A DNA stretch of 64,000 bases from Felis catus (lineage: Eukaryota): assembly GCF_018350175.1 (NCBI RefSeq), contig NC_058369.1, positions 11,780,001 to 11,844,000 of the forward strand, written 5' to 3'. The notes under the pieces were generated by a model. That model saw only the letters and a list, made by a program, of their open reading frames with translations. It had not been told where the DNA came from and made no database searches. Positions 1-64,000 of the stretch are shown here, in pieces. A program made the translations under genes and the position numbers. The first letter of the stretch is position 1, and every line of letters begins with the position of its first letter.

Positions 1-1309
1 GTTACCTCACTCATTCACACCTACTACACAAGTCTCAAAACCTTTAGGTGTGGCTGGACCCCAAGCTGCCTCCTCAAAAAAGATCCACTTCTTCTCTGGG
101 GGTGGAGTTTCTGGTCACCAGGCTCATTTCTTATCCTTGATGAGGCTTGGGGTCTAGCACGCCCCCATGCTACCCCCAGTATCATGTGATGGTCCCTTCT
201 GCATCTATCCACCCAACCCTTCTTGGATGAACAGAGCCTGACCAATTTTTGAGAGAATGAGTTTTGCTCCTTCCTATGTTGGCCAAAGGTGTTGGGACAG
301 TGTAATTTCTGAGTGATTTCCTACAGTGTTGTTTCCTCCCTCTAGGTTGGGAAGGGCTAACCACCATCCCAGGAATTCTCAATAAATTTTTATTCCTTAA
401 AAAAAAAAATAAATTAGGTGTGGCTATTCCACAAGAGAAGGAACAGTAAGTACTGGTTTTTGCCCTAAAACAAAAGCATGTGGGTGGTGGGAGAGAGAAG
501 CCCTCTTTCCCCTCTGTGGGCTCCACCATCTAGAGTAATTGGAATGAGGCTTATCTGTCCAAAGACAGAAAGAAATAAAACCACATGTGGAAATTTCAAA
601 GAAGAGAGCTGTGATGCCATGATCAGAGTCCTGAGGTCGCCTCCCCCAATCTTTGCATGTCCTCGGACAAGAGTCAATGGATTTCTGGTTTTTTGGTTTT
701 TGGGGGGTTTTATTTATTTATTTATTTATTTATTTATCTGGCTAAAATTTACATTTCTGTCCCTGACAACTGAATCTCCATTCAGTCAGAAAGGAATTTA
801 GGAGACTGTCATTCCTTCCATATCTAATGGGAGAGTCATTTCCCCAATCACATGGTGGGTGTTCCAGACCTCTATTTGAAGCCCTCCTTACCCCCTGGGT
901 GGACCATTTCCTTTTTGGACTTTAGTCATGAGAAAACTCTTCCTCTCCTGGGACCTGAAAGTCTCAGTCACTCATCAGATGTGGACAGCAACAATCTCAT
1001 AAACACGGGAGGCATTCAGTTCAATGCCTAGAACACAGTGCTTTAAGATCACAGCATGCTTTTCATTCCCTTTAAGACATGAATATAAATGTGTAACTCT
1101 TTGATTATTTGCTCCTATTCTTGTGAATTATGTTCTTCCCTCTTCAAGATAGATGCCAGGAGGGCAGGGACCTCATCTTGCTTGTTCTGTGCTTGAGTTC
1201 CCTAGCCTGCAACAGAGAAAGCACTCAGTCAATGTTGATTGAATAAGTGAATGGATGAGTCCTCAAGACATGGGGTGGTTGGTTGGCTCAGATACCTACA
1301 GGACTCTAA

Positions 1310-1995
1310 TAAGTGATAAAACAATATTCTTGATGGGAGAAAAACTCTCTAAAGGCCTGACATGCAAGGGAAGCCATTTTTGATTTCTTTCTTTCTTTTT
1401 TTAAGATGTTTATTTATTTTGGAAGAGAGAGAGAGAGTGCACGAGCAGGGGAGGGGCAAAGAGAGAGAGAATCCGAAGCAGGCTCTGAGTTAGCAGCACA
1501 GAGTCTGACATGGGGTTCCATCTCACAAACCGTGATATCATGACCTGAGCCCCAATCACGAGTTGGACGCTCAACCCACTGAGCCACTCAGGCGCCCCTT
1601 GATTTCTTTGTAAGTCAGCATCACTGTACATAAACTTTGCCTGATTTATGGCCCACAGTCACGCACTGGGCATCTGCTTCGTGAATGAGTGGCTTAAAGG
1701 AAAACCATCTTGTCCTTGAGACATCGATCAATGTTCCTGTTCCCTGTGTTCCTTTACAATAAAACTCATGATTCCTGTCTATGTGCTGTGCACTGCATTT
1801 AGTGCTAATGTATAATCCATAATCTTTTGGGCCTTTGCAAGATACAAAAAAGGATGCCACCCTGGAATAACTGTTCGTTCTCAGGAGCACTCTCTGTGAA
1901 GGTCGTGTTTCCCAGACAGCTGTCCTAACTTGGGCTCGAAGAAAACTCTCTTAACTTGTAGAGATTCTAAAAGGTTTGTTCATTTTGTGCTGACA
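1310..1995 (+). mobile_element. ERV1-type solo LTR remnant interrupted by a SINE
   Basis: LTR-like U3/R text ending ...gtgctgaca at 1995; the 5' boundary is uncertain. Confidence 0.5.
1391..1598 (-). mobile_element. Can-SINE
   Basis: tRNA-derived head (reverse complement ends ggcgcccc), (GA)n, poly-T; TSD ttgatttcttt. Confidence 0.9.
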
Positions 1996-2273
1996 CTCCC
2001 CAACATTCATTGAGCACTATGAGACAGGTGCCATTAAGCTTTCCTTTCCCACCTGCATTTGGAGGCTCAGAGAGGTCAAATTTACTTCACCAAGTTTACA
2101 CAGCCAGAAAGTGGCAAGGTCAGGATTTGAACCCATGGCAGTCTGATGGGAGTCTGTGCCCTAAAGCAGGAAGCTATCCATGTTACTACACAAGTATCCT
2201 CTTACCTGTTACTCTGTGTTTAAGAACCTGAAGACAAATGAACAATTTGCACTGGTGGCCAGCTGGTCTCTGT

Positions 2274-2325
2274 TTTTCATTTTTATTTTATTTTATTTCT
2301 TATTTTTTTAATGTTTATTTATTTT

Positions 2326-2368
<43 letters not shown>

Positions 2369-2533
2369 ATGGGGAGGGAGGGGCAGAGAGAGAGGGAGAC
2401 ACAGAATCTGAAACAGGCTCCAGGCTCTGAGCTGTCAGCACAGAGCCCCAAGCAGGGCTCAAACCCATAAACCCCGAGATCATGACCTGAACCGAAGGTG
2501 GATGCTCAGCTGACTGAGTCACCCAGGCACCCC
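2274..2533 (-). mobile_element. Can-SINE with expanded (GA)n
   Basis: Typical SINEC body in reverse orientation. Confidence 0.9.
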
Positions 2534-4566
2534 ATCTCTGTTTAATAAATGAAATCAACAAATTATAGAACAAGAAGAAAACAAAGGAAAACAAGTTCCC
2601 AGGGAATTCAACAGAGGTGATGTCATGGGATCTCCTTAACCAGCAATTGGAATTCATCTAAACTGGCCATCTCCAGCCCCACCCCAACATTCTCTGTGCC
2701 TTCAGTCGGGGCTCCTTGGCATGCTTCCTTGAGAACACAGATAGATTAAAAATATCATAGACGTGACTGGCATTAAGGAGCCCAATGGCACATGCACCCA
2801 GCACAATCTGCCAAACTCTGCTGGCATAATAATCCCTAGAAACCAATTCCAAGTTTTGTTAGTGAACAAGCCATGGGATTTTCAGTGACACTTAAGGACT
2901 CATTAAAAGTTGGCTCACAATTCCCCACCCTCCACTTCATTTGTGGAAATTAAAGAGTCCCTGTGGATCAGCCACAGACCTGCAGGCAGATGAGATCTGA
3001 TGCACAGCCCAGGGCCAAGGTGGAGACAGGGCCAGGGATTCACCCCCCTCTGGAGAACTGGTCCCCAGATAGTTTTCCGACTTTGACTCAAGCCCAAACC
3101 TGGCCATTTGATTAACATCAAGAGACAGAAGTGGCAACTGAGGTGACATTCTCTTCCCCCACAGGATTCCCAGAGCTGCAAACAGCTGAATGCTACAACA
3201 TGCACACTGGGGCTCCGGGCAGCAGAACCCAAGCGTGCAAAGCACCTGCTGCCGAGCGTGGCCGCTGTGATCGCTCCGCGCTGCTGACTATGCGGGTGGG
3301 GTGTCCAGAGCTCCGAGGGCGGCTGACAATTCTACTTCTGCAGCAGGCTCACTGCAGTTATGGGTATTACCTGGCCAACACCGCCCCTCCTTCCCCACTA
3401 CACTGGCAGCCCTGAGAGGGCAGGACCAATCTGAACTTGCTTAGCATTGTGTCCCCCCAGCCGGGCACCTAATAGGTGTTCAATAAAACTGGCTGAGAGA
3501 ACAAACTAGCCTCTCACTACAACCCTATGGGAAGTCCCTGTGCTGCAAGGTCCCCCTGAGGTGTGAATGGCTATTCCCCAATTTATCTGAAATTCACTGA
3601 CATCACAGCCAGTCTCCCTCTTGTAAACTGTGTGTCATCTAACGCCTGTTGGGGTTATGGGGTAACGTACTCTGTAATCTGATCCCCATCTGCCACTTTT
3701 GGCCATTTTGAGCCACTCACCCCTCTTGCTGCCCAAGACTCTGTCATGTCGGCCTTACTCTGTTCCTTGGATGGACAATCATCTTTTTGCCTCAGGTCCT
3801 TTGGACATGCTGCTCCTTCGGCCTGGTGTACCCTTTCCTCTCACTCTGCCCCTGGAACAAATGTCGCAGCTGAAATGTCACTTTATCCACGAACCCGCCC
3901 CCCTATGCCCACCTGTACCCTCCCTACTCTCTGTGGATTGGTTTTTGGGCTCCTACAGCCAACCACCTTCCTTCCCTCAAACTCCTCACCCTCTCGTCTA
4001 CATTCAGTTATCCCTCATCCACCCTCGCCCTTCTACTGCAATGTTCACAGGAGCAGGTATGTCAGTCACGGTGGGCTCCCTGGCGAAGGGCTCAGGCATT
4101 GCATACACAGCTGTTGGACACATGCTGGCTGGGGCTGGACTTCCTCTGAGCTGGAGATAAGAGTTACCTCGTGCACAGTCTTTGGGTACCGAGGCCGGAC
4201 ATGCTTATCAAACTAAGCAGCTGGTGTGCCCTGTTCCGACTTTACCCAGTTATCAAAGAGCAGATCAAGCATGAGGCTTCCTCCCCTCATGCACCGTGAG
4301 GGGATGAGGGGGGACTTCTTAAGCAAGACGATGACCAAGGATTTGAAGACTTCTTCAGCTTGACTTAACTGGGCAATCCGCAGTGGGAGTTGTGTCCTAT
4401 AAACACTCACAGTGTCCCTGGTTTGTGCTAGAGATGGAAAGTGACTGGACCCGAGCTCCACCTCTAAGAGCAACTGGACAGGAGGGGGAGACAAGCGAGC
4501 GCTGAGGTCATTCAAATCTGGGAGATAAATGCCATGAAGATACAACTGACTCCCAGGACGCCACAG

Positions 4567-4588
4567 CCCCCCCCCCCCCCCCCCCCCC
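4567..4588. repeat. Poly-C run (22 nt)
   Basis: Read directly. Confidence 0.9.
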
Positions 4589-4657
4589 GACCTCCATGAG
4601 AGCCATCGAGGTATAAAAAGCCAGGAAGGAAAGCCACTGACGGTGAACTCACCACCA

Positions 4658-4672
4658 ACACTAGAGGGCGCC
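4658..4672 (+). promoter_or_regulatory. CTCF-like motif
   Basis: ACACTAGAGGGCGCC closely matches the CTCF core CCACTAGAGGGCGC; motif match only. Confidence 0.35.
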
Positions 4673-7551
4673 GTCCTGTACTTGTGTCTGGGCTCAGGTG
4701 GAAGACACAGGGGCGCGGTGCGGTGGAGGGAAGCAGGTGCAGGGCTCTACTCTTGGGGACAGGCTGGGTCTGAGCCACCTCTCCGTCTGCAGCTGGTGAC
4801 TCTAGCACCAGCAAGGGCTGATGGTCGTCTGGGGGACAGAGCCACTTGAACAGTGCTTGTCGGTCACCCCTGCTCAGACCCGGTGGCGAGACCCAGAAAT
4901 GCACGGGCCTGTCTGGGAGAACAGCTGAGCAGAGCTGCAAGGCTGTGGCTCAAAGCGACTTTGGTTATTGGCCGTTTATCTCCGGTGGCCACACACTCAC
5001 TGCCGGGCACACAGCAGGTGCACAGGAAATACCTGTGAGACGAAAGAAAGCAGGGTGCCCATCGTTCAAGAAAACATTTGAAATGGGCGCTGAGCGGGGA
5101 GAGGAGCTCGTGTCGACCAAGCACCTACTGAGTGCCAAGCTCTGCACACATGGTGTCTGTTATCCTCACTCAGCCCCATTTCACAGAAGAGCAGGTGAGG
5201 CCCGGAGAGGCCAAACCACTTGTCTGGGGCCACAGCGCCCTCTCCAGGCAGGGCTGCAAGATGCAGCTGAACTGAGACCTTGGTCTCCACTCCTCCTGGG
5301 GCTTGGTATTGACTCCCGTGTGCGATGTTAGCCTGGTATCCTGACCTCTCTGGCCACCCAGAAGCAGCAATAAAAGAGATTTCTCCTTCGTCCTGAGCTC
5401 ATTTCTTGGTTGACCGTGTGTGTCTCTGATGCCTTTCCCGATTTGAGTTGTGCCAGAAAATCCCCCAGATTCGCCCCACATTCTGGCTCTTCTGCTGTCC
5501 CAGTGGGATAGAGCTTAGAGGAGAGTGTTGGCTGGACCTCAGTCCAGGCTGGCACCTCCTTCCAGCCCACTCTCTCCTCCTGGGCCCTAGAGGGGCGGTC
5601 CTGCGGTGCCTCCAAGTCCCTTCACATTTTGGCTCCAGTCTGACTCCCCAGCCTCCTCTGAGCTCGTTCTGGACACTTCTCCACGCCTTGGCTCTGCTGG
5701 TTCCTCTGCCTGCCGTTCCGTCCCTGGCACCGTGTGCGGGAGACTTTTCATCCTGCAGAGTTCAGCTCAGGTGGCATGTCCCTCCTTTGTCGCCTGCACT
5801 ATGGGGTCTCACAGCACTCACTGCATGCCTTCCTTCACTGTTTTCTTTAATGCATTTTTATTGAACATTTACTATGTGCAGGAATCATTTTTGATGTTGG
5901 GAACACAGCATGGAACCAGTGAGGCACTGTCCCTGCCCTTATGATGTCACAGTGTCACGGGAGACAGCGACCCATAACCAGGTAAGGACAACACTGTATG
6001 ATAGGGGATCTCCGGGGAAGCGAGGAGTCAGAGAGGCACCAGACCCAGCCAGGAGTGGGGTAATCACGAAAGGCTTCCTGGAGGAGGTGGCAGGTGATCT
6101 GAGACCAGTTAGTTGAGGCAGATGGGAGGGAGGCATGAGGGATGTGGTGGGACCTGGGGTGAGAGTCTGGTACATTCAAGAAATTGAAAATGCTCCCATC
6201 TCATTTTAGCCTAGAGATGCAAAATGAGGGTGGTAGAATTGAAGGAGACATGTCCAATATTCAGCCCTTAGGGGAACCTGCCCTTTCTCCAGAATCCACC
6301 TGTGAGCCCAGATGAATGCCTGGCCCGTGTTTGGGGGCTCCTGCTACTACTTTTCCTCAGACAACTTTTCTGGAATCAGGCAAGTCTCCCTTGCACAGAA
6401 GGGTGTTCACCTAGTCACTACCAGTGGTCAAACATAACAGGTGGGGACAGGTGGGCCTTAGGGCCCTTCTCCAAGACAGTGCAGGGGCATGTCCTGTCCT
6501 TTGCAGGATCCATTCCAAACCCCATTGTCCAGCTTTCAGGCCCATAGCTTATCTCCCCCAAGCTCACCCAGCATGTGGACGTAACCCAACCACACAGTGT
6601 CCCATTCTCTACATTACTGGTCTCCGTCCCTATGGCAGGAATTCCTCTCCCTCTGCTATCAGCCCAGAGAAGGCCTTTTTCATCATCCTTCCAGCGCCAG
6701 GGACCACATTTCCCACGGTGACCAGCAGATGTCGCCCTCACAGCCTTGCCCCAGAGCACCATGGCTCATCCTTGCTGGGTCTGGGACTGGATGCGATATA
6801 TCTCTGTGTCCCCAGAGCCTGTAATAGTTGCTGGCACTTGGTAGAGACTCAATAGATGCCTGGTGTGGAGTTTATTGACCGAGCCACTCCCACTGGCCAG
6901 AGGGCAGTTCTCAAGTCTGGAGTTGAACATCCTGTAATAAAACTCATGGATGTAGTGTTTTTGTGGTGTTTGAGGTTTAAGAGTGCCCCCCCCCAAAATA
7001 GACATGGGGACCAGGGTTGTCCCTGGAAGGTGACAGGCACCAGAGGGGAGTGAAAAGTTTGAGACAATTCTTTCCTATGGCCAAGACCCACTTGAACTCA
7101 CTGTGGTCCTGGGGGCCTGGAGTGTTCTTTCTGGAAGCCACTGACAGTCTTGTCTGACCCCGGATAGCAGAGGAGGACTTCCCTCGAGGAATGCTTTTGA
7201 AACTGAGGCCCCCCTGTTGTTCAGGACCCAGGTAGGCGTCCTGCTTGGCCAAGTCTAGGAGTATTACTGTGCCTCTCAAAATACCCGTAGCTGTATGTAT
7301 GGGAGGCTTGTGAATCACCAGATACCATGATCTCTAAACAGAGAACATCCCTGATCGGTGGGGGATACTTATTCCCATTTTATAAATAGGGAAACTGAGG
7401 TTGATAGGTTAGGGGAGTGTATTACATGTCATCAGAGTAAATGAGTAGGAGATGTGGGGCTCTGAAAACTTTATAAAAATCATGAAAGATAAAGCACAGA
7501 CTGAAGGAACTCAGAAAATCCTAGCCGGGTGAATTCCAAACAGCATATGGA

Positions 7552-7552
<1 letters not shown>

Positions 7553-7588
<36 letters not shown>
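7553..7588. repeat. (CA)n microsatellite
   Basis: Read directly. Confidence 0.95.
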
Positions 7589-7591
<3 letters not shown>

Positions 7592-8233
7592 GCAACCTGC
7601 TGAAAACCAAAGAAAAGGAGAAAAATCATAATGGCACTCAGAGAGAAAAAGACACGTGAAATGGCACGATGTACGAACGTTTCCTAACAGTGGGTTTGGT
7701 AAATAGAAGCCTCTCCGTCAACATGAGCTTGCCTCTTCTTACCCCATCGCATTCTCCATTTAAGATGTAACATCACAAAGCCAACGTGTGGGGAAAGGAG
7801 TGGCCACGTGCTCTGAGAGAGCATAAACGTAACTCCAGTGCTGAAATTACTACAATTTTATCTCTGAGAAAATGGGGGATTTTTTGAAACAAATGGAACC
7901 AGAAGCAAATGCACCACAAACTTCGAAGCAGATTTCTGGGGCGGCTACTGTCCCCCGAACCGAGAGGGAAATGACAGCTGCAGAGAATACTTGGGACAAA
8001 ACACCTTTTCCAAGATGCTAATGCCATCTCCCGGTGGTGTGAATTGGTGATAAGCCATCTAGAGACCTTGGGGGCCTCACTGAGCCAGGAAGGAAACATC
8101 TGATGGTTTACGTGGGGGGTGGCATTTCCTAGTATAGGATGGGCGTGTCTTCAACAATAACAAGAAGGGCTGTGGGTAGCTAGACCAGAAGGAGCTGCAG
8201 CCACAGGTGAACACACGCACAGGACCTCACACC

Positions 8234-8270
8234 ATGGAAGGAAAATATCCGCCCATCCAGGGGAAACCGG
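8234..8270 (+). CDS. C-type lectin coding exon 1 (cytoplasmic tail MEGKYPPIQGKP)
   Basis: accATGG Kozak context; donor G|GTGAGT at 8271; 37 nt, phase 1 matches the next exon. Confidence 0.78.
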
Positions 8271-10624
8271 GTGAGTCAAGAGGCCCAGGGCAGGAGTAGG
8301 TGCCCTCAGTACCAGCGACGGCTCCTTGCTTTCCACTCCAGGGCACGGTTCAGGCCCATCCCTCATCCCTCCACATTCCTGGCATGATCCTGGCAGACCA
8401 TGTGCACCGCCTCATACTTGCTGCATTCCCCGCAGCACAGAGGGACCAAAGGCTGCCCCAGGATGACCCCTGGAAGTTTTTCTGCCTGGCAATGACTCTG
8501 ATGCTGCTTCTGTTCGACCTCATCCTAGGTGTGGTCCTGGCTGAGGGTAAGGTGGTGAGCCAGTGGGAAATGGGTGATCACATGGACCAAGTCTTGAGAA
8601 GCAGGCCCTACAGGGCTGGGGCAGAGATGGGTCAGTAAGGGGGTGGCTGGACTGCATCGCTGGACTTCATGATTTTAGAGGGGACCTGCCCTCCTTGTCT
8701 TAGCCTGCAGTTTGGGGAGTGGGAAAAGAACCGGGTGCTGAAAGGTCTAGAGCACATCAGCACGTGTCTCTCCTAGTACTGCTGTTCTCCAACAAGATGC
8801 AGGAAGACCTCAAGCAAATGGACATCCAATGTGAGTGCTGAACGAAACGGAGGGCTTTCTTCCCACACGCACCACCAGGTCTTGATCCGCCTTTCTCTGT
8901 GGGCCTCTTAGTTGTGCAGGGTCTGGCAGATGCTGGGCACGAGCGGGACATCGTGTGGGGAGAGGTGTTCCGGCAAACGGAAGCTGTGCGGGCAGGCAAC
9001 GGTAAGGAGGCAGGGTGGGCTGGGTGGTGGGAACTGGGAGTTGGAAGAGGACTGCTGTTGTCTTCAGCCCTGCTGATGGTAGTGGTTCTTATAACACGCG
9101 AGCGGGTGTTGGGTTGTTTTAATCGATCCTCTGTCAAGGTGGATGCCAACATAAAGTGTGAGGCCCCTTGCATGTATCACTCTGCCACCTGGTAAGGCCC
9201 GGCTCTTGCATGAACACATGGGAAGCTACTGTGCTCATCTTGGCAAAGAGGCACGGATGAACAGGTTTGGATCATTTCACCTCTGGAGGCCAGTGCAGCC
9301 TGTAGCCTCAACAGAGCTGATGTCCCTCCCCTTCTCCAGAATCCTCCTGTGAGCCCTGCCATGAAAACTGGACGGCATTTCAGGGCTCCTGCTATCAATT
9401 TTCCACACAAGAACTGAGCTGGTTCAAAGCCAAGGATCACTGTGCAGAGAAGGGTGCTCACCTGGTCATCATCAACAGCCAAGCAGAGCAGGTGAGAAGC
9501 AGGGAGGGGTGCTCTGGAGACCCGTCAAGTCATTGCAATCTCATGTCCTTGTTCCCTGTAGAATCCAGTGCAAATCCTGCATTCTGTCCTTCATAATGTC
9601 CTTCCGCTGTTTCAGCATGCAGCGTTGCCCAGTATTCAGTCCTGCTTCTGAATGATTCTTCATGGTGGCCCTTCTGTCTGGAATGCTTCCTTCTATCTAC
9701 CTGGACAGCTCCTACCTGTTCTTCATCAGATCAAACTTTGTCCTTCAGCATCCTTCCCACCCCCTCTTCCTTAATACTGGACTATGCTGCCAGATCCCTG
9801 GTTCATCTCCTTGCACATGGAGAACTTCCCGGCTAGGGGTGGTTCTGACTCATTCATGAGTCCATACTGCCTGGAACCAGATTGGACACACTCAGTATGG
9901 TTCAGCGGACTCAATGTTTGTCAGTGGAATCCAACTGATTGCCAGAACATTTTCTATGGAGTAGTGTCCAGATTCCTCACCCTGTTAACCATGCCCTTGA
10001 ATAATCCTATCTACCCTTTAACCAGGCAGTGCTCATCTAGGAGCCATACTGGGCTCTTCTTCCCTCATTGAAGTTTCAGAAAATCCTGGAAGGCACCTGC
10101 CATTGTTACCCCCATTTTACAAATGAAAAGCCTGAGGACCGTAAGTGTCCATAATTTGCTAATTACACAGGTCATAATAATGGTGGAAATGGTCATCTAC
10201 CTAGAGCTTTAAGCCAATGTGTTCAATGGCGACATTGGAGGACATCCTTGCCCATGGGGTCCCCTAGGTCTTAGTCCCTTTCATGGACTGCTTCCACTGC
10301 CATTCTCACCTCTGGATGTAGTCTTTCCTGACTTACTTTGCCTTCTTCTCATGCAGAAATTCCTGAGTCCAAAGGAAAATAATGGCTACTGGATTGGCCT
10401 CAGGAAACAATACCCAAAGGGCATTCACAAGTGGCAAGATGGCTCAGTCCCTACCTTCATGTGAGTGTCTCTGTTGGACTCAGAACACCTGAGCTTGTCC
10501 CATTGAATCTTGAAGACATCCTCCCACAGATTCTCAAATTGCCTCAAGGGTCTGATTTTGGCCTGAACCAAACTTCCTGTCATATTTCCAGTTGTCATGC
10601 TTATTGCTATTTTGTTAGCTGCAG

Positions 10625-10667
<43 letters not shown>

Positions 10668-12364
10668 CCATAATTAAACAACATTAAATAGGAAGTTCTT
10701 TATTGTAGGAAGGTCTCAGTGCCTTTAATACATTGAAGAGAATTGTACACTCTAAGGAGGGAGTAGACAGTGTGTGATGTACCAAGCTTATTGAGAGGCC
10801 CAGCTCATCTGGATATATCTGGAGCTTCTAGTGTCCTATAAAACACACCCAAGGAATCACTGCCCAGGGGATCCAGTCCTAACCCCTCCATGTATGATTC
10901 AATGACCTCACATTCTGGTCATCATCTGTTTTTGGACTTTTTTCGTGTCTACACACTTGACCAGAACCACACGCTAAGCCTCCTGGACCATCTTGAGTAC
11001 ATCTTCTCTCTTTCACTTCCACTGCTTCTGCCTCAGCTCAGGTCAGGACAATTGCTGTATATCCTGGACTTAGTCTTACCTTCATCAACCCATGCTCTAG
11101 TCAAGTTCAAGGGGCCATCTTCCTAAAACACGCCCTTGATATGCTTTTTGGAAACACCCGATTCCTCAGTGCCACATGGATAACCTAGAATCTTCAGATG
11201 GCACCTTTCAATTCCCACATAGTGGGTGCCAATTCATCTTTATACCCACATCTCCTACACTCCCAAGGGCTCTCCACCCCCTTGCCACAGCTATGTGGTA
11301 AATGACTCATCTTTTTGGATATTGTCTTGTATCTTATCTTTATGCTTTTGTTCCTGCCGTGTCATCTATCTGGAACATCTTTCACTGGCTCGTGTCAAGC
11401 TTCATAGAAGAACCCATCCTGGGCCCAGCGTGAATTAATCCAACTCCCTTAATATCCCAGTCATACCCTATGTAGAGTTTTGTAGCTGTGTTAATTATGA
11501 TCTTCCTTTGCCTATGTATGTCTTGCCCATCAGACAGGCTGCTACTTTAGGGCGGAGCAGGCTTCCAACACATGGGTGTGTCTCCAGTTTCCAGTACAGG
11601 GCTTGGTACACAGCAGGTGCACAATGAACTATATTGGAATGAATGAGTGAGTGAGTGTTATAAGCATTTCAAGAAATGTTTAGGAAAGAGAGTATAGGAT
11701 CATTTGACAGACTTGTCACATGTTATACACCAGACATTCAAATGTATCATGTTCTCAAACTTAATCTCAGAGATCCAGGGATGTTAAGTCATTTGTCTGG
11801 TTTGGCCTCATTTGTTTCATTTATAATTCAAGATTATTATTATAAAACAGATGATTACTATAAAACAGTGGTGCTCAAAAGGTGGTGGTTTCTTCCTAGA
11901 GACAACTGGCACTGCAATATTTTTGGTTGTCACAATGGAGAGTGGGTAGAGACCAGCCATGCCACTCAATGTCCTACAGTGCCCAGGATGGCCCCACACA
12001 ACAGATAATGATAAAGCTCCCGATGTAAATATTTCCTTCATGTAAACACAGTGCTGTAATATATGGTTAGGATATTTTACTTTTAGGATTACTCACATAT
12101 CCCCAAGGAAAGACCTTTGCCAGTAGCCTTATTCTCTTCTGGGATCTTGTTGGTGAGCCCAGCTGGGCATGGCTGAGTGTGGCTTGCCCAGCACTGTGGT
12201 TAAGGGACCGGGCTGATCCTTGTATTTGTTTTCACAGCAACTGGCGTGATACCAGATCTTCTCACTATGACTGTGCCTTCCTGATGGGTTCTGGCTCTTG
12301 GTCCTCTACTACATGCTATGCGTATTGGTATCATTGGATATGTGAGAAGCCACAGGTCTGCTGA
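8234..12364 (+). CDS. Intact 7-exon type II transmembrane C-type lectin, CLEC4G/LSECtin-like paralogue, 224 aa: join(8234-8270,8436-8546,8777-8830,8912-9001,9340-9491,10357-10460,12238-12364)
   Basis: Assembled by hand. Kozak accATGG at 8234; six GT-AG introns with matching phases (1,1,1,1,0,2); exon sum 675 nt = 224 codons + TGA. Protein: MEGKYPPIQGKPAQRDQRLPQDDPWKFFCLAMTLMLLLFDLILGVVLAEVLLFSNKMQEDLKQMDIQFVQGLADAGHERDIVWGEVFRQTEAVRAGNESSCEPCHENWTAFQGSCYQFSTQELSWFKAKDHCAEKGAHLVIINSQAEQKFLSPKENNGYWIGLRKQYPKGIHKWQDGSVPTFINWRDTRSSHYDCAFLMGSGSWSSTTCYAYWYHWICEKPQVC. CTLD hallmarks: 8 Cys, WIGL, W.DG, WICEK. Confidence 0.9.
8436..8546 (+). CDS. C-type lectin exon 2 (transmembrane helix)
   Basis: Acceptor ttccccgcag, donor G|GTAAGG; 111 nt phase 1-1; hydrophobic FFCLAMTLMLLLFDLILGVVLA. 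Confidence 0.88.
8777..8830 (+). CDS. C-type lectin exon 3 (neck)
   Basis: Acceptor gtctctcctag, donor T|GTGAGT; 54 nt phase 1-1; (V)LLFSNKMQEDLKQMDIQ. Confidence 0.82.
8912..9001 (+). CDS. C-type lectin exon 4 (neck, LSECtin-like helix)
   Basis: Acceptor ggcctcttag, donor G|GTAAGG; 90 nt; VQGLADAGHERDIVWGEVFRQTEAVRAGN resembles recalled human CLEC4G VTQGLAEAGRGREDVRTELFRALEAVRLQN. Confidence 0.9.
9340..9491 (+). CDS. C-type lectin exon 5 (CTLD part 1)
   Basis: Acceptor ccccttctccag, donor CAG|GTGAGA; SCEPCHENWTAFQGSCYQF...W..A.DHC...GAHLVIINS..EQ. Confidence 0.95.
10357..10460 (+). CDS. C-type lectin exon 6 (CTLD part 2)
   Basis: Acceptor cttctcatgcag, donor AT|GTGAGT; KFL...GYWIGLR...KWQDGS. 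Confidence 0.95.
10626..10661. repeat. (GT)n microsatellite in lectin intron 6
   Basis: Read directly. Confidence 0.95.
11866..12030 (+). mobile_element. MER20-like hAT DNA transposon in lectin intron 6
   Basis: cagtggtgctcaa...ggttgtcacaa...gggtagagaccag...cacaacag pattern; similar copies near 15020, 29130, 30820, 32830, 41850 and 63400. Confidence 0.7.
12238..12364 (+). CDS. C-type lectin exon 7 (CTLD part 3, stop codon)
   Basis: Acceptor tgttttcacag; phase 2 completes ATC; NW...DCAF...W...C...WICEKPQVC*. Confidence 0.93.
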
Positions 12365-12690
12365 GATGCTCCCTTTCCTCTGTCTTCAGTCTTGGGAAAG
12401 ATTGTCTTGATATGTGACCTCATAACAATTCCCCAGCTTGGCTGCAGAAAAGGGGGTCTCCTGAAAGCCCTAGTCCTCTTGGTAGCGTTGTCTCCCTTTC
12501 TTTCCCTTACTTCTAAATTTTGTTGGGGTATATGTAAAATAACACCAGGATAAAACAATGAGCAAAATATATCGTGTAGGACATTCTACAAGACAAATAA
12601 TCTAGTTTTGAAAAAAAAATGACAGAAAGGCAAATGTCATATTATTAGATATAAAATAAAATATAAATAGATAAAATAAAAGAGTCTTAA

Positions 12691-12857
12691 CTGAGAATAA
12701 ACTGAGAGTTGACGGGGGGTGGGAAGGAGGGGAAAGTGGGTGATGGGCATTGAGGAGGGCACCTGTTGGGAGGAGCACTGGGTGGTGTATGGAAACCAAT
12801 TTGACAATAAATTTCATATTAATTAAAAACACAAATAAAATTTGAATCTCATATAAA
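12691..12857 (+). mobile_element. 5'-truncated carnivore/felid L1 3' end
   Basis: ctgagaataaactgagagttgacggggggtggg...ggaaaccaatttgacaataaa; flanked by 18-bp TSD aaaataaaagagtcttaa. Confidence 0.85.
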
Positions 12858-13044
12858 AAAATAAAAGAGTCTTAATGACATAACTCAATTAATGTGTATA
12901 CCATGTTTGGATTTTTATTAGAAAAAGCTTGAAAAAAAATCACAATATTTGAGTATGGATTGTATATCAGGAAACATTAAGGCATTTTTATTTATTTGTT
13001 AGGTGTGCTAATGGCATGGCATAGACAGATGGTGGATGGATGAA

Positions 13045-13075
13045 TAGATAGATAGATAGATAGATAGATAGAGAT
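13045..13075. repeat. (GATA)n microsatellite
   Basis: Read directly. Confidence 0.9.
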
Positions 13076-13174
13076 ATATCACTATAAGTTAGTAATCTAT
13101 ACTAACACGAACATGGGTAATACATAGGGGTACATTTGTGTACTCTGTGGGATTTTCTTTAAAATGATAAACCA

Positions 13175-13394
13175 GGGGTGCCTGGGTGGCTCAGTCGGTT
13201 AAGCGTCCGACTTCAGCTCAGGTCACGATCTCGCAGTCCGTGAGTTCGAGCCCTGCGTCGGGCTCTGGGCTAATGGCTCAGAGCCTGGAGCCTGCTTCCG
13301 ATTCTGTGTCTCCCTCTCTCTCTGCCCCTCCCCCGTTCATGCTCTGTCTCTCTCTGTCTCAAAAATAAATAAATGTTAAAAAATTTTTTTAAAA
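13175..13394 (+). mobile_element. Can-SINE (felid type)
   Basis: Full head, (CT)n, A tail; TSD taaaatgataaacc. Confidence 0.93.
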
Positions 13395-16279
13395 TAAAAT
13401 GATAAACCAAATAAGGGGGAAGATTGTAAGAAACTCAATTGGTCGAGTGTTTATAATTATTAAACCTTGAGACACAGGAGTTCATCATTTATTCTGTCTA
13501 ATTTGTGCCTACAGGAACATTCCACATAAAATTTTAAATTAGTCAATGCAATTCATAGTAACTTGTATAAGGTAAACATGATTCAGAAAGAAACTCAGCA
13601 AACTTGTGGTAGAACAGAAATGTCTGAATCTAGAAGTGAGATCTATGTAAAGTCCTACTATAAATATCATATTTCACAGTGTGGCATTGAGAACATTCCA
13701 TTTTAGCTTGGGAACACTGTATGGATTTCTATAGTTATGGATTTCTCTTCAACATTATCCTGGGGGTCCTAGACAAAGCAGTACTATACCTCTCCCCCCT
13801 CCCCCCACCCAGAAAAATCCCCAAGAAACAAAAGTATTAAAATTTGGGAAAGAAGATACAAAACCATCAGTTTTCACACATGATACCCTTGTTTTCACAG
13901 AGACACCAAGGCTGCTGCTCACACCTTTAGAATTTAGAAGTGTGTGCCAAATTTTCTGCATTCAGAGTCGGTATAGAGATTGTTTTATGAGCCAAGAGCA
14001 AATCGATAGACAAAGAAATATTTGGAAAATATCACACCATTGCACAAAAATGTTAAGTGACCTTCAGAACCATAGACATTCTGATGTCTTTAAGCGAAAA
14101 ATTAGAGACTATGCATGAAGACACAGGCACTCACTATAGCAGGAATGATAGGATATTACATGTTTAGTGTGGCTCTACCCACATAACAAATACTTAATAC
14201 ATTATAACCATTATTGGTAATAAGATATTTAAAAGTTTCATCATGGAAAACATTGAGTACCACACCTTCCTCTGTCAACCAAGAGGGATGAATCTGAAAA
14301 AAGCCACTATTCTTGGGACCAACTATTTTCCCACAGAGGCACGCTCTCTAGACTCAGAGGCACGCTAGGGAGGATGAGCTAATTTTATTCCCTCTAACAA
14401 GATTCTCTGGGGATCACGCTTCAGGAGGTCAGAGAGTCTGGTATAAACCTGTTGGTGGTGCCCCTGCTTTGGCTCCCAGAGAAAACATGCTCCTCCTCTA
14501 CAGTCAGAAGACAATGTGGAGGCAGCAGTGGCCCCTCCTCCCTGGAAACACAACACCCATGGGCTGAGAGGTCCTGGGATCTGCCAGAGGTACAGCAGCC
14601 ACTGGTCAAGTAAATGTGTCAAGAAGACAAGCTGTAGAGGCATGGTCTCAGGTCTCAACTTCCTCCCTGGAACTTCTCCTCAAAGGTCAGGGAGCTGCCT
14701 GCTCAGTGTTCCCCACCAAAACTTTAGAGTGCTTGGTGTCATAGCCTCATGGGTGGACAGGGTGTTTGAGCTGGTCAAGAGAGTGGTCAAGAGAATTCAG
14801 CCAGAGCTCAGGCTGAATTCTAACTCCATGCAGAAGTGAGGTGTGGAGCCTCAGCTGCCTGCCCCATGCACTTGTGGAGGGTTCAGTGGGGGTGCTACAT
14901 GTCAAGTGGGTTAGCTCAACTGTGGATTTGCATCAAATAAGCATCATTGTCCTGCTCAAAGTTAGTCAGTTTGGGCAGGTGCTGGGGGAGGAGAGAGCAG
15001 GAGTTTCAACCTAGTTCAGCGGTCCTCAATGGAGGGCAATTTCAATCCCTTCCCAAGGGGCCTTGAGATGTTTCTTCTTGTTGCAGCTGGAGTGGAGGAG
15101 GTGCTACTGACCAGGGGTGTCGCTCAATATCCTGCAAATATACACAAGGCGGTCCTCACCACAAAAAATGATCTGGCCCCAAATGTGTGCAGACTCCAGG
15201 ATGAGAATCCCTGGGCTTGAGCTGTGAAGTTGGATTGGACCCGGGTCTGCATTTCCACAGGCTCACTGGCTGCAGGGCTGTGGGAGGCGAGAGTGGCCAT
15301 GGGGAGACCAGGGGATGATAGATCACCCACCTGGGAGTCTGTAGTGAACTCGCGCTGGGAATGAACCTCCTGCTTCTGTCCAAGAGATTAAGATGATGTT
15401 TAAAAGTCCACAAATTCAGAATCACTGGGATGTGAGAGGCAGGACAGGAGTGGTGGGCAGTGCCCACTGCTTGACTTGGTTGTCCAGGTTGTGCACCCCA
15501 CGGAATGCCACAGTGCAAAAAAACTCCCAGGGCCAACTTCAGCGGCTTCGGCAGGGGGATCCCATTTCAGACCTCGTGAGACGGGATTGCCTGGGGTGGG
15601 GGCGGTGTCTGGGAGTGATGTCCAGGAAACAGCAGGATAATCAAGCAGGAATTGGAAAAGAGGTGGATGCTGAGTCAGAAATTCAGAATGAATTTAATCC
15701 ATTGAATAAAAAGTGTAAGTATGGAAGACAATTGAGACCGCCCTCTGCCCCCCCACCCCCGCCGCCCCATGCCCCCACACTAAGACACCTGCCACCTGTA
15801 ATATAAACATTTTCTGGCTTGCCTGGGTGGGTGGCTCCGTTGGTTAACCGTCTGATTCTTGGTTTTGGCTCATGTCATGAGTTCACAGTTTGAGAGTTCA
15901 AGCCCCGTGTTGGGCTCTGCGCTAACAGAGTGGAGCCTGCTTGCAGTTCTCTTTCTGTCTGCCCCTCCTGGGCTCTCTCCCTCTCAAAATACATAAATAA
16001 ACTTAAAGAACAAAACCCCAAAATAAATATTTTCATACCTCAGATGTACCCTGAACATGCCTTGCCATATGGTATGTGGATTGCAGGGTGAACAGCATGG
16101 GGGAGTCCATAGATACAAAAAACAAAAACAAAAACAAAAACAAAACAAAACACCAGCCAACCCAGATATTCACTCTTTTTCTCAGCCTTCCGTGGATAAA
16201 GATGACTGGATAGCTTTGGAGAGTCTATTGTCGTTCACAAATGTGTAATGTTGCTCCCAGGGTGAGATTTCTGCCACCC

Positions 16280-16580
16280 CACCCCCTTAACACCAGGCTT
16301 GGCCACTGAAATGTGGGTGGAGGTGAGAGAAGGCTGTTTCCTGGTAAAAGCTCTTTGGAGCCAGCCTACCCTTCACTTTCTCCATTGCTGTGATAACTGG
16401 CAGTGCCCCAGACACAGATGTTTGTCTCTCTGCCTGAGTTCTGGACTGAATTCATCACGAAGCACAGCCATAGCAACCTATGATGGGCCTGCAGCCCGAA
16501 AGGGAAATAAACCTTCAGTGCTGTCAGCCACCAAGATTTGGGCGTGTATGTTGCTGGAGTGTACCTTAGCCTAAGTGGAC
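16280..16580 (+). mobile_element. Old MLT1 (MaLR) LTR remnant
   Basis: aaataaaccttcagtgctgtcagccaccaagatttggg...tgttgctg pattern typical of MLT1 3' ends. Confidence 0.55.
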
Positions 16581-17259
16581 TCAGAGTCAGTGGGCTGCCC
16601 AGGGTCCGGGTAACGCAAGCAGTGCCTGGGACATGGGGCCAGAATTTGTGGGCAAATAAAGATTGTCTGTCTCCAACACTGACGCTAAGAAGCATAAAAT
16701 GAATGAAATTAGCTCCCTTTGAAAATAACCTGCACCAAGATATAATTAATCTGTGCATGATCTTACAGCCTGACAATGAGACTGATGGAAAAGATACGTG
16801 TCCTTGTAACATTTTAGAGTGTGCCTTTAAAAGAAGCTTCTGTAGAGCTCCACACGAATTGTCTCATTTACTCCTCCCAAGAAACTGAGGCTGTGGGAGT
16901 GTCTGTCACTGGCTAACACAGCCAATGAGTGTCAGAGATGGTATTCAAACAGGGTCTGTCGGAACCCTTGCTCTCGGCCACTAAGAGGTCTTAAAATTCA
17001 TGAGGTTCAGCATTTTCTGTATTCACCCACCACATCTTCACAACTATGTGGAGCAGGTATTATTATTAGCCTCATTTTAAAGATGAGAAAACTAAGGCAC
17101 AGAGAAGTTAAGTAACTTGCCTAACTCACACAGCTAGTAAGAGGCAGAGCTAAGATTTAACCCCAGGCTGTCTGCCTTCAGAATTGATGCCCTTAATCAC
17201 AATTGAAAATATATTAAAAATGAATGAAAAAATAAAAAAGAAATAAAAAAAATTTTCAT

Positions 17260-17458
17260 TTTAATTTTTTTAAGTCTATTTATTTATATTGAGAGAGACA
17301 GAGAGAGCATGAGCTGGGGAGGGGCAGAGACAGGAAGAGAGGAAGAATCCCAAGCAGGCTCCATGCGCAGACCCCGACACAGGGCTCGAACCCATGAACT
17401 GTGAGATCATGACCTGAACCGAAGTCAAGAGTTGGATGTCCAAGTGACCAGGCGCCCT
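17260..17458 (-). mobile_element. Can-SINE
   Basis: SINEC body in reverse orientation. Confidence 0.85.
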
Positions 17459-17950
17459 TATTTTTATTATTTTTTAAAACAAGTCTTGGAAATAGTATTT
17501 TATTTAGGCTATTTATTTGGTTTATTTCTTCCCCCTATCTTTCGTGAGTCATAATTGGCAGGTAAAAATGTATATAATTAGGGTATACAACTTGATACTT
17601 TGATATGTGCCTAACTGTGAAATAGTCACCACGATCAAGCTAATTAACATATATCACTCTTTATCTTGATAGCATCACTGGAAATTCCCAGTAATAAAAA
17701 TAACTGTCCACATTACATGTTAGGTATGGATTTAAGGCCCTTGTACACAGTTTTATCACTTAATCCTTGTAATGATCCTAAGAGGTTAGAATTATTAGTT
17801 CCTTAAGCACATGAGGAAACAGGCTCAGAGAGGTTAGTGAGAGGAACCCTGAAGGCTGGGTGGGAAGGACAGTAAGGCGATGATCCATTTCTTCCTCCAG
17901 AGTCCACTCACTGTTGACGCCCTTGTTTCTGGCCTCAGAACTGCCCGGAT

Positions 17951-18886
17951 ATGGAGAATCAGACGCGAGTCTTCGAATTCATCCTCCTCGGCCTCTCCGA
18001 GCAGCCCCTACAGCAGCAGGTGCTCATTGGTGTGTCCTGCAGCCTGTATCTGATCGGATGCATGGGGAATCTGCTCACCATCCTGGCCATCCTCTTGGAC
18101 CCTCACCTCCACAGCCCCATGTACTTCTTCCTCAGCAACTTGTCTCTTCTGGACATCTGTTTTACCTCCACCACCGTCCCCAAGATGCTGGTGAACTATC
18201 TGTGCAGACACAGCACCATCTCCCCCCAGGCTTGCCTGGCACAGATGTATTTCTTCATTGCCTTTGGGGCAGCGGAAAGCATCCTTCTCTCAGTCATGGC
18301 TTATGACCGCTACCTGGCCATCTGCTGCTTGCTGCGCTACATGACGATCATGAACGTCCTTCGTTGTGCCTTGCTAGTGACCGTGCCCTGGACCTCGGCA
18401 AACCTCATCTCCATGGTCCATACCATCCTGATGACCCGCTTGTCCTTTTGCACCAATAGGACCCCACACTTTTTCTGTGACATTAATGCCTTGATCAAGC
18501 TTTCCTGCTCCAACGCGCAAGTCAACGAGATGTTGATGCTGGTCCTTGGGGGTTCGGTGGTTCTGATGTCTTTTGTGTGTATCACGGCCTCTTATACACC
18601 TATTGCTGTGGCTGTGTGAAAGGTGCCCTCAGCCCAGGGGAAGTGGAAAGCTTTCTCTACCTGTAGCTGTCACCTTTGTGTCATCTCTCTCTTCTATGGG
18701 ACTATTATTGGGGTCTACTTCAACCCTGCATCCACACACACCACCCAGAGGGACATGGTAGCCACAGTGATGTATGCCATGGTCACCCCCATGCTGAACC
18801 CCTTCATCTACAGCCTTCGGAACCGTGATCTGAAGGGTGCCCTCAGGAAACTTCTTAAAGGAAACCTCTTGGCTAAGCCTCTTTGA
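17951..18886 (+). pseudogene. Class II olfactory receptor, family 1 (probably OR1AB-like), with one in-frame premature TGA at 18617-18619
   Basis: ORFs 17951-18619 and 18623-18886 are in the same frame and together give 311 codons with OR motifs [45 protein letters not shown]. The OR1AB assignment rests on recalled synteny. Confidence 0.92.
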
Positions 18887-18964
18887 AGACTCTTTTTAGA
18901 CCCAATTCCTTTTGAAATAAACTAATTTTTTTCCCAATTTTTGAACTCAGGGTGTTTTTTCCCC

Positions 18965-19204
18965 TTTTTTATTTTTTATATTAAAAAAATTTTAATGCTT
19001 TATTTATTTTTGAGAAAGAGAGAGACAGAGTGTGAACAGGGAAGAGGCAGAGAGAGAGAGAGAGGGAGACACAGAATCTCAAGCAGGCTCTAGGCTCTGA
19101 GCTGTCAGCACAGAGCCCAACGTGGAGCTTGAACCCATGAACTGCGAGATCATGACCTCAACTGAAGTTGGACACTTAACCCACTGAGCCACCCAGGCGC
19201 CCCA
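18965..19204 (-). mobile_element. Can-SINE
   Basis: SINEC body in reverse orientation just 3' of the OR pseudogene. Confidence 0.9.
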
Positions 19205-19755
19205 TTTTCCCTTTTTTTTTTTAAAGGTAGAAACCAAGTTTTAGTCTTCATGTAAGCATTTTATTTTTTGTTGAATTATTTGACATAGAACATTATGTAA
19301 ATTGAGGTTGTACATGTTCATTCAATACATTTATATATTGTAATATGATTGCCAGTATAGCAATATTTAGCACCTCTATCACATTACATAATTACCCTTT
19401 CTTGTTAATGGCTGAGATAATTAAGTAGTCTTTTAGCAAGTTTGATGATTGTAGTATAATATTGTCTATATTCATTACACTGTGCATTAGACCTGTCTTA
19501 TTTACCACTCATTGCAAGTTTGTACCCTTAAACAACATCAGTCTTATCCCTGCACCCTCCCTCCCCTGGCAACCACCACTCTATTTTTTCTAGATTCCAA
19601 GTGTAAGTAATATTGCACTGTGCATGTTTTTCTCTGACTTATCTCACTTAGCATAATGTACTCACGTCCATCCATGTTGTCACAAAGGCAGGATATCTTC
19701 CTATCTCATAGCTGAATTATATTCTATTGTGTGTGTGTGTGTGTATCACCTTTTT

Positions 19756-19975
19756 TTTTTAAATTTTTTTTTCAACGTTTATTTATTTTTGGGACAGAGA
19801 GACACAGAGCATGAACAGGGGAGGGGCAGAGAGAGAGGGAGACACAGAATCGGAAACAGGCTCCAGGCTCCGAGCCATCAGCCCAGAGCCTGACGCGGGG
19901 CTCGAACTCCCGGACCGAGAGATCATGACCTGGCTGAAGTCGGACGCTTAACCGACTGCGCCACCCAGGCGCCCC
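19756..19975 (-). mobile_element. Very young felid SINE
   Basis: CpGs intact; TSD tgtatcaccttttt. Confidence 0.95.
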
Positions 19976-20089
19976 TGTATCACCTTTTTTACCCACTCAT
20001 CCCTTGATGGGCATTTAGGTTGTTTCCATAGCATGGCTATCGTGAATGATGATGCAATAAATAGAGGAGTGCATATATCTCTTCAAGAT

Positions 20090-20251
20090 NNNNNNNNNNN
20101 NNNNNNNNNNNNNNNNNNNNNNNNNNNNNNNNNNNNNNNNNNNNNNNNNNNNNNNNNNNNNNNNNNNNNNNNNNNNNNNNNNNNNNNNNNNNNNNNNNNN
20201 NNNNNNNNNNNNNNNNNNNNNNNNNNNNNNNNNNNNNNNNNNNNNNNNNNN
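20090..20251. other. N gap (162 nt)
   Basis: Run of N. Confidence 0.99.
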
Positions 20252-20924
20252 CTCCCTGACACCTGTTGTCTTTTGTCTTTTTGAGGTGGTATCTCATTGT
20301 GATTTTGACTTACATTTCCCTGATGTTGAGCATCCTCTCGTGTGCTTGTTGGCCAATTTGATGTCCTCTTTGGAAAAATATCTATTTAGTTTGCTCCCCC
20401 CCCCATTTAAGTTGGATTGTTTGTGTTTTTGTCATTAAGTTGTATGAGTTCTTTACACATTTTGGGTTAACGTTTATCCAATATACGGTTTGCAAAAATT
20501 TTCTCCCAATTTTTTGATTGTCTTTTCATTCTGTCAATTGTTTCTTTTCCTGTGCAGAAGTCTTTGAGTTTGCTGATTTTTGCTTTTGCTGTTTATGCTT
20601 TTGGTGTCATATCCAAGAAATTATTGCCGAGACCCATGTTGAGGGGCTTCTTCTAAGAGTTTTGTGGTATTGAGTCTTATGCTTAAGTCTTTGATCCATT
20701 TCAAGTTAATTTTTGTGAGTGGTGTGAAATAGAGTTCCCATTTCATTGTTTCATGTGGCTTATCCAGTTTCCACACACCATCTGTTGAAGAGAGTATCCT
20801 GTCTCCATTGGATGTTTTTGGCTCCCTTGTTGAATTCTAGTTGAAATTAAAAGCTTTTCATGGTGCTTTTTCTTGGTTCACAGACACAACATTAAAAAAT
20901 TTTAAAAAGTATCCCCTTACAAAT

Positions 20925-20944
20925 TTTTGTTAATGTTTATTTTT

Positions 20945-20982
<38 letters not shown>

Positions 20983-21092
20983 CCGAAGCAGGGTCCAGGC
21001 TCTGAGCTGTCAGCACAGAGCCTGAAGCAGGGCTCAAACTCATGAACTGTGAGATCACGACCTGAGCTGAAGTTGGACACGCCCAGGTGCCC
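20925..21092 (-). mobile_element. Can-SINE
   Basis: SINEC body in reverse orientation. Confidence 0.85.
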
Positions 21093-21970
21093 ATAAAAAA
21101 GGTATCCCCTTTTTCATTCCTTCAATCCTTTTGATGACACCCTGAGAATATTTTGATTTGATGTTACTATGCCTACAACACTTTCCCCATGACATCCCTT
21201 TGGAAAGTGAGAAGGAGGGTCTTTGGCTCAGAGCCTTCAGCAGGCAACAGCAGCTAGCTAGAATTTAAACAATATTCTTTAATTTTTAAGACGTTCTCTT
21301 TTTACTCTTATCTTCTGTATCAGTTGGGGTTCAGGTGGGAAAAGATAAAGTGTGCTCCCGCTTGCACACTTATTTATGTCCGATAGTTTGGGTTTTCTAT
21401 GTACAGTAGTGATCTATTAGGTTCTAATGAAGAACTTTAAAGGCTTAACAACATTCAGTAGAAAAAACCCTACCAAGTAAATAAAAGCATTGCTAGTACC
21501 TGAATGTACTTTGACTCAAATAACAGGAATGGGAGGTACTGGATCAGACAGATTGCACGTGCTGAGTCAGGAGCAAAACACTGGGATTTCATGATGGTGG
21601 GGCACTGGCTTTAAAACCTGACAGACTTGGGTTCAAATTCCCCACTCCCTCATGAATAGGTTGAATGTTTCTTATCTGCTCACTTTCCCTTTGAGTGTGA
21701 GTTTTCTCCTTCATGGAGTGCAGGCTGTACAACATCCCTTCTAGCCTGTTGCTGTAAGTCAATTAGCTTCACATCTCAGCACTACTGTTTTCTCACCTGT
21801 AAACTGAAGTTAGTAATGGTTCCCCTCTCTCCAGGTGGTCATGAGAATTCTATAAAAAAAACGTAAATCACTTATCAAAGGACTCCATGCATAATAAGCA
21901 TTGGACCAATCAGACTTCTGTGGCTCAAAAAAGATAGACATCACAGTTTTAAAAAGCTAAAAATGTATTT

Positions 21971-22188
21971 TTTTTAATTTTTTAACGTTTTTATTTATTT
22001 TTGAGACAGAGAGAGACAGAGCATGAACGGGTGAGGGGCAGAGAGAGAGGGAGACACAGAATCAGAAGCAGGCTCCAGGCTCTGAGCCATCAGCCCAGAG
22101 CCCGACGCGGGGCTCGAACTCACGGACCGCGAGATCGTGACCTGAGCTGAAGTCGGACGCTCAACCGACTGAGCCACCCAGGCACCCC
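21971..22188 (-). mobile_element. Felid SINE
   Basis: 22-bp TSD taaaaagctaaaaatgtatttt. Confidence 0.95.
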
Positions 22189-22309
22189 TAAAAAGCTAAA
22201 AATGTATTTTAAATGAACTATCCTTGATCGTCATCAGCAGCGTTTTTTTTTTTTTTTTCAAACAAGAGTTGCAAAGTTATTTGCGGAACTGATTTTTAAA
22301 TGGTTTCAA

Positions 22310-22535
22310 CTCTCTTTCTTTCTTTCTTTCTTTCTTTCTTTCGTTTGTTCGTTCTTGGAGAGAGAGTGCAAGTGAATGAATAGGGGAGGGGCAGAGGGAG
22401 AAGGAAAGAGGATCCCAACCAGCTTCATGCTCAGTGTAGAGCCCAAAATGGGGCTCGATGCCACAACCCTGGTATTATGACGTGAGCTGAAACCAAGAGT
22501 CAGACACTCAACTGACTGAGCCACCTAGGCACCCC
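22310..22535 (-). mobile_element. Older Can-SINE with a (TTTC)n tail
   Basis: SINEC head in reverse orientation; tail converted to a microsatellite. Confidence 0.85.
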
Positions 22536-22724
22536 TCAACTCTTTTCTAATGGAGCCAGAAGACATTGAAAAAAAAAAAAACCCAGAATTTGAGGCTTTG
22601 TCAATTCATGAAGAGTAACAGGATTCAGGATGGAAGAAAACATCAACATTGTAAAATCAAAGATTGTATGGTGTTTCTGAGAATTATTGCCCACCTTTGT
22701 GCCAGATAGAGATATAAAGTGTTT

Positions 22725-22960
22725 ATTTATTTATTTATTTAAAAAAAATTTTTTTTTCAACATTTATTTATTTTTGGGACAGAGAGAGACAGAGCGTGAA
22801 CAGGGGAGGGGCAGAGAGAGAGGGAGACACAGAATCGGAAACAGGCTCCAGGCTCTGAGCCATCAGCCCAGAGCCCGACGCGGGGCTCGAACTCACGGAC
22901 CGCGAGATCGTGACCTGGCTGAAGTCGGACGCTTAACCGACTGCGCCACCCAGGCGCCCC
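22725..22960 (-). mobile_element. Very young felid SINE
   Basis: CpGs intact; TSD aaagtgtttattt. Confidence 0.95.
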
Positions 22961-24459
22961 AAAAAGTGTTTATTTTTAAAGAGAAGACTTACAGAAAGAA
23001 ACAAGAAAAGACTCCTTGACTGTATCTTTTGTTACTTTGTTTTTACTTTTGAGTTAATCCTTTCAACAAGTTCTACTGTATCTGCTGATGTTTTGTGTTT
23101 ATCACCTTACCAGACTTTGGAAAACAAAAGTCTTGCCAGAATTGAACTTTGGTGAACAAATCCCATCCCACTTACCTTATGGATTTCTTTAGGGTAATGA
23201 TCTTCCTTCTATTTATTCCCAAATCTCTGTCTCTCAGTGAACCTCTTCCCTCACCTCCTGCCTCTGGGTTCACCTCCACTGGTACGTTAGCATTTGCCAG
23301 TTTCCGTATTATAAATCTTACCCCGTGGCTGAAGCACTCACAGAGATGCACAGTGGCACGCCATTACATCCTAATTCCACAATACACATACAATAGTCAT
23401 GAAGAGCCCCAAGAGTACAGATAATAGTGAAGTGAAAGAAAATAATTGGGAAGTAATGGCTTTTGAACGGTTATTACCATTTTAGAGTTTAGGTTCTAGA
23501 TTTTATTACTTTTTGACTTGCTCAATCTTTAAGCAAATTATCTCTAAGAACTTCCAATACTTTCAGATAGAAGGCTCGGTCTCATAATTTGTAGTAATTT
23601 GTAGTTTCATAAGACCGTCATCCTTTGGTTTCAGTGCTAAGAACATCAAGTTAACCTCCCCAACAGTGACAGATGTAAGAAGAGGGCTCAGTCCCAGATT
23701 ACCCTCATTTATTTAATTTTAAGTTCAGATAGTTTACTTTTAATGACAGCTGTGTTTAACAACTGGCTCACAAAATTCCTGAAAATTTAACAACTGGCTC
23801 TTTTGAGGGGGCTTGGGCTGCCTCCAGAACGTTGCTGAACATCTCCCTCTGACCCATATCCTCCAGTCATCTGATCATGTCACTTTCATGATTAAAACTC
23901 TGGGTTGACTCCCCCAGACTTCAAGAGGAAGCCACAGCTCCTTAGACCAACACCCCACCTGTGACACTCTGCCCCCTCTCCTCTGATTGGATGAATTCTT
24001 CTCATGCTTTAAGATTCTGGATGCTGGAGCTTTCCTGGTCCTGGCCCCACTGCATGCTGGCTCAGCATCCATCACAGCATATTAGGACTGTAGCTCTAGT
24101 AATTTTGCCTTCCTCATCAGACTGTGTACTCCACAGAAGAAGGCATCTGGCTTCCTTCATCTTCGCACCTTGGTGTCAGGTACACAGTAAGTGCTCAATA
24201 AATATTTGCATATTTCTGACTTAGTGTGAGCATGTCTTTAAACCCAGACCAGTTCTTTTATGTGTTGCTGCAATAGGTAAGATGCGAATTGTTCAAGTCA
24301 AAGTTCTTCCTTCTATCCTGATCATTCCCAAGCTTTAAAATTCCTCCAAAAATTTTAAGGCCATAATTGTTCACATACTTTCATGCTTTACTTCTATAGA
24401 CCCTTCCAATATGTCTAAATACCCTGGGATTCATTTTTTTTGAATTAACATATTTTTCC

Positions 24460-24651
24460 TCTTTTTTTTTTTTTTTTTTTTTTTTTGTTTGAGAGAGACA
24501 GAGAGCATGAAGGGGGAGGGACGGGGTGGGGAGAGAATCTTAAGCAGGCTCCAAGAGCCTGATGTGGGGCTCTATCCTATGATCCTGGGATCATGACCTG
24601 AGCTGAAATCAAGAGTTGGATGCTCAACTGATTGAGCCATCCAGGTGCCCC
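24460..24651 (-). mobile_element. Can-SINE
   Basis: SINEC body in reverse orientation with a long poly-T. Confidence 0.85.
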
Positions 24652-24949
24652 TGAGTTAACATATTAATATCCTTTGACAAATACAAATACCAGCCCATTA
24701 CACCAAAGACAACCATTCATACTTTGGTATAAATCAATGTGGTGAAAAGTCATGGCCTTGAGGGACTGGGACACCAGAAAAGAAGTCCTGGTGGGGAAGG
24801 AGAATTGGGAAGTGCACGTATTAGATGTTGTGATATGGAGAAAGCACAGATCTGGTGCACCCCCACCCCCACCCTCATAGAACAGAGGGTTGGTTGGGCC
24901 CACTGGGCTTTCATGAAGGTAGGAGCCATGTCAAGAATCAGAAGTTCCA

Positions 24950-25172
24950 GGGTCGCCTAGATGGCTCAGTCGGGTAGGCGTCCGACTTTGGCTCAGGTCA
25001 TGATCTCACAGTTCATGGGTTTGAGACTCACGTCGGGCTCTGTGCTCATAGCTTGGAGCCTGAAGCCTGCTTCAGATTCTGTGTCTCCCTCTCTCTCTGC
25101 CCCTCACCTCCTCGCACTCTGTCTTTCTCTCTCAAAAATAAATAAATATTTTTTAAAAAGTTAAAAAAAAAA
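24950..25172 (+). mobile_element. Can-SINE
   Basis: TSD aagaatca(g/t)aagttcc. Confidence 0.9.
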
Positions 25173-25313
25173 AGAATCATAAGTTCCACAAAGGAGAAAG
25201 CAAGACCAAAGAGAAGCAGGAAAGGAACAAAACACTGCCTAGAACCTTTTTTACGTTCTTACCTCTGTGCCAAAGGTGTGGGTCAAGGATATGCCAGGTA
25301 GACTTAAAGGTAT

Positions 25314-25545
25314 GGGGGCGCCTGGGTGGCGCAGTCGGTTAAGCGTCCGACTTCAGCCAGGTCACAATCTTGCGGTCTGTGAGTTCGAGCCCCGCGTCGG
25401 GCTCTGGGCTGATGGCTCAGAGCCTGGAGCCTGTTTCCGATTCTGTGTCTCCCTCTCTCTCTGCCCCTCGCCCGTTCATGCTCTGTCTCTCTCTGTCCCA
25501 AAAATAAATAAACGTTGAAAAAAAATTAAAAAAAAAAAAGGTATA
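25314..25545 (+). mobile_element. Very young felid SINE
   Basis: Near-identical to the other young copies; TSD aaaggtat. Confidence 0.95.
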
Positions 25546-26239
25546 ACAGAAAGGTAACAGAAGGGAATGCAGCATTTATTCCTAAACAGTTTTGCTTAGG
25601 TCCGCCTCTGACTGCAGCCTCTGCAATTGACAGTGGCATGTATTCAGTGAACACTTACTATGTGAAGCACCGTGGTACAAACTGGACACACATGGTGAAC
25701 GGAGCAGGCCCAATCTTGTGCGTAAGATAGATGACAAGCTGATAAGGCATTTGTAAATACAGACGGATCAGTGATGGGGAAATTATGAGAGCATTCTGGA
25801 AACTCAAGGGGCCAAAATGACTCAGATCAGAGTGTGGAAGGCTTCCAGGGGGTGGAACATCTACCGTCTAACTTGAGGCCCAAAAAACGAGTAGAAATGA
25901 GCCAGGCAAACAAATGATGGGGAAATCCGAGTGTCTCGGTTACCGCCTTTGGTTTGTTCTCTCCTGCCACTGAGATGCCCTTCTCATCTTTCTCTCTTGT
26001 TCCCAGTATCAACTATTAGTCTCCCTGAGTCACTCCTCTCTGTTCTTCTCATGACAGTGGAGACTCCCTTTGTTGAGAACCTGCTGTGGGTCGCATACTA
26101 TGCTTTAGGGTTTTATAGGCAGAGCTCATTCAACGCCCTTTCTAGGGGGTACGGCTTCACAATCCTGATTGCACAGATGGGAAACTGAGGCAAAGAGAAG
26201 CTGGCTGAGACAATTACTCAGAGTCTGCATCCAGCTTGT

Positions 26240-26620
26240 ATTAGCTTGCTAGTGCTTCCATAACAAAGTACTGCAGACTGCAGACTGGGTGTCTTAGATA
26301 ACAGAAATTTAGTTTCTTACCATTCTGGAGGCTTACTGTTCTGGAAAGGTGTTTTTTTTTTTTCCCCTGAGGCCTCTCTCCATGGCTGATAAATGCCATC
26401 TTCTCCCTGTGTGTTCACGTGGTCTTTCCTCTCTATCTGTGTTCAAGTTCCCTCTTTATAAGGACTCCATTTATATTGAATTAGGGTCTGCCCATATGAC
26501 TTCATTTTGCCTTAACCACTTCTTTAAAGACCCTATCTCCAAATATAGTCACATTCTGATGTACTGGGGGTCAAGACTTGAACATGTGAGTTCTGGGAGG
26601 ACACAGCTCCCAATATAGCC
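26240..26620 (-). mobile_element. MLT1 (MaLR) LTR
   Basis: tgtattag...gcttccataacaaagtac...ttctggaggc...cttaaccacttctttaaagaccctatctccaaatatagtcacattctg. Confidence 0.8.
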
Positions 26621-27544
26621 TTCAAGTGGAGCCAGCCCAAAACGAAGTCTCTAAGCTGACAGATCTGAACAAGCCCGTCTCCTCCAAGGTACAGGGAATG
26701 AGGTCTTTTGGGTATGACTAGTCCTATGAGTAAGAACCACCTGTTGCTGGATTCTTGCCCTCCCCACTCACACAGGGATCTGTGGCCATGCCACAGATGT
26801 TCTGGACTCGCCAGAAAAAGGTTGGCAATTATTCCCCACCCCAGTCTCATTGTCAGCAGAGACTGTATACCTTTTGTAATGAAAGCCCTAGTCTTCTAGA
26901 CGATAATGATCGGTGAAAGTTGCAACCACTCCATGAAAGGAAAGGCCAGACACACATCAGAACCCACTGATCAATCCTAGTGCCACTAAAAGTGTATCTG
27001 TCAGACGTTACACTCCTGATATCATGCAACAGATGACACACAACACCCCTTATGAAGTAATGTTGCCTAAAAATTAGAAACTGAATCCAATCAAGCTTCT
27101 ACCTTTAGCCACTAATAGTTTATGACAGGAAATATAGCAGATAGAGTTTGAGTCTGCCAGGAAGGGACAGAGGACATTAAAAGTGGGGCCTACTGCACCC
27201 AGATTTACAGAACTGAAAGAATCAAGCAACCTACCTAATGGTGAAATACGGAAAGATTCCCATTAACATCAGAAATGATAAGAATGCCTACTCTCAATAT
27301 ATACCTATATTGAATCCTTATGTTGTACACCTGAAACAAATATAATGTCACACCCTGGTGGGGGATATTGATAATGGGAGAGTCTATGCATGTGCATGGC
27401 AGGGAGTTTATAGGAAATCTCTGTACCTCCCTTTTAATTTTGCTAAGAACCTCAAGCTGCTCTAAAAAAAAAAAAAGTCCTAAAAAATAAGTTAAAACCC
27501 AACTTGAAATGTTTTCACAATATTTTTTGGTAGATTAAAGTTTG

Positions 27545-27725
27545 AGAGGCTGGCAAACTTTCTCTGTAAATGGACAGACAGTAAATATTTTCAACTTTGC
27601 AGGCCACACTATCTCTGTCACAACTACTTAATTCTGCCCCCAGAGCACAAAAATAGCCCTGGTTGATGAATGGGCATGGCTGTGTTCCAATAAAACTTCA
27701 TGTATAGAAACAGAAAATCTATGAC
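27545..27725 (+). mobile_element. MER58-like hAT DNA transposon
   Basis: ggcaaactttctctgtaaatgg...gcaggccac...gaatgggcatggctgtgttccaataaaact. Confidence 0.75.
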
Positions 27726-27882
27726 AGTAGTTTTTCAACCCTAAAACTATAGTGTAAAAGCATTAAAAGAAACCAAGAAGAGTGTTCCTGACAGGAACAG
27801 TAGTAAGGCACAAGAAACAGAAGGCAAAGGAAAAAGATTGGTAGAAAAAATTAGTGTTTAGAATCTCTTCAAAAATGCCTGT

Positions 27883-28102
27883 GGGGCGCCTGGGTGGCGC
27901 AGTCGGTTAAGCGTCCGACTTCAGCCAGGTCACGATCTCGCGGTCCGTGAGTTCGAGCCCCGCGTCAGGCTCTGGGCTGATGGCTCAGAGCCTGGAGCCT
28001 GTTTCCGGTTCTGTGTCTCCCTCTCTCTCTGCCCCTCCCCCGTTCATGCTCTGTCTCTCTCTGTCCTAAAAATAAATAAACGTTGAAAAAAAATTTAAAA
28101 AA
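27883..28102 (+). mobile_element. Very young felid SINE
   Basis: CpGs intact; TSD aaaaatgcctgt. Confidence 0.95.
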
Positions 28103-28234
28103 AAATGCCTGTAAGTGAATAAGGAAAATGAAGAAAGGCTTTGGAAAGATATATTAAAAGGAGGAAACTCATATGGTTGATAACCAATGGAGATTTTTTC
28201 AACACCACTAGTTATTAGGGGAATGCAAATTAAA

Positions 28235-28480
28235 AAAAAATTTAATACTTATTTATTTTTGAGAGACAGAGAGAGACAGAGCACAAGTAGGGGAGGGGCA
28301 GAAAGAGGGAGACACAGAATCCGAAGCAGGCTCCAGGCTCTGAGCTGTCAGCACAGAGCCCGACACAGGGCTTGAACCCATGAACCGTGAGATCATGACC
28401 TGAGCAGAAGAATCCATGAACCGTGAGATCATGACCTGAGCCGAAGTTGGACTCTTAACCAACTGAGCCACCCAGCTGCT
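28235..28480 (-). mobile_element. Can-SINE with an internal tandem duplication
   Basis: ccatgaaccgtgagatcatgacctgagc occurs at 28378 and 28414. Confidence 0.9.
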
Positions 28481-28655
28481 TCTAGGGGAATACAAATTAA
28501 AGCCACAATGGAAGACCACCTGGCAACCATATTGGCAAAATTAAGTTTTACATGATCAAGCGTTAGTTAGTGAGGGTGTGGGGAAATAAATCCTCTGACA
28601 CACAGGTGCTGGGAGCATGAATTAGCACAGCCACTTGGGAGTTTAATTTGGCAAT

Positions 28656-28894
28656 TCTTTTTTTTTTTTTTTAAATTTTTTTTTTTTTTACATTTATTTA
28701 TTTTTTTTTTGAGACAGAGAGAGACAGAGCATGAACGGGGGAGGGGCAGAGAGAAAGGGAGACAGAATCGGAAGCAGGCTCCAGGCTCTGAGCCATCAGC
28801 CCAGAGTCCAACGCGGGGCTCGAACTCACGGACTGCGAGATAGTGAACCAGGCCGAAGTCGGACGCTCAACCGACTGAGCCACCCAGGCGCCCC
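28656..28894 (-). mobile_element. Felid SINE inserted in an L1 remnant
   Basis: TSD ttggcaattctt. Confidence 0.92.
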
Positions 28895-29799
28895 TTGGCA
28901 ATTCTTCTTAAATTTAAGAATCATATTTCCTATGCCCTGATCATCTCACTACTTAATTTGTATCTGATAGTGCCTGTGGATAGTAGATGACATACAAAGG
29001 TATGTATTGCATTCTTCCTAATAAAGGTGAAAAATTGTAAGCAGCTGAGGTGCTTATCAGTTAAACATACACTGTGCATATTCATAAAATTGAATATTAA
29101 ACTGATTTTATAAAAATGGGGTGGTTCTATAGCAGTGGTTCTCACCTAGGGGCGATTTTGACACTGTCTGGAGACATTTTTGTTGTAATTGGGGTGGGGA
29201 GGCTACTGGCATCTAGCAGGTAGAGACTTTGGGTGATGATGTAAAACTTACTGCAATGTACAGGACAACCCCCACCACAATGAATGGCCCAACCCAAATG
29301 TCAATACTGCCAGGGACCGGAGACCTTGGTCTCTATAAACTAACACGGATTTCACTTAACAATGCTGAGGAAAAACAAAAACAAAAACAAACAACAACAA
29401 CAACAAAAACACACAAGTGACAGAAAGATATCTATCTTAAACCATAGCAAAAACTCATAAGAGTAATCTTATGGATTTGTGTTTGTTCACATGGTCACAT
29501 GCATACAAAGGTCTGGAAAGATGCCCATCAAATTCGTCATCATGATTGAATGGGTGGCCATTGCATGACTTTTAGCCTTATTTGTGGCATTTCAATTATT
29601 TAATAAGGAGATACAAATAGTTGTGGGTTTTTTCATGTTTTAAATCCTTAAAAAAGACATTTAATTGGGCAAATGACCTGGATAGGGAAAGAAAGATGAA
29701 GATCAAGAGGGCACGTTAGGCAGACTCTTTGGCCCCAGTGGGCCGTGGCAGGATTACTCTCCTGTCAACATCAGAAGCCAGGGCCCCAAATTCCAAATT

Positions 29800-30184
29800 T
29801 GCAGAGAATTAGACTCTACTTGAGTCCCTGAGAAGCTCAGGTAATTGACTTACTCCTGGTAGGCAGGGAGGGAAGGAAAGTGAGGACATACTCTCTCTGA
29901 GGTTGCCCCCTCCCTTATAGGGTCCCAAGGGGTTCCAGCATCCCTGTAGCAGAGGCAGAGGCAGTAGGACCACAGTGAGAGAAGGTAGCAGGTGGGAGCC
30001 CAGGCGGCATAAATAATGGTGGTCATGCTCAGGTAAACTCCCCTGCCTAGCTGGCAGGCTCAGAGTGGAAACTCCTTGCCTTGCCGCCCAGCCCTCACCT
30101 ATACAACCCTTATCTTCAGAGAAACACTAACTCAGGACCTCCTGCTGGAGTGAGTCAGAGACAGATGCAAAGCCTTGACCCCAG
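29800..30184 (+). promoter_or_regulatory. Candidate promoter and 5' non-coding exons of the OR10H gene at 35737
   Basis: Homeodomain sites AATTAG 29807 and TAATTG 29842; O/E-like TCCCTGAGA 29825 and TCCCAAGGGG 29923; donors at 29841, 30033 and 30185; 65-nt exon 30120-30184; about 5.6 kb upstream of the ATG. Confidence 0.45.
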
Positions 30185-31308
30185 GTGAGTCACCTTCCCC
30201 ACGTTCCACCTGGATAGGAGAGACCTGTGGAACCAGCATCTGTCCTAGGCTCAGCGAAGCTACCGTGTTTACATAATCCTTTGTACAGTTTGAGTCTATG
30301 GCATGTGGGCAGCAGGTGGGGTTCCTCTTCCTAGCTTCAAGGCAGTGGGATGATTGCTCCACAGGCATTATCTTTTTTTGGAGCTCACATTGCCTTACGA
30401 GGGAGGCTCATCGGATAGGTGAGAAACTGAGGCTCAGAGACAGAAGAGCTGCCACTCAAAGTTAGCCAGGATACCTGTCTGGCTCTTCACCTCTCTCCTC
30501 TCTGTCCTGCCCAGAAACAAATAGTAAAGGACCAGGGAGAGGCAGAGAAAAGACAGAGATAGGAGGATTCAGGATTGAGAGGCTCTTCCAGCCACCTCCG
30601 GGGGTGTAAACAATCAGGGAGGCCCTAGGGACAGATGGAGTGATGGTGAGCAGTTAAGGATGGAAAGAGGGAGAGATAAGGCAGGTAGGAGATGGCTGAG
30701 GTGGGAAGGAGGTTGCAGGGAAGGGAAACCAAGGAGGTTCACTAAAAGGAGACAGCCAGGATGGGGGCAGACAGGTAAGGCAAGATGGAGGTCTGAGTGA
30801 CAAGAGAGACCTAGCCTGTGGTTCTCAGAAGGGGCACTTCTTTCCTCCAAGAGGCATATGACAATGTGCGAAGATACTTTTGGTTATCACAACTGAGAGG
30901 TGCTACTGGCATCTGTTGGGTACCAGAGATGCACCTCAACATCCTGCAAAGTACACACAGTCCCCACCATGAAGAGTGATCCAGCCCCAAATGTCCCTAA
31001 TGCTGAAGTCAGGAGACCTGGCCCTAGGGGTGTATGTGGGCAGGAGGTGGCCCCATCATTGCTTTGTCTATGTTCCAGTTAGCCAGATCACACACACTCT
31101 CTCTCTCTGGGCCCGTTTGGTTTACTTACAGAGGAATTCTCCAGGTGGTTTCCTAGTAGATCAATGCCAGGAGGGTTTTAGTTCCTCTCTCTGCTGTCCT
31201 GGACCCACACCTATAATGGCTTCTTTTTACTTAAAAAAATTAATGGGATTCACATTTTAGAGCAGTTTTAGGTTTATAAAAAAATGAGCAGATGGTGCAG
31301 AGAATTCT

Positions 31309-31737
31309 TTTTTAAAAAATATATATTTATTTATTTTGAGAAAAAGGAAGAAAGAAGGGGAGGGGCAGAGGGAGAAAGAGAGAGTCCCAAGCAGGCTCTG
31401 CCCTGTCAGCGTAGAGCCCCACACAGGGCTCAATCTCACAACCATGAGATCATGACCTGTGCCGAAATCACTAGTTGGATGCTCAACCAACTGAGACACC
31501 CAGGCACCCCAGATAGTGCAGAGAATTATTTAAAAATTTTTTTAATGTTTATTTTTGAGAGAGAGACAGAGTGCGAGAGGGGAAGGGGTAGAGAGGGAGG
31601 GAGACACAGAATTCAAAGCAGGCTCCAGGCTCTGAGCTGTCAGCACAGAGCCCGTTGCGGGGTTCAAACCCACGACCGGCGAGATCATGACCTGAGCCAA
31701 AGTCAGACGCTTAACCATTGGAGCCACCAGGCATCCC
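31309..31737 (-). mobile_element. Two tandem Can-SINEs sharing one target site
   Basis: SINEs 31309-31510 and 31530-31737; target sequence agat(a/g)gtgcag(a/t)gaatt at 31290, 31511 and 31738. Confidence 0.9.
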
Positions 31738-33389
31738 AGATAGTGCAGTGAATTCTTATAGATGCTCTCTCTCCCTGCACCCAATATTTCCCATTAATAT
31801 CCTGCATTAGTGAGGTGCCTCTGTTAAAGTTGCTGAGCTAATATTGGCACATTATTAAGAAAGGCCCACAGTTTACATTAGGTTTTGCTGTTTGTATTGT
31901 ACATTCTATGAGTTTTGACAAATGCACAGCATCAGGTATCCACCATTACAAGAGTTCACCAGCTTAACAACCATTGTCCCCAAGTCCGAGTTCCACCCAT
32001 TTGTCCCTTGCTCTCTCTGCCACTGAGCCACTGGCAACCACCAATCTTTTCACTGTGTCCATAGTTCAGCCTTTTCCAGAAAAAACGGGCACCTTTCTAA
32101 CCACATTCTGCACCCCCATCATTCCAGAGGGTGATATATGCAGCCCTGGACCACCTCCTCAGGGCATGGTGACTTCTTGTCTTCTCATACATCCTCTCCC
32201 TTTTTTGAGATCTTAACTGATACGGGGAGGGAGTGTGTGAATTGTCCAGCATGGGGAAGCTGACATTTCCCTGATCCTGGGAGTGGCCTCTGGCATTCAT
32301 TAACAGCCACCAGTAAGTGGTGAATATGACAGAGAGGTTAGGAAGAGAGAAGCTTTGGGGTCATTCAAATGTATTTAATCTTTACTCCAACATTATAAGG
32401 TACCTGCTATGATCCCCATTTTATAGATGTGGCTGCTAAATCCCACAGATGACACATCACTTGCCCAAGGGACCATGGCTCTGAAATAAGGAAGCCAGAA
32501 TCTGAACCTAACATCTAACAAAGGGTAGCTATTCTCATCGAGAACTCAAAATCCAGTGCCAGAGACAGTCACACCTCCAGCATGACACATTATGATGAGG
32601 GTCATGATAAAGTTAGGATCAAGGAGTTTTAAACTCATTCAAGAGTCATTGTTTTGGAAGCAGGCAGGAATGAGTGATTAAATCTGCTTTGGGAAGAGAA
32701 TGTCCGGGAGGACATTTAAATGGAATCTTAAAGATAAACAGGCATTTGCTGGGCAGAGAAGGGAAGGAACCAAGACTGGGGAGCATGCCAAAAACTTGTA
32801 ACTGCAGCCTCTAGGTCATTGGTTCTCCACTGGGGTTGACTTTGGCAATGCCTGGAGACATTTTTTGTTGTCACGGGGGCTGGTAGTGGCCAAGGATGCA
32901 GCTAAACACTTTACAGTGCACAGAACACCCACCCCCCTCCCCATAGCAGAGAATGATCTGGTTCCCAAAGTCAAGAGTCCCACAGTTGAGAAACCTTGCT
33001 CTAGATGTTGGAGACCCATTGGAGGTTTGTGAGTACCATCCACATGACCCTGCTCTCACCCATTTAGCCTCTTCTCAGAGGCTCTGGTTTCCATGTTGTT
33101 GACCTTTGACTCATCCCTCTGAGATCTCAGAGCGGCAGGACTGACTGGGGGGTTGTTGGAGACACAATCCTGGGGAGCTCGGGCAGGTGCTGCCCCAAAA
33201 GTGGAGAAAGGATATGAGGGACTCCAGGGAAGGGAAACCAAGAAACTCTGGAAACTGGTGATATTTGGGGAATGCAGCCTCCAGTCACCAATGCAGTTGT
33301 TCCCTTCTTTATCTCTCACTACTAGCCTGTCAGGGCTTGATCAGGGACCTGCACCCACCTAATAGGGCACTTACTACTTTTTACCCCTA

Positions 33390-33910
33390 TTTTTTTTTAT
33401 TGCCGTAGAATACGCATAACATAAAATCTGCCATTTTAGCCATTTTATAGCATACAGTTCAGTGCCATTAATTACATTCACAGTGTTGTGAACCAACCAC
33501 CTCTGTCTGGTTCCAGAGCTTTCTCATCAACCCAAAAAGAAACCCTGTGTTTGTTAGCAGTCATTCCCAANNNNNNNNNNNNNNNNNNNNNNNNNNNNNN
33601 NNNNNNNNNNNNNNNNNNNNNNNNNNNNNNNNNNNNNNNNNNNNNNNNNNNNNNNNNNNNNNNNNNNNNNNNNNNNNNNNNNNNNNNNNNNNNNNNNNNN
33701 NNNGACAATATGTGGTTTATCCATACAACAGAGTACTGGTCAACCATGGAAAAGCAACCAGGTTCTCAGAATGTTACATGCTATAACGTGGGTGAGCCTC
33801 AAAAACAGTACACAGAACGAAAGAAGCCAGACCCCAAAGGCCACATACTGTATGATTTCATTTCGATGAATGTCCAGAACAGGCAAATAGAGATGGAAAG
33901 CAGATTGGGG
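33390..33910. mobile_element. L1MB-like 3' end with two opposite-orientation parts separated by an N gap
   Basis: 33390-33570 reads as the L1 terminus on the minus strand; 33704-33910 reads as the adjacent upstream L1 segment on the plus strand. Confidence 0.7.
33571..33703. other. N gap (133 nt)
   Basis: Run of N. Confidence 0.99.
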
Positions 33911-34065
33911 ATTTATAGCCTTTAAAACTTTATACTGCCTAATAAAAAAGATCATTTAAAAATGGTGAAGTTATTCATGAAGAGACACTGAAATCTCATG
34001 AAATTGAAGTTATTTGCTGATCACAGACTATGTACATTTGCTCACTTAGTGTGTTGATTTAATTA

Positions 34066-34283
34066 CTTTTTTTAAAATTTTTTTCTAACGTTTATTTTTG
34101 AGACAGAGAGAGACAGAGCATGAACAGGGGAGGGTCAGAGAGAGGGAGACACAGAATCCGAAACAGGCTCCAGGCTCTGAGCTGTCAGCACAGAGCCCGA
34201 CGCGGGGCTCGAACTCACGGACCGCGAGATCATGACCTGAGCCGAAGTCGGCCACTTAACCGACTGAGCCACCCAGGCGCCCC
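34066..34283 (-). mobile_element. Felid SINE
   Basis: TSD tgatttaatt. Confidence 0.92.
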
Positions 34284-34974
34284 TGATTTAATTTTTATAG
34301 GGAGCACTTGCTGGGTGTCAGGTCACATTCCAAGAATAACTGATTTATTTCTCAAAACAATGCTGAGGGAGGCAGGGGAACATGGAGGTACAGAGAGATG
34401 AAGAGACACGCTCACTTTTACACAGTTGGCAGAACAGGAATTCAGGTTGGCTCCCACGTCCCTTTGTCGGATGTCTATGTTGCATTGTCCTAGAATATAC
34501 GGATGTGCCTCATGGGAGCTGGAAAACACCCAGAGTGTTACTTCTACACAGCCTCTTACCTCTGACTCCCTAAAGAGATACCTCCAGAGAAAGAATCTGA
34601 TTTGTATTAAGTTAGAAATGCCTGCCGGTCCAAGGATTATAGACATGGGGTAGGGGTGTCTTGTGGTTACTGAGCTATGTGAAGAACAGGATTTATCAGA
34701 AGGGAGTAGAAGGATACAATGACAATGGCTGGAAGCTCCAGGGGAGGAATGTTTTCATTCTGGGAGGCAACCCAGAAGGATAGTGAAAGGCACAGTCTTT
34801 AGAGTCAGCCAGGCATAGGTTCAAGTCTTAGCTCTGCCATTTTGACAGCTTCACCTAGAGTAAGTTGCCTAACTTCCATGCACACCAATATTCTCGTGAG
34901 TCTGCTCAAGATGCTCAAAATGCAAGTGATAAAAACAGCACCTCTGTTACTAGGTTAATGAGAGGGTTAAATCT

Positions 34975-35190
34975 TTTTTTTTTTAATGTTTTTTTATTTA
35001 TTTTTGCGACAAAGAGAGACAGAACATGAGCAGGGGAGGGCCAGAGAGAGAGGGAGACACAGAATCGGAAGCAGGCTCCAGGCTCTGAGCTGTCAGCACA
35101 AAGCCCGATGTGGGGCTCGAACCCACAGACTGTGAGATCATGACCTGAGCCGAAGTCGGGCGCCCAACCGACGAGCCACCCAGGTGCCCC
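34975..35190 (-). mobile_element. Felid SINE
   Basis: 16-bp TSD gagagggttaaatctt. Confidence 0.95.
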
Positions 35191-35236
35191 GAGAGGGTTA
35201 AATCTTAAGAGGCACAGAGTGGGAACTCAGTCAGTG

Positions 35237-35622
35237 TGTTAACCCTAAAAATAAAAACCCAGTTATTTTACCAGCAAAAGATGTGTTTATTCAGAAATAA
35301 AATGGAACCACAATCCAGCGCAAATAGGCCGCCACAAAACCAGAGGCAAGTTGGGGGGAACAAAGGAAAAGTAGACTTTTTAAGGAGAAAAGGGGTAAGT
35401 TGGAAAGGCTGTTATAAAAAGTCCATTAGAATAAACCGAGAGCTCAAAGTATGGTGGCTTCTCACTGGGAGCGTGGGGAGTAGTAGCCAGTCCCAAGGTC
35501 AAGTCCATCTCTTCCTGTCCTTGTCAAGTTTGCAATGGACTAGGAGGGACAGGCTGTGAGCTCTCTTCCTGCCAAAACCTCTGACTGCATTTTAGTGAGG
35601 TTTCCCACTGCTAATTTTTACA
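35237..35622 (-). mobile_element. ERV1 solo LTR (MER31-like)
   Basis: TG...CA termini; near-TSD agtg/aatg; minus-strand aataaacacatc poly(A) signal region. Confidence 0.7.
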
Positions 35623-35736
35623 AATGCCAGCTGTCATTGATCAGGGCACCCTCTTGAGCAGACCCCGGGATGGGAAGACCTTCTCCACCAAGGAGCTGAG
35701 CTCTGTCTCTCACACTTCGCCCCAGGCACAGTCTCC

Positions 35737-36684
35737 ATGAAGAAAGGCAATTTCTCAGCAGGGACTGAATTCATCCTCGTGGGCTTCTCCACCTTCCCCC
35801 ACCTTCAGGTGATGTTCTTCCTGCTGTTCCTGCTTATGTACCTGTTCACGCTGCTGGGGAACCTGCTCATCATGGCCACAGTCTGGAGCGAGCGCAGCCT
35901 GCACACGCCCATGTACCTCTTCCTGTGCACCCTGTCCACCTCCGAGATCCTCTACACCTTGGCCATCACCCCGCGCCTGCTGGCCGACCTGCTCTCCACC
36001 CGCCACACCATCACCTGGGCGGCCTGTGCCAGCCAGATGTTTTTCTCCTTCACGTTCGGCTTCACCCACTCCTTCCTGCTCACCGTCATGGGCTACGACC
36101 GCTACGTGGCCATCTGCCACCCCCTGCGCTACAATGTGCTCATGAGCCCCCGCGGCTGTGCCTGCCTGGTGGCCTGGTCCTGGGTAGGTGGCTCGGTCAT
36201 GGGGCTGGTGGTGACCACGGCCGTTTTCCACCTCACCTTCTGTGGACCCAATGAGATCCACCATTTTGCTTGCCACGTGCCCCCTCTATTGAAGCTGGCC
36301 TGTGGAACTGATGTACCAGTAGTGGCCAAGGGCGTGGGGCTGGTGTGCATCATGGCCCTGCTGGGCTGCTGTCTCCTCATCCTCCTCTCCTATGCCTTCA
36401 TTGTGGCCGCCATCTTGAGGATCCCCTCAGCTGAGGGCCGGCACAAGGCCTTCTCCACCTGTGCATCCCACCTCACTGTGGTCATTGTGCACTACGGCTT
36501 TGCCTCTGTCATCTATCTGAAGCCCAAGGGTCCCCAGTCTCTGGAAGGAGACACCCTGATGGGCATCACCTACACGGTCCTCACCCCCTTCCTCAGCCCC
36601 ATCATCTTCAGTCTCAGGAACAAGGAGCTGAAGACTGCCATGACCAAGACCTTCCTCAACAAACTCTACCCAGAAAAAATATGA
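35737..36684 (+). CDS. OR10H1-like: Intact olfactory receptor, OR10H subfamily, 315 aa
   Basis: Single-exon ORF with LHTPMYLFL, MGYDRYVAICHPLRY, KAFSTCASHL, PFLSPIIFSLRNKE; close to recalled human OR10H1 including the C-terminal KLYPEK; splice acceptor cttcgccccag ends at 35725. Confidence 0.96.
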   Translation: MKKGNFSAGTEFILVGFSTFPHLQVMFFLLFLLMYLFTLLGNLLIMATVWSERSLHTPMYLFLCTLSTSEILYTLAITPRLLADLLSTRHTITWAACASQMFFSFTFGFTHSFLLTVMGYDRYVAICHPLRYNVLMSPRGCACLVAWSWVGGSVMGLVVTTAVFHLTFCGPNEIHHFACHVPPLLKLACGTDVPVVAKGVGLVCIMALLGCCLLILLSYAFIVAAILRIPSAEGRHKAFSTCASHLTVVIVHYGFASVIYLKPKGPQSLEGDTLMGITYTVLTPFLSPIIFSLRNKELKTAMTKTFLNKLYPEKI

Positions 36685-37659
36685 TGATCAGGGAGGAATT
36701 ACTTGGAAACAGCTAAGTTGGGTTACCAACTTAGAAATTGCACCCTTGAGGGGCACCTGGGTGGCTCAGTTGGTTGACCACCCGGCTCATGATCTCAGGT
36801 CAGGTCTTGATCTCAGGGTCTTGAGTTCAAGCACGACATTGGGCTCCATGCTGGGCGTGGAGTCTACATTAAAAAAAAAAAAAAGAGGAAAAAGAAATGG
36901 CACCTTGTAAACATGTAATAACCTATATTTATCTGATGTTTTAAGGTTTACAAGGACCCTTGAAGGCAACATCCAAATGCACACACAATGGTTAATCAGC
37001 ATCAAGAGTATATTCAGAGTGGAAAGATGTATAAGATGATGACACAGAGAAAGTCAGATTTCATGATTCTCATCTGCTGCATGACATTTTATCAGGCAGC
37101 CTCAAACCTGGGATCTGTTCTTCTCCTGACAGCAGCCAGAGTGGTCTAATTAGTCCCACTACCATTAGTCCACACTGCTAGGAGAAATGGAAGATGTCAG
37201 GTCCCCACCTTCTACTAGGCAGTAATGGGTACCTCCAACATGGATTTTGTAAGGCTACAAAAAACTAAGCCAGATTATAGCCGAGGAGAGCAAATCACCC
37301 TAAATTTCAGCATTGCACAGATCTGTACAATAACAGTTAGAAACAGTAACTGAGCAGACTCACAGAAAAAGTCAAGGAAACCTCTGCATTTCAAGTGTGA
37401 ATCTTGAGCAGCTGCAGGGACACAGAGAAGTCTCTATAAGTCCCACCATGAGATATCGCCTGCTGTGTTAGAGAGTGATGTGACTCATGGGCCAGTGTGG
37501 AACTCTTTGTTGAGCCACATTGAGTTCAGAGTCCAGGATAAAGGTGTACCTCATGATCAGACCAGCTTAATGCTTCCCTGTGGCCATGAGGGGGATTTAA
37601 GGTTGATCATACTACATAGTATTTATACTTCGTTGAAAATAAGTGTATTCAAGAGAATG

Positions 37660-38060
37660 ACAAATACTGTATAATATCATTTATATGCAAAGCCTAAAAA
37701 GGCTGAGCTCATAAAAACAAAGAGTAGAATCATTGGTTACCAGGGACTGAGGGGTGAGGGAACTGGGGAGATGTTGTTTAGGGGTATAAATTTGCAACCA
37801 GTAGATATATAAGTCCTGGAGGTCTCATGCACAGCATAATGATTATAGGTGACAATATTGTATCAGTAACTTCAAAGTCCCTAAGAGGCTAGATCTTAAT
37901 TGTCTCAACCACAAAAATGAAATGATGATTATGTGACATGATAGAGATGTTAGCTAATGCTACAGTGGCAAGCATATTGCAATATATAAATGCATCAAAT
38001 CAATACACTGTACACCTTAAACTTACACAATATTATGTATCGATTATATCTCATTTAAAA
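37660..38060 (+). mobile_element. L1MA-type 3' end
   Basis: ggttaccaggg...tagatcttaattgtctcaaccacaaaa...gtacaccttaaacttacacaat. Confidence 0.8.
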
Positions 38061-38069
38061 AAGTTTTTC

Positions 38070-38790
38070 TTGAGGCACCTGGCTGGTTCAGCCAGTAAAA
38101 TATATGATTCTTGATCTTGGGCTTGTGAGTTCAAACCCCATGCTAGGCGTAGAGATTACTTAAAGATGAAATTAAAAAAAAAAAAGTTTCTTTGACAAAT
38201 TTAAATTGTTTCTGAATACGAATCTATGCATTCATTTAAAAATAATAATTTATAGGGGCACCTGGGTGGCTCAGTCGGTTGAGCATCTGACTTCAGCTCA
38301 GGTCATGATCTCACACTCGGTGAGTTAGAGCCCTGCCATTGGGCTCTGTGCTGACAGCTCGAAGCCTGGAGCCTGCTTTGGATTCTGTGTCTGCCCCTCT
38401 TGCTGCCCCTCCCCTGCTCATGCTCTGTCTTTCTCTGTCTCAAAAATAAATAAAAACATTTAAAAAAATAAATAAAAATATTTAAAAAATAAATAAAAAC
38501 AATAATTTATAGTAATACTTAATGGACAGTAGGTTATAGTGATACTGTTGTGCACAACAGATGTAATTAAAATGTACGAGGAATGGAGTTCCTGGATGGC
38601 TCAGTCAGTTAAGCATCTGACTCTTGATTTCAGTTCAGGTCATGATCTCATTGTTTGTGGGATCAAGCCCTGCTTCAGGCTTTATGCTGACAGCGTGGAG
38701 CCTGCTTGGGATTCTCTCTCTCCCTCTGCCCCTCCCCTGCTCCCACTCTTTCTCTCTCTCAAAATAAGTAAATAAACTTTAAAAAATATT
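38070..38790 (+). mobile_element. Cluster of three Can-SINEs (about 38070-38185, 38255-38500, 38585-38790)
   Basis: Three tRNA-derived heads, each with an A-rich tail. Confidence 0.85.
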
Positions 38791-40372
38791 TAAAATGCAT
38801 GAACAATAAATTAAATTACCTAAAGCTAAAATAAAGAAAATGTTTATTCATGTTTATGTTGAATAAACTATTTATTATTTGTCCTAAAGTTGGACTCAGT
38901 CTTTCTCTATAACTCAAGTGGTAAAAATATCCCATCTTATCATGAAGTGGGAGGATGTAGGAAACAATTTCAGTCAAATGTGGGAAATCCAGACCATCCT
39001 TCTTTGCAGAATATACACTGCACTGCATGTTTCCTATTACCCCTCATGAACATTATCTCATCATAGCCACATAAGGGGATCAGGGCACATAAACACATCC
39101 ATTCCCTTTGACAGAGGGGAAACTCAGGGTCAAAATGGTTGTATGACTCATCCAAGATCACACAACTTGGTAGGGCCAAGTTTCTGGTGTAGGTCTTTTG
39201 TGAATCCCGGTCCTGGCCACCCAATGCTTCACACATCTTCCTATGGTGGGTTTTGTGGGGTGCCTGTCCATGGAGGACTAGTCCACCCTCAAACCAAACA
39301 CTCCACAATCCTAAGAGACTTTTAAACCACAGGCAGGCACTTGCAACCTGCCATGCATGAGCTTTGGGACACTGATGGATTATTTCTATAGATTCAGGTC
39401 TACTTCCTGATTTTAAAATAAGTTTCATCTTGCAGTGAATTCTTATCACGCTGAGCCAAGATGCTCCTCTTCTCCAACAGCAAAGCCAATCTGGACAAGA
39501 ATACAAGCTAGTCTCTTTCATTTTCTTTGTTAAAGGCCAAGTTGGCCTCTGATCCTACTGGTATCTGAATAGACAGAGAACCTGGAAGGTAGTTGGTCGG
39601 CCAGTGTGAGTCAGGCCTCCAGTGTCTTATGCTAACTTATTTTGATCCCTTAGGCTATCCGCTTCCTGAGGTCAGGAAGTCTGTCTATCTTGCTTACCAT
39701 CACACAGCATCAACATGATATTAGGAAGACATAAATTGATTAATAAATATTTCTTGGGTGGACCTATGTATTCCCTACAGTACTGAAACAAACCAGAATA
39801 TTGGTTTATAATATTTACTGTAAGAAGCCTCATTGCCCTCCAAAGCAGTGGGAGATGGTGTAGGGGGAGCTGTGTTTGAGGTCAAACTGACCTGGGTTTG
39901 AACTTGCTTCCCATTTTTCCACCGAATTCAATCAACCTCTTACAGATATATTCCACATTTGTGTAAATAAAAGTATATTCAGAGAAATGAAATTTATGAT
40001 TGGAAAGCATTAGATATATCCATTAGTGAAGGATTGTTAAATGAACATTTGTTCATTCATACTTGAAACACAAAGCAGTTATTGCCAACTTGACAATAAA
40101 TTATATTAAAAAAACAAATAAATGACAGAAGATTAAAAAGAGAAATTTGATCCTTGGACTTCATCAATGTCCTTTCTCCCTGGGGATCCTATCCAGTATC
40201 AGGACTTTATGTACACTCTACACACAGGTGACCCCAAAATTCTTATCTTCATCCCTATCCAATAGCCTACTCAGCATCTCTACATGGATATCTAGTAGGC
40301 AACTCAAACTTAATGTGTCCAAAATCTAACTCTTAGACATTTTCATTGCCATTATCATTTTCTCTGTGTCCC

Positions 40373-40386
40373 TCCCTCTCTCTCTT

Positions 40387-40447
<61 letters not shown>
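40373..40447. repeat. Compound (CT)n(CA)n microsatellite
   Basis: Read directly. Confidence 0.95.
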
Positions 40448-40448
<1 letters not shown>

Positions 40449-42719
40449 TCTTCCACAGTCTTTCTTGTCTCAGAACACAACAACTCAATCTCAATTCCTT
40501 GAAGACATTTCTGCTCAAAAATCATACAGCCCTTCTCTAACCACACTACACAAAATAGATACACTCCTGGCCATGTCCTATGTCTCTTGATCAGCTTTAT
40601 TTGTCTGACATGTGTTTATCACCACCTGGAATATACCTGCTTATTAGACATTGTCTGTCTCTGCCCAATAGAATGCTGTTTGAGGTAGTCAGGGACCCTT
40701 GGTCCATTTTGCAAACTGCTATATGCCTACACAAAATGCAGTAAGTTCTCAAATATTTGTTGAAGACATTAAGTAAAACGAATGATGACAAATGAACATA
40801 TAACTGTGAGGTACAGTTTTTGTCTACACAATAAGATGGACAAAAAATGTTTCAAGTTTATTAACACTGTTGGAGTGGGTGTGGGGAAATTGGCTGTCAC
40901 ACTTTGTTGTTTGAGCTTAGGCAGGTCACTTCCCCTCTCTGAGCCTACACTGAAAGAATGTAACAGCACCTACCTTCTAAGACAGTTGTAAGATTGAAGT
41001 AAGACAATGCTTACAAAGGGTTTAGCATGGTTAGCATGGTGCCTGGCACAATGGTAGCCACAGGAGTTAGGATGACATTATAATTTCAAGTTTTTTAAAT
41101 AAGTTCGGGATCAGAGGGAGAGGTGTGAATTGAAGCAATGACCATCTGGAGCCATCAACTTTGATGTATCCATCTTGGTTATCAGTGCTGCGGAAGGAGT
41201 AGGACCTCAGTGGAGAGGATTGGGGTCCAGCAGGGGGCACCACTGGGAGAAGGGTTGCTCCAGCTAGGCTTTCTGACTTAGCCTTTTTCTCCCAGAATCC
41301 TCTTCTCCTCCTCTCTGTGGCTCCTAGCCTCCATGCATGGTCCCCATGACTCATCACCATGGCAACAGCTAATGGGACTGGAGATAGGTGATGACATCTG
41401 GCTCTCTCAAGAGACAAAGAGGTGCTCTGAATTGCAGACAGGGCTGTGCAGTGGTTAAGTGATGAAGCAAAGTGGTGTTGGTTGAATTACATCCCATTTC
41501 TTGGCCTCAGTTTCCCATCTTTAAAATGGGTTCAATAATAATGTAGTCACCTGTTAGGATTGTTCTGAGAACTAAATAACATCGTGTATGTGGGGTGATT
41601 GACGATGACTGGCATCCGATTGCACTCAATGCCAGCTTTTAAAGATCTGTTCAGTAATTATTTGCAGCTTTCAAATGTGTCTCAATTCCTGTGCTAGTTT
41701 GGGAGCACAGAGATGGGTACATTGCTATTTCCTGTTTCTAGGTGCTTGGTGGAACGACAGAGAAATATCAGGGCTCTCACCAAGATATGGACCAAGAGCT
41801 AAGGGTCACCAAAGGGGCATGACCCTCACCAGTGCCCACCAGCGGATGCTTGGAAGTTTCTGGAGAATTTTTGATTGTTAAAGCTGAAGGAGACATATGT
41901 CACAATATCTAGTGGGCGAAGGCCAGGGATGACATTCAACACCCCACAATGCATAGAACAGACCCAACCACAAAGAATGAGCCATCCCCAAATGTCAGTC
42001 ATGCCAAGGATGACAAATCTTATTGTATTTCTTCAACAAACACTTATTGAGCACCTACTGTTTGACAGGCACTTTTTTAGATGCCACTAGGGATATAATG
42101 TTAAACTCATTAGACATGACCCCTGATTTCAGTGCTTGTACTTCAGAGAGGAAGACGTGGATATTAAACAAATAACCTAATGAACATATATGATAAACTG
42201 TGATAAAAGCTAGGAGGAAAAGAAGGGAGTTGCTGTGATAGGAGTTGCTCATAATAGGGGTGGTGACACAGTATGGGGAAGTCAGAAAAGGCTTTCCTGA
42301 GGAGGTGGCATTTAAAGCCAGACCTATGGATACGTAGGACTAAAAGGCAAGGTATTTCAGGTAGAAGCAGCAGTCTGTGCAAACTTCCTGAGGTCTGAGC
42401 ATGCTTGGTTTATTACCGAACAGCTGGAGAACTAGAGGGGCAGGAGAGCTGGGAAGGGCTGTGGGATAAAGCTGGAGTTGAAGCAGTGACCCAACCACAC
42501 TACAGTTTGTAATGTATCTCAAGAGTATATAAATAGACTGGTGATTTTTCAGGTTTTCCCTTTAGCAAGATCCCTCTGGCCTCGGGACATAGATAGTCTG
42601 GGAGGTTGGGGGTGGGGGAGGAGGAAAACACCCTTGAGGAGGGAATTGGCAAGGGCAAGGGGGTCAAGTCAACATTGGGGAAGAACAGAACAAGAGGAGT
42701 TAAGGCAGCAAACTGCATC

Positions 42720-43170
42720 TCTCAAGCTGGCCTTTGCCTCCAGAAATTAGCACTGAAACACTTGGTGGCTCTAATTAGTGCAGGGAGAGGGGTCCCCTAA
42801 AGTCTGGAGATCTCGCCATCAACAGCCCTTCTCAGCGCTCCAGGCCTTTTAATCACCTCTCTGGGCTCTGGCTATGCCTTGGGGATACCAAAGAATGTGG
42901 CACAAAGGGGACCATTAGCAAGGAATGGCAAACAGTGAGGAATGGAGGGGGTGGGGGCAACTTCTAAAAGGGGAAGCTGAATCCTGGCGAGGAGGTGGGA
43001 CACTTCCCCTGGGCGTGGGGGTGGAGTCCTGGCCAACACTAATGAGCAGAGGGGCGGGGCTCTCTCCCCTGATGTGGAGGGTCTTAACCTAAAACCCTGA
43101 TGTGTTTACACTGACTTTTGGCACATATTCCTACTTCTATTTTCTATCACCAGATAAGTTAATTATGGCT
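42720..43170. promoter_or_regulatory. Candidate olfactory receptor enhancer (cluster of Lhx2-type and Ebf-type motifs)
   Basis: Non-repetitive segment with AATTAG 42745, CTAATTAG 42771, CATTAG 42913, CTAATGA 43039, TCCCCTGGGC 43005, CCTTGGGGA 42877 and GC box 43051. Confidence 0.35.
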
Positions 43171-44204
43171 TCTATTTTTTGGTCTTTTTCAGGGAAAATA
43201 AATGCAAGATTATTTGGGGTGGCAAGGAAGGGGAGTCTAGCAAGGCAGGGACTAGGGTCAAGCAAGTGAGGCATTCACCTTGACCACCAAATTTAAGGGG
43301 CCACCAAAGAATTCAGTGATCAAGATAAATCATATTTTGGGGCACCTGGGTGGCTCAGTCGGTTGAGTGTCTGACTCTTGGTTTCAGCTCAGGTCATGAT
43401 CTCACCGTTGGTGGGTTCGAGCCCCACATCAGGCTCTGTGCTGATAGTGTGGAGCCTGCCTAGGATTCTCTCTCCCTCTCTCTCTGCTCACTCTCTCACA
43501 ATAAACTTAAAAAAGATAAATCGTATTTAATGCAACCTTTTTAAAACCAAAATTAATGCAAAAAATGTATGATGAGCAGCGCATCAACATTTTAAATAAA
43601 GATGGGATGTAACGGTGAGCTTTCATAGCTCTGCCTCAAACATCTCGTCCTGACCCAGCCCTTGGGGTCTAGAATCTGTCACCTACAGAAACAACATACA
43701 TTCACTAACTTCAATTTCCTTGGTTGTTTTAAATTTTCAAAGCAACTAATACTAAATCAAAAGAATTAAAAACGTGGGTTTTTTTTTTTTTACATTACAA
43801 TGGAGTGCATTGACATTTGTCAGTCCAATTAGAGGAAGTGGATTTTTTCTCTGATGACCACAGGGAACCACACTTACAGTTTTTGGATATAATCCAGAAG
43901 CCATGTTTGCCATCAGCTCTTTCAAATTCACAGTCTCTCACCTGTTTCCCAGGTCAACCAGTATACTCCAAGACGTTTCTGGATCTGTAGCCAGCTAAGG
44001 AGCAGTGGCTACACCCCAAGACTTATGCTGGCCACTTAAACATACCTCTTACAGGACAACTCTAAGAGGGGTCGATCTTACCATCTGGACTCTTTCTCAT
44101 TTTGTAAGGGGGGCAAAGGATGTCACCAAATATTGCTAGCTAACTGCCTTGAATCTTCTCAGTATAACCTAGGAATCTGGCTTTAAAAGGGATCAGCATT
44201 TCTT

Positions 44205-44426
44205 TTTTTTTTTAAATCTTTTTTTAATGTTTATTTATTTCTGAGACAGAGAGAGACAGAGCATGAGTGGGGGAGGGGCAGAGAGAGAGGGAGACACAGA
44301 ATCTGAAGCAGGCTCCGAGCCGAGCCGGCAGCACAGAGCCAGACGCGGGGCTCAAACCCACAAACCGTGAGATCATGACCTGAGCTGAAGTCAGTCGCTC
44401 AATCGACTGAGCCACCCAGGCACCCC
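44205..44426 (-). mobile_element. Felid SINE
   Basis: TSD aaagggatcagcatttcttt. Confidence 0.93.
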
Positions 44427-45129
44427 TAAAGGGATCAGCATTTCTTTAGAGCAAACAATTTTATGTTTGAATATAACAATATTTTGCGTATTAATACATC
44501 TACTAATGAAAACATAGAAATGTTCAGCCAGTTTGGTCGAGATTACGATGTGTCTCACGGATCCTCTCATGCTGGGGGTTTCCTCCTGACCCCTGAGAAC
44601 ATGTATCTCCAGTTCTGGCTTGTTTTTTCAGGGCTTGCTACAATTGGTCCTCTCCTTGCAATCGACACCTTCATGTCTCCATCTCTTCTTGGAACACACT
44701 GGCTTCCTCTCCTCATAATTCCTGAGAAATGTATGCTTCTGACCCCAAGTTCCAGCATAAAGAATTCTAGCTTTTCCACTTCAGGGCAAGACCTTTAACT
44801 AATTGATTTAATCTCTTTATAGCCCTGTTTCCTCATCTTTGAAATGGAGCTGATAATATTATCTTCCTTGTGAAGTAAAAGAAAGACCCCACGTGTGTTA
44901 AATCATGTAAGACCATACCTATCATTGGGGCACTTGGGTGCCTCAGTTGGTTGAGCATCTGACTCTTGATCTCAGGTCAGGTCTTGATCCCATGGTCAAC
45001 GGATTGAGCCCCGCCTGAGGCTCTGTGCTGAGCATGGAGTCTGCTCAAGATTCTTTCTCTCCTTCTCTCTGCCTGTCTCTTTTCCTGAAATAAATAAAAT
45101 TAAATTTAAAAAAGGACTATACTTATCTA

Positions 45130-45830
45130 TCATTAGTTACCAGGGAAATACAAATCAAACCCACAATAAGATACTACTAGAATGACTATAATCAAAAAGT
45201 TAGATACATTAGCGTTGGCGAGGATGTGGAAAAACGGGAACCCGCAGAGACTGCTGGTGGGGACGTAAAATGGAGCCACCACTTTGGAAAGCAGTCTAGC
45301 AATTCCTCAAATGATTAAACATAGAGTTACCATATAACCCCTCATTTTCACTCCTAAGTACACACCTCCCAAGTGAAAATGTATGTCCACATAAAAACTT
45401 GTACATGAATGTTTATAGCAGCGTTACTCATTATNNNNNNNNNNNNNNNNNNNNNNNNNNNNNNNNNNNNNNNNNNNNNNNNNNNNNNNNNNNNNNNNNN
45501 NNNNNNNNNNNNNNNNNNNNNNNNNNNNNNNNNNNNNNNNNNNNNNNNNNNNNNNNNNNNNNNNNNNNNNNNNNNNNNNNNNNNNNNNNNNNNNNNNNNN
45601 NNNNNNNNNNNNNNNNNNNNNNNNNNNNNNNNNNATATAAAATGTTCAGAACAGGCAAATCTATAAATACAGTGCATTAGGGCTGCTTAGGGCTGAAGGG
45701 AAGAGAGGAAAGAGGGATGACACTTAAAGGCTATAAGGTTTTATTTGGAGGTGATGAAAATGTTCTAAATTGACTGATTTGGATTACACATATCTTTAAA
45801 CAGGTGAATCATATCTCAATAGAACTATTT
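45130..45830 (+). mobile_element. L1MB-like 3' region spanning N gap 45435-45634
   Basis: Colinear L1 ORF2-end/3'UTR text on both sides of the gap. Confidence 0.8.
45435..45634. other. N gap (200 nt)
   Basis: Run of N. Confidence 0.99.
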
Positions 45831-45949
45831 TTTTTTAGACCTTACCTAGCTGATGATAAATGTCCCTCCCTCCCCCCACCATGGGGAAAAATGGAAGCTG
45901 TTATCAGCATAACTACTAACAAGGAAGGAAGAAAGAAAGGAAGGAAGGG

Positions 45950-46209
45950 GGGGTTGGCGCCTAGGTGGCTCAGTTGGTTGGGTGACTGACTTCTGCTCAG
46001 GTCATGATCTCACAGTCCCTGAGATCGAGCCCCACGTTGGGCTCTGTGCTGACAGCTCAAAGCCCAGAGCCCACTTCAGATTCTGTGTCTCCCTCTCTCT
46101 CTGCCCCTCTCCTGCTCACACTCTGTCTCTCACTCTTTCTCTCAAAAATAAAGATTAAAAAAATTCAAAAAAAAAAGAAAGGAAGGAGGGGGAAGGAAAG
46201 AAGAAAGGA

Positions 46210-46248
<39 letters not shown>

Positions 46249-46285
46249 GGAGGGAGGGAGGAAGGAGGAAAGAAAGAAAGAAAGT
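45950..46285 (+). mobile_element. Can-SINE with a tail expanded into a (GAAA)n/(GGAA)n microsatellite
   Basis: SINE head at about 45955 followed by a purine repeat to about 46282. Confidence 0.88.
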
Positions 46286-46344
46286 TGATTGCTTTTGTTT
46301 CCAACTCGTATATCTGGCTTTATCTTTGGGCTAAAGATTCTGTA

Positions 46345-46510
46345 GGGCAGTGGTTCCCAAAATTTCATCCTCAGACCTGCAGCCCCAGCACCTGAGAGCT
46401 TGTTAGATGTACAGATTCTAGAACCCTACTCTGACCTGTTGAAGCAGACACTTTGGAGTGGGGCCCAGCAGCCTGTGACCTAACTAGCCCTCCAGGTGAC
46501 TGTGATGTGC
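46345..46510 (+). mobile_element. MER5A-like hAT element
   Basis: cagtggttcccaaa...gcttgttagatgtacagattct...gggcccagcagcctgtg...aactagccctccaggtga. Confidence 0.75.
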
Positions 46511-47211
46511 CCCCACCTTGGAGCTCCATTGCCACAGAGGACTCACTGGGCTGGTGGCATACTGCATCCCTGCACCTGTCTGGTTTCATGAACCTGGGCA
46601 AGTCTGAGCTTCACTGTGTCCATTTCCTCATTTAAAAAACAGGTGCAACCCAAAGGGGCTGCCTGACTCCACCTGAGCACCTCCCTTGAAGCAAGACCCA
46701 GCCTGTGGATGCTTCCCTCAATATATCTGAGTACACAACACGTGAAAGAGAAGTGGATTCTTATTGAGGATTTCAAGGGAGTCAGGAAAGGGGGAATTAT
46801 ATCAGGCACTTTATGGCAACCTCATAAACCTTATAAAATGCCCATTTACAGGCCTGCTCATTCCTCAAACTTTTTCACCAGTCACTGGGCCCATCACCTC
46901 CCTTACGTCCTGGAGGTTAAGGGCCAGCAACTGGTTCTTCTTCCTGTCCCGGCCCTTTCTCTCAGCTCAGCCCCCACTTCCTTATCCCTCTCCCTCTCCA
47001 CTTCCTTATCCCTCTCCCATGAAGGCTTCGACTCCATGTGTCCACACATAGCTTTTCTCCCAAGGAGAAATTCAGATCCCTCCTCTTTCTTTCTCCTCAA
47101 CCAGTCATTCGGCTCAGTCAATGAAGGCAACTCCTAAGAGGAGACACCTTTCCTCCAAAAATGTGAAGAATTAAAAATGAACAATCATTTTCTTCATCAA
47201 GAATGCTTTCC

Positions 47212-47437
47212 GGGGCGCCTGGGTGGTGCAGTCGGTTAAGCGTCCGACTTCAGCCAGGTCACGATCTCGCGGTCCGTGAGTTCGAGCCCCGCGTCGGGCT
47301 CTGGGCTGATGGCTCAGAGCCTGGAGCCTGTTTCCGATTCTGTGTCTCCCTCTCTCTCTGCCCCTCCCCCATTCATGCTCTGTCTCTCTCTGTCCCAAAA
47401 ATAAATAAACGTTGAAAAAAAATTAAAAAAAAAAAAA
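47212..47437 (+). mobile_element. Very young felid SINE
   Basis: CpGs intact; TSD aagaatgctttcc. Confidence 0.96.
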
Positions 47438-47911
47438 GAATGCTTTCCTTTCTTCAGTGTGGTATTCAGAATGACAGCAATGGTGTGTCTGAGGCAGAGG
47501 ACACAATGCTTGGTACACAGCAGGTGCCCAATCACAGTTTATTCATTTTGGGCAGAGTCGACATCCCTCATTCACACATTCATGATAAACCATGAACACA
47601 GGTTCCCCAACACAGCGACGTGGGCACCCCCTCCCCCAATGCCACCATCAGGCACAGGAACCTGGAGGAAGGTGACATACTAGGTCCATAGTGGGAAGGC
47701 CGACACCCCAGTGAATCCAGGAGGAACAAGGTCAACAGACAGAGAGAAAGGAGAGAACACACACATCTAGAATTTGGAGTACTTGCAAAGTGGGGAGGTG
47801 GGGTAATTCCCATATAAGAATCATCACCAGTGAAGTGTAATCCTTCCCATTTTACAGACAGAAGCCTGAAGTGCCTCTACCTGACACATCACTGCCACGA
47901 AAGGAGCCACT

Positions 47912-48871
47912 TCAGGAGCTCTGGGGATGGAGTCTTCTGAGGAAGGTCTTGGTCATGGCTGTCTTCAGCTCCTTGTTCCTGAGACTGAAGATGATGGGGC
48001 TGAAGAAGGGGGTGAGGACCGTGTAGGTGATGCCCATCAGGGTGTCTCCTTCCAGAGACTGGGGACCCTTGGGCTTGAGGTAGACGACAGAGGCAAAGCC
48101 GTAGTGCACAATGACCACAGTGAGGTGGGACGCACAGGTGGAGAAGGCCTTGTGCCGGCCCTCAGCTGAGGGGATCCTCAAGATGGCGGCCACAATGAAG
48201 GCATAGGAGAGGAGGATGAGGAGACAGCAGCCCAGCAGGGCCATGATGCACACCAGCCCCACGCCCTTGGCCACTACTGGTACATCAGTTCCACAGGCCA
48301 GCTTCACCACAGGAGGCACGTGGCAGAAAAAATGGTGGATCTCATTGGGTCCACAGAAGGTGAGGTGGAAAACGGCCGTGGTCACCAACAGCCCCATGAC
48401 CGAGCCACCTACCCAGGACCAGGCCACCAGGCAGGCACAGCCGCGGGGGCTCATGAGCACATTGTAGCGCAGGGGGTGGCAGATGGCCACGTAGCGGTCA
48501 TAGCCCATGACGGTGAGCAGGAAGGAGTGGGTGAAGCCAAACGTGAAGGAGAAAAACATCTGGCTGGCACAGGCCGCCCAGGTGATGGTGCGGCGGGTGG
48601 AGAGCAGGTCGGCCAGCAGGCGCGGGGTGATGGCCAAGGTGTAGAGGATCTCAGAGGTGGACAGGGTGCACAGGAAGAGGTACATGGGCGTGTGCAGGCT
48701 ACGCTCGCTCCAGACTGTGGCCATGATGAGCAGGTTCCCCAGCAGCGTGAACAGGTACATGAGCAGGAACAGCAGGAAGAAGGCGGGCAGGAGATGCCTT
48801 GGGAAGGTGGAGAAGCCCACGAGGATGAATTCAGACACGGAGCTGTGGTTTTGGCCCAGCGTGGCGGCCAT
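47912..48871 (-). CDS. OR10H2-like: Intact olfactory receptor, OR10H subfamily, 319 aa
   Basis: Single-exon ORF with all OR motifs; N-glycosylation sequon NHS; acceptor ctctccccacccag two bases upstream of the ATG. Exact orthologue uncertain because of gene conversion. Confidence 0.95.
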   Translation of the reverse strand: MAATLGQNHSSVSEFILVGFSTFPRHLLPAFFLLFLLMYLFTLLGNLLIMATVWSERSLHTPMYLFLCTLSTSEILYTLAITPRLLADLLSTRRTITWAACASQMFFSFTFGFTHSFLLTVMGYDRYVAICHPLRYNVLMSPRGCACLVAWSWVGGSVMGLLVTTAVFHLTFCGPNEIHHFFCHVPPVVKLACGTDVPVVAKGVGLVCIMALLGCCLLILLSYAFIVAAILRIPSAEGRHKAFSTCASHLTVVIVHYGFASVVYLKPKGPQSLEGDTLMGITYTVLTPFFSPIIFSLRNKELKTAMTKTFLRRLHPQSS

Positions 48872-49869
48872 CCCTGGGTGGGGAGAGAGCGAGGGCGGCC
48901 AGGTGGGCGGGAGCTATGGGTGTGTGCTGAGCCCAGCCTGGGAGGACTTCCCCGAGGAGGTACCCCCTCACCCCACAGGCCATGGCCAGTCCCTCGGCCA
49001 CAGGCTGCTCATGAGGACGGTCAGCGCTCCTCTGAGCTGCGCGGGGTTCACGGAAGATTGTGGGCCTCAAGTGCTTAGCGCTGATCCTGGTGCACGGTAA
49101 GAACTCAGGACATGATGATAATAATAATACTGTTAATAATAATGGCTACTAGTATTTTAAAATCCCAGTGATAGGAGCTCTGGGTCTCTACTCAGCCACA
49201 CCTGGATTGAGTTGCCACTAGCTTGTCAGTGCCTCCAATCATTGTGCTAATAGGGAATGGAAAAATAAAGAAAAACACAATTCAGTCTTCTTTTTTAAAA
49301 CAGTGATTATGCTGGGGTCTCCCATGAAATATTTTGAATTGGAACAACCTGCTGCTGGTTGGTGTTCCATCTTTGAAAGGACAGTGCAAACCTCGCCATC
49401 ATGTGTCCTGTAGGCTGCATCTCCTTAGTGCCTGCCAGGCTTGCTAAGTATTATGGGGTGGCTTTTCTCTCTTTTTAGACAAAACTCTACCATGTTATCT
49501 GCCTAAGTTAAATAAAGTTGAGACGTTGCTTTAAAACACTCTTGCAACACCAACACCAACCACAACAACATTGGGTTGGTTCCTTAAACTTTTGAGCCTC
49601 AGTTTCCACCTCCATAAAGGAAGTTGATCATAATAATGTCTGGCTGACAAGGTTGTTATGAGAAGTAAGATTATGCGCTTAATGTACTTACTTTGGGGTG
49701 TGAAATAGAGTAAACACTAGAGACGCTGAGAATGAGGAAGGGCGTGAATGACCAGAATCAGAATCCCTTAAAATGTAGCAACTTATGGTTGTATCTCTCT
49801 CTTTCTAGAGAGAGCATGGAAGCTGGGGAGAAGGGCAAGGGAGAGAGAGAGAGAATCTTTTCTTTGGGA

Positions 49870-49896
49870 GCTTATTTATTTATTTTGAGACAGAGA

Positions 49897-49929
<33 letters not shown>

Positions 49930-50086
49930 GGAAGGGCAGAGAGAGAGGGAGAGAGAGAATCCCAAGCAGGCTCCACACTGTCAATGCAGAGCTTAATGCA
50001 GGGCTCGATCTCATGAACCATGAGACCATGACCTGAGCCAAAACTAAGAGCCAGATGCTCAACTGGCTAAGCCACCCAGGTGCCCC
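49870..50086 (-). mobile_element. Can-SINE
   Basis: SINEC body in reverse orientation with long (GA)n. Confidence 0.88.
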
Positions 50087-50469
50087 TGTATCTCTTTTTT
50101 GATTATGCATTTAATGCATTTACCACTTTTGTAATTCCTGGTGTTTCTGTCACATTATTTAATACACACACACACACAGCTCAAGTATATATACACATGT
50201 ATGTGTATATATATGTGCAAAAGCTAATATATACTTATATACATATATTTAACTTGTATAAATATACACAAACATGCATACACTCCTATTCAATACACCA
50301 AACAACACAATAAAACAAAACAAACAAAAAAAAACCCCAACACTAGGAGCATGGACCTATCACCAAAAAAGACCATGTGTGAGGCCATAAAGGAAGTGCA
50401 GGTGGATTCCATTCCCAAGTACCAATACCCAAAGCCCCAGATATCTGACCATTTGGCAATACAACTGAA

Positions 50470-52034
50470 CTTTAATAAGAAAAGGACCCCTCAAAATTCC
50501 CATGTATTTAGAATGTAAATATTGGGTGAACCATTTGACAATGCCAAAGTAACATATTAGTCGTTAATCATCTGGCTAAAAGGGAAATTAAGAGATACTT
50601 AGAAGTGAATGATAATGCAAACTTGAAATAACAACTACATGAAATGGATTGTGTCCTGGAATAGAAATAGGATATTAGTGGAGAGTCGAAAGAATTCTAG
50701 TAAGAGCTGTTGTTTGCTATATAGTGCTATATAATGTTATATACCAGCATTCGTGCCCTGGGTCTCATCATTGTCCTGGTTCTGGAAGATCCTGGCATTC
50801 AAAGGGGTTGGTGGGGGGAGGATGAGAGTTTTCTGTATGCTTTTTGCAGCTTTCTCATAAGTTTAAAATTGGTTAATAATAAAACATTACAAAATAAGGT
50901 ATCATTCAAAGTTGCACAAAACCTGACAACAGTCTAGGAATTACTTTAAGCAAGTACACACAGGAGCTTCATGGAGAACTATGAGACCTCTAACAGACAG
51001 GAAACATGACAGATGACCTAACAAAATGGATGAAAGCAAAAGACAATATCAGAAAGATGTTCATTCTTCCCCAAATTTAATCTATACATTCAATGTAATG
51101 CCCTCAAAAACATCCAGTTGGACTCTTGAGAAAGAGGATAAACATATTGCAAAATGTTTGTCAAAAATAAGGACCCATGAATAACTGAGTCCATCTGGAA
51201 ATGAAGAATGACAGGAGGTGGGGGGAGACTGCACTCTGTAGACACGCGACAGCATCTTGGAAACAAAGCAGTGTGGGATCAGTGCAAGGACAGTGACCAG
51301 TGGTTCTGGAATCAGAGCTCGGAGACAGAGCCATTCATGTATGGTTAAGGTCACAGCACAAATCATTTGGAAAAAAGGTGAATTGTTTAGGGGATGCTGT
51401 TGAGGAAAGTATCTCTCTCTACAAACAAAAACCACAACTAGACTCCCAATACCCCACCAAAAAGAGAATCAAGATAGATTGAAAACATAATTGTGAAAGA
51501 TAAAAACATAGCTAATGACAGCAAGTGTAATAGGATCTTTGTGCTCCAAGAACAGGAAACACGTTCCTTAAAAAGAAAAAAGAGCGCAAACCTTCAGTAA
51601 AAAAGATCCATTCTTTTACATGGAAATTCTGAATCCTTTTAACAAAGAGCATCATGGATAAAGGTTACAGATGACAGAGAACAGAGAGCTACTTGCTGCA
51701 TAAGTTCCTGAGCTCTGCCGTTCAACCTACAAGCTAGAGTTAACAAGACGATAGTGCACAATTAAACACTTGTTAAGAACATAGACGCCAATATTGTATT
51801 CTCATCATCAAACTCGCTAAGAGACGAGATCTTATTTATCCCCAACACTAAAACAGACATGATGATCACGTGACCTGATAGACATGCTAGCTATTAGCGC
51901 AATGGCGATCGCATTATAATGAATAAACATACCAACTCAACACACGGTACACCTTAAATTCACACAAGTTTATTTGTCAACTATATTTCAATAAAAAAGA
52001 ACTTGTTAAGAGGGTAGATGTCCTTTAAAGTTAC

Positions 52035-52074
<40 letters not shown>

Positions 52075-52260
52075 GGGGACATGAGGAATCTTTGGAGGCG
52101 GTACATAACATTTATTACCTTGGTTGTGCGGATGGTATCACAATTGTAGGCGTATGTCCAAAGTCATCAAAAGGTACACGTTAAATAAATATATGCAGCT
52201 CTTTGTATATTATGTATACCTCGATCAAGCTGAAAAGAACCCATTGACAAGAGAGTAATA
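50470..52260 (+). mobile_element. Nested old L1 fragments (L1M ORF2 remnant plus L1MA/MC 3' ends)
   Basis: Degenerate ORF2 text (ccccaaatttaatctatacattcaatgtaatgccc) and several 3'UTR termini. Confidence 0.7.
52037..52070. repeat. (CA)n microsatellite
   Basis: Read directly. Confidence 0.95.
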
Positions 52261-52452
52261 TCTAGAATCTACAGTGAGAAAAAAGAGAAATGAGGAAACC
52301 AATGAGGAAAAGGACAGGCATCATGATAGAAAGTGGGCAAGAGGGGGGCACAGGTGATCTGCAGCTGAGGAAACGCACTAGGCCAGCAGCAAACAAGGAC
52401 ATGAGCAGCTCATTAGCAAGGAGAGGAATTCGGTTTACCACAGCAACACTCA

Positions 52453-52665
52453 GGACGCCTGGGTGGCTCAGTAGGGTAAGCGTCCTTGTCTTGGTTTCAG
52501 TTCAGGGCGTGATCTCATGGTCCGTGAGTTCGAGCCCCGCATTGGGCTCTGCTCTGATGGGGTGGAGCCTGTTTGGGATTCTCTGCCCCTCCCCTGCTCA
52601 TGCTCGCTCTCTCTGTCTGTCTGTCTCTCTCTCAATAAATGAATAAACATTAAAAAAATAATAAA
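52453..52665 (+). mobile_element. Can-SINE
   Basis: tRNA-derived head, (CT)n, A tail. Confidence 0.88.
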
Positions 52666-53881
52666 ACAGCAACAATCTGTGAACACAGTGGGTGCAGGCC
52701 TCCCATCCGCTTGCTAGAGCGGCAAGACTTAGAAATCTGGATCCGCCCTGTGTTGGCCCAGATGTGAGATGAGTAGACTGAAGACGTCCTCACTTGGTGG
52801 TTCACGGCCAGATTAAGGGGACACTTACCCAAGGTCCCGCAAACACTTCCAGATCTCCATCTGAAACTCAGCTCAGCGAGGGGACGTGGTCAAGCCATTC
52901 ATGGCAGCCTTGTCTGTGATGGCAGACAGTCAGGGGCAGTCAGAGACACCTCCACCCTCACCTGGGGGCAGGGCCAAGTAACATGGGGTGGGCGTGAGCC
53001 ACGAAGCTCTACGCGGCATATAGAAAAAACAAACCTGACAGCCACAGAGCACAGGGGATGGCTCTGAAGCCGCAGCTCTGGTGAAAAATTGGGAAAGAGG
53101 TACACACAGGTATGCGTATTTATATCTGCATCACTGACACATGCATCTCGATGATACATACTAATATATCCATGATACACAATCTGTCATTTACCTATAT
53201 CACTGAGATTTGATGACAAGGCTTCAAATACTTACCTTGGGGCAGGGCTCACCCCCATATCACAACACTGCTTCTGCCCCCTCACCCAGCCCCCAGAAGG
53301 TTGTCACCAAGCGTTATCTCAGAGCCAAGTCAGCCAATGCTTGGAGGACCCAGAACCCCACCTGGAAAGTGGATGATTGGGCTGGGTGTCAGGATGGGGT
53401 CTCTCTCTCATGCAGGAAAGAAGCATTTGGGGGCAGCAGGGGCCTGGGGCGGCCCAGCAATCCCGGGGCACCAGACTCAGCTCCTCCTGGACCTCATCCC
53501 TCAGCCACCATCTCTGGCCCCCACTGCTGGCCTCTGTGTGCCATGGTCTAGCCCTGGCTCTGGCCTCACGCCCCATCTGCTGGTGCACTGTGCCCGCTGA
53601 CCTCCCCTGTCGACTCCACCCTCCTCTGGCTGCCAGACTCCAGCTCCTGACACAGACACACCTTGTGGAGTCATGCCAACCCGGGGTCCAGGGCAATCTC
53701 TGCTCTGCAGGCGAGTGCCCCCTACCCACCTCCTATCCCCACCCCCTTGGGGAGCCCACCCCTTCCTCCCTCCTGGTTACGAACAGGCTCCCAAGCATGT
53801 GCTCTGAAATCCACAAATAGTACCATAAAAGGGGTCTCTCTTGGCTCCGGGTCTCTCTCTGGCACTGGTTCGGGCACTCAC

Positions 53882-53943
53882 CCTTCCCAGAACAGCCCCA
53901 CTGCATATGCTGCAAGGGAGCTCCCCAAGTCAGTTGTATAGGT
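53882..53943 (-). other. Possible 5' non-coding exon of the OR10H gene at 47912-48871
   Basis: Minus-strand acceptor cctctctcccccgttaagtccag and donor AGG|GTGAGT; O/E-like CCCCTTGGGGA at 53743; about 5 kb upstream of the ATG. Confidence 0.25.
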
Positions 53944-54324
53944 CTGGACTTAACGGGGGAGAGAGGCCCACCTTCTAGCTCTGGGCTCTCAGCCAGAACC
54001 CCCAGCCAGAGCACACGCAGGCTGGCTCCCAGATCCTGCTCCTGTACCCTTCCACCTCCAGGGGACACTATGGATCCCACTCTGCTCTCTCTGCTTCCAC
54101 GCCACTGTCAGAGACTCAAGACTGTGCTCACAGGAGCACAAGCAGACAGAGCCAACACCAATGCACATGTACACATGGCTTCTGAAATACACACGGGCAG
54201 TGGAACCCAGCAAACACACAGCCAGGAGCAGAGACACTTGCTGGCTCTGCAACCCATCTACTGAGCACTAACCAGTGCCTGGAGCTTGTCTGGGACTGGG
54301 ATAAGCCAGGGACACACAGACACT

Positions 54325-54757
54325 GTGGTGGGTTGTATAGCATCCCCCTCAAATTCACATCCACTGGAACCTCAGAATGTGACCTTATTTGGAAATAGGG
54401 TCTTGGCAGATATAATCAAGGTAAGACTCAAGGTGAGACCGTACTGGGTAAAGGTGAGACCTAAATCTAATGGCTGGTGTCCTCACAGGAATAGGAGGGG
54501 ACACACAGAGGGAGGCAGGCTGTGTGCAGACAGAGGCAGGTATTGGGGTGATGCGGCCGCAGGCAAGGAACGGCTGGGGTCACCAGAAGCTGGAAGAGGC
54601 CAGGAAAGATTCTGTCCTGGAGACTCTGGAGGGAGCATGGCCCTGCGGAAACCATGGTTTTGGATTGTAGCCTCCAGAACTGTGAGGATAAATTTCTGCT
54701 GTTTAAAGCCACCTGGTTGTGGTCCTCTGTGACGGCAGCCCCAGGAAACAGATCCAG
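54325..54757 (+). mobile_element. MLT1 (MaLR) solo LTR
   Basis: tgtggtgggttgtat...gaatgtgaccttatttggaaatagggtctt...ctccagaactgtgaggataaatttctgctgtttaaagccac. Confidence 0.85.
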
Positions 54758-56634
54758 GCAAATGCAGCTGCATGTACACAAACACTGCACGCAGAAGCAG
54801 GCATTGTGCTGCAGAAATGAGCCCACGTGCATGGTGACAAGCCCAGGGTCACCCTTCTGGCTCAACCTGGTGCAGAGACTACTTCCTGCCTGGGAATGGA
54901 CCCTGACAATCCCTGACTGCTGTGGGTCCAGGCTTTGGGGGAAGGAGGCAGCATGGGTCAGGTTGGGACCAGGTTGCTGGGGCCATAACCCCTGCCCCCA
55001 TCCGACTCCCCACCCCTTCCTCCAGCCAGAGCCTCCCTCTGCTCTGGCTTCCCGTGGTCGCCACAATTTCCCCCTTCAGCTCCCACCTTGCTTGCTACCT
55101 GTTCCTGGGAAACCGAGTTCCTCTCTCCTGGCGTGAAGACTGTCTGGGATGCTCTGTTTGCAGCCCAGCCTGGGGCCACCCCTCCTGCTGCTTGGTGAGC
55201 AGGGCAGGAGCTCTATCTCCGCAGGTGCCTCCCCTGAGGCGGGTTTCCTGGGAGCCTCTCCCCTGAGACTGGGATGCGGGTTAGAACTCCTCCATGTCCA
55301 AGGAGGCTGCTGGGGCCCTGGGAATGCCCCTTCCTCTGTGGATATTTCTCTCTCTCCTTCCTCCCTCCTTCCCTCCCACTCCCTCTCTTCTTCCCCACTA
55401 GTCATTCCACCCTTCTGTCATCCTCTCTCCTTCCTTCATCCATCCATCACATCCTCACTGAGCTCTAGCTAAGGGACCCGCTCTGAATCTTGGGATCCGA
55501 AACAACACTGATGTAACCTGGCACTAAAAAAACCCTCAGTGTGGGGACAGGAAGAGCTGGATGCAGACATATCACATTTTATAAAATGGAACAACACAAT
55601 TATGACATACTATAATATATAATATACTGTGGTTGCACCAGAACAATATTTATTCAGTAAGTTGAGTGTTGTAGTCAACTAACAAATATTTAGTAAACTT
55701 CTACTATGTGCCAAGTGGGTTTTTCTTTTGATATTGATTTCAAAGCTTTTTGTCCTGTTTTAAAAGTAGTGCCCAAAAGGAAAGGCATTATAATTTGTGA
55801 ACTAAATTATACATGTTGCATTTCATTAGCTTAGTAGTTGGAACCACTTAGTCTTCAGCCACAAGACTACTTGTTAGAGTACCAAGGAAAAAATGTTATT
55901 TGTGCTTTGAGATTGGTCACGGAAAAGAAAATAGCAACAAGCAGTAAAAAGATGAATTTAAACATACTGTAACATTATTACATATGTGTTATATACACTT
56001 ACGTATATATGTTCACATGTGTATATACACATCCATTCTAATGGTTCTGTTTTTCTGGGGAACCCTGACTAACACAAAAACCTTAAAAGAAAAAGAGGCC
56101 TTGTAAAAATGTCCCTCTTCCATCTAAAGAGATGAGACCCAGACCTCAGGATCCCTGGTGGTTTGTCCTGTGGGTAAGCATTTCCCCCAGTTCAGCCCCT
56201 GCAACTCAGCGTCTCTCTGAGGATGTGCGTGATGCTGTGTCTTTACTCTAACGCAGGGGCCCCATCACACAGGAGGGTGAGCATCCCTCCTGAGTCACAC
56301 GGTCCACGTCGAGCACGGAGACCGTTCCTGCTGTCCTCCAGCTCCTGCTCTGATAGTGTCGGTTGAGGGCACACCGCACCCCAGGCCCTGTGCTGGGGCC
56401 CCTGCAGCTACACGGTCAGGTGAGTCCTCAAAACACACCCCAATGAGCAAACCCTGCAGCTGGGCTACCGGGACTCCTTCACCTTTGTTGACTGAATTCC
56501 AAGGACATTCAGCACTTCTCAAGAGCCATCTCAACGCCCCAGGTCTTCTCCACAAAGAAGAATGGTCTAAGAATCTGGCTTGAAACTAATTGTAAAGTGA
56601 AACCCAATAACATTTAATGTCAAGATGCCATTTC

Positions 56635-57125
56635 ACGAGTCAGTTCCTGGGGCCGCTGTAACAAAGCATATAAACCTTGTGCCCTGAAACCACACACATC
56701 TGTCCTCTTCTATGCTGGAGGCCAGAATCAAATCAGGGTCACCAGGTGTGAGTCCAGGTGTGAGCAGGGCTGCATCCTTCAGGGGATCCAGGGAGGGATG
56801 TGTCTCCTGCTTTCCCAGCTTCGAGGGCACCACGCATCCCCTGGCTCGGCTCGTGGTTCCTGCCTCAGCTACTCCAATTCCTCCTTCCGGTGTCACATCC
56901 CCTGCTGGTCCCTGTCTCTGGCCCCTCCTGCCCCCTTGTATAAGGACACTTGCAATTATAGCAGCCCATCTGGGTGATGAGGGCAATCCCCCTGTCTCAG
57001 ATCTTAACTGCATCTCATCTGCACACTCTCTCTTGCTGGGTAAGGGAACGCAGCCACAGGCTCTGGAGAAGCACATCCTGTGTGTGTGTGTGGCGGGGGG
57101 CGGGGGGGTTGTGGGGGCATCCGTC
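56635..57125 (-). mobile_element. MLT1 (MaLR) solo LTR
   Basis: Reverse MLT1 text (ggggccgctgtaacaaag...ctggaggccag...tataaggacacttg...atcttaact...tctgca). Confidence 0.8.
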
Positions 57126-58431
57126 AGTAACACCGATAATGAGTAAATGATGAATGGAACCCCCAAACTGCCTTAGCCGGTTTTGCCAAGCTCTCGTTGT
57201 CAGTGTTCATGAGACAAAGTGTCTCATAAACTCCTCTGGAGTCCGTGTTTCCCTCTGGCTGTGTGAAAGGGGTGTGTGCCTAGGGCTGCACCTGCCCTCC
57301 TTCTCTGAAAGGGTTCTCTTCCTTCTAATGACAACCTTCTCCTCCTAGTCATGACCTCACTTCTCTCTGTAGACACCTGAGAGAGGGGGGCTCCTGGTCA
57401 CCAATTGCACACACATGCACATTGTATTCGATTCCTGCTCCCTGCCTTCATGGCACTGTGGCCTGGGACAAATTATCTATCACATTTGCATTTTCCACAT
57501 TTCAAAAATGTTATTAGTGATATATGTGGGTCATATCTAAATGTGGAGAAAAGATAATTTATTTTGAGGCTTAGAAGAGTGAATGCATAGGAAAGCCTTC
57601 CCACAGCATTTAGCAAGTGGCAGGCCCTCATATGTGGCAGCCATCCTTAGATTAGTATTGTAAAACATCTTCTGACTGCAGCTCAAATATCTGACCACAG
57701 TTTAAGTAAGAATTTACACCAATGGGAGGCCCCCTCCTGGAGCTTCAGACATGGTTTCCCAACTCCAGCATGGGAATCAGACACACCTAAAGTTGCATGT
57801 GACCCCTTCACTCACATGTTGTGTGACCCCCACCAACATTTCTCATCAGCGTAAAGGAGGTACCCACACCCTTGACCTTTCTTTGTGCCATCTTGAGAGA
57901 GCACTGTGTCCTCCAACAGAGCCCGTAGATAGATTTGAGTAAACACAAGAATGAGAAACTGATGTTTTACCAGAAGTATTGTGGGGCAAAAGGGAAAAAG
58001 ATTTCCATAACATGTCAGAGAGCAACACCCTTTAAACATTTTGTATGTTCTTACCCAAACACTGAATCTTCTCCCCTTTCTCTCTCTGTCTCTGTTTCTG
58101 TCTCCATTTCTCTATCTCTCTCTTTTCTTCTACTAAACATTCCGACATCCTTCACTCAACCCAGCTCAAAATAGAAACCTCCTTAGGGTCAATCCCCTCT
58201 AAACACAGCGAGGAAGCGTAAACATTCAACCGTCTCCATGGAGACAAATATTTAATGTTCTTTTGGGCATTTGTTATAATTAGAAGGTAATACTTATACA
58301 ACAGTGGGCACAGTGCCTGATAAGAAAATCCCTGATACTGGAGGCATTTATTATTATGCCTACTTTGATTTATCCTTAAGGTGGTGGAGGAGAAATTCTT
58401 CTCTTGCTTCTGCATTTAAGAAGAACAATGA

Positions 58432-58670
58432 GGGGCGCCTGGGTGGCGCAGTCGGTTAAGCGTCCGACTTCAGCCAGGTCACGATCTCGCGGTCCGTGAG
58501 TTCGAGCCCCGCGTCGGGCTCTGGGCTGATGGCTCAGAGCCTGGAGCCTGTTTCTGATTCTGTGTCTCCCTCTCTCTCTGCCCCTCCCCCGTTCATGCTC
58601 TGTCTCTCTCTGTCCCAAAAATAAATAAACGTTGAAAAAAAAAATTAAAAAAAAAAAAAAAAAAAAAAAA
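58432..58670 (+). mobile_element. Very young felid SINE
   Basis: CpGs intact, long pure A tail; TSD aagaagaacaatg. Confidence 0.96.
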
Positions 58671-58997
58671 AGAAGAACAATGGGCATCAGTGTTGACACA
58701 CATCCATGTCATGTCTCTCACTAGCCAATAGGTAGGTAACACATTCTTAGAAGAGTTAATGGGATGTGGCTCATCACATGGGGTCTTAAACATGAGATCA
58801 TGCTTACTAGAGCCTATACAAGAGATGGGCAATCAAATTGAGGAAAAGCAAAGGTGTAGGATGCCTCCACACATATGGATGCACCCACCAATACCTATTC
58901 AATATTTTCATATATTGAATCACTAAAAAGTCCTATGGAGACATTATTATCCCCAGCCCTTCTGTCATATTTCCTCACCACCATGTCTCCTCCAGTG

Positions 58998-59948
58998 TCA
59001 GGAGCTTAAGGGACTAAATTTTTTCCAGAAGCTTTTCTTTATGGCATTCTTGAGCTCCTTATTCCTGAGACTGAAAATGATCGGGCTGAGAAAGGGGGTG
59101 AAGACTGTATAGGTGGTGGCCATCAGGGTGTTACTGTCCATAGAATGGGGGCCCTTGGGCTTGAGGTAGATAATGGAGGCAAAGCCATAGTGCACAATGA
59201 CCACAGTGAGGTGGGACACACACGTGGAGAAGGTCTTGTGCCTGCCCTCAGCAGAGGGGATCCGCAATATGGCGGCCACGATGAAGACATAGGAGAGGAC
59301 GATGAGGAATAAACAACCCATCAGAGCTGAGACACATACTAGGATCACACCCAAGGTGACAGAGGATGTCTCCTTCCCACAGGTCAACTTTAGAAGGGAA
59401 AGCACGTGGCAGGCAAAATGGTGGATCACATTAGACCCACAGAAGGTGAGGTGAAAAACTATCAGCGTCAACATTATCCCCATGACTGAGCCACCAACCC
59501 AGAACCAAGACACAAGGCGGGCACAGCCACGGTTGCTCATGAGCACATTGTAGCGCAGGGGGTGGCAGATGGCCACGTAGCGGTCGTAGCCCATGATCAT
59601 GAGCAGGAAGGAGTGTGTGAAGCCAAACGTGAAGGAGAAAAACATCTGGCTGGCACAGGCCATCCAGGTGATGGTGCGGTGGGTGGAGAGCATGTCAACC
59701 AGCATGCGAGGGGTGACGGCAACGGTGAACAGAATCTCGGAGGTAGACAGGGCGCAAAGGAAGAGGTACATGGGCGTGTGCAGGCTGCGCTCGCTCCAGA
59801 CCGTGGCCATGATGAGCAGGTTCCCCAGCAGCGTGAACAGGTACATGAGCAGGTACAGCAAGAAGAAAGCAGGCAGGAGATGCCGTGGGAAGTTAGAGAA
59901 TCCCACAAGGATGAACTCAGTCACCACGCTGTAGTTCTGACCAGGCAC
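58998..59948 (-). CDS. OR10H3/4-like: Olfactory receptor, OR10H3/OR10H4-like, 316 codons open, but the conserved start codon is GTG (functional status uncertain)
   Basis: No internal stops. VPGQNYS aligns with recalled MPGQNY/MPSQNYS of human OR10H3/4; motifs CHVLSLLKL, KTFSTCVSHL, MATTYTVFTPFLSPIIFSLRNKELKNAI. The ORF-track extension to 60053 runs through a polypyrimidine tract and AG, so it is probably intronic. Confidence 0.8.
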   Translation of the reverse strand: MPGQNYSVVTEFILVGFSNFPRHLLPAFFLLYLLMYLFTLLGNLLIMATVWSERSLHTPMYLFLCALSTSEILFTVAVTPRMLVDMLSTHRTITWMACASQMFFSFTFGFTHSFLLMIMGYDRYVAICHPLRYNVLMSNRGCARLVSWFWVGGSVMGIMLTLIVFHLTFCGSNVIHHFACHVLSLLKLTCGKETSSVTLGVILVCVSALMGCLFLIVLSYVFIVAAILRIPSAEGRHKTFSTCVSHLTVVIVHYGFASIIYLKPKGPHSMDSNTLMATTYTVFTPFLSPIIFSLRNKELKNAIKKSFWKKFSPLSS

Positions 59949-60404
59949 GGGTGCTGCATCTGGTGAGATCAGAAAGGGAATGAAGGTGTGTACTTTATCC
60001 CATGAATAACAAAGATGATTCAGTGTCAGAAAACCTATCATGTGATCAGTCACAGGAATAAACTAAAATAAATATCATATAATTATATCAATTCAGGCAG
60101 CAATCCTGGATTGCTAAAGTTTGATTACTGTTTATGATTTTAAAAATTAATACATAATTATCAAAAATATTGTATTATTTTAGATATACAGTATATCTGT
60201 ATACTGTATATACTGTATATACAGTATTATTTTAGATATACAGTATATCTGTATATCTGTGTACATATTGATATATGTACACATCTTAAAGATTTTTTAG
60301 AAGTTTCTTCTAAATATGAAATCAACTGGACTTTTCTTAGATAACTAAGAATATACACTAGAAAACTAGCAAGAAGTGGGAGAAAATAGATGCACTATTT
60401 TAAA

Positions 60405-60619
60405 TCTTTTTTTTCAATGTTTTTATTTATTTTTGGGACAGAGAGAGACAGAGCATGAACGGGGGAGGGGCAGAGAGAGAGGGAGACACAGAATCGGAAA
60501 CAGGCTCCAGGCTCTGAGCCATCAGCCCAGAGCCCGACGCGGGGCTCGAACTCACGGACCGCGAGATCGTGACCTGGCTGAAGTCGGACGCTTAACCGAC
60601 TGCGCCACCCAGGCGCCCC
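60405..60619 (-). mobile_element. Very young felid SINE
   Basis: CpGs intact; 15-bp TSD tagatgcactatttt. Confidence 0.96.
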
Positions 60620-61119
60620 TAGATGCACTATTTTAGCATCAGAAACAAGCCAAGGTTACTCACTGTCTCTGCTGTTCATTAGCAGGGAAATGAAAGCCAG
60701 GAGCGGTGCTTGAGGAATGATAAAGAAAGAAGGAATATCAGGATTGGACGGAAAGACACGTGATCATCTACCTAGAAAGGTGCAAGAATGAAGGCAGAAA
60801 ATCTTTGAGCAAAGACAGAACACATGCTGTGGAAGACAGATCAACTTCCCAAACTCATAGTGTTTCCCATAGAATTGCACCCATAATAATCACACACCAG
60901 ATAGAATTTAAGGAAAAAGTAAGACAACATTGTCAATAGTGACACAAACTATAAGGAGACAGCTCTCAAACAGTTTGGTCTCAAGATTTCTTTATGAAAA
61001 AAAAAAAAAAATCCGTGAGCCCCCTAGAGGGCTTTTGTTTGAGTGAGTTAGAAGTCTCCATTCTTCCCATATTAGTAATTAAAACTGAGATTCTTTGAAC
61101 ATATTTAGTTCTAACACAT

Positions 61120-61640
61120 TTTTAAAGTTTACTTATTATTTTGAGAGAGACAGAGACAGTGTGAGTTGGGGAGGGACAGAGAGAGAGAGGGAGAGAAAGA
61201 GAATCCCAAGTAGGCTCTGTACACTGTCAGTGCAAGGCCCTCGAGGGGTTAGACCTCATGAAGTGGGAGATCATGACCTGAACCGAAACCAAGAGTTGGA
61301 TGCTTAACTGATTGAGCCACCCAGGAGCTCAAAGTTCTTGACACATTTAAAGAATAATAATCAACCTTTGGTTCAAACTAAGGAAAGTAACCGTATTTTA
61401 AAAACCCATTTAATGATGGAGCACCTGGGTGGCTCAGTCAGTTAAGTGTCTGGCTTCAGCTCAGGTCATTATCTCACGGTTCGTGAGTTCGAGTCCTGCA
61501 TCGGGCTCTGTGCTGACAGCTCAGAGCCTGGAGCCTGCTTCAGATTCTGTGTCTCCTCCTCTCTCTTTGCCCCTCCCCTGCTTGTGCTCTGGCTCTCTCT
61601 CTCTCTCTCTCTCAAAAATGAATAAAGATAAAAAAAAAAA
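61120..61640. mobile_element. Two Can-SINEs (about 61120-61330 minus, 61418-61640 plus)
   Basis: SINEC bodies. Confidence 0.85.
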
Positions 61641-61989
61641 CACCTTATTTAATGAGACGTGTGGCTTTGTTTTAAATTTTAGCAAATTTGTCCAGTGCTG
61701 GCTAGATGGCATAGAAGATGATGCGGTATCCTCATCATTCAGCCTGTGGCAATATGTTCTTAATTTGAAGCATATGATGAAAATATATCCTCACTTTCAC
61801 TGGAAGAGTGAGGACTTGGTGGTCCCCCGGGATGGGTCTCTGGGACCCCAGGGCCCTCATATCATACTTCGAAAACCTCTGTTATGAAATATCTAGGAAT
61901 TAATCACACAATGCAGTACTTCCAAGGACAGAAACTGTAACTACTGAGATATCTATATATGGCTATATAAGATTATACACATATATAAT

Positions 61990-62410
61990 ATATACAACGG
62001 AATATTACTCAACCATAAAAAAGGCTGAAATCTTTCCATCTCCAACATGGATGGACCTAGAGGGTATTATACGAAGTGAATAAGCCAGTCAGAGAAAAAC
62101 AAATAGCATATGATTTCACTCATACGTGGAATTTAAGAAACAAAAAAAATTGCGAAGTGGAAGAGGGAGAGAGACAGAGAGAGAGAGGCAAACCAAGGAA
62201 GAGACTCTTAACTATAGACAACCAACTGATGGTGAACAGAGGACATGGAGTGGGGGGCTGGGTGAATTAGGTGATGGGGATGAAGGAGTGCACTTGCTGT
62301 GATGAGCACCGGGTGATGTACAGAAGTGCTGAATCACTGTATTGTACACCTGAAACTAATATTACATGTATGTTAACTTAATGGGAATTTAAATAAAAAC
62401 TTCAAAAAAA
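61990..62410 (+). mobile_element. Carnivore L1 3' end
   Basis: ggaatattactcaaccataaaaaagg...atggatggacctagagggtattat...gtacacctgaaactaatat...aataaaaac. Confidence 0.88.
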
Positions 62411-64000
62411 GATGAAATGTATGTATGCATTCTATATAAATAAATAAATAAATTACACACACACACACAAAGGAGTATTTGAATTTCATCAGCATATCTT
62501 CTATGAGTGCTGACGCCATTCTCATTAAATATATTTTAACTATTGGAAAAAGAAACAGACATGAAAACTTCCACAAAGGTTTTGTTCAAGAAAGGATATC
62601 CAAGATACATGAACAGGCAGATGGAAAATTGGGAAAAGAGCCTTTGCATTTTCCAAAATTGATGAGGGAATACTGTCTAGAGTAAATAAGAAACCAGCAC
62701 ATTAAGAAGTAGAGACTCCATACAGAAACGAGTCCAGGACATGAGCAGAGAACCCACAGAAGGGGTTACACAGGCAAGTGAACAGATGGTTTCAAGACAA
62801 GGAAAGGGAAGGGGAAAACGACCCTGAGATTTCCCTGTACACCTATTCATTTCCCCAGATTAGGAAGTGCCCGGTGCCCACAGCTATACGGGGAGGGATC
62901 AATCCCGCGGCCTGCGGGTGAGAACCGAGAATGGAGAAGTGCAACCTTCACGTGCACCTGAACCTCTATCTCGATGGCGCACACCTACCTGGACGGAGCC
63001 TGTGGGATGAAGCCCCGCTTGTAGTGCGGGAATGGACAAGCCTGCTTGGGAACCGTAACTGGGAAGGGGGCAGGTCCCACGGGCCAGATGCAAACCCTGG
63101 AGCCCCAGCCAGGAGTTCCATGCACACACAGCAGCATAAATGAAGCCGTAAAATGACACCGAGTGAATGAGGCAAAAGGCAGCTCAACTCTCCAGCATAA
63201 TTGCATTTGGGCGCATTAAAAACAGAGCACCTGACACTATTCTGTGGGATGCTGGAACGCTGTATACATGCCACTATCCACTGCTCCAAACCCACAGGCT
63301 GCAACACAGACAGTGAGCCCTAGTGTAAATGTGGGCGGAGTTACTATAACGTGTCCTGATTGGTTCACCAGTGGAACAAACGCCCCACACTACTACCAGA
63401 TTGTACAACGTTTAGCAGCATCCCTGGCCTCAGCCCTCCAGATCCCGGTAGCATCCCTCCCTCCCCATGAGCTGTGACAACAAAAGGGCCTCCGGGCATG
63501 TGCAAATATTTCAGGGGGACAGGATCAGTCCCAATCAACAATAGTGACCTAAAAGCTGCAAAGGTCACTAGGCTGAGTGAGGAACCCAGGACCCAGCAGG
63601 GGCAACCCGAGAAAAGTCCCACCAGCTCCCAAGGCTAAGAGCCTGTCTTACCACCTTTCTCCCCAGTCCTGTTCCCACCCCCAACCGGGGCTTGCTCCCC
63701 ACAACTGCCTAAATATTGCCACCTACCCTGTCCCTGCTGGTCCCTCTCGTGCTAGGCTGCCTCTTCCAGGAAGCAGCCAGCAGGGGAGGACAGAAGACGC
63801 TCTCTTGGGTTATTCTGTCAGCAGCACACAGGGGCAGGTGTGGGGCCAGACCTCTGGGCTCCTGGAACTGATGTGTGTGCTTTATCCCTGCTGCAGCTTC
63901 CCAGCAGGCTGATCCCCAGGGCCTCCTCAGGGTCTGGAGTGGCCAAGAGGATCATCAGAGGATCTCTGGGGATGTGCAGCCCCTACTCCTTCCTCCAACT

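What the first reader, a model, noticed from the sequence alone, without database searches (positions are those of the whole stretch)
8234..12364. Hidden intact LSECtin-like receptor gene inside an olfactory-receptor neighbourhood
Seen: a complete 224-aa reading frame across seven small exons that no single ORF reveals. Recalled knowledge: human CLEC4G has internal exons of 111, 54 and 90 nt like exons 2, 3 and 4 here, and the same 8-Cys CTLD ending in WICEK...C. CLEC4G itself sits in the FCER2/CD209 cluster, not next to OR10H genes. I recall the human OR10H/CYP4F region carrying the pseudogene CLEC4O. Inference: this is a separate, uncharacterised LSECtin paralogue, possibly the functional counterpart of a gene lost in humans, and so a candidate immune or endothelial receptor retained in cats.
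Basis: partly seen in the sequence, partly recalled or inferred. Interest (0 to 1): 0.85.

Follow-up and report, generated by a model that had tools for sequence, protein, structure and literature searches.

The report
Sugar-blind LSECtin paralogue gene in cat
This is a real, intact seven-exon cat gene for a small membrane protein of the C-type lectin family, a relative of LSECtin (CLEC4G) that has lost its calcium and sugar-binding residues. Genome databases already list it as "CLEC4G-like", but nobody has studied its function.

Summary
Seven GT-AG exons at 8234-12364 (+) join into a 675-nt frame for a 224-aa type II membrane protein with an 8-cysteine C-type lectin-like domain.

It is not hidden. 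RefSeq already models it in Felis catus and at least 12 other carnivores as "C-type lectin domain family 4 member G-like".

It is not the CLEC4G orthologue. Cat has an intact CLEC4G with EPN and WND motifs 5.7 Mb away, between CD209 and FCER2.

The gene belongs to a separate eutherian lineage (A). That lineage is also intact in armadillo. A sister-like paralogue (B) lies 142 kb away, and both sit among OR10H-type olfactory receptor genes next to a P450 gene.

Lineage A has lost every canonical Ca2+/sugar ligand: EPN is deleted, the Glu of EDC is Tyr, and WND is WSS. The predicted fold is still a good CTLD, closest to CD23.

Selection is mixed. The CTLD core is constrained (omega 0.51, p = 0.02). 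The last exon evolves at about the neutral rate (1.14), and the whole gene gives 0.77, not significantly below 1. The frame has nevertheless stayed open across Carnivora.

RNA support is thin: 15 reads in one run, with an edge at the exon 7 acceptor.

Best reading: a conserved, weakly expressed, non-sugar-binding lectin-like receptor. Orthology to human CLEC4OP could not be tested. This scan noted the same stretch once before (s1-162490).

The parts
8234..8270 (+). Exon 1: start codon (ACCATGG context) and the first 12 codons of the short cytoplasmic tail
   Evidence: donor GT at 8271. The same 37-nt exon is found in jaguar and hyena, and it is 43 nt in sea otter.
8436..8546 (+). Exon 2 (111 nt): the rest of the tail and the single hydrophobic transmembrane segment. 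It holds no Lys or Arg. The internal Met32 is the start of RefSeq isoform X2.
   Evidence: The 111-nt size is conserved in jaguar, hyena and otter.
8777..8830 (+). Exon 3 (54 nt): membrane-proximal neck
   Evidence: Paralogue B also has a 54-nt exon here.
8912..9001 (+). Exon 4 (90 nt): neck segment with the family motif (GLADAGH.RD....E.FRQ.EA.RAGN). It ends at a conserved N-E-S glycosylation sequon.
   Evidence: A homologous 90-nt exon is present in paralogue B and in cat CLEC4G.
9340..9491 (+). Exon 5 (152 nt): first third of the C-type lectin-like domain (Cys 1-4, first helix)
   Evidence: Pfam Lectin_C match and PDB CTLD hits. It is 100% identical to its own place in G000 and 66% to paralogue B. 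Exons 5-6 together give omega 0.51.
10357..10460 (+). Exon 6 (104 nt): middle of the domain with the YWIGL core motif
   Evidence: RNA reads fall in this bin only on the sense orientation in X37.
12238..12364 (+). Exon 7 (127 nt): last third of the domain and the TGA stop. This is the region that normally holds EPN, the Glu of EDC and WND. Here it is shortened by 4 residues and reads NWRD...YDC...WSS...WICEKPQVC.
   Evidence: RNA depth is 6.9 in bin 12239-12395 against 0.01 in the bin before it. Omega is 1.14.
12365..12660 (+). Probable 3' UTR up to the first AATAAA (12655-12660). This part is inferred.
   Evidence: The AATAAA scan is. X37 reads continue into bin 12396-12552. The end of the transcript was not seen.

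Best explanation
The stretch is an intact protein-coding gene. RefSeq already predicts it as 'C-type lectin domain family 4 member G-like'.

It encodes a 224-aa type II membrane protein with four parts: a tail of about 25 aa without ITIM, ITAM or hemITAM motifs; one transmembrane helix without a basic residue; a short two-exon neck; and one long-form C-type lectin-like domain.

It belongs to an old eutherian paralogue lineage of LSECtin/CLEC4G, here called A. That lineage sits with a second paralogue (B) in the CYP4F-OR10H region. It is retained in Carnivora and Xenarthra and was not found annotated in primates or rodents.

The domain keeps the CTLD scaffold but has lost all five canonical ligands of the sugar-binding Ca2+ site. 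It therefore cannot work as LSECtin does. Most likely it is a Ca2+-independent lectin-like receptor or receptor subunit that recognises a non-glycan, probably protein, ligand through its fast-evolving C-terminal face. CD23 and the NK-type CTLDs work this way.

Shown here: the gene structure, its identity with RefSeq models, its paralogy, the loss of motifs, the fold, and conservation of the open frame. Inferred: surface expression, the type of ligand, oligomerisation through the neck, and any signalling partner.
For: - **Gene model and identity:** (P0172 is identical over 193 aa).
- **Orthologues:** proteins of 224-226 aa (a few gene models differ in length) occur in jaguar, lynx, cheetah, hyena, meerkat, fox, panda, sea otter and mink, and a 240-aa one in armadillo.
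- **Exon sizes:** conserved in jaguar, hyena and otter.
- **True CLEC4G:** intact elsewhere in the cat genome.
- **Tree:** the A clade has 100/99 support, the CLEC4G clade 100/97, and A+B 96/90.
- **Motif loss:** CLEC4G, marsupial and monotreme proteins keep EPN, EDC and WND. Lineage A has a 4-residue deletion in place of EPN, YDC for EDC, and WSS or WFS for WND.
- **Fold:** the AF2 model has pLDDT 88.6. Its best PDB match is the CD23 lectin domain, TM 0.85-0.87.
- **Domain match:** Pfam Lectin_C at 66 bits.
- **Constraint on the core:** exons 5-6 give omega 0.51, p = 0.023 against 1. Pairwise NG86 omega is 0.38-0.60, with bootstrap intervals that reach at most 1.00.
- **Open frame:** 10-15 stop codons would be expected under neutrality on the five-species tree, and none is seen (P about 1e-5 to 1e-7). 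The only indel among these five coding sequences apart from the start is one in-frame codon loss.
- **RNA:** sense-strand reads on exons 6 and 7 with a sharp edge at the exon 7 acceptor.
Against: - Whole-gene ML omega is 0.77 and is not significantly below 1 (2dlnL = 2.0).
- Exon 7 gives 1.14 and exons 1-4 give 0.83, neither different from neutral. This would also fit relaxed constraint after loss of the sugar site.
- Expression evidence is very thin. There were 15 reads in one run, none in two poly(A)/oligo-dT runs, and no splice joint passed the tool's threshold.
- No cat RNA-seq contig set in the index held exon 5.
- Minks have lost the conserved Trp before ICEK.
- The hippopotamus protein is partial, and one unnamed A-like protein (P0200) has lost a Cys.
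- The species used were found through annotated proteins, so lineages with a broken copy would be missed.
- No ligand, partner or cell type is known.
Confidence: 0.62

Rival explanations
1. The gene is decaying under relaxed constraint. After it lost its sugar site it became dispensable. Its frame is still open in carnivores, but it is drifting towards the pseudogene state already reached in other mammals.
For: Whole-gene omega is 0.77, not significantly below 1. Exon 7 gives 1.14. The lineage was not found as a protein in primates, rodents, bats or most ungulates. The hippopotamus copy is partial, and P0200 carries damaging changes. Minks have lost the core Trp. Expression is very low or absent in three of four runs.
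Against: The frame, all splice sites, all 8 Cys and the WIGL core are kept across feliforms and caniforms, and in armadillo. About 10-15 stops would be expected if the sequence were neutral, and none is seen. The CTLD core is significantly constrained. The stem branch leading to clade A is long, but branches within clade A are shorter and regular.
Confidence: 0.22
2. It is still a glycan-binding lectin but uses a non-canonical, Ca2+-independent site, as Dectin-1 does for beta-glucan. The conserved aromatic run near the C-terminus (YWYHW) would form the sugar-stacking surface.
For: The CTLD fold is intact. Aromatic residues are conserved or enriched in exon 7 across lineage A. Note s1-162490 of this scan raised the same idea.
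Against: There is no direct evidence. Part of the aromatic run replaces residues that are buried core positions in other CTLDs (the W of WICE). Exon 7 is the least constrained part of the gene.
Confidence: 0.1
3. It is the true cat orthologue of CLEC4G (LSECtin), moved to a new place in the genome.
For: NCBI names it 'CLEC4G-like', and its nearest named relatives are CLEC4G proteins. It shares the 90-nt neck exon motif with CLEC4G.
Against: An intact CLEC4G with EPN and WND lies at the canonical place between CD209 and FCER2. That gene groups with carnivore CLEC4G at 99/96, whereas the window gene does not.
Confidence: 0.01

Closest known systems
CLEC4G / LSECtin (group II C-type lectin receptor of liver and lymph-node sinusoidal endothelium)
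   Same: Both are type II membrane proteins with a single long-form CTLD of 8 Cys encoded by three exons. Both have a homologous 90-nt neck exon with the motif LA.AG.DR..I....FR..EA, and both end ICEK...C. CLEC4G is the nearest named family by profile search. The two genes lie on the same chromosome.
   Different: The window gene forms a separate clade and sits at a separate locus 5.7 Mb away in the CYP4F-OR10H region. It is 224 aa against about 290-300 aa, with a much shorter neck. It lacks EPN, the Glu of EDC and WND, and has a 4-residue shorter loop. It lacks the insertion after WLGL that eutherian CLEC4G carries. Identity to CLEC4G is only 34-41%.
Paralogue B: 'CLEC4G' or 'CLEC4G-like' proteins of 242 aa in carnivores (for example P0189 leopard, P0185 wolf). 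In cat it lies at C2:11,928,994-11,935,454 (-).
   Same: B has the same seven-exon plan (82/108/54/90/152/104/139 nt against 37/111/54/90/152/104/127). It sits in the same OR cluster 142 kb away. It groups with A at 96/90 support. Its WND is also lost and its EPN is degenerate.
   Different: Identity is only 45-46%. B keeps the full loop length with remnants of the site (EPH, ELH or KLH). It evolves more slowly: cat-mink omega is 0.29 against 0.50 for A between cat and the European mink. The AU test does not exclude other placements of A.
CD23 / FCER2 lectin domain (best structural match)
   Same: It is the best Foldseek match, with TM 0.85-0.87 and 36% identity. It is a group II type II receptor from the neighbouring cluster. 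By established knowledge, human CD23 binds a protein (IgE-Fc) without needing sugar.
   Different: It is a different subfamily and served as an outgroup in the tree. CD23 keeps EPN- and WND-type residues in cat and has a long coiled-coil stalk.
NK-type C-type lectin-like receptors (NKG2D, CD69, CLEC2, Dectin-1)
   Same: These are CTLDs without the Ca2+/sugar site that bind protein or other non-canonical ligands. The window protein gives significant sequence matches to them. This is a resemblance in how it may work, not membership.
   Different: They are encoded in the NK gene complex (cat contig C16), not in the CLEC4G lineage. They signal through defined motifs or adaptors, for which no counterpart is visible here.
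Human CLEC4OP (CLEC4O pseudogene)
   Same: A SNP table places it at chr19:15,856,586 (PMC12559834). From my own recall this is inside the human CYP4F-OR10H region. That matches the cat arrangement: P450 gene, then gene A, then an OR10H1-like pseudogene.
   Different: The one ape protein seen (gorilla P0212) is B-type and truncated. Its locus was withheld and I did not pursue it.

Membership tests
C-type lectin-like domain superfamily (Pfam PF00059) | Significant match to the Lectin_C profile | tested here: met
   P0172, which is identical to residues 32-224, scores 66.1 bits (E = 5.7e-18) against a cut-off of 22.6. Single exons score weakly.
C-type lectin-like domain superfamily (Pfam PF00059) | CTLD fold with conserved disulfide cysteines and the WIGL core | tested here: met
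   All 8 Cys and YWIGL are invariant in the A-type proteins that cover them. The AF2 model has pLDDT 88.6 and matches the CD23 CTLD at TM 0.85-0.87.
Group II type II transmembrane CTLD receptors (DC-SIGN / CD23 / LSECtin group) | N-terminal tail, single TM segment, neck, and one C-terminal CRD split over three exons | tested here: met
   The CRD exon plan of three exons, with a first CRD exon of about 150 nt, was also found for CD209, FCER2, CLEC4G and B in cat. Membrane topology is inferred from the sequence only.
CLEC4G (LSECtin) orthologue group | Groups inside the CLEC4G clade | tested here: not met
   The window gene is in clade A (100/99). Cat CLEC4G is inside the CLEC4G clade (100/97), with the other carnivores at 99/96.
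CLEC4G (LSECtin) orthologue group | Position between CD209 and FCER2 | tested here: not met
   That position (C2:6.0736-6.0765 Mb) is held by another intact gene. The window lies at C2:11.78-11.84 Mb.
Ca2+-dependent carbohydrate-binding C-type lectins | EPN or QPD tripeptide, the Glu before the third Cys, and the WND motif (the ligands of the Ca2+ site that holds the sugar) | tested here: not met
   The alignment shows EPN removed by a 4-residue deletion, EDC changed to YDC, and WND changed to WSS in cat (WFS or WLS in other species). The loss is shared by all A-type proteins that include the last exon.
Ca2+-dependent carbohydrate-binding C-type lectins | Measured Ca2+-dependent glycan binding | not testable with these tools
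   This needs recombinant protein and a glycan array.
ITIM, ITAM or adaptor-coupled CTLD receptors | A conserved tyrosine motif in the tail, or a basic residue in the TM segment | tested here: not met
   The only tail Tyr (YPPI in cat) is absent in fox, otter, mink and cheetah. No Lys or Arg lies in the hydrophobic segment.
Orthologue of human CLEC4OP | Reciprocal best sequence match and shared flanking genes | not testable with these tools
   Only a chromosome coordinate from a paper is available. No human sequence is at hand, and the gorilla locus was withheld.

The most novel reading that the evidence does not exclude
A and its neighbour B are a carnivore- and xenarthran-retained pair of LSECtin-derived receptors that no longer bind sugar. 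They work together, for example as a hetero-oligomer through their homologous necks, to recognise a fast-evolving protein ligand such as a pathogen surface protein or an immune-cell counter-receptor. Primates and rodents would then have lost this recognition system.
Probability: 0.1. Interest if true: 0.6.

Novelty: new member of a known kind. Interest (0 to 1): 0.33.

Why it matters
C-type lectin receptor families differ between species, and such differences shape how hosts see pathogens. Cats and other carnivores keep two extra LSECtin-derived genes that were not found as annotated proteins in rodents, while the one ape protein seen is truncated. The copy studied here has given up the sugar site, so automatic labels such as "CLEC4G-like" would mislead anyone who infers mannose or GlcNAc binding from the name. 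If it is expressed on endothelial or myeloid cells, it could be a carnivore-specific receptor relevant to feline and canine infections. It also offers a natural example of a lectin domain re-used for another ligand. The practical value for now is modest: a correct placement of the gene family (CLEC4G, A and B) and a testable prediction of no Ca2+-dependent glycan binding.

Tried and rejected
- **Protein search with the spliced protein:** not possible, because there is no reference for the joined sequence. I searched exon 5 alone against the representative library. That search gave the sea otter orthologue P0080, from which I reached the family.
- **Most representative hits:** these were multi-CTLD proteins and of no use as outgroups. 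I rebuilt outgroup CRDs from the cat genome instead. The CLEC17A CRD is probably missing a few residues.
- **RNA runs that hold the stretch:** these were gut metatranscriptomes or probable DNA runs that also hold the introns, so they say nothing about splicing.
- **The single read-laying run:** it gave no reads in X42 and X40 and only 6 and 15 reads in X38 and X37. No joint passed the threshold.
- **The look-up of encoding contigs:** it found nothing for P0151, P0156 and P0187. It gave no DNA for armadillo. The gorilla locus was withheld and I did not pursue it. The marsupial locus showed no neighbours within 10 kb, so marsupial synteny stays open.
- **First spliced-alignment script:** it produced spurious mini-exons, and I rewrote it.
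- **Deep branching order** of CLEC4G, A, B and the marsupial genes: not resolved. AU tests do not reject G+A+B as one clade (p = 0.41) or A+G (p = 0.33).
- **Literature:** searches for CLEC4O, CLEC4OP, CLEC4G-like and CLEC4G with OR10H1 gave only gene lists or nothing.
- **N runs:** the stretches at 20090-20251, 33571-33703 and 45435-45634 were left untouched.


Full report
**1. The observation**

Reading the window and joining the proposed exons in a script gives seven exons:

| Exon | Coordinates (+) | Length (nt) |
|---|---|---|
| 1 | 8234-8270 | 37 |
| 2 | 8436-8546 | 111 |
| 3 | 8777-8830 | 54 |
| 4 | 8912-9001 | 90 |
| 5 | 9340-9491 | 152 |
| 6 | 10357-10460 | 104 |
| 7 | 12238-12364 | 127 |

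Every intron starts GT and ends AG after a pyrimidine-rich tract. The ATG sits in ACCATGG. The joined frame is 675 nt, giving 224 aa and a TGA stop.

The product has a short N-terminal tail, one hydrophobic segment, a short neck with an N-E-S sequon, and a domain with 8 Cys that ends WICEKPQVC. Exons 5 and 6 match Pfam Lectin_C on their own. Exon 5 matches many solved CTLDs.

**2. It is a known gene model, not a hidden gene**

Exon 5 alone, scored against 1.8 billion representative proteins, found a 226-aa protein with 80% identity over the exon (P0080). A search from that protein and then from an alignment returned "C-type lectin domain family 4 member G-like" proteins. They come from sea otter, American mink, European mink, giant panda, red fox, spotted hyena, meerkat, jaguar, lynx and other cats.

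The 90% cluster of the jaguar protein holds XP_044903548.1, "CLEC4G-like isoform X2 [Felis catus]" (P0172, 193 aa). That protein is identical to residues 32-224 of my model. So the window is domestic cat, and the gene is already predicted in RefSeq with several isoforms.

I found no paper on it.

**3. What it is related to**

A six-frame search of the cat genome with exon 5 found a closer copy 142 kb away, at C2:11,931,754-11,931,903 on the minus strand (66% identity). It also found weaker matches in three known lectin regions.

With a ferret CLEC4G protein as query, all exons of a cat CLEC4G appear at C2:6,073,645-6,076,476. This gene is intact and has EPN and WND. It lies between a CD209-like gene at 6.046 Mb and an FCER2-like gene at 6.099 Mb. 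The canonical locus is therefore occupied.

The nearby copy, called B here, is intact in cat. It corresponds to 242-aa proteins that NCBI names "CLEC4G" or "CLEC4G-like" in leopard, wolf, fox, hyena, mink and bear.

I built a maximum-likelihood tree of 49 CRDs (131 columns). Cat CD209, FCER2, CLEC17A and three ASGR-type CRDs served as outgroups. The main results are:

- Eutherian CLEC4G forms one clade (100/97), and cat CLEC4G sits among the other carnivores (99/96).
- The window gene falls in clade A (100/99). This clade also holds an armadillo protein, an unnamed protein (P0177), and an anteater fragment.
- B forms its own clade (99/96) that includes an anteater protein.
- A and B group together (96/90), next to the marsupial and then the monotreme "CLEC4G" proteins.

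The deeper order is not secure. AU tests do not reject a single eutherian clade of G+A+B (p = 0.41), or even A+G (p = 0.33).

What is secure is that A is a lineage of its own. It is at least as old as the split between Xenarthra and Laurasiatheria, and it is not the CLEC4G orthologue.

**4. Neighbourhood**

Inside the window, an OR gene starts 5.6 kb downstream of the stop codon (17951-18883). It is 88% identical to the hyena gene at the same relative position. In cat it carries one in-frame stop at codon 223, so it is a pseudogene in this assembly. Three more OR frames follow in the window.

A Puma gene model named "olfactory receptor 10H1-like" (539 aa) sits in the lectin's own protein cluster. 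It is most likely a read-through chimera.

About 20 kb upstream of the window start there is a P450 exon (L049). B is flanked by OR genes on both sides.

A SNP table in PMC12559834 assigns chr19:15,856,586 to CLEC4O.

Whether CLEC4OP is A-type or B-type could not be tested. The only ape protein found (gorilla, 174 aa, no TM segment, truncated) is B-type. Its locus was withheld, and I left it there.

**5. The binding site is gone**

I compared the end of the domain across the groups:

| Group | State of the Ca2+/sugar-site motifs |
|---|---|
| Eutherian CLEC4G, marsupial and monotreme proteins | EPN, the Glu of EDC, and WND are all kept |
| B | Loop length kept; EPN reads EPH, ELH, ELP or KLH; WND is lost |
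| A (cat, other carnivores, armadillo) | Four residues missing where EPN should be; YDC in place of EDC; WSS, WFS or WLS in place of WND |

By established knowledge of C-type lectins, these residues hold the Ca2+ ion that binds the sugar. A canonical LSECtin-type activity is therefore excluded on sequence grounds.

The scaffold is kept. All 8 Cys, YWIGL and other core residues are invariant. An AlphaFold2 model of residues 93-224 has mean pLDDT 88.6 and pTM 0.82. Its best PDB matches are CD23 lectin domains (TM 0.85-0.87, 36% identity). I found no LSECtin structure in the PDB copy.

The tail has no conserved tyrosine motif, and the membrane segment has no basic residue. No signalling route can therefore be read from the sequence.

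**6. Is it maintained by selection?**

I extracted coding sequences from genomic loci of jaguar, hyena, sea otter and European mink. All are open, and the exon sizes are the same. The only length changes are at the start codon and one lost codon in the European mink.

| Measure | Result |
|---|---|
| Pairwise NG86 dN/dS | 0.38-0.60 for all pairs except otter-mink (0.86); in the three pairs bootstrapped, the 95% interval tops out at 0.59-1.00 |
| Whole gene, codon model | omega 0.77; 2dlnL = 2.0 against omega = 1, not significant |
| Exons 5-6 (CTLD core) | omega 0.51; p = 0.023 |
| Exon 7 | omega 1.14; not significant |
| Exons 1-4 | omega 0.83; not significant |
| Paralogue B, cat against American mink | omega 0.29 |

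Separately, 5.1% of random substitutions in this frame would create a stop codon. With the synonymous tree length of these five species, 10-15 stops would be expected under neutrality, and none is seen (P about 1e-5 to 1e-7). No frameshift is seen either.

One caveat applies. I found these species through annotated proteins, so broken copies in other lineages would be missed. Even so, a single cat-otter comparison already predicts several stops.

My reading is that the protein is kept. Its scaffold is under purifying selection, and its former ligand face changes fast. That could be relaxation or diversifying pressure, and the present data cannot tell which.

**7. RNA**

Runs that hold the whole stretch also hold its introns, and are gut metatranscriptomes or probable DNA.

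Two runs gave no read. X38 gave 6 reads, none on an exon in sense orientation. X37 gave 15 reads:

- Depth is 6.9 in bin 12239-12395 and 1.1 in the next bin.
- Depth is 0.01 in the bin that ends at 12238.
- Depth is 0.5 over exon 6.
- All of these are in the orientation expected for a plus-strand RNA in a standard stranded library.
- Three reads lie only partly on the stretch.

This fits spliced use of the exon 7 acceptor, but it is below the tool's threshold for a joint. It is weak evidence of low expression in one sample of unknown tissue.

**8. Verdict**

The sequence observation is confirmed. It is wrong to call the gene hidden or LSECtin-like in function.

The most likely mechanism is a non-sugar-binding lectin-like receptor or receptor subunit (confidence about 0.6). 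The main rival is a dispensable gene under relaxed constraint (about 0.2). It is a new, uncharacterised member of a well-known kind of receptor, and interest is moderate to low.

Noticed in passing
window 17951-18883 (+): An OR10H1-like olfactory receptor gene lies 5.6 kb downstream of the lectin. It is 88% identical to the intact hyena gene at the same relative position. In cat it has a single in-frame stop at codon 223 (about 18617-18619), so it is a pseudogene or a segregating null in this assembly.
   Followed up: partly
window 35737-36684 (+), 47912-48871 (-), 58998-60053 (-): Three further full-length olfactory receptor frames match Pfam 7tm_4 at E = 1e-50 or better. They are only about 39% identical to the OR next to the lectin.
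   Followed up: partly
G000:C2:11928994-11935454 (-), loci L002 and L032: A second intact LSECtin-derived paralogue (B, 242 aa, exons 82/108/54/90/152/104/139 nt) lies 142 kb from the window gene and is flanked by OR genes. NCBI names it 'CLEC4G' in some felids, which could be confused with the true CLEC4G at 6.07 Mb.
   Followed up: partly
L049 (G000:C2:11760001-11770000), about 2090-2527 (+): An open frame with a P450 match (PF00067, E = 1.6e-17) lies about 18 kb upstream of the window start. The lectin therefore sits between a CYP4F-type gene and the OR genes.
   Followed up: partly
P0174 (Puma concolor, 539 aa): A RefSeq model named 'olfactory receptor 10H1-like' falls in the same 90% cluster as the lectin. 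It is probably a chimeric read-through model joining the lectin and the next OR gene.
   Followed up: no
P0212 (gorilla, 174 aa): A gorilla protein named CLEC4G is B-type, lacks a transmembrane segment and is truncated before the end of the domain. Apes may keep only a remnant of B. The locus was withheld and I did not pursue it.
   Followed up: no
L040 (Mustela lutreola) exon 7; P0151 (Neovison vison): In both minks the Trp before ICEK, which is otherwise conserved, is lost: one codon is deleted in M. lutreola and it is Ser in N. vison. This may be a sign of weaker constraint in that lineage.
   Followed up: no
window 8157-9098 and 11297-11767: A few RNA reads lie across introns 1-4 in both orientations (X37, X38). 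In X38 there is a small pile (depth about 3) inside intron 6 in the antisense-type orientation. These could be unspliced RNA, antisense transcription, a repeat, or DNA carry-over.
   Followed up: no
window 10616-10672 and about 7480-7610: There are (TG)n/(CA)n microsatellites in intron 6 and upstream of the gene. The read tool skipped the first as a repeat.
   Followed up: no
   Followed up: no

Follow-up and report, generated by a model that had tools for sequence, protein, structure and literature searches.

A spliced cat CTLD gene, likely of the CLEC4O lineage, has lost its calcium/sugar site and may encode a receptor for a protein ligand

The gene described here, which we call paralog A, lies on the plus strand of a 64,000-nucleotide stretch of Felis catus DNA (NC_058369.1, positions 11,780,001 to 11,844,000), hereafter the window, within which all positions below are counted unless given in Mb. 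Its model comprises 224 codons in an open frame spread over seven exons, with GT-AG borders at 6 of 6 introns, and its product is predicted to be a type II membrane protein and cell-surface receptor. The original prediction covered 10357..12364, which corresponds to exons 6 and 7 only; the CTLD begins in exon 5, at 9340. The parts of the gene are as follows.

8234..8270, plus strand: coding part of exon 1, with the ATG and a short cytoplasmic tail; RNA-like contigs start at about 8209-8214
8436..8546, plus strand: exon 2, the remaining tail and a single predicted transmembrane helix (type II)
8516-8518, plus strand: Asp40 codon within exon 2, specific to felids
8777..8830, plus strand: exon 3, a predicted helix of the neck, left out of some RefSeq isoform models
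8912..9001, plus strand: exon 4, CLEC4G-type neck helix with the N97 glycosylation sequon at its end
9340..9491, plus strand: exon 5, CTLD part 1, with C101, C104, C115 and C132, and W125-F126 at 9420-9425
9468-9488, plus strand: remote Ca2+ motif residues I141/N143/E147, in exon 5
10357..10460, plus strand: exon 6, CTLD part 2, with WIGL, K165, K169 and the conserved Y167
12238..12364, plus strand: coding part of exon 7, CTLD part 3, ending in a TGA stop
12365..12720, plus strand: 3' untranslated region, end approximate; contigs end at 12680-12756
12655 and 12675, plus strand: AATAAA/ATTAAA hexamers in the 3' untranslated region

Over residues 32-224 this gene model is identical to a cat RefSeq model. 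In four runs that we treat as RNA-like (X1, X2, X3 and X12), a status guessed from their GT-AG joints alone and recorded for none of them, five splice joints were present in all four and the first joint in three; neither of the two DNA-like runs contained a splice joint. Raw reads from the single-cell run X21 covered exon 7 roughly 10-fold and the rest of the gene less than 1-2-fold, too thinly for joints, and those from the bulk run X24 were almost absent from the gene. Coding changes numbered 2 and 1 in the runs of two related species, which is not enough to test for selection. A processed copy was considered and rejected for the cat gene. The cytoplasmic tail holds no conserved ITAM or ITIM, with YPPI found in 3 of the 9 A tails examined, all from feliforms, and the membrane helix has no basic residue in the A rows examined.

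A second site-less copy, paralog B, lies 140 kb from the cat gene; the two have necks of equal length, and both are present in carnivores and in the tamandua. In two trees A and B form a clade (support 95/92 and 100/99) that is sister to the marsupial rows (97/92 and 95/86), although AU tests did not reject a grouping of A and B with placental CLEC4G (p 0.061 and 0.11; alternatives 0.061-0.111). The opossum member bears the name CLEC4O in UniRef (K7E1E6), a name that is a database label. Marsupial CLEC4O has in common with the cat gene an L-V-I-I-N...EQ motif, the Lys after WIGLR, the eight-Cys pattern and the C-terminal spacing, but it has EPN, WND and a longer neck, whereas the cat gene, one of two placental copies, is without both motifs and has a loop four residues shorter. 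P450 exons lie at 11.63, 11.74 and 11.77 Mb, the nearest 20 kb upstream, and olfactory receptors lie downstream in the window. The human CLEC4O locus is at chr19:15.857 Mb, 23 kb from a CYP4F2 variant (CYP4F2 at 15.880 Mb), and the cat locus shares this CYP4F/olfactory-receptor neighbourhood, the CYP4F and OR10H subfamily labels of the cat neighbours being assumed or taken from database names. Based on these comparisons, we consider the cat gene likely to belong to the CLEC4O lineage.

The possibility that it is CLEC4G/LSECtin itself was rejected: the true cat CLEC4G sits at 6.07 Mb beside CD209 and FCER2, 5.7 Mb from the cat gene at 11.79 Mb, the two fall in separate clades, and EPN and WND are absent from the latter. 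The likeness to LSECtin extends to the type II layout, a homologous neck end, an eight-Cys CTLD, shared CTLD exon borders and 34-38% identity; CLEC4G differs in keeping EPN and WND (16 of 16 rows), in lacking the Asn of the remote motif (0 of 16), in its conserved face, and in a longer neck with extra Cys. A profile search of representatives matched mostly multi-CTLD proteins; the 150 matches listed included 5 single-gene relatives, none of them additional.

The cat protein matches PF00059 (Lectin_C) with 66.1 bits against a cut-off of 22.6 (E 5.7e-18). Its CTLD contains eight Cys (101, 104, 115, 132, 195, 209, 218 and 224) and Trp at 108, 125, 160, 174, 185, 204, 213 and 216, with the core disulfide Cys and WIGL both present; two of the 27 carnivore rows have Gly in place of W185, and two have an altered W216. 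The features of exon 7 that bear on the former sugar site are these.

12242..12274, plus strand: long loop W185-C195, four residues short, EPN/QPD absent, Y193 at the site-2 Glu position, D194 kept
12245..12325, plus strand: residues 186-212, the former sugar-binding face and the fastest-changing part of the CTLD
12299..12307, plus strand: WSS at the WND position, W-F/S/L-S among carnivores
12314-12343, plus strand: CYAYWYHWIC, final strand, in the same frame as the long loop
12317..12337, plus strand: aromatic run Y210-W216, with Y210/A211/Y212 variable and W216 belonging to the ancestral core
12344..12346, plus strand: E219, final residue of the remote Ca2+ motif

The loop sequence NWRDTRSSHYDC, at 12239-12274 on the plus strand, shares its frame with WSS and CYAYWYHWIC, and the original reading of these elements and of the eight Cys was accurate, the three motifs falling in exon 7 of an open gene. 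From W185 to C195 the span is 9 residues, versus 13 in CLEC4G and the marsupial relatives, and the 9-residue length is retained in carnivores, armadillo and tamandua. The prediction that Ca2+ site 2 had been lost is borne out across orthologues: EPN/QPD and WND occur in 0 of 31 A rows (27 carnivore and 4 xenarthran, each with an open frame that includes the last exon) and in 0 of 19 B rows. Marsupial and monotreme rows have EPN in 12 of 13 and WND in 13 of 13, and CLEC4G rows have both in 16 of 16. The site-2 ligands of CD23, Glu249, Asn251, Glu257, Asn269 and Asp270 (PMC8255853), map onto the deleted loop, Y193, S205 and S206 in the cat protein, and K165 and K169 occupy the positions of acidic site-1 ligands in sugar-binding CD23. 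At the aligned positions all five calcium/sugar-site residues are gone, and the residues of both site 2 and site 1 have been lost. A glycan- and virus-binding ancestor had also been proposed; the marsupial and monotreme rows support the sugar-site part of that proposal, and the nearest relative that still has the site is marsupial CLEC4O rather than LSECtin.

A remote Ca2+ motif (site 4), which we take to consist of an Asn and a Glu where helix 2 begins and a Glu in the last strand, reads I141/N143/E147/E219 in the cat protein. All 31 A rows, all 19 B rows and all 13 marsupial/monotreme rows carry it, against 0 of 16 CLEC4G rows, and its exon 5 portion matches that of Mincle. Mincle, Dectin-2, DCIR and ASGPR carry a remote Ca2+. 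Unlike the cat protein, these four keep the sugar site and have the fourth disulfide at the N-terminal end. Together with MCL, they presumably belong to another subfamily and locus than the cat gene. Because every one of the 31 A rows retains this structural motif, the cat protein may not be calcium-free, and the label Ca2+-independent overstates the case.

An AF2 model of the jaguar orthologue has CTLD topology, with pLDDT 81-96 in most blocks and Foldseek TM values of 0.83-0.87 to CD23 and 0.79-0.87 over CD23/DC-SIGNR; CD23/FCER2, a group II CTLD, is the best structural match. In comparisons of cat with caniforms, minimum dN, derived from protein sequences, is 0.07-0.10 for the scaffold and 0.25-0.39 for the former sugar face, which changes 3.5-5 times faster than the remainder. 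Unchanged positions make up 62 of 100 scaffold sites, and the alignments support purifying selection on the CTLD scaffold; with the predicted fold and the scaffold dN, the earlier view of a folded, selected domain is upheld. In the face, 8 of 27 positions are invariant, among them T188, S190, D194 and S206 (27 of 27 carnivore rows), and D187 is replaced by N or A in 6 of 27. The CLEC4G face evolves no faster than the CLEC4G scaffold in 3 of 4 comparisons, and cat A versus B gives a dN/dS of 0.43/0.99. Positive selection and relaxation would account equally well for the fast face; neutrality could explain its rate, which would also be seen on a disused surface.

Of the seven residues that separate C209 from the I-C of the final strand, six are aromatic (F/W/Y/H), compared with one or two in cat CLEC4G, CD209, FCER2, paralog B, one marsupial row and one platypus row. 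All 27 carnivore rows have W213 and Y214, W213 having replaced a polar residue and stayed fixed thereafter, and Y214 onward sits in the last beta strand of the predicted structure. Across the same rows Y210 varies among Y/Q/S/H/R and H192 among H/D/Y/G/E, and only W213-Y214-[HY] is conserved within the run. Conservation of YAYWYH as a single unit was rejected, Y210/A211/Y212 being hypervariable. The run is missing from paralog B and from the two armadillo A genes, and is therefore not clade-wide. Of the aromatic patch first proposed, then, W213 and Y214 survive as conserved elements; W216 is ancestral core, Y210-Y212 is hypervariable, and the armadillo orthologues have no run.

The explanation we favor, and to which we give about an even chance, is that this is an intact, spliced type II receptor gene, likely of the CLEC4O lineage, whose site-less CTLD binds a protein through its remodelled outer face; protein is our best guess for the ligand class, a guess that could fall either way. 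The history would start from a CLEC4O ancestor that had both EPN and WND, as marsupials still have. Before placentals radiated, its neck would have been shortened, the site lost and the gene duplicated, with both copies persisting in carnivores and an anteater. The 48-residue neck would form a coiled-coil oligomer, and the remote Ca2+ at I141/N143/E147/E219 may stiffen the CTLD without contacting ligand. Conserved F126, K129, D130, R164, Y167, W213 and Y214 would form or support a docking surface, comparable to the CD23 surface around Trp184/Val185/Arg188/Tyr189/Arg224/Cys273, with the variable 186-212 segment tuning specificity. As the tail has no conserved signalling motif, an adhesion or capture role, or signalling via a partner chain, would be expected.

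Known receptors offer partial parallels. Group V receptors of the NK complex (KLRG1, NKG2D, CD69, CLEC9A, Dectin-1) have a short long-loop, no Ca2+ sites, and protein or Ca2+-free glycan ligands, and in a language-model feature search KLRG1 clusters ranked 2nd and 3rd at 0.90, a lead only. The short loop would have an independent origin in the cat gene, which comes from the CLEC4G/CLEC4O branch and has neither a conserved ITIM/ITAM nor a conserved basic membrane residue. CD23 binds IgE without sugars, and sugar binding has been lost in most primates (PMC6791321); human CD23 retains one Ca2+ at site 2 that raises IgE affinity, whereas site 2 of the cat protein is wholly gone. The CD23-IgE interface is mainly hydrophilic (PMC3807792), so the cat aromatic run finds no direct match there. 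MCL/CLEC4D, which is without the canonical site residues and showed no sugar binding, is a group II precedent (PMC5555199).

An unlikely but serious alternative is that a glycan or lipid is still bound without Ca2+ site 2, by Trp/Tyr sugar stacking as in Dectin-1 or in an acyl groove as in Mincle. Aromatic residues are the usual sugar-stacking residues and count in its favor. The Mincle groove residues, we presume, are located just after the beta4 Cys and within the long loop, with Y210 and H192/Y193 as their cat equivalents. CTLDs with Ca2+-free carbohydrate binding and with lipid binding do exist (PMC7276794), and the hydrophobic groove of cow Mincle is made up of Phe197/Phe198 plus Leu172/Val173 (PMC5076529). 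However, Y210 and H192 vary across the 27 carnivore rows, and a fixed small ligand usually leads to a conserved site, as in the CLEC4G face.

It is likewise improbable that the old face is disused and that the protein serves as a partner subunit, with B, itself or another receptor, via its neck and membrane helix, W213 and Y214 being structural and the rest of the run drift. The face divergence falls within neutral rates of 0.3-0.55, which the local A-versus-B dS of about 1.0 allows, and the equal necks and co-occurrence of A and B, the place of Y214 onward in the last strand and the example of MCL, a group II chain whose sugar site does not work (PMC5555199), would all fit. Against this stand the 8 of 27 invariant face positions, T188, S190, D194 and S206 included, the 9-residue loop kept in carnivores, armadillo and tamandua, and the fixation of W213 in place of a polar residue.

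Decay of an LSECtin duplicate toward a pseudogene is very improbable. The human CLEC4O locus, which we take to be a pseudogene or non-coding gene, would agree with it, as would the hippo and aardvark models, which stop short of the last exon, and the lack of primate, rodent, bat, horse and ruminant orthologues among 48 and 44 matches. Yet 27 carnivore and 4 xenarthran rows have an open frame that runs through the last exon, transcripts are spliced, and scaffold dN is low with most scaffold sites unchanged; the frame and rate data largely refute decay. Weak Ca2+-dependent sugar binding through a site rebuilt from D187, T188, S190, D194 and S206 is scarcely credible: surfactant protein A does bind sugar with EPA or EPR (PMC6791321), and four of these residues are invariant in carnivores, but surfactant protein A has one residue changed, whereas the cat protein has lost all five site-2 ligands along with the Pro, its loop is shortened, and D187 itself is variable.

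Returning to the protein-binding reading, a broader version seems to us doubtful: a CLEC4O sugar receptor would have become an orphan protein-receptor pair in placentals, possibly an A/B heterodimer, with positive selection diversifying the former sugar face against a ligand that itself changes quickly, whether an immunoglobulin Fc or a protein from a parasite or microbe; carnivores and xenarthrans would have kept the system and humans lost it. CTLDs that have dropped sugar binding are already known in primate CD23 and MCL, and the cat protein is apparently an undescribed example, in which sugar-site loss is old and complete, as opposed to partial and recent in primate CD23. For cats, dogs, ferrets and bears it adds an apparently undescribed receptor pair, likely immune or adhesive in role; the matches included no working counterpart in human or mouse, and the marsupial protein with its intact sugar site offers a clean ancestral control. 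Finally, the RefSeq label CLEC4G is attached to paralog B in cat and dog and to the A orthologue in ferret and panda, and studies of LSECtin virus attachment in these four species could choose the wrong gene.

All three motifs behind the original prediction lie where it placed them (12239-12274, 12299-12307 and 12314-12343, + strand, in a single frame), and all are part of exon 7 of a seven-exon gene, here called A, which has a 224-codon open frame and GT-AG introns throughout:

8234-8270, + strand, exon 1 of the A gene model (coding part)
8436-8546, + strand, exon 2
8777-8830, + strand, exon 3
8912-9001, + strand, exon 4
9340-9491, + strand, exon 5
10357-10460, + strand, exon 6
12238-12364, + strand, exon 7 (coding part)

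The encoded protein combines a tail of roughly 25 residues and a single hydrophobic helix with a 48-residue neck and an 8-Cys CTLD; its residues 32-224 are identical to a domestic cat RefSeq model labelled 'CLEC4G-like'. A is transcribed and spliced: contigs from four runs of four studies, RNA-like by an automated guess of RNA type, hold five splice joints in all four runs and the first joint in three, with a single 1059-base contig spanning all six, while two DNA-like runs covered all 30 bins with no joints. Of two RNA runs examined as raw reads, a single-cell run showed a modest read pile-up over exon 7, and a bulk run gave next to nothing. One contig of sequencing run X18 carries A>G at 10429, which would turn the otherwise invariant K173 into Glu. 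YPPI occurs in three of nine A tails examined, limited to feliforms, leaving the tail without a conserved signalling motif. Asp40, within the predicted membrane helix (8516-8518), is present in 9/9 felid rows and in none of the 17 other carnivore rows listed; this acidic residue could pair with a basic residue of a partner chain.

An AF2 model of the jaguar orthologue, which has 6 differences from cat A, had a mean pLDDT of 76; it scored 81-96 in eleven blocks of residues 101-220 and 62 for 181-190, and its best Foldseek matches were CD23 structures (TM 0.83-0.87), with DC-SIGNR at 0.79-0.80, predictions that agree with the folded CTLD originally proposed. The aromatic patch proposed alongside it is conserved only in part. 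Six of seven residues of the run are aromatic, versus one or two in six relatives, and among 27 carnivore A rows W213 and Y214 never vary and position 215 holds H or Y; mapped on the species tree, however, positions 210, 211 and 212 require 6, 8 and 3 changes, and the run, present in similar form in tamandua, is absent from both armadillo genes. W216 is ancestral, and the last strand begins at 214 in the model. In CD23, the available text of PMC8255853 places Trp184, Val185, Arg188, Tyr189, Arg224, Cys259, Cys273 and Lys276 in a single exposed region. The first four align to W125, F126, K129 and D130 of A, and the others to R164, C195, C209 and Y212. This CD23 region also contacts IgE. Loops 1 and 4 take part in CD23-IgE binding, and the interface is mainly hydrophilic, according to the available parts of PMC3944690 and PMC3807792.

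The reading we favour most, though no better than an even call, makes A a putative receptor that would oligomerise as a type II membrane protein and on whose remodelled former sugar face (residues 186-212) a protein ligand would dock. A rival reading, binding of a glycan or lipid without Ca2+, we regard as rather unlikely.

The face of A has changed rapidly. Parsimony assigns 64 changes to residues 186-212 (2.37 per site) and 85 to the remaining 100 sites of the CTLD (0.85), with a scan-corrected p of 0.004; the count used a topology from general knowledge and a single row for each species, many of these rows being near-identical. Minimum dN between cat and four caniforms was 0.25-0.39 for the face of A and 0.07-0.10 for the rest of the domain; between cat and caniforms the values were 0.15-0.21 versus 0.02-0.04 in the paralog B and 0.04-0.12 versus 0.04-0.07 in CLEC4G. 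Cat-dog neutral divergence is 0.2-0.3; at 0.2 the face of A lies above neutrality (p 0.016), and at values of at least 0.3 it does not. Cat A and B differ by dN 0.43 and dS 0.99, a dS that allows a higher local neutral rate. From these rates the scaffold is clearly constrained, and the face fits positive selection and relaxation alike. A may instead be a partner subunit whose old face is disused, an unlikely reading; decay of a spliced gene with such a scaffold is very improbable.

Site 2, the sugar-binding Ca2+ site, requires EPN or QPD together with WND (available text of PMC7276794). Among models that include the last exon, a census without hippo and aardvark, these motifs were found in 0/31 A rows and 0/19 B rows, versus EPN and WND in 16/16 CLEC4G rows. 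The CD23 site-2 ligands are given as Glu249, Asn251, Glu257, Asn269 and Asp270 in the accessible portion of PMC8255853; aligned through cat FCER2, the first two fall within a 4-residue deletion in A and the others are Y193, S205 and S206. At site 1, A has K165 and K169, and marsupials already carry the Lys at 165. The lack of a Ca2+-dependent sugar site in A is well supported, and a rebuilt sugar site is the least probable reading of all. The original prediction overlooked a candidate third site, the remote Ca2+ that is bound by Mincle, Dectin-2, ASGPR and also DCIR (PMC5076529, PMC5555199, as far as their available text goes). Exon 5 of A matches Mincle across the remote Ca2+ motif. N143, E147 and E219, which we take to be ligands of this remote site, are retained in 31/31 A rows, and the motif Asn is in 0/16 CLEC4G rows. 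The predicted 'Ca2+-independent' receptor thus stands as one with no Ca2+-dependent sugar site, but not as Ca2+-free.

Sugar-site loss in a group II CTLD is already known, from MCL and, in the available text of PMC6791321, from CD23 of most primates. Searches of open main-text literature on the gene cluster, CLEC4O, LINC01835, 'CLEC4G-like' and carnivore LSECtin paralogs found no description of A, and it is not mentioned in the accessible parts of PMC9339297 and PMC7403975. We regard A as a real and conserved orphan receptor that is apparently still undescribed. A comparative study of the CD23/CLEC4G/DC-SIGN cluster, reportedly published in 2009, may bear on this novelty.

Homologue searches (10, 48 and 44 matches) and 18 cluster look-ups placed A in felids, hyaenas, meerkat, canids, bears and mustelids and, as two genes each, in armadillo and tamandua, and B in carnivores and tamandua; the hippo and aardvark A models miss the last exon. 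The matches listed include no A or B from primate, rodent, bat, horse, ruminant or seal, which is weak evidence of absence since the searches were word-indexed. Two otters (protein rows P0010, P0086) have Gly in place of core W185, and in mink and European mink (P0009, P0079) W216 is replaced by Ser or absent, a possible recent weakening of A in mustelids. In a 41-row CTLD tree and a 34-row tree of neck plus CTLD, A and B each form a clade and join with support 95/92 and 100/99, and marsupial 'CLEC4G-like' proteins, separate from placental CLEC4G, are their sister (97/92; 95/86); UniRef names the opossum member CLEC4O. AU tests rejected neither A+B+CLEC4G (p 0.061, 0.11) nor marsupial+CLEC4G (p 0.11, 0.111), so assignment of A and B to CLEC4O rests on trees, label and synteny combined. 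Under either grouping the A/B ancestor carried EPN and WND, in line with the predicted sugar-binding ancestor: marsupial/monotreme rows have EPN in 12/13 (the one miss is a model gapped there) and WND in 13/13. One site-2 loss before the A/B split is the simplest reading of these sequences. Monotreme relatives (P0099, P0100, P0101) keep acidic site-1 residues alongside EPN and WND, which suggests that Ca2+ sites were lost in steps, site 1 in therians and site 2 in placental A/B.

An exon 5 search of the cat genome gave 26 matches. We rejected A as LSECtin/CLEC4G: the true cat CLEC4G, with EPN and WND, sits at C2:6.07 Mb, flanked by CD209 at 6.05 Mb and FCER2 at 6.10 Mb. A lies at C2:11.79 Mb, with P450 exons 20 kb away and olfactory receptor genes following. 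B, labelled 'CLEC4G' by RefSeq in cat and dog, is an intact 242-residue paralog at C2:11.93 Mb, without EPN, WND or the aromatic run and with a full-length long loop:

L001 (a stretch around the B locus) 9455-2992, minus strand, B gene, seven-exon plan as in A (cat genome G000:C2, about 11.929-11.935 Mb)

Human CLEC4O is presumably a pseudogene, alias LINC01835, adjoining OR10H genes. On human chr19, available text of PMC12559834 and PMC10390489 puts CLEC4O at 15,856,586, with a variant of CYP4F2 located at 15,879,621.

A lone broken exon 5 copy at 6281-6443 (frameshift and stop; 73% identity to A, 67% to B) is likely a relic of a third gene copy; a search nearby for further exon remnants found none. 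Upstream of A, 2797-6238 matches L003:9949-6523, in a stretch downstream of B, as a 3.4 kb inverted duplication (97.2% identity, arms about 135 kb apart) that is much younger than the A/B split and contains a TATA-like box near 4610. Three intact olfactory receptor frames, which we take to be of the OR10H subfamily, follow:

35737-36684, intact OR10H-like frame
47912-48871, intact OR10H-like frame, nearly identical to the first and in opposite orientation
58998-60041, intact OR10H-like frame

A further frame at 17951-18619 ends at 222 residues and is probably a pseudogene. Two database mis-models, a puma A model fused to an olfactory receptor (P0061) and a spotted hyaena A fragment named CYP4F3 hydroxylase (P0088), mirror the gene neighbourhood of A.
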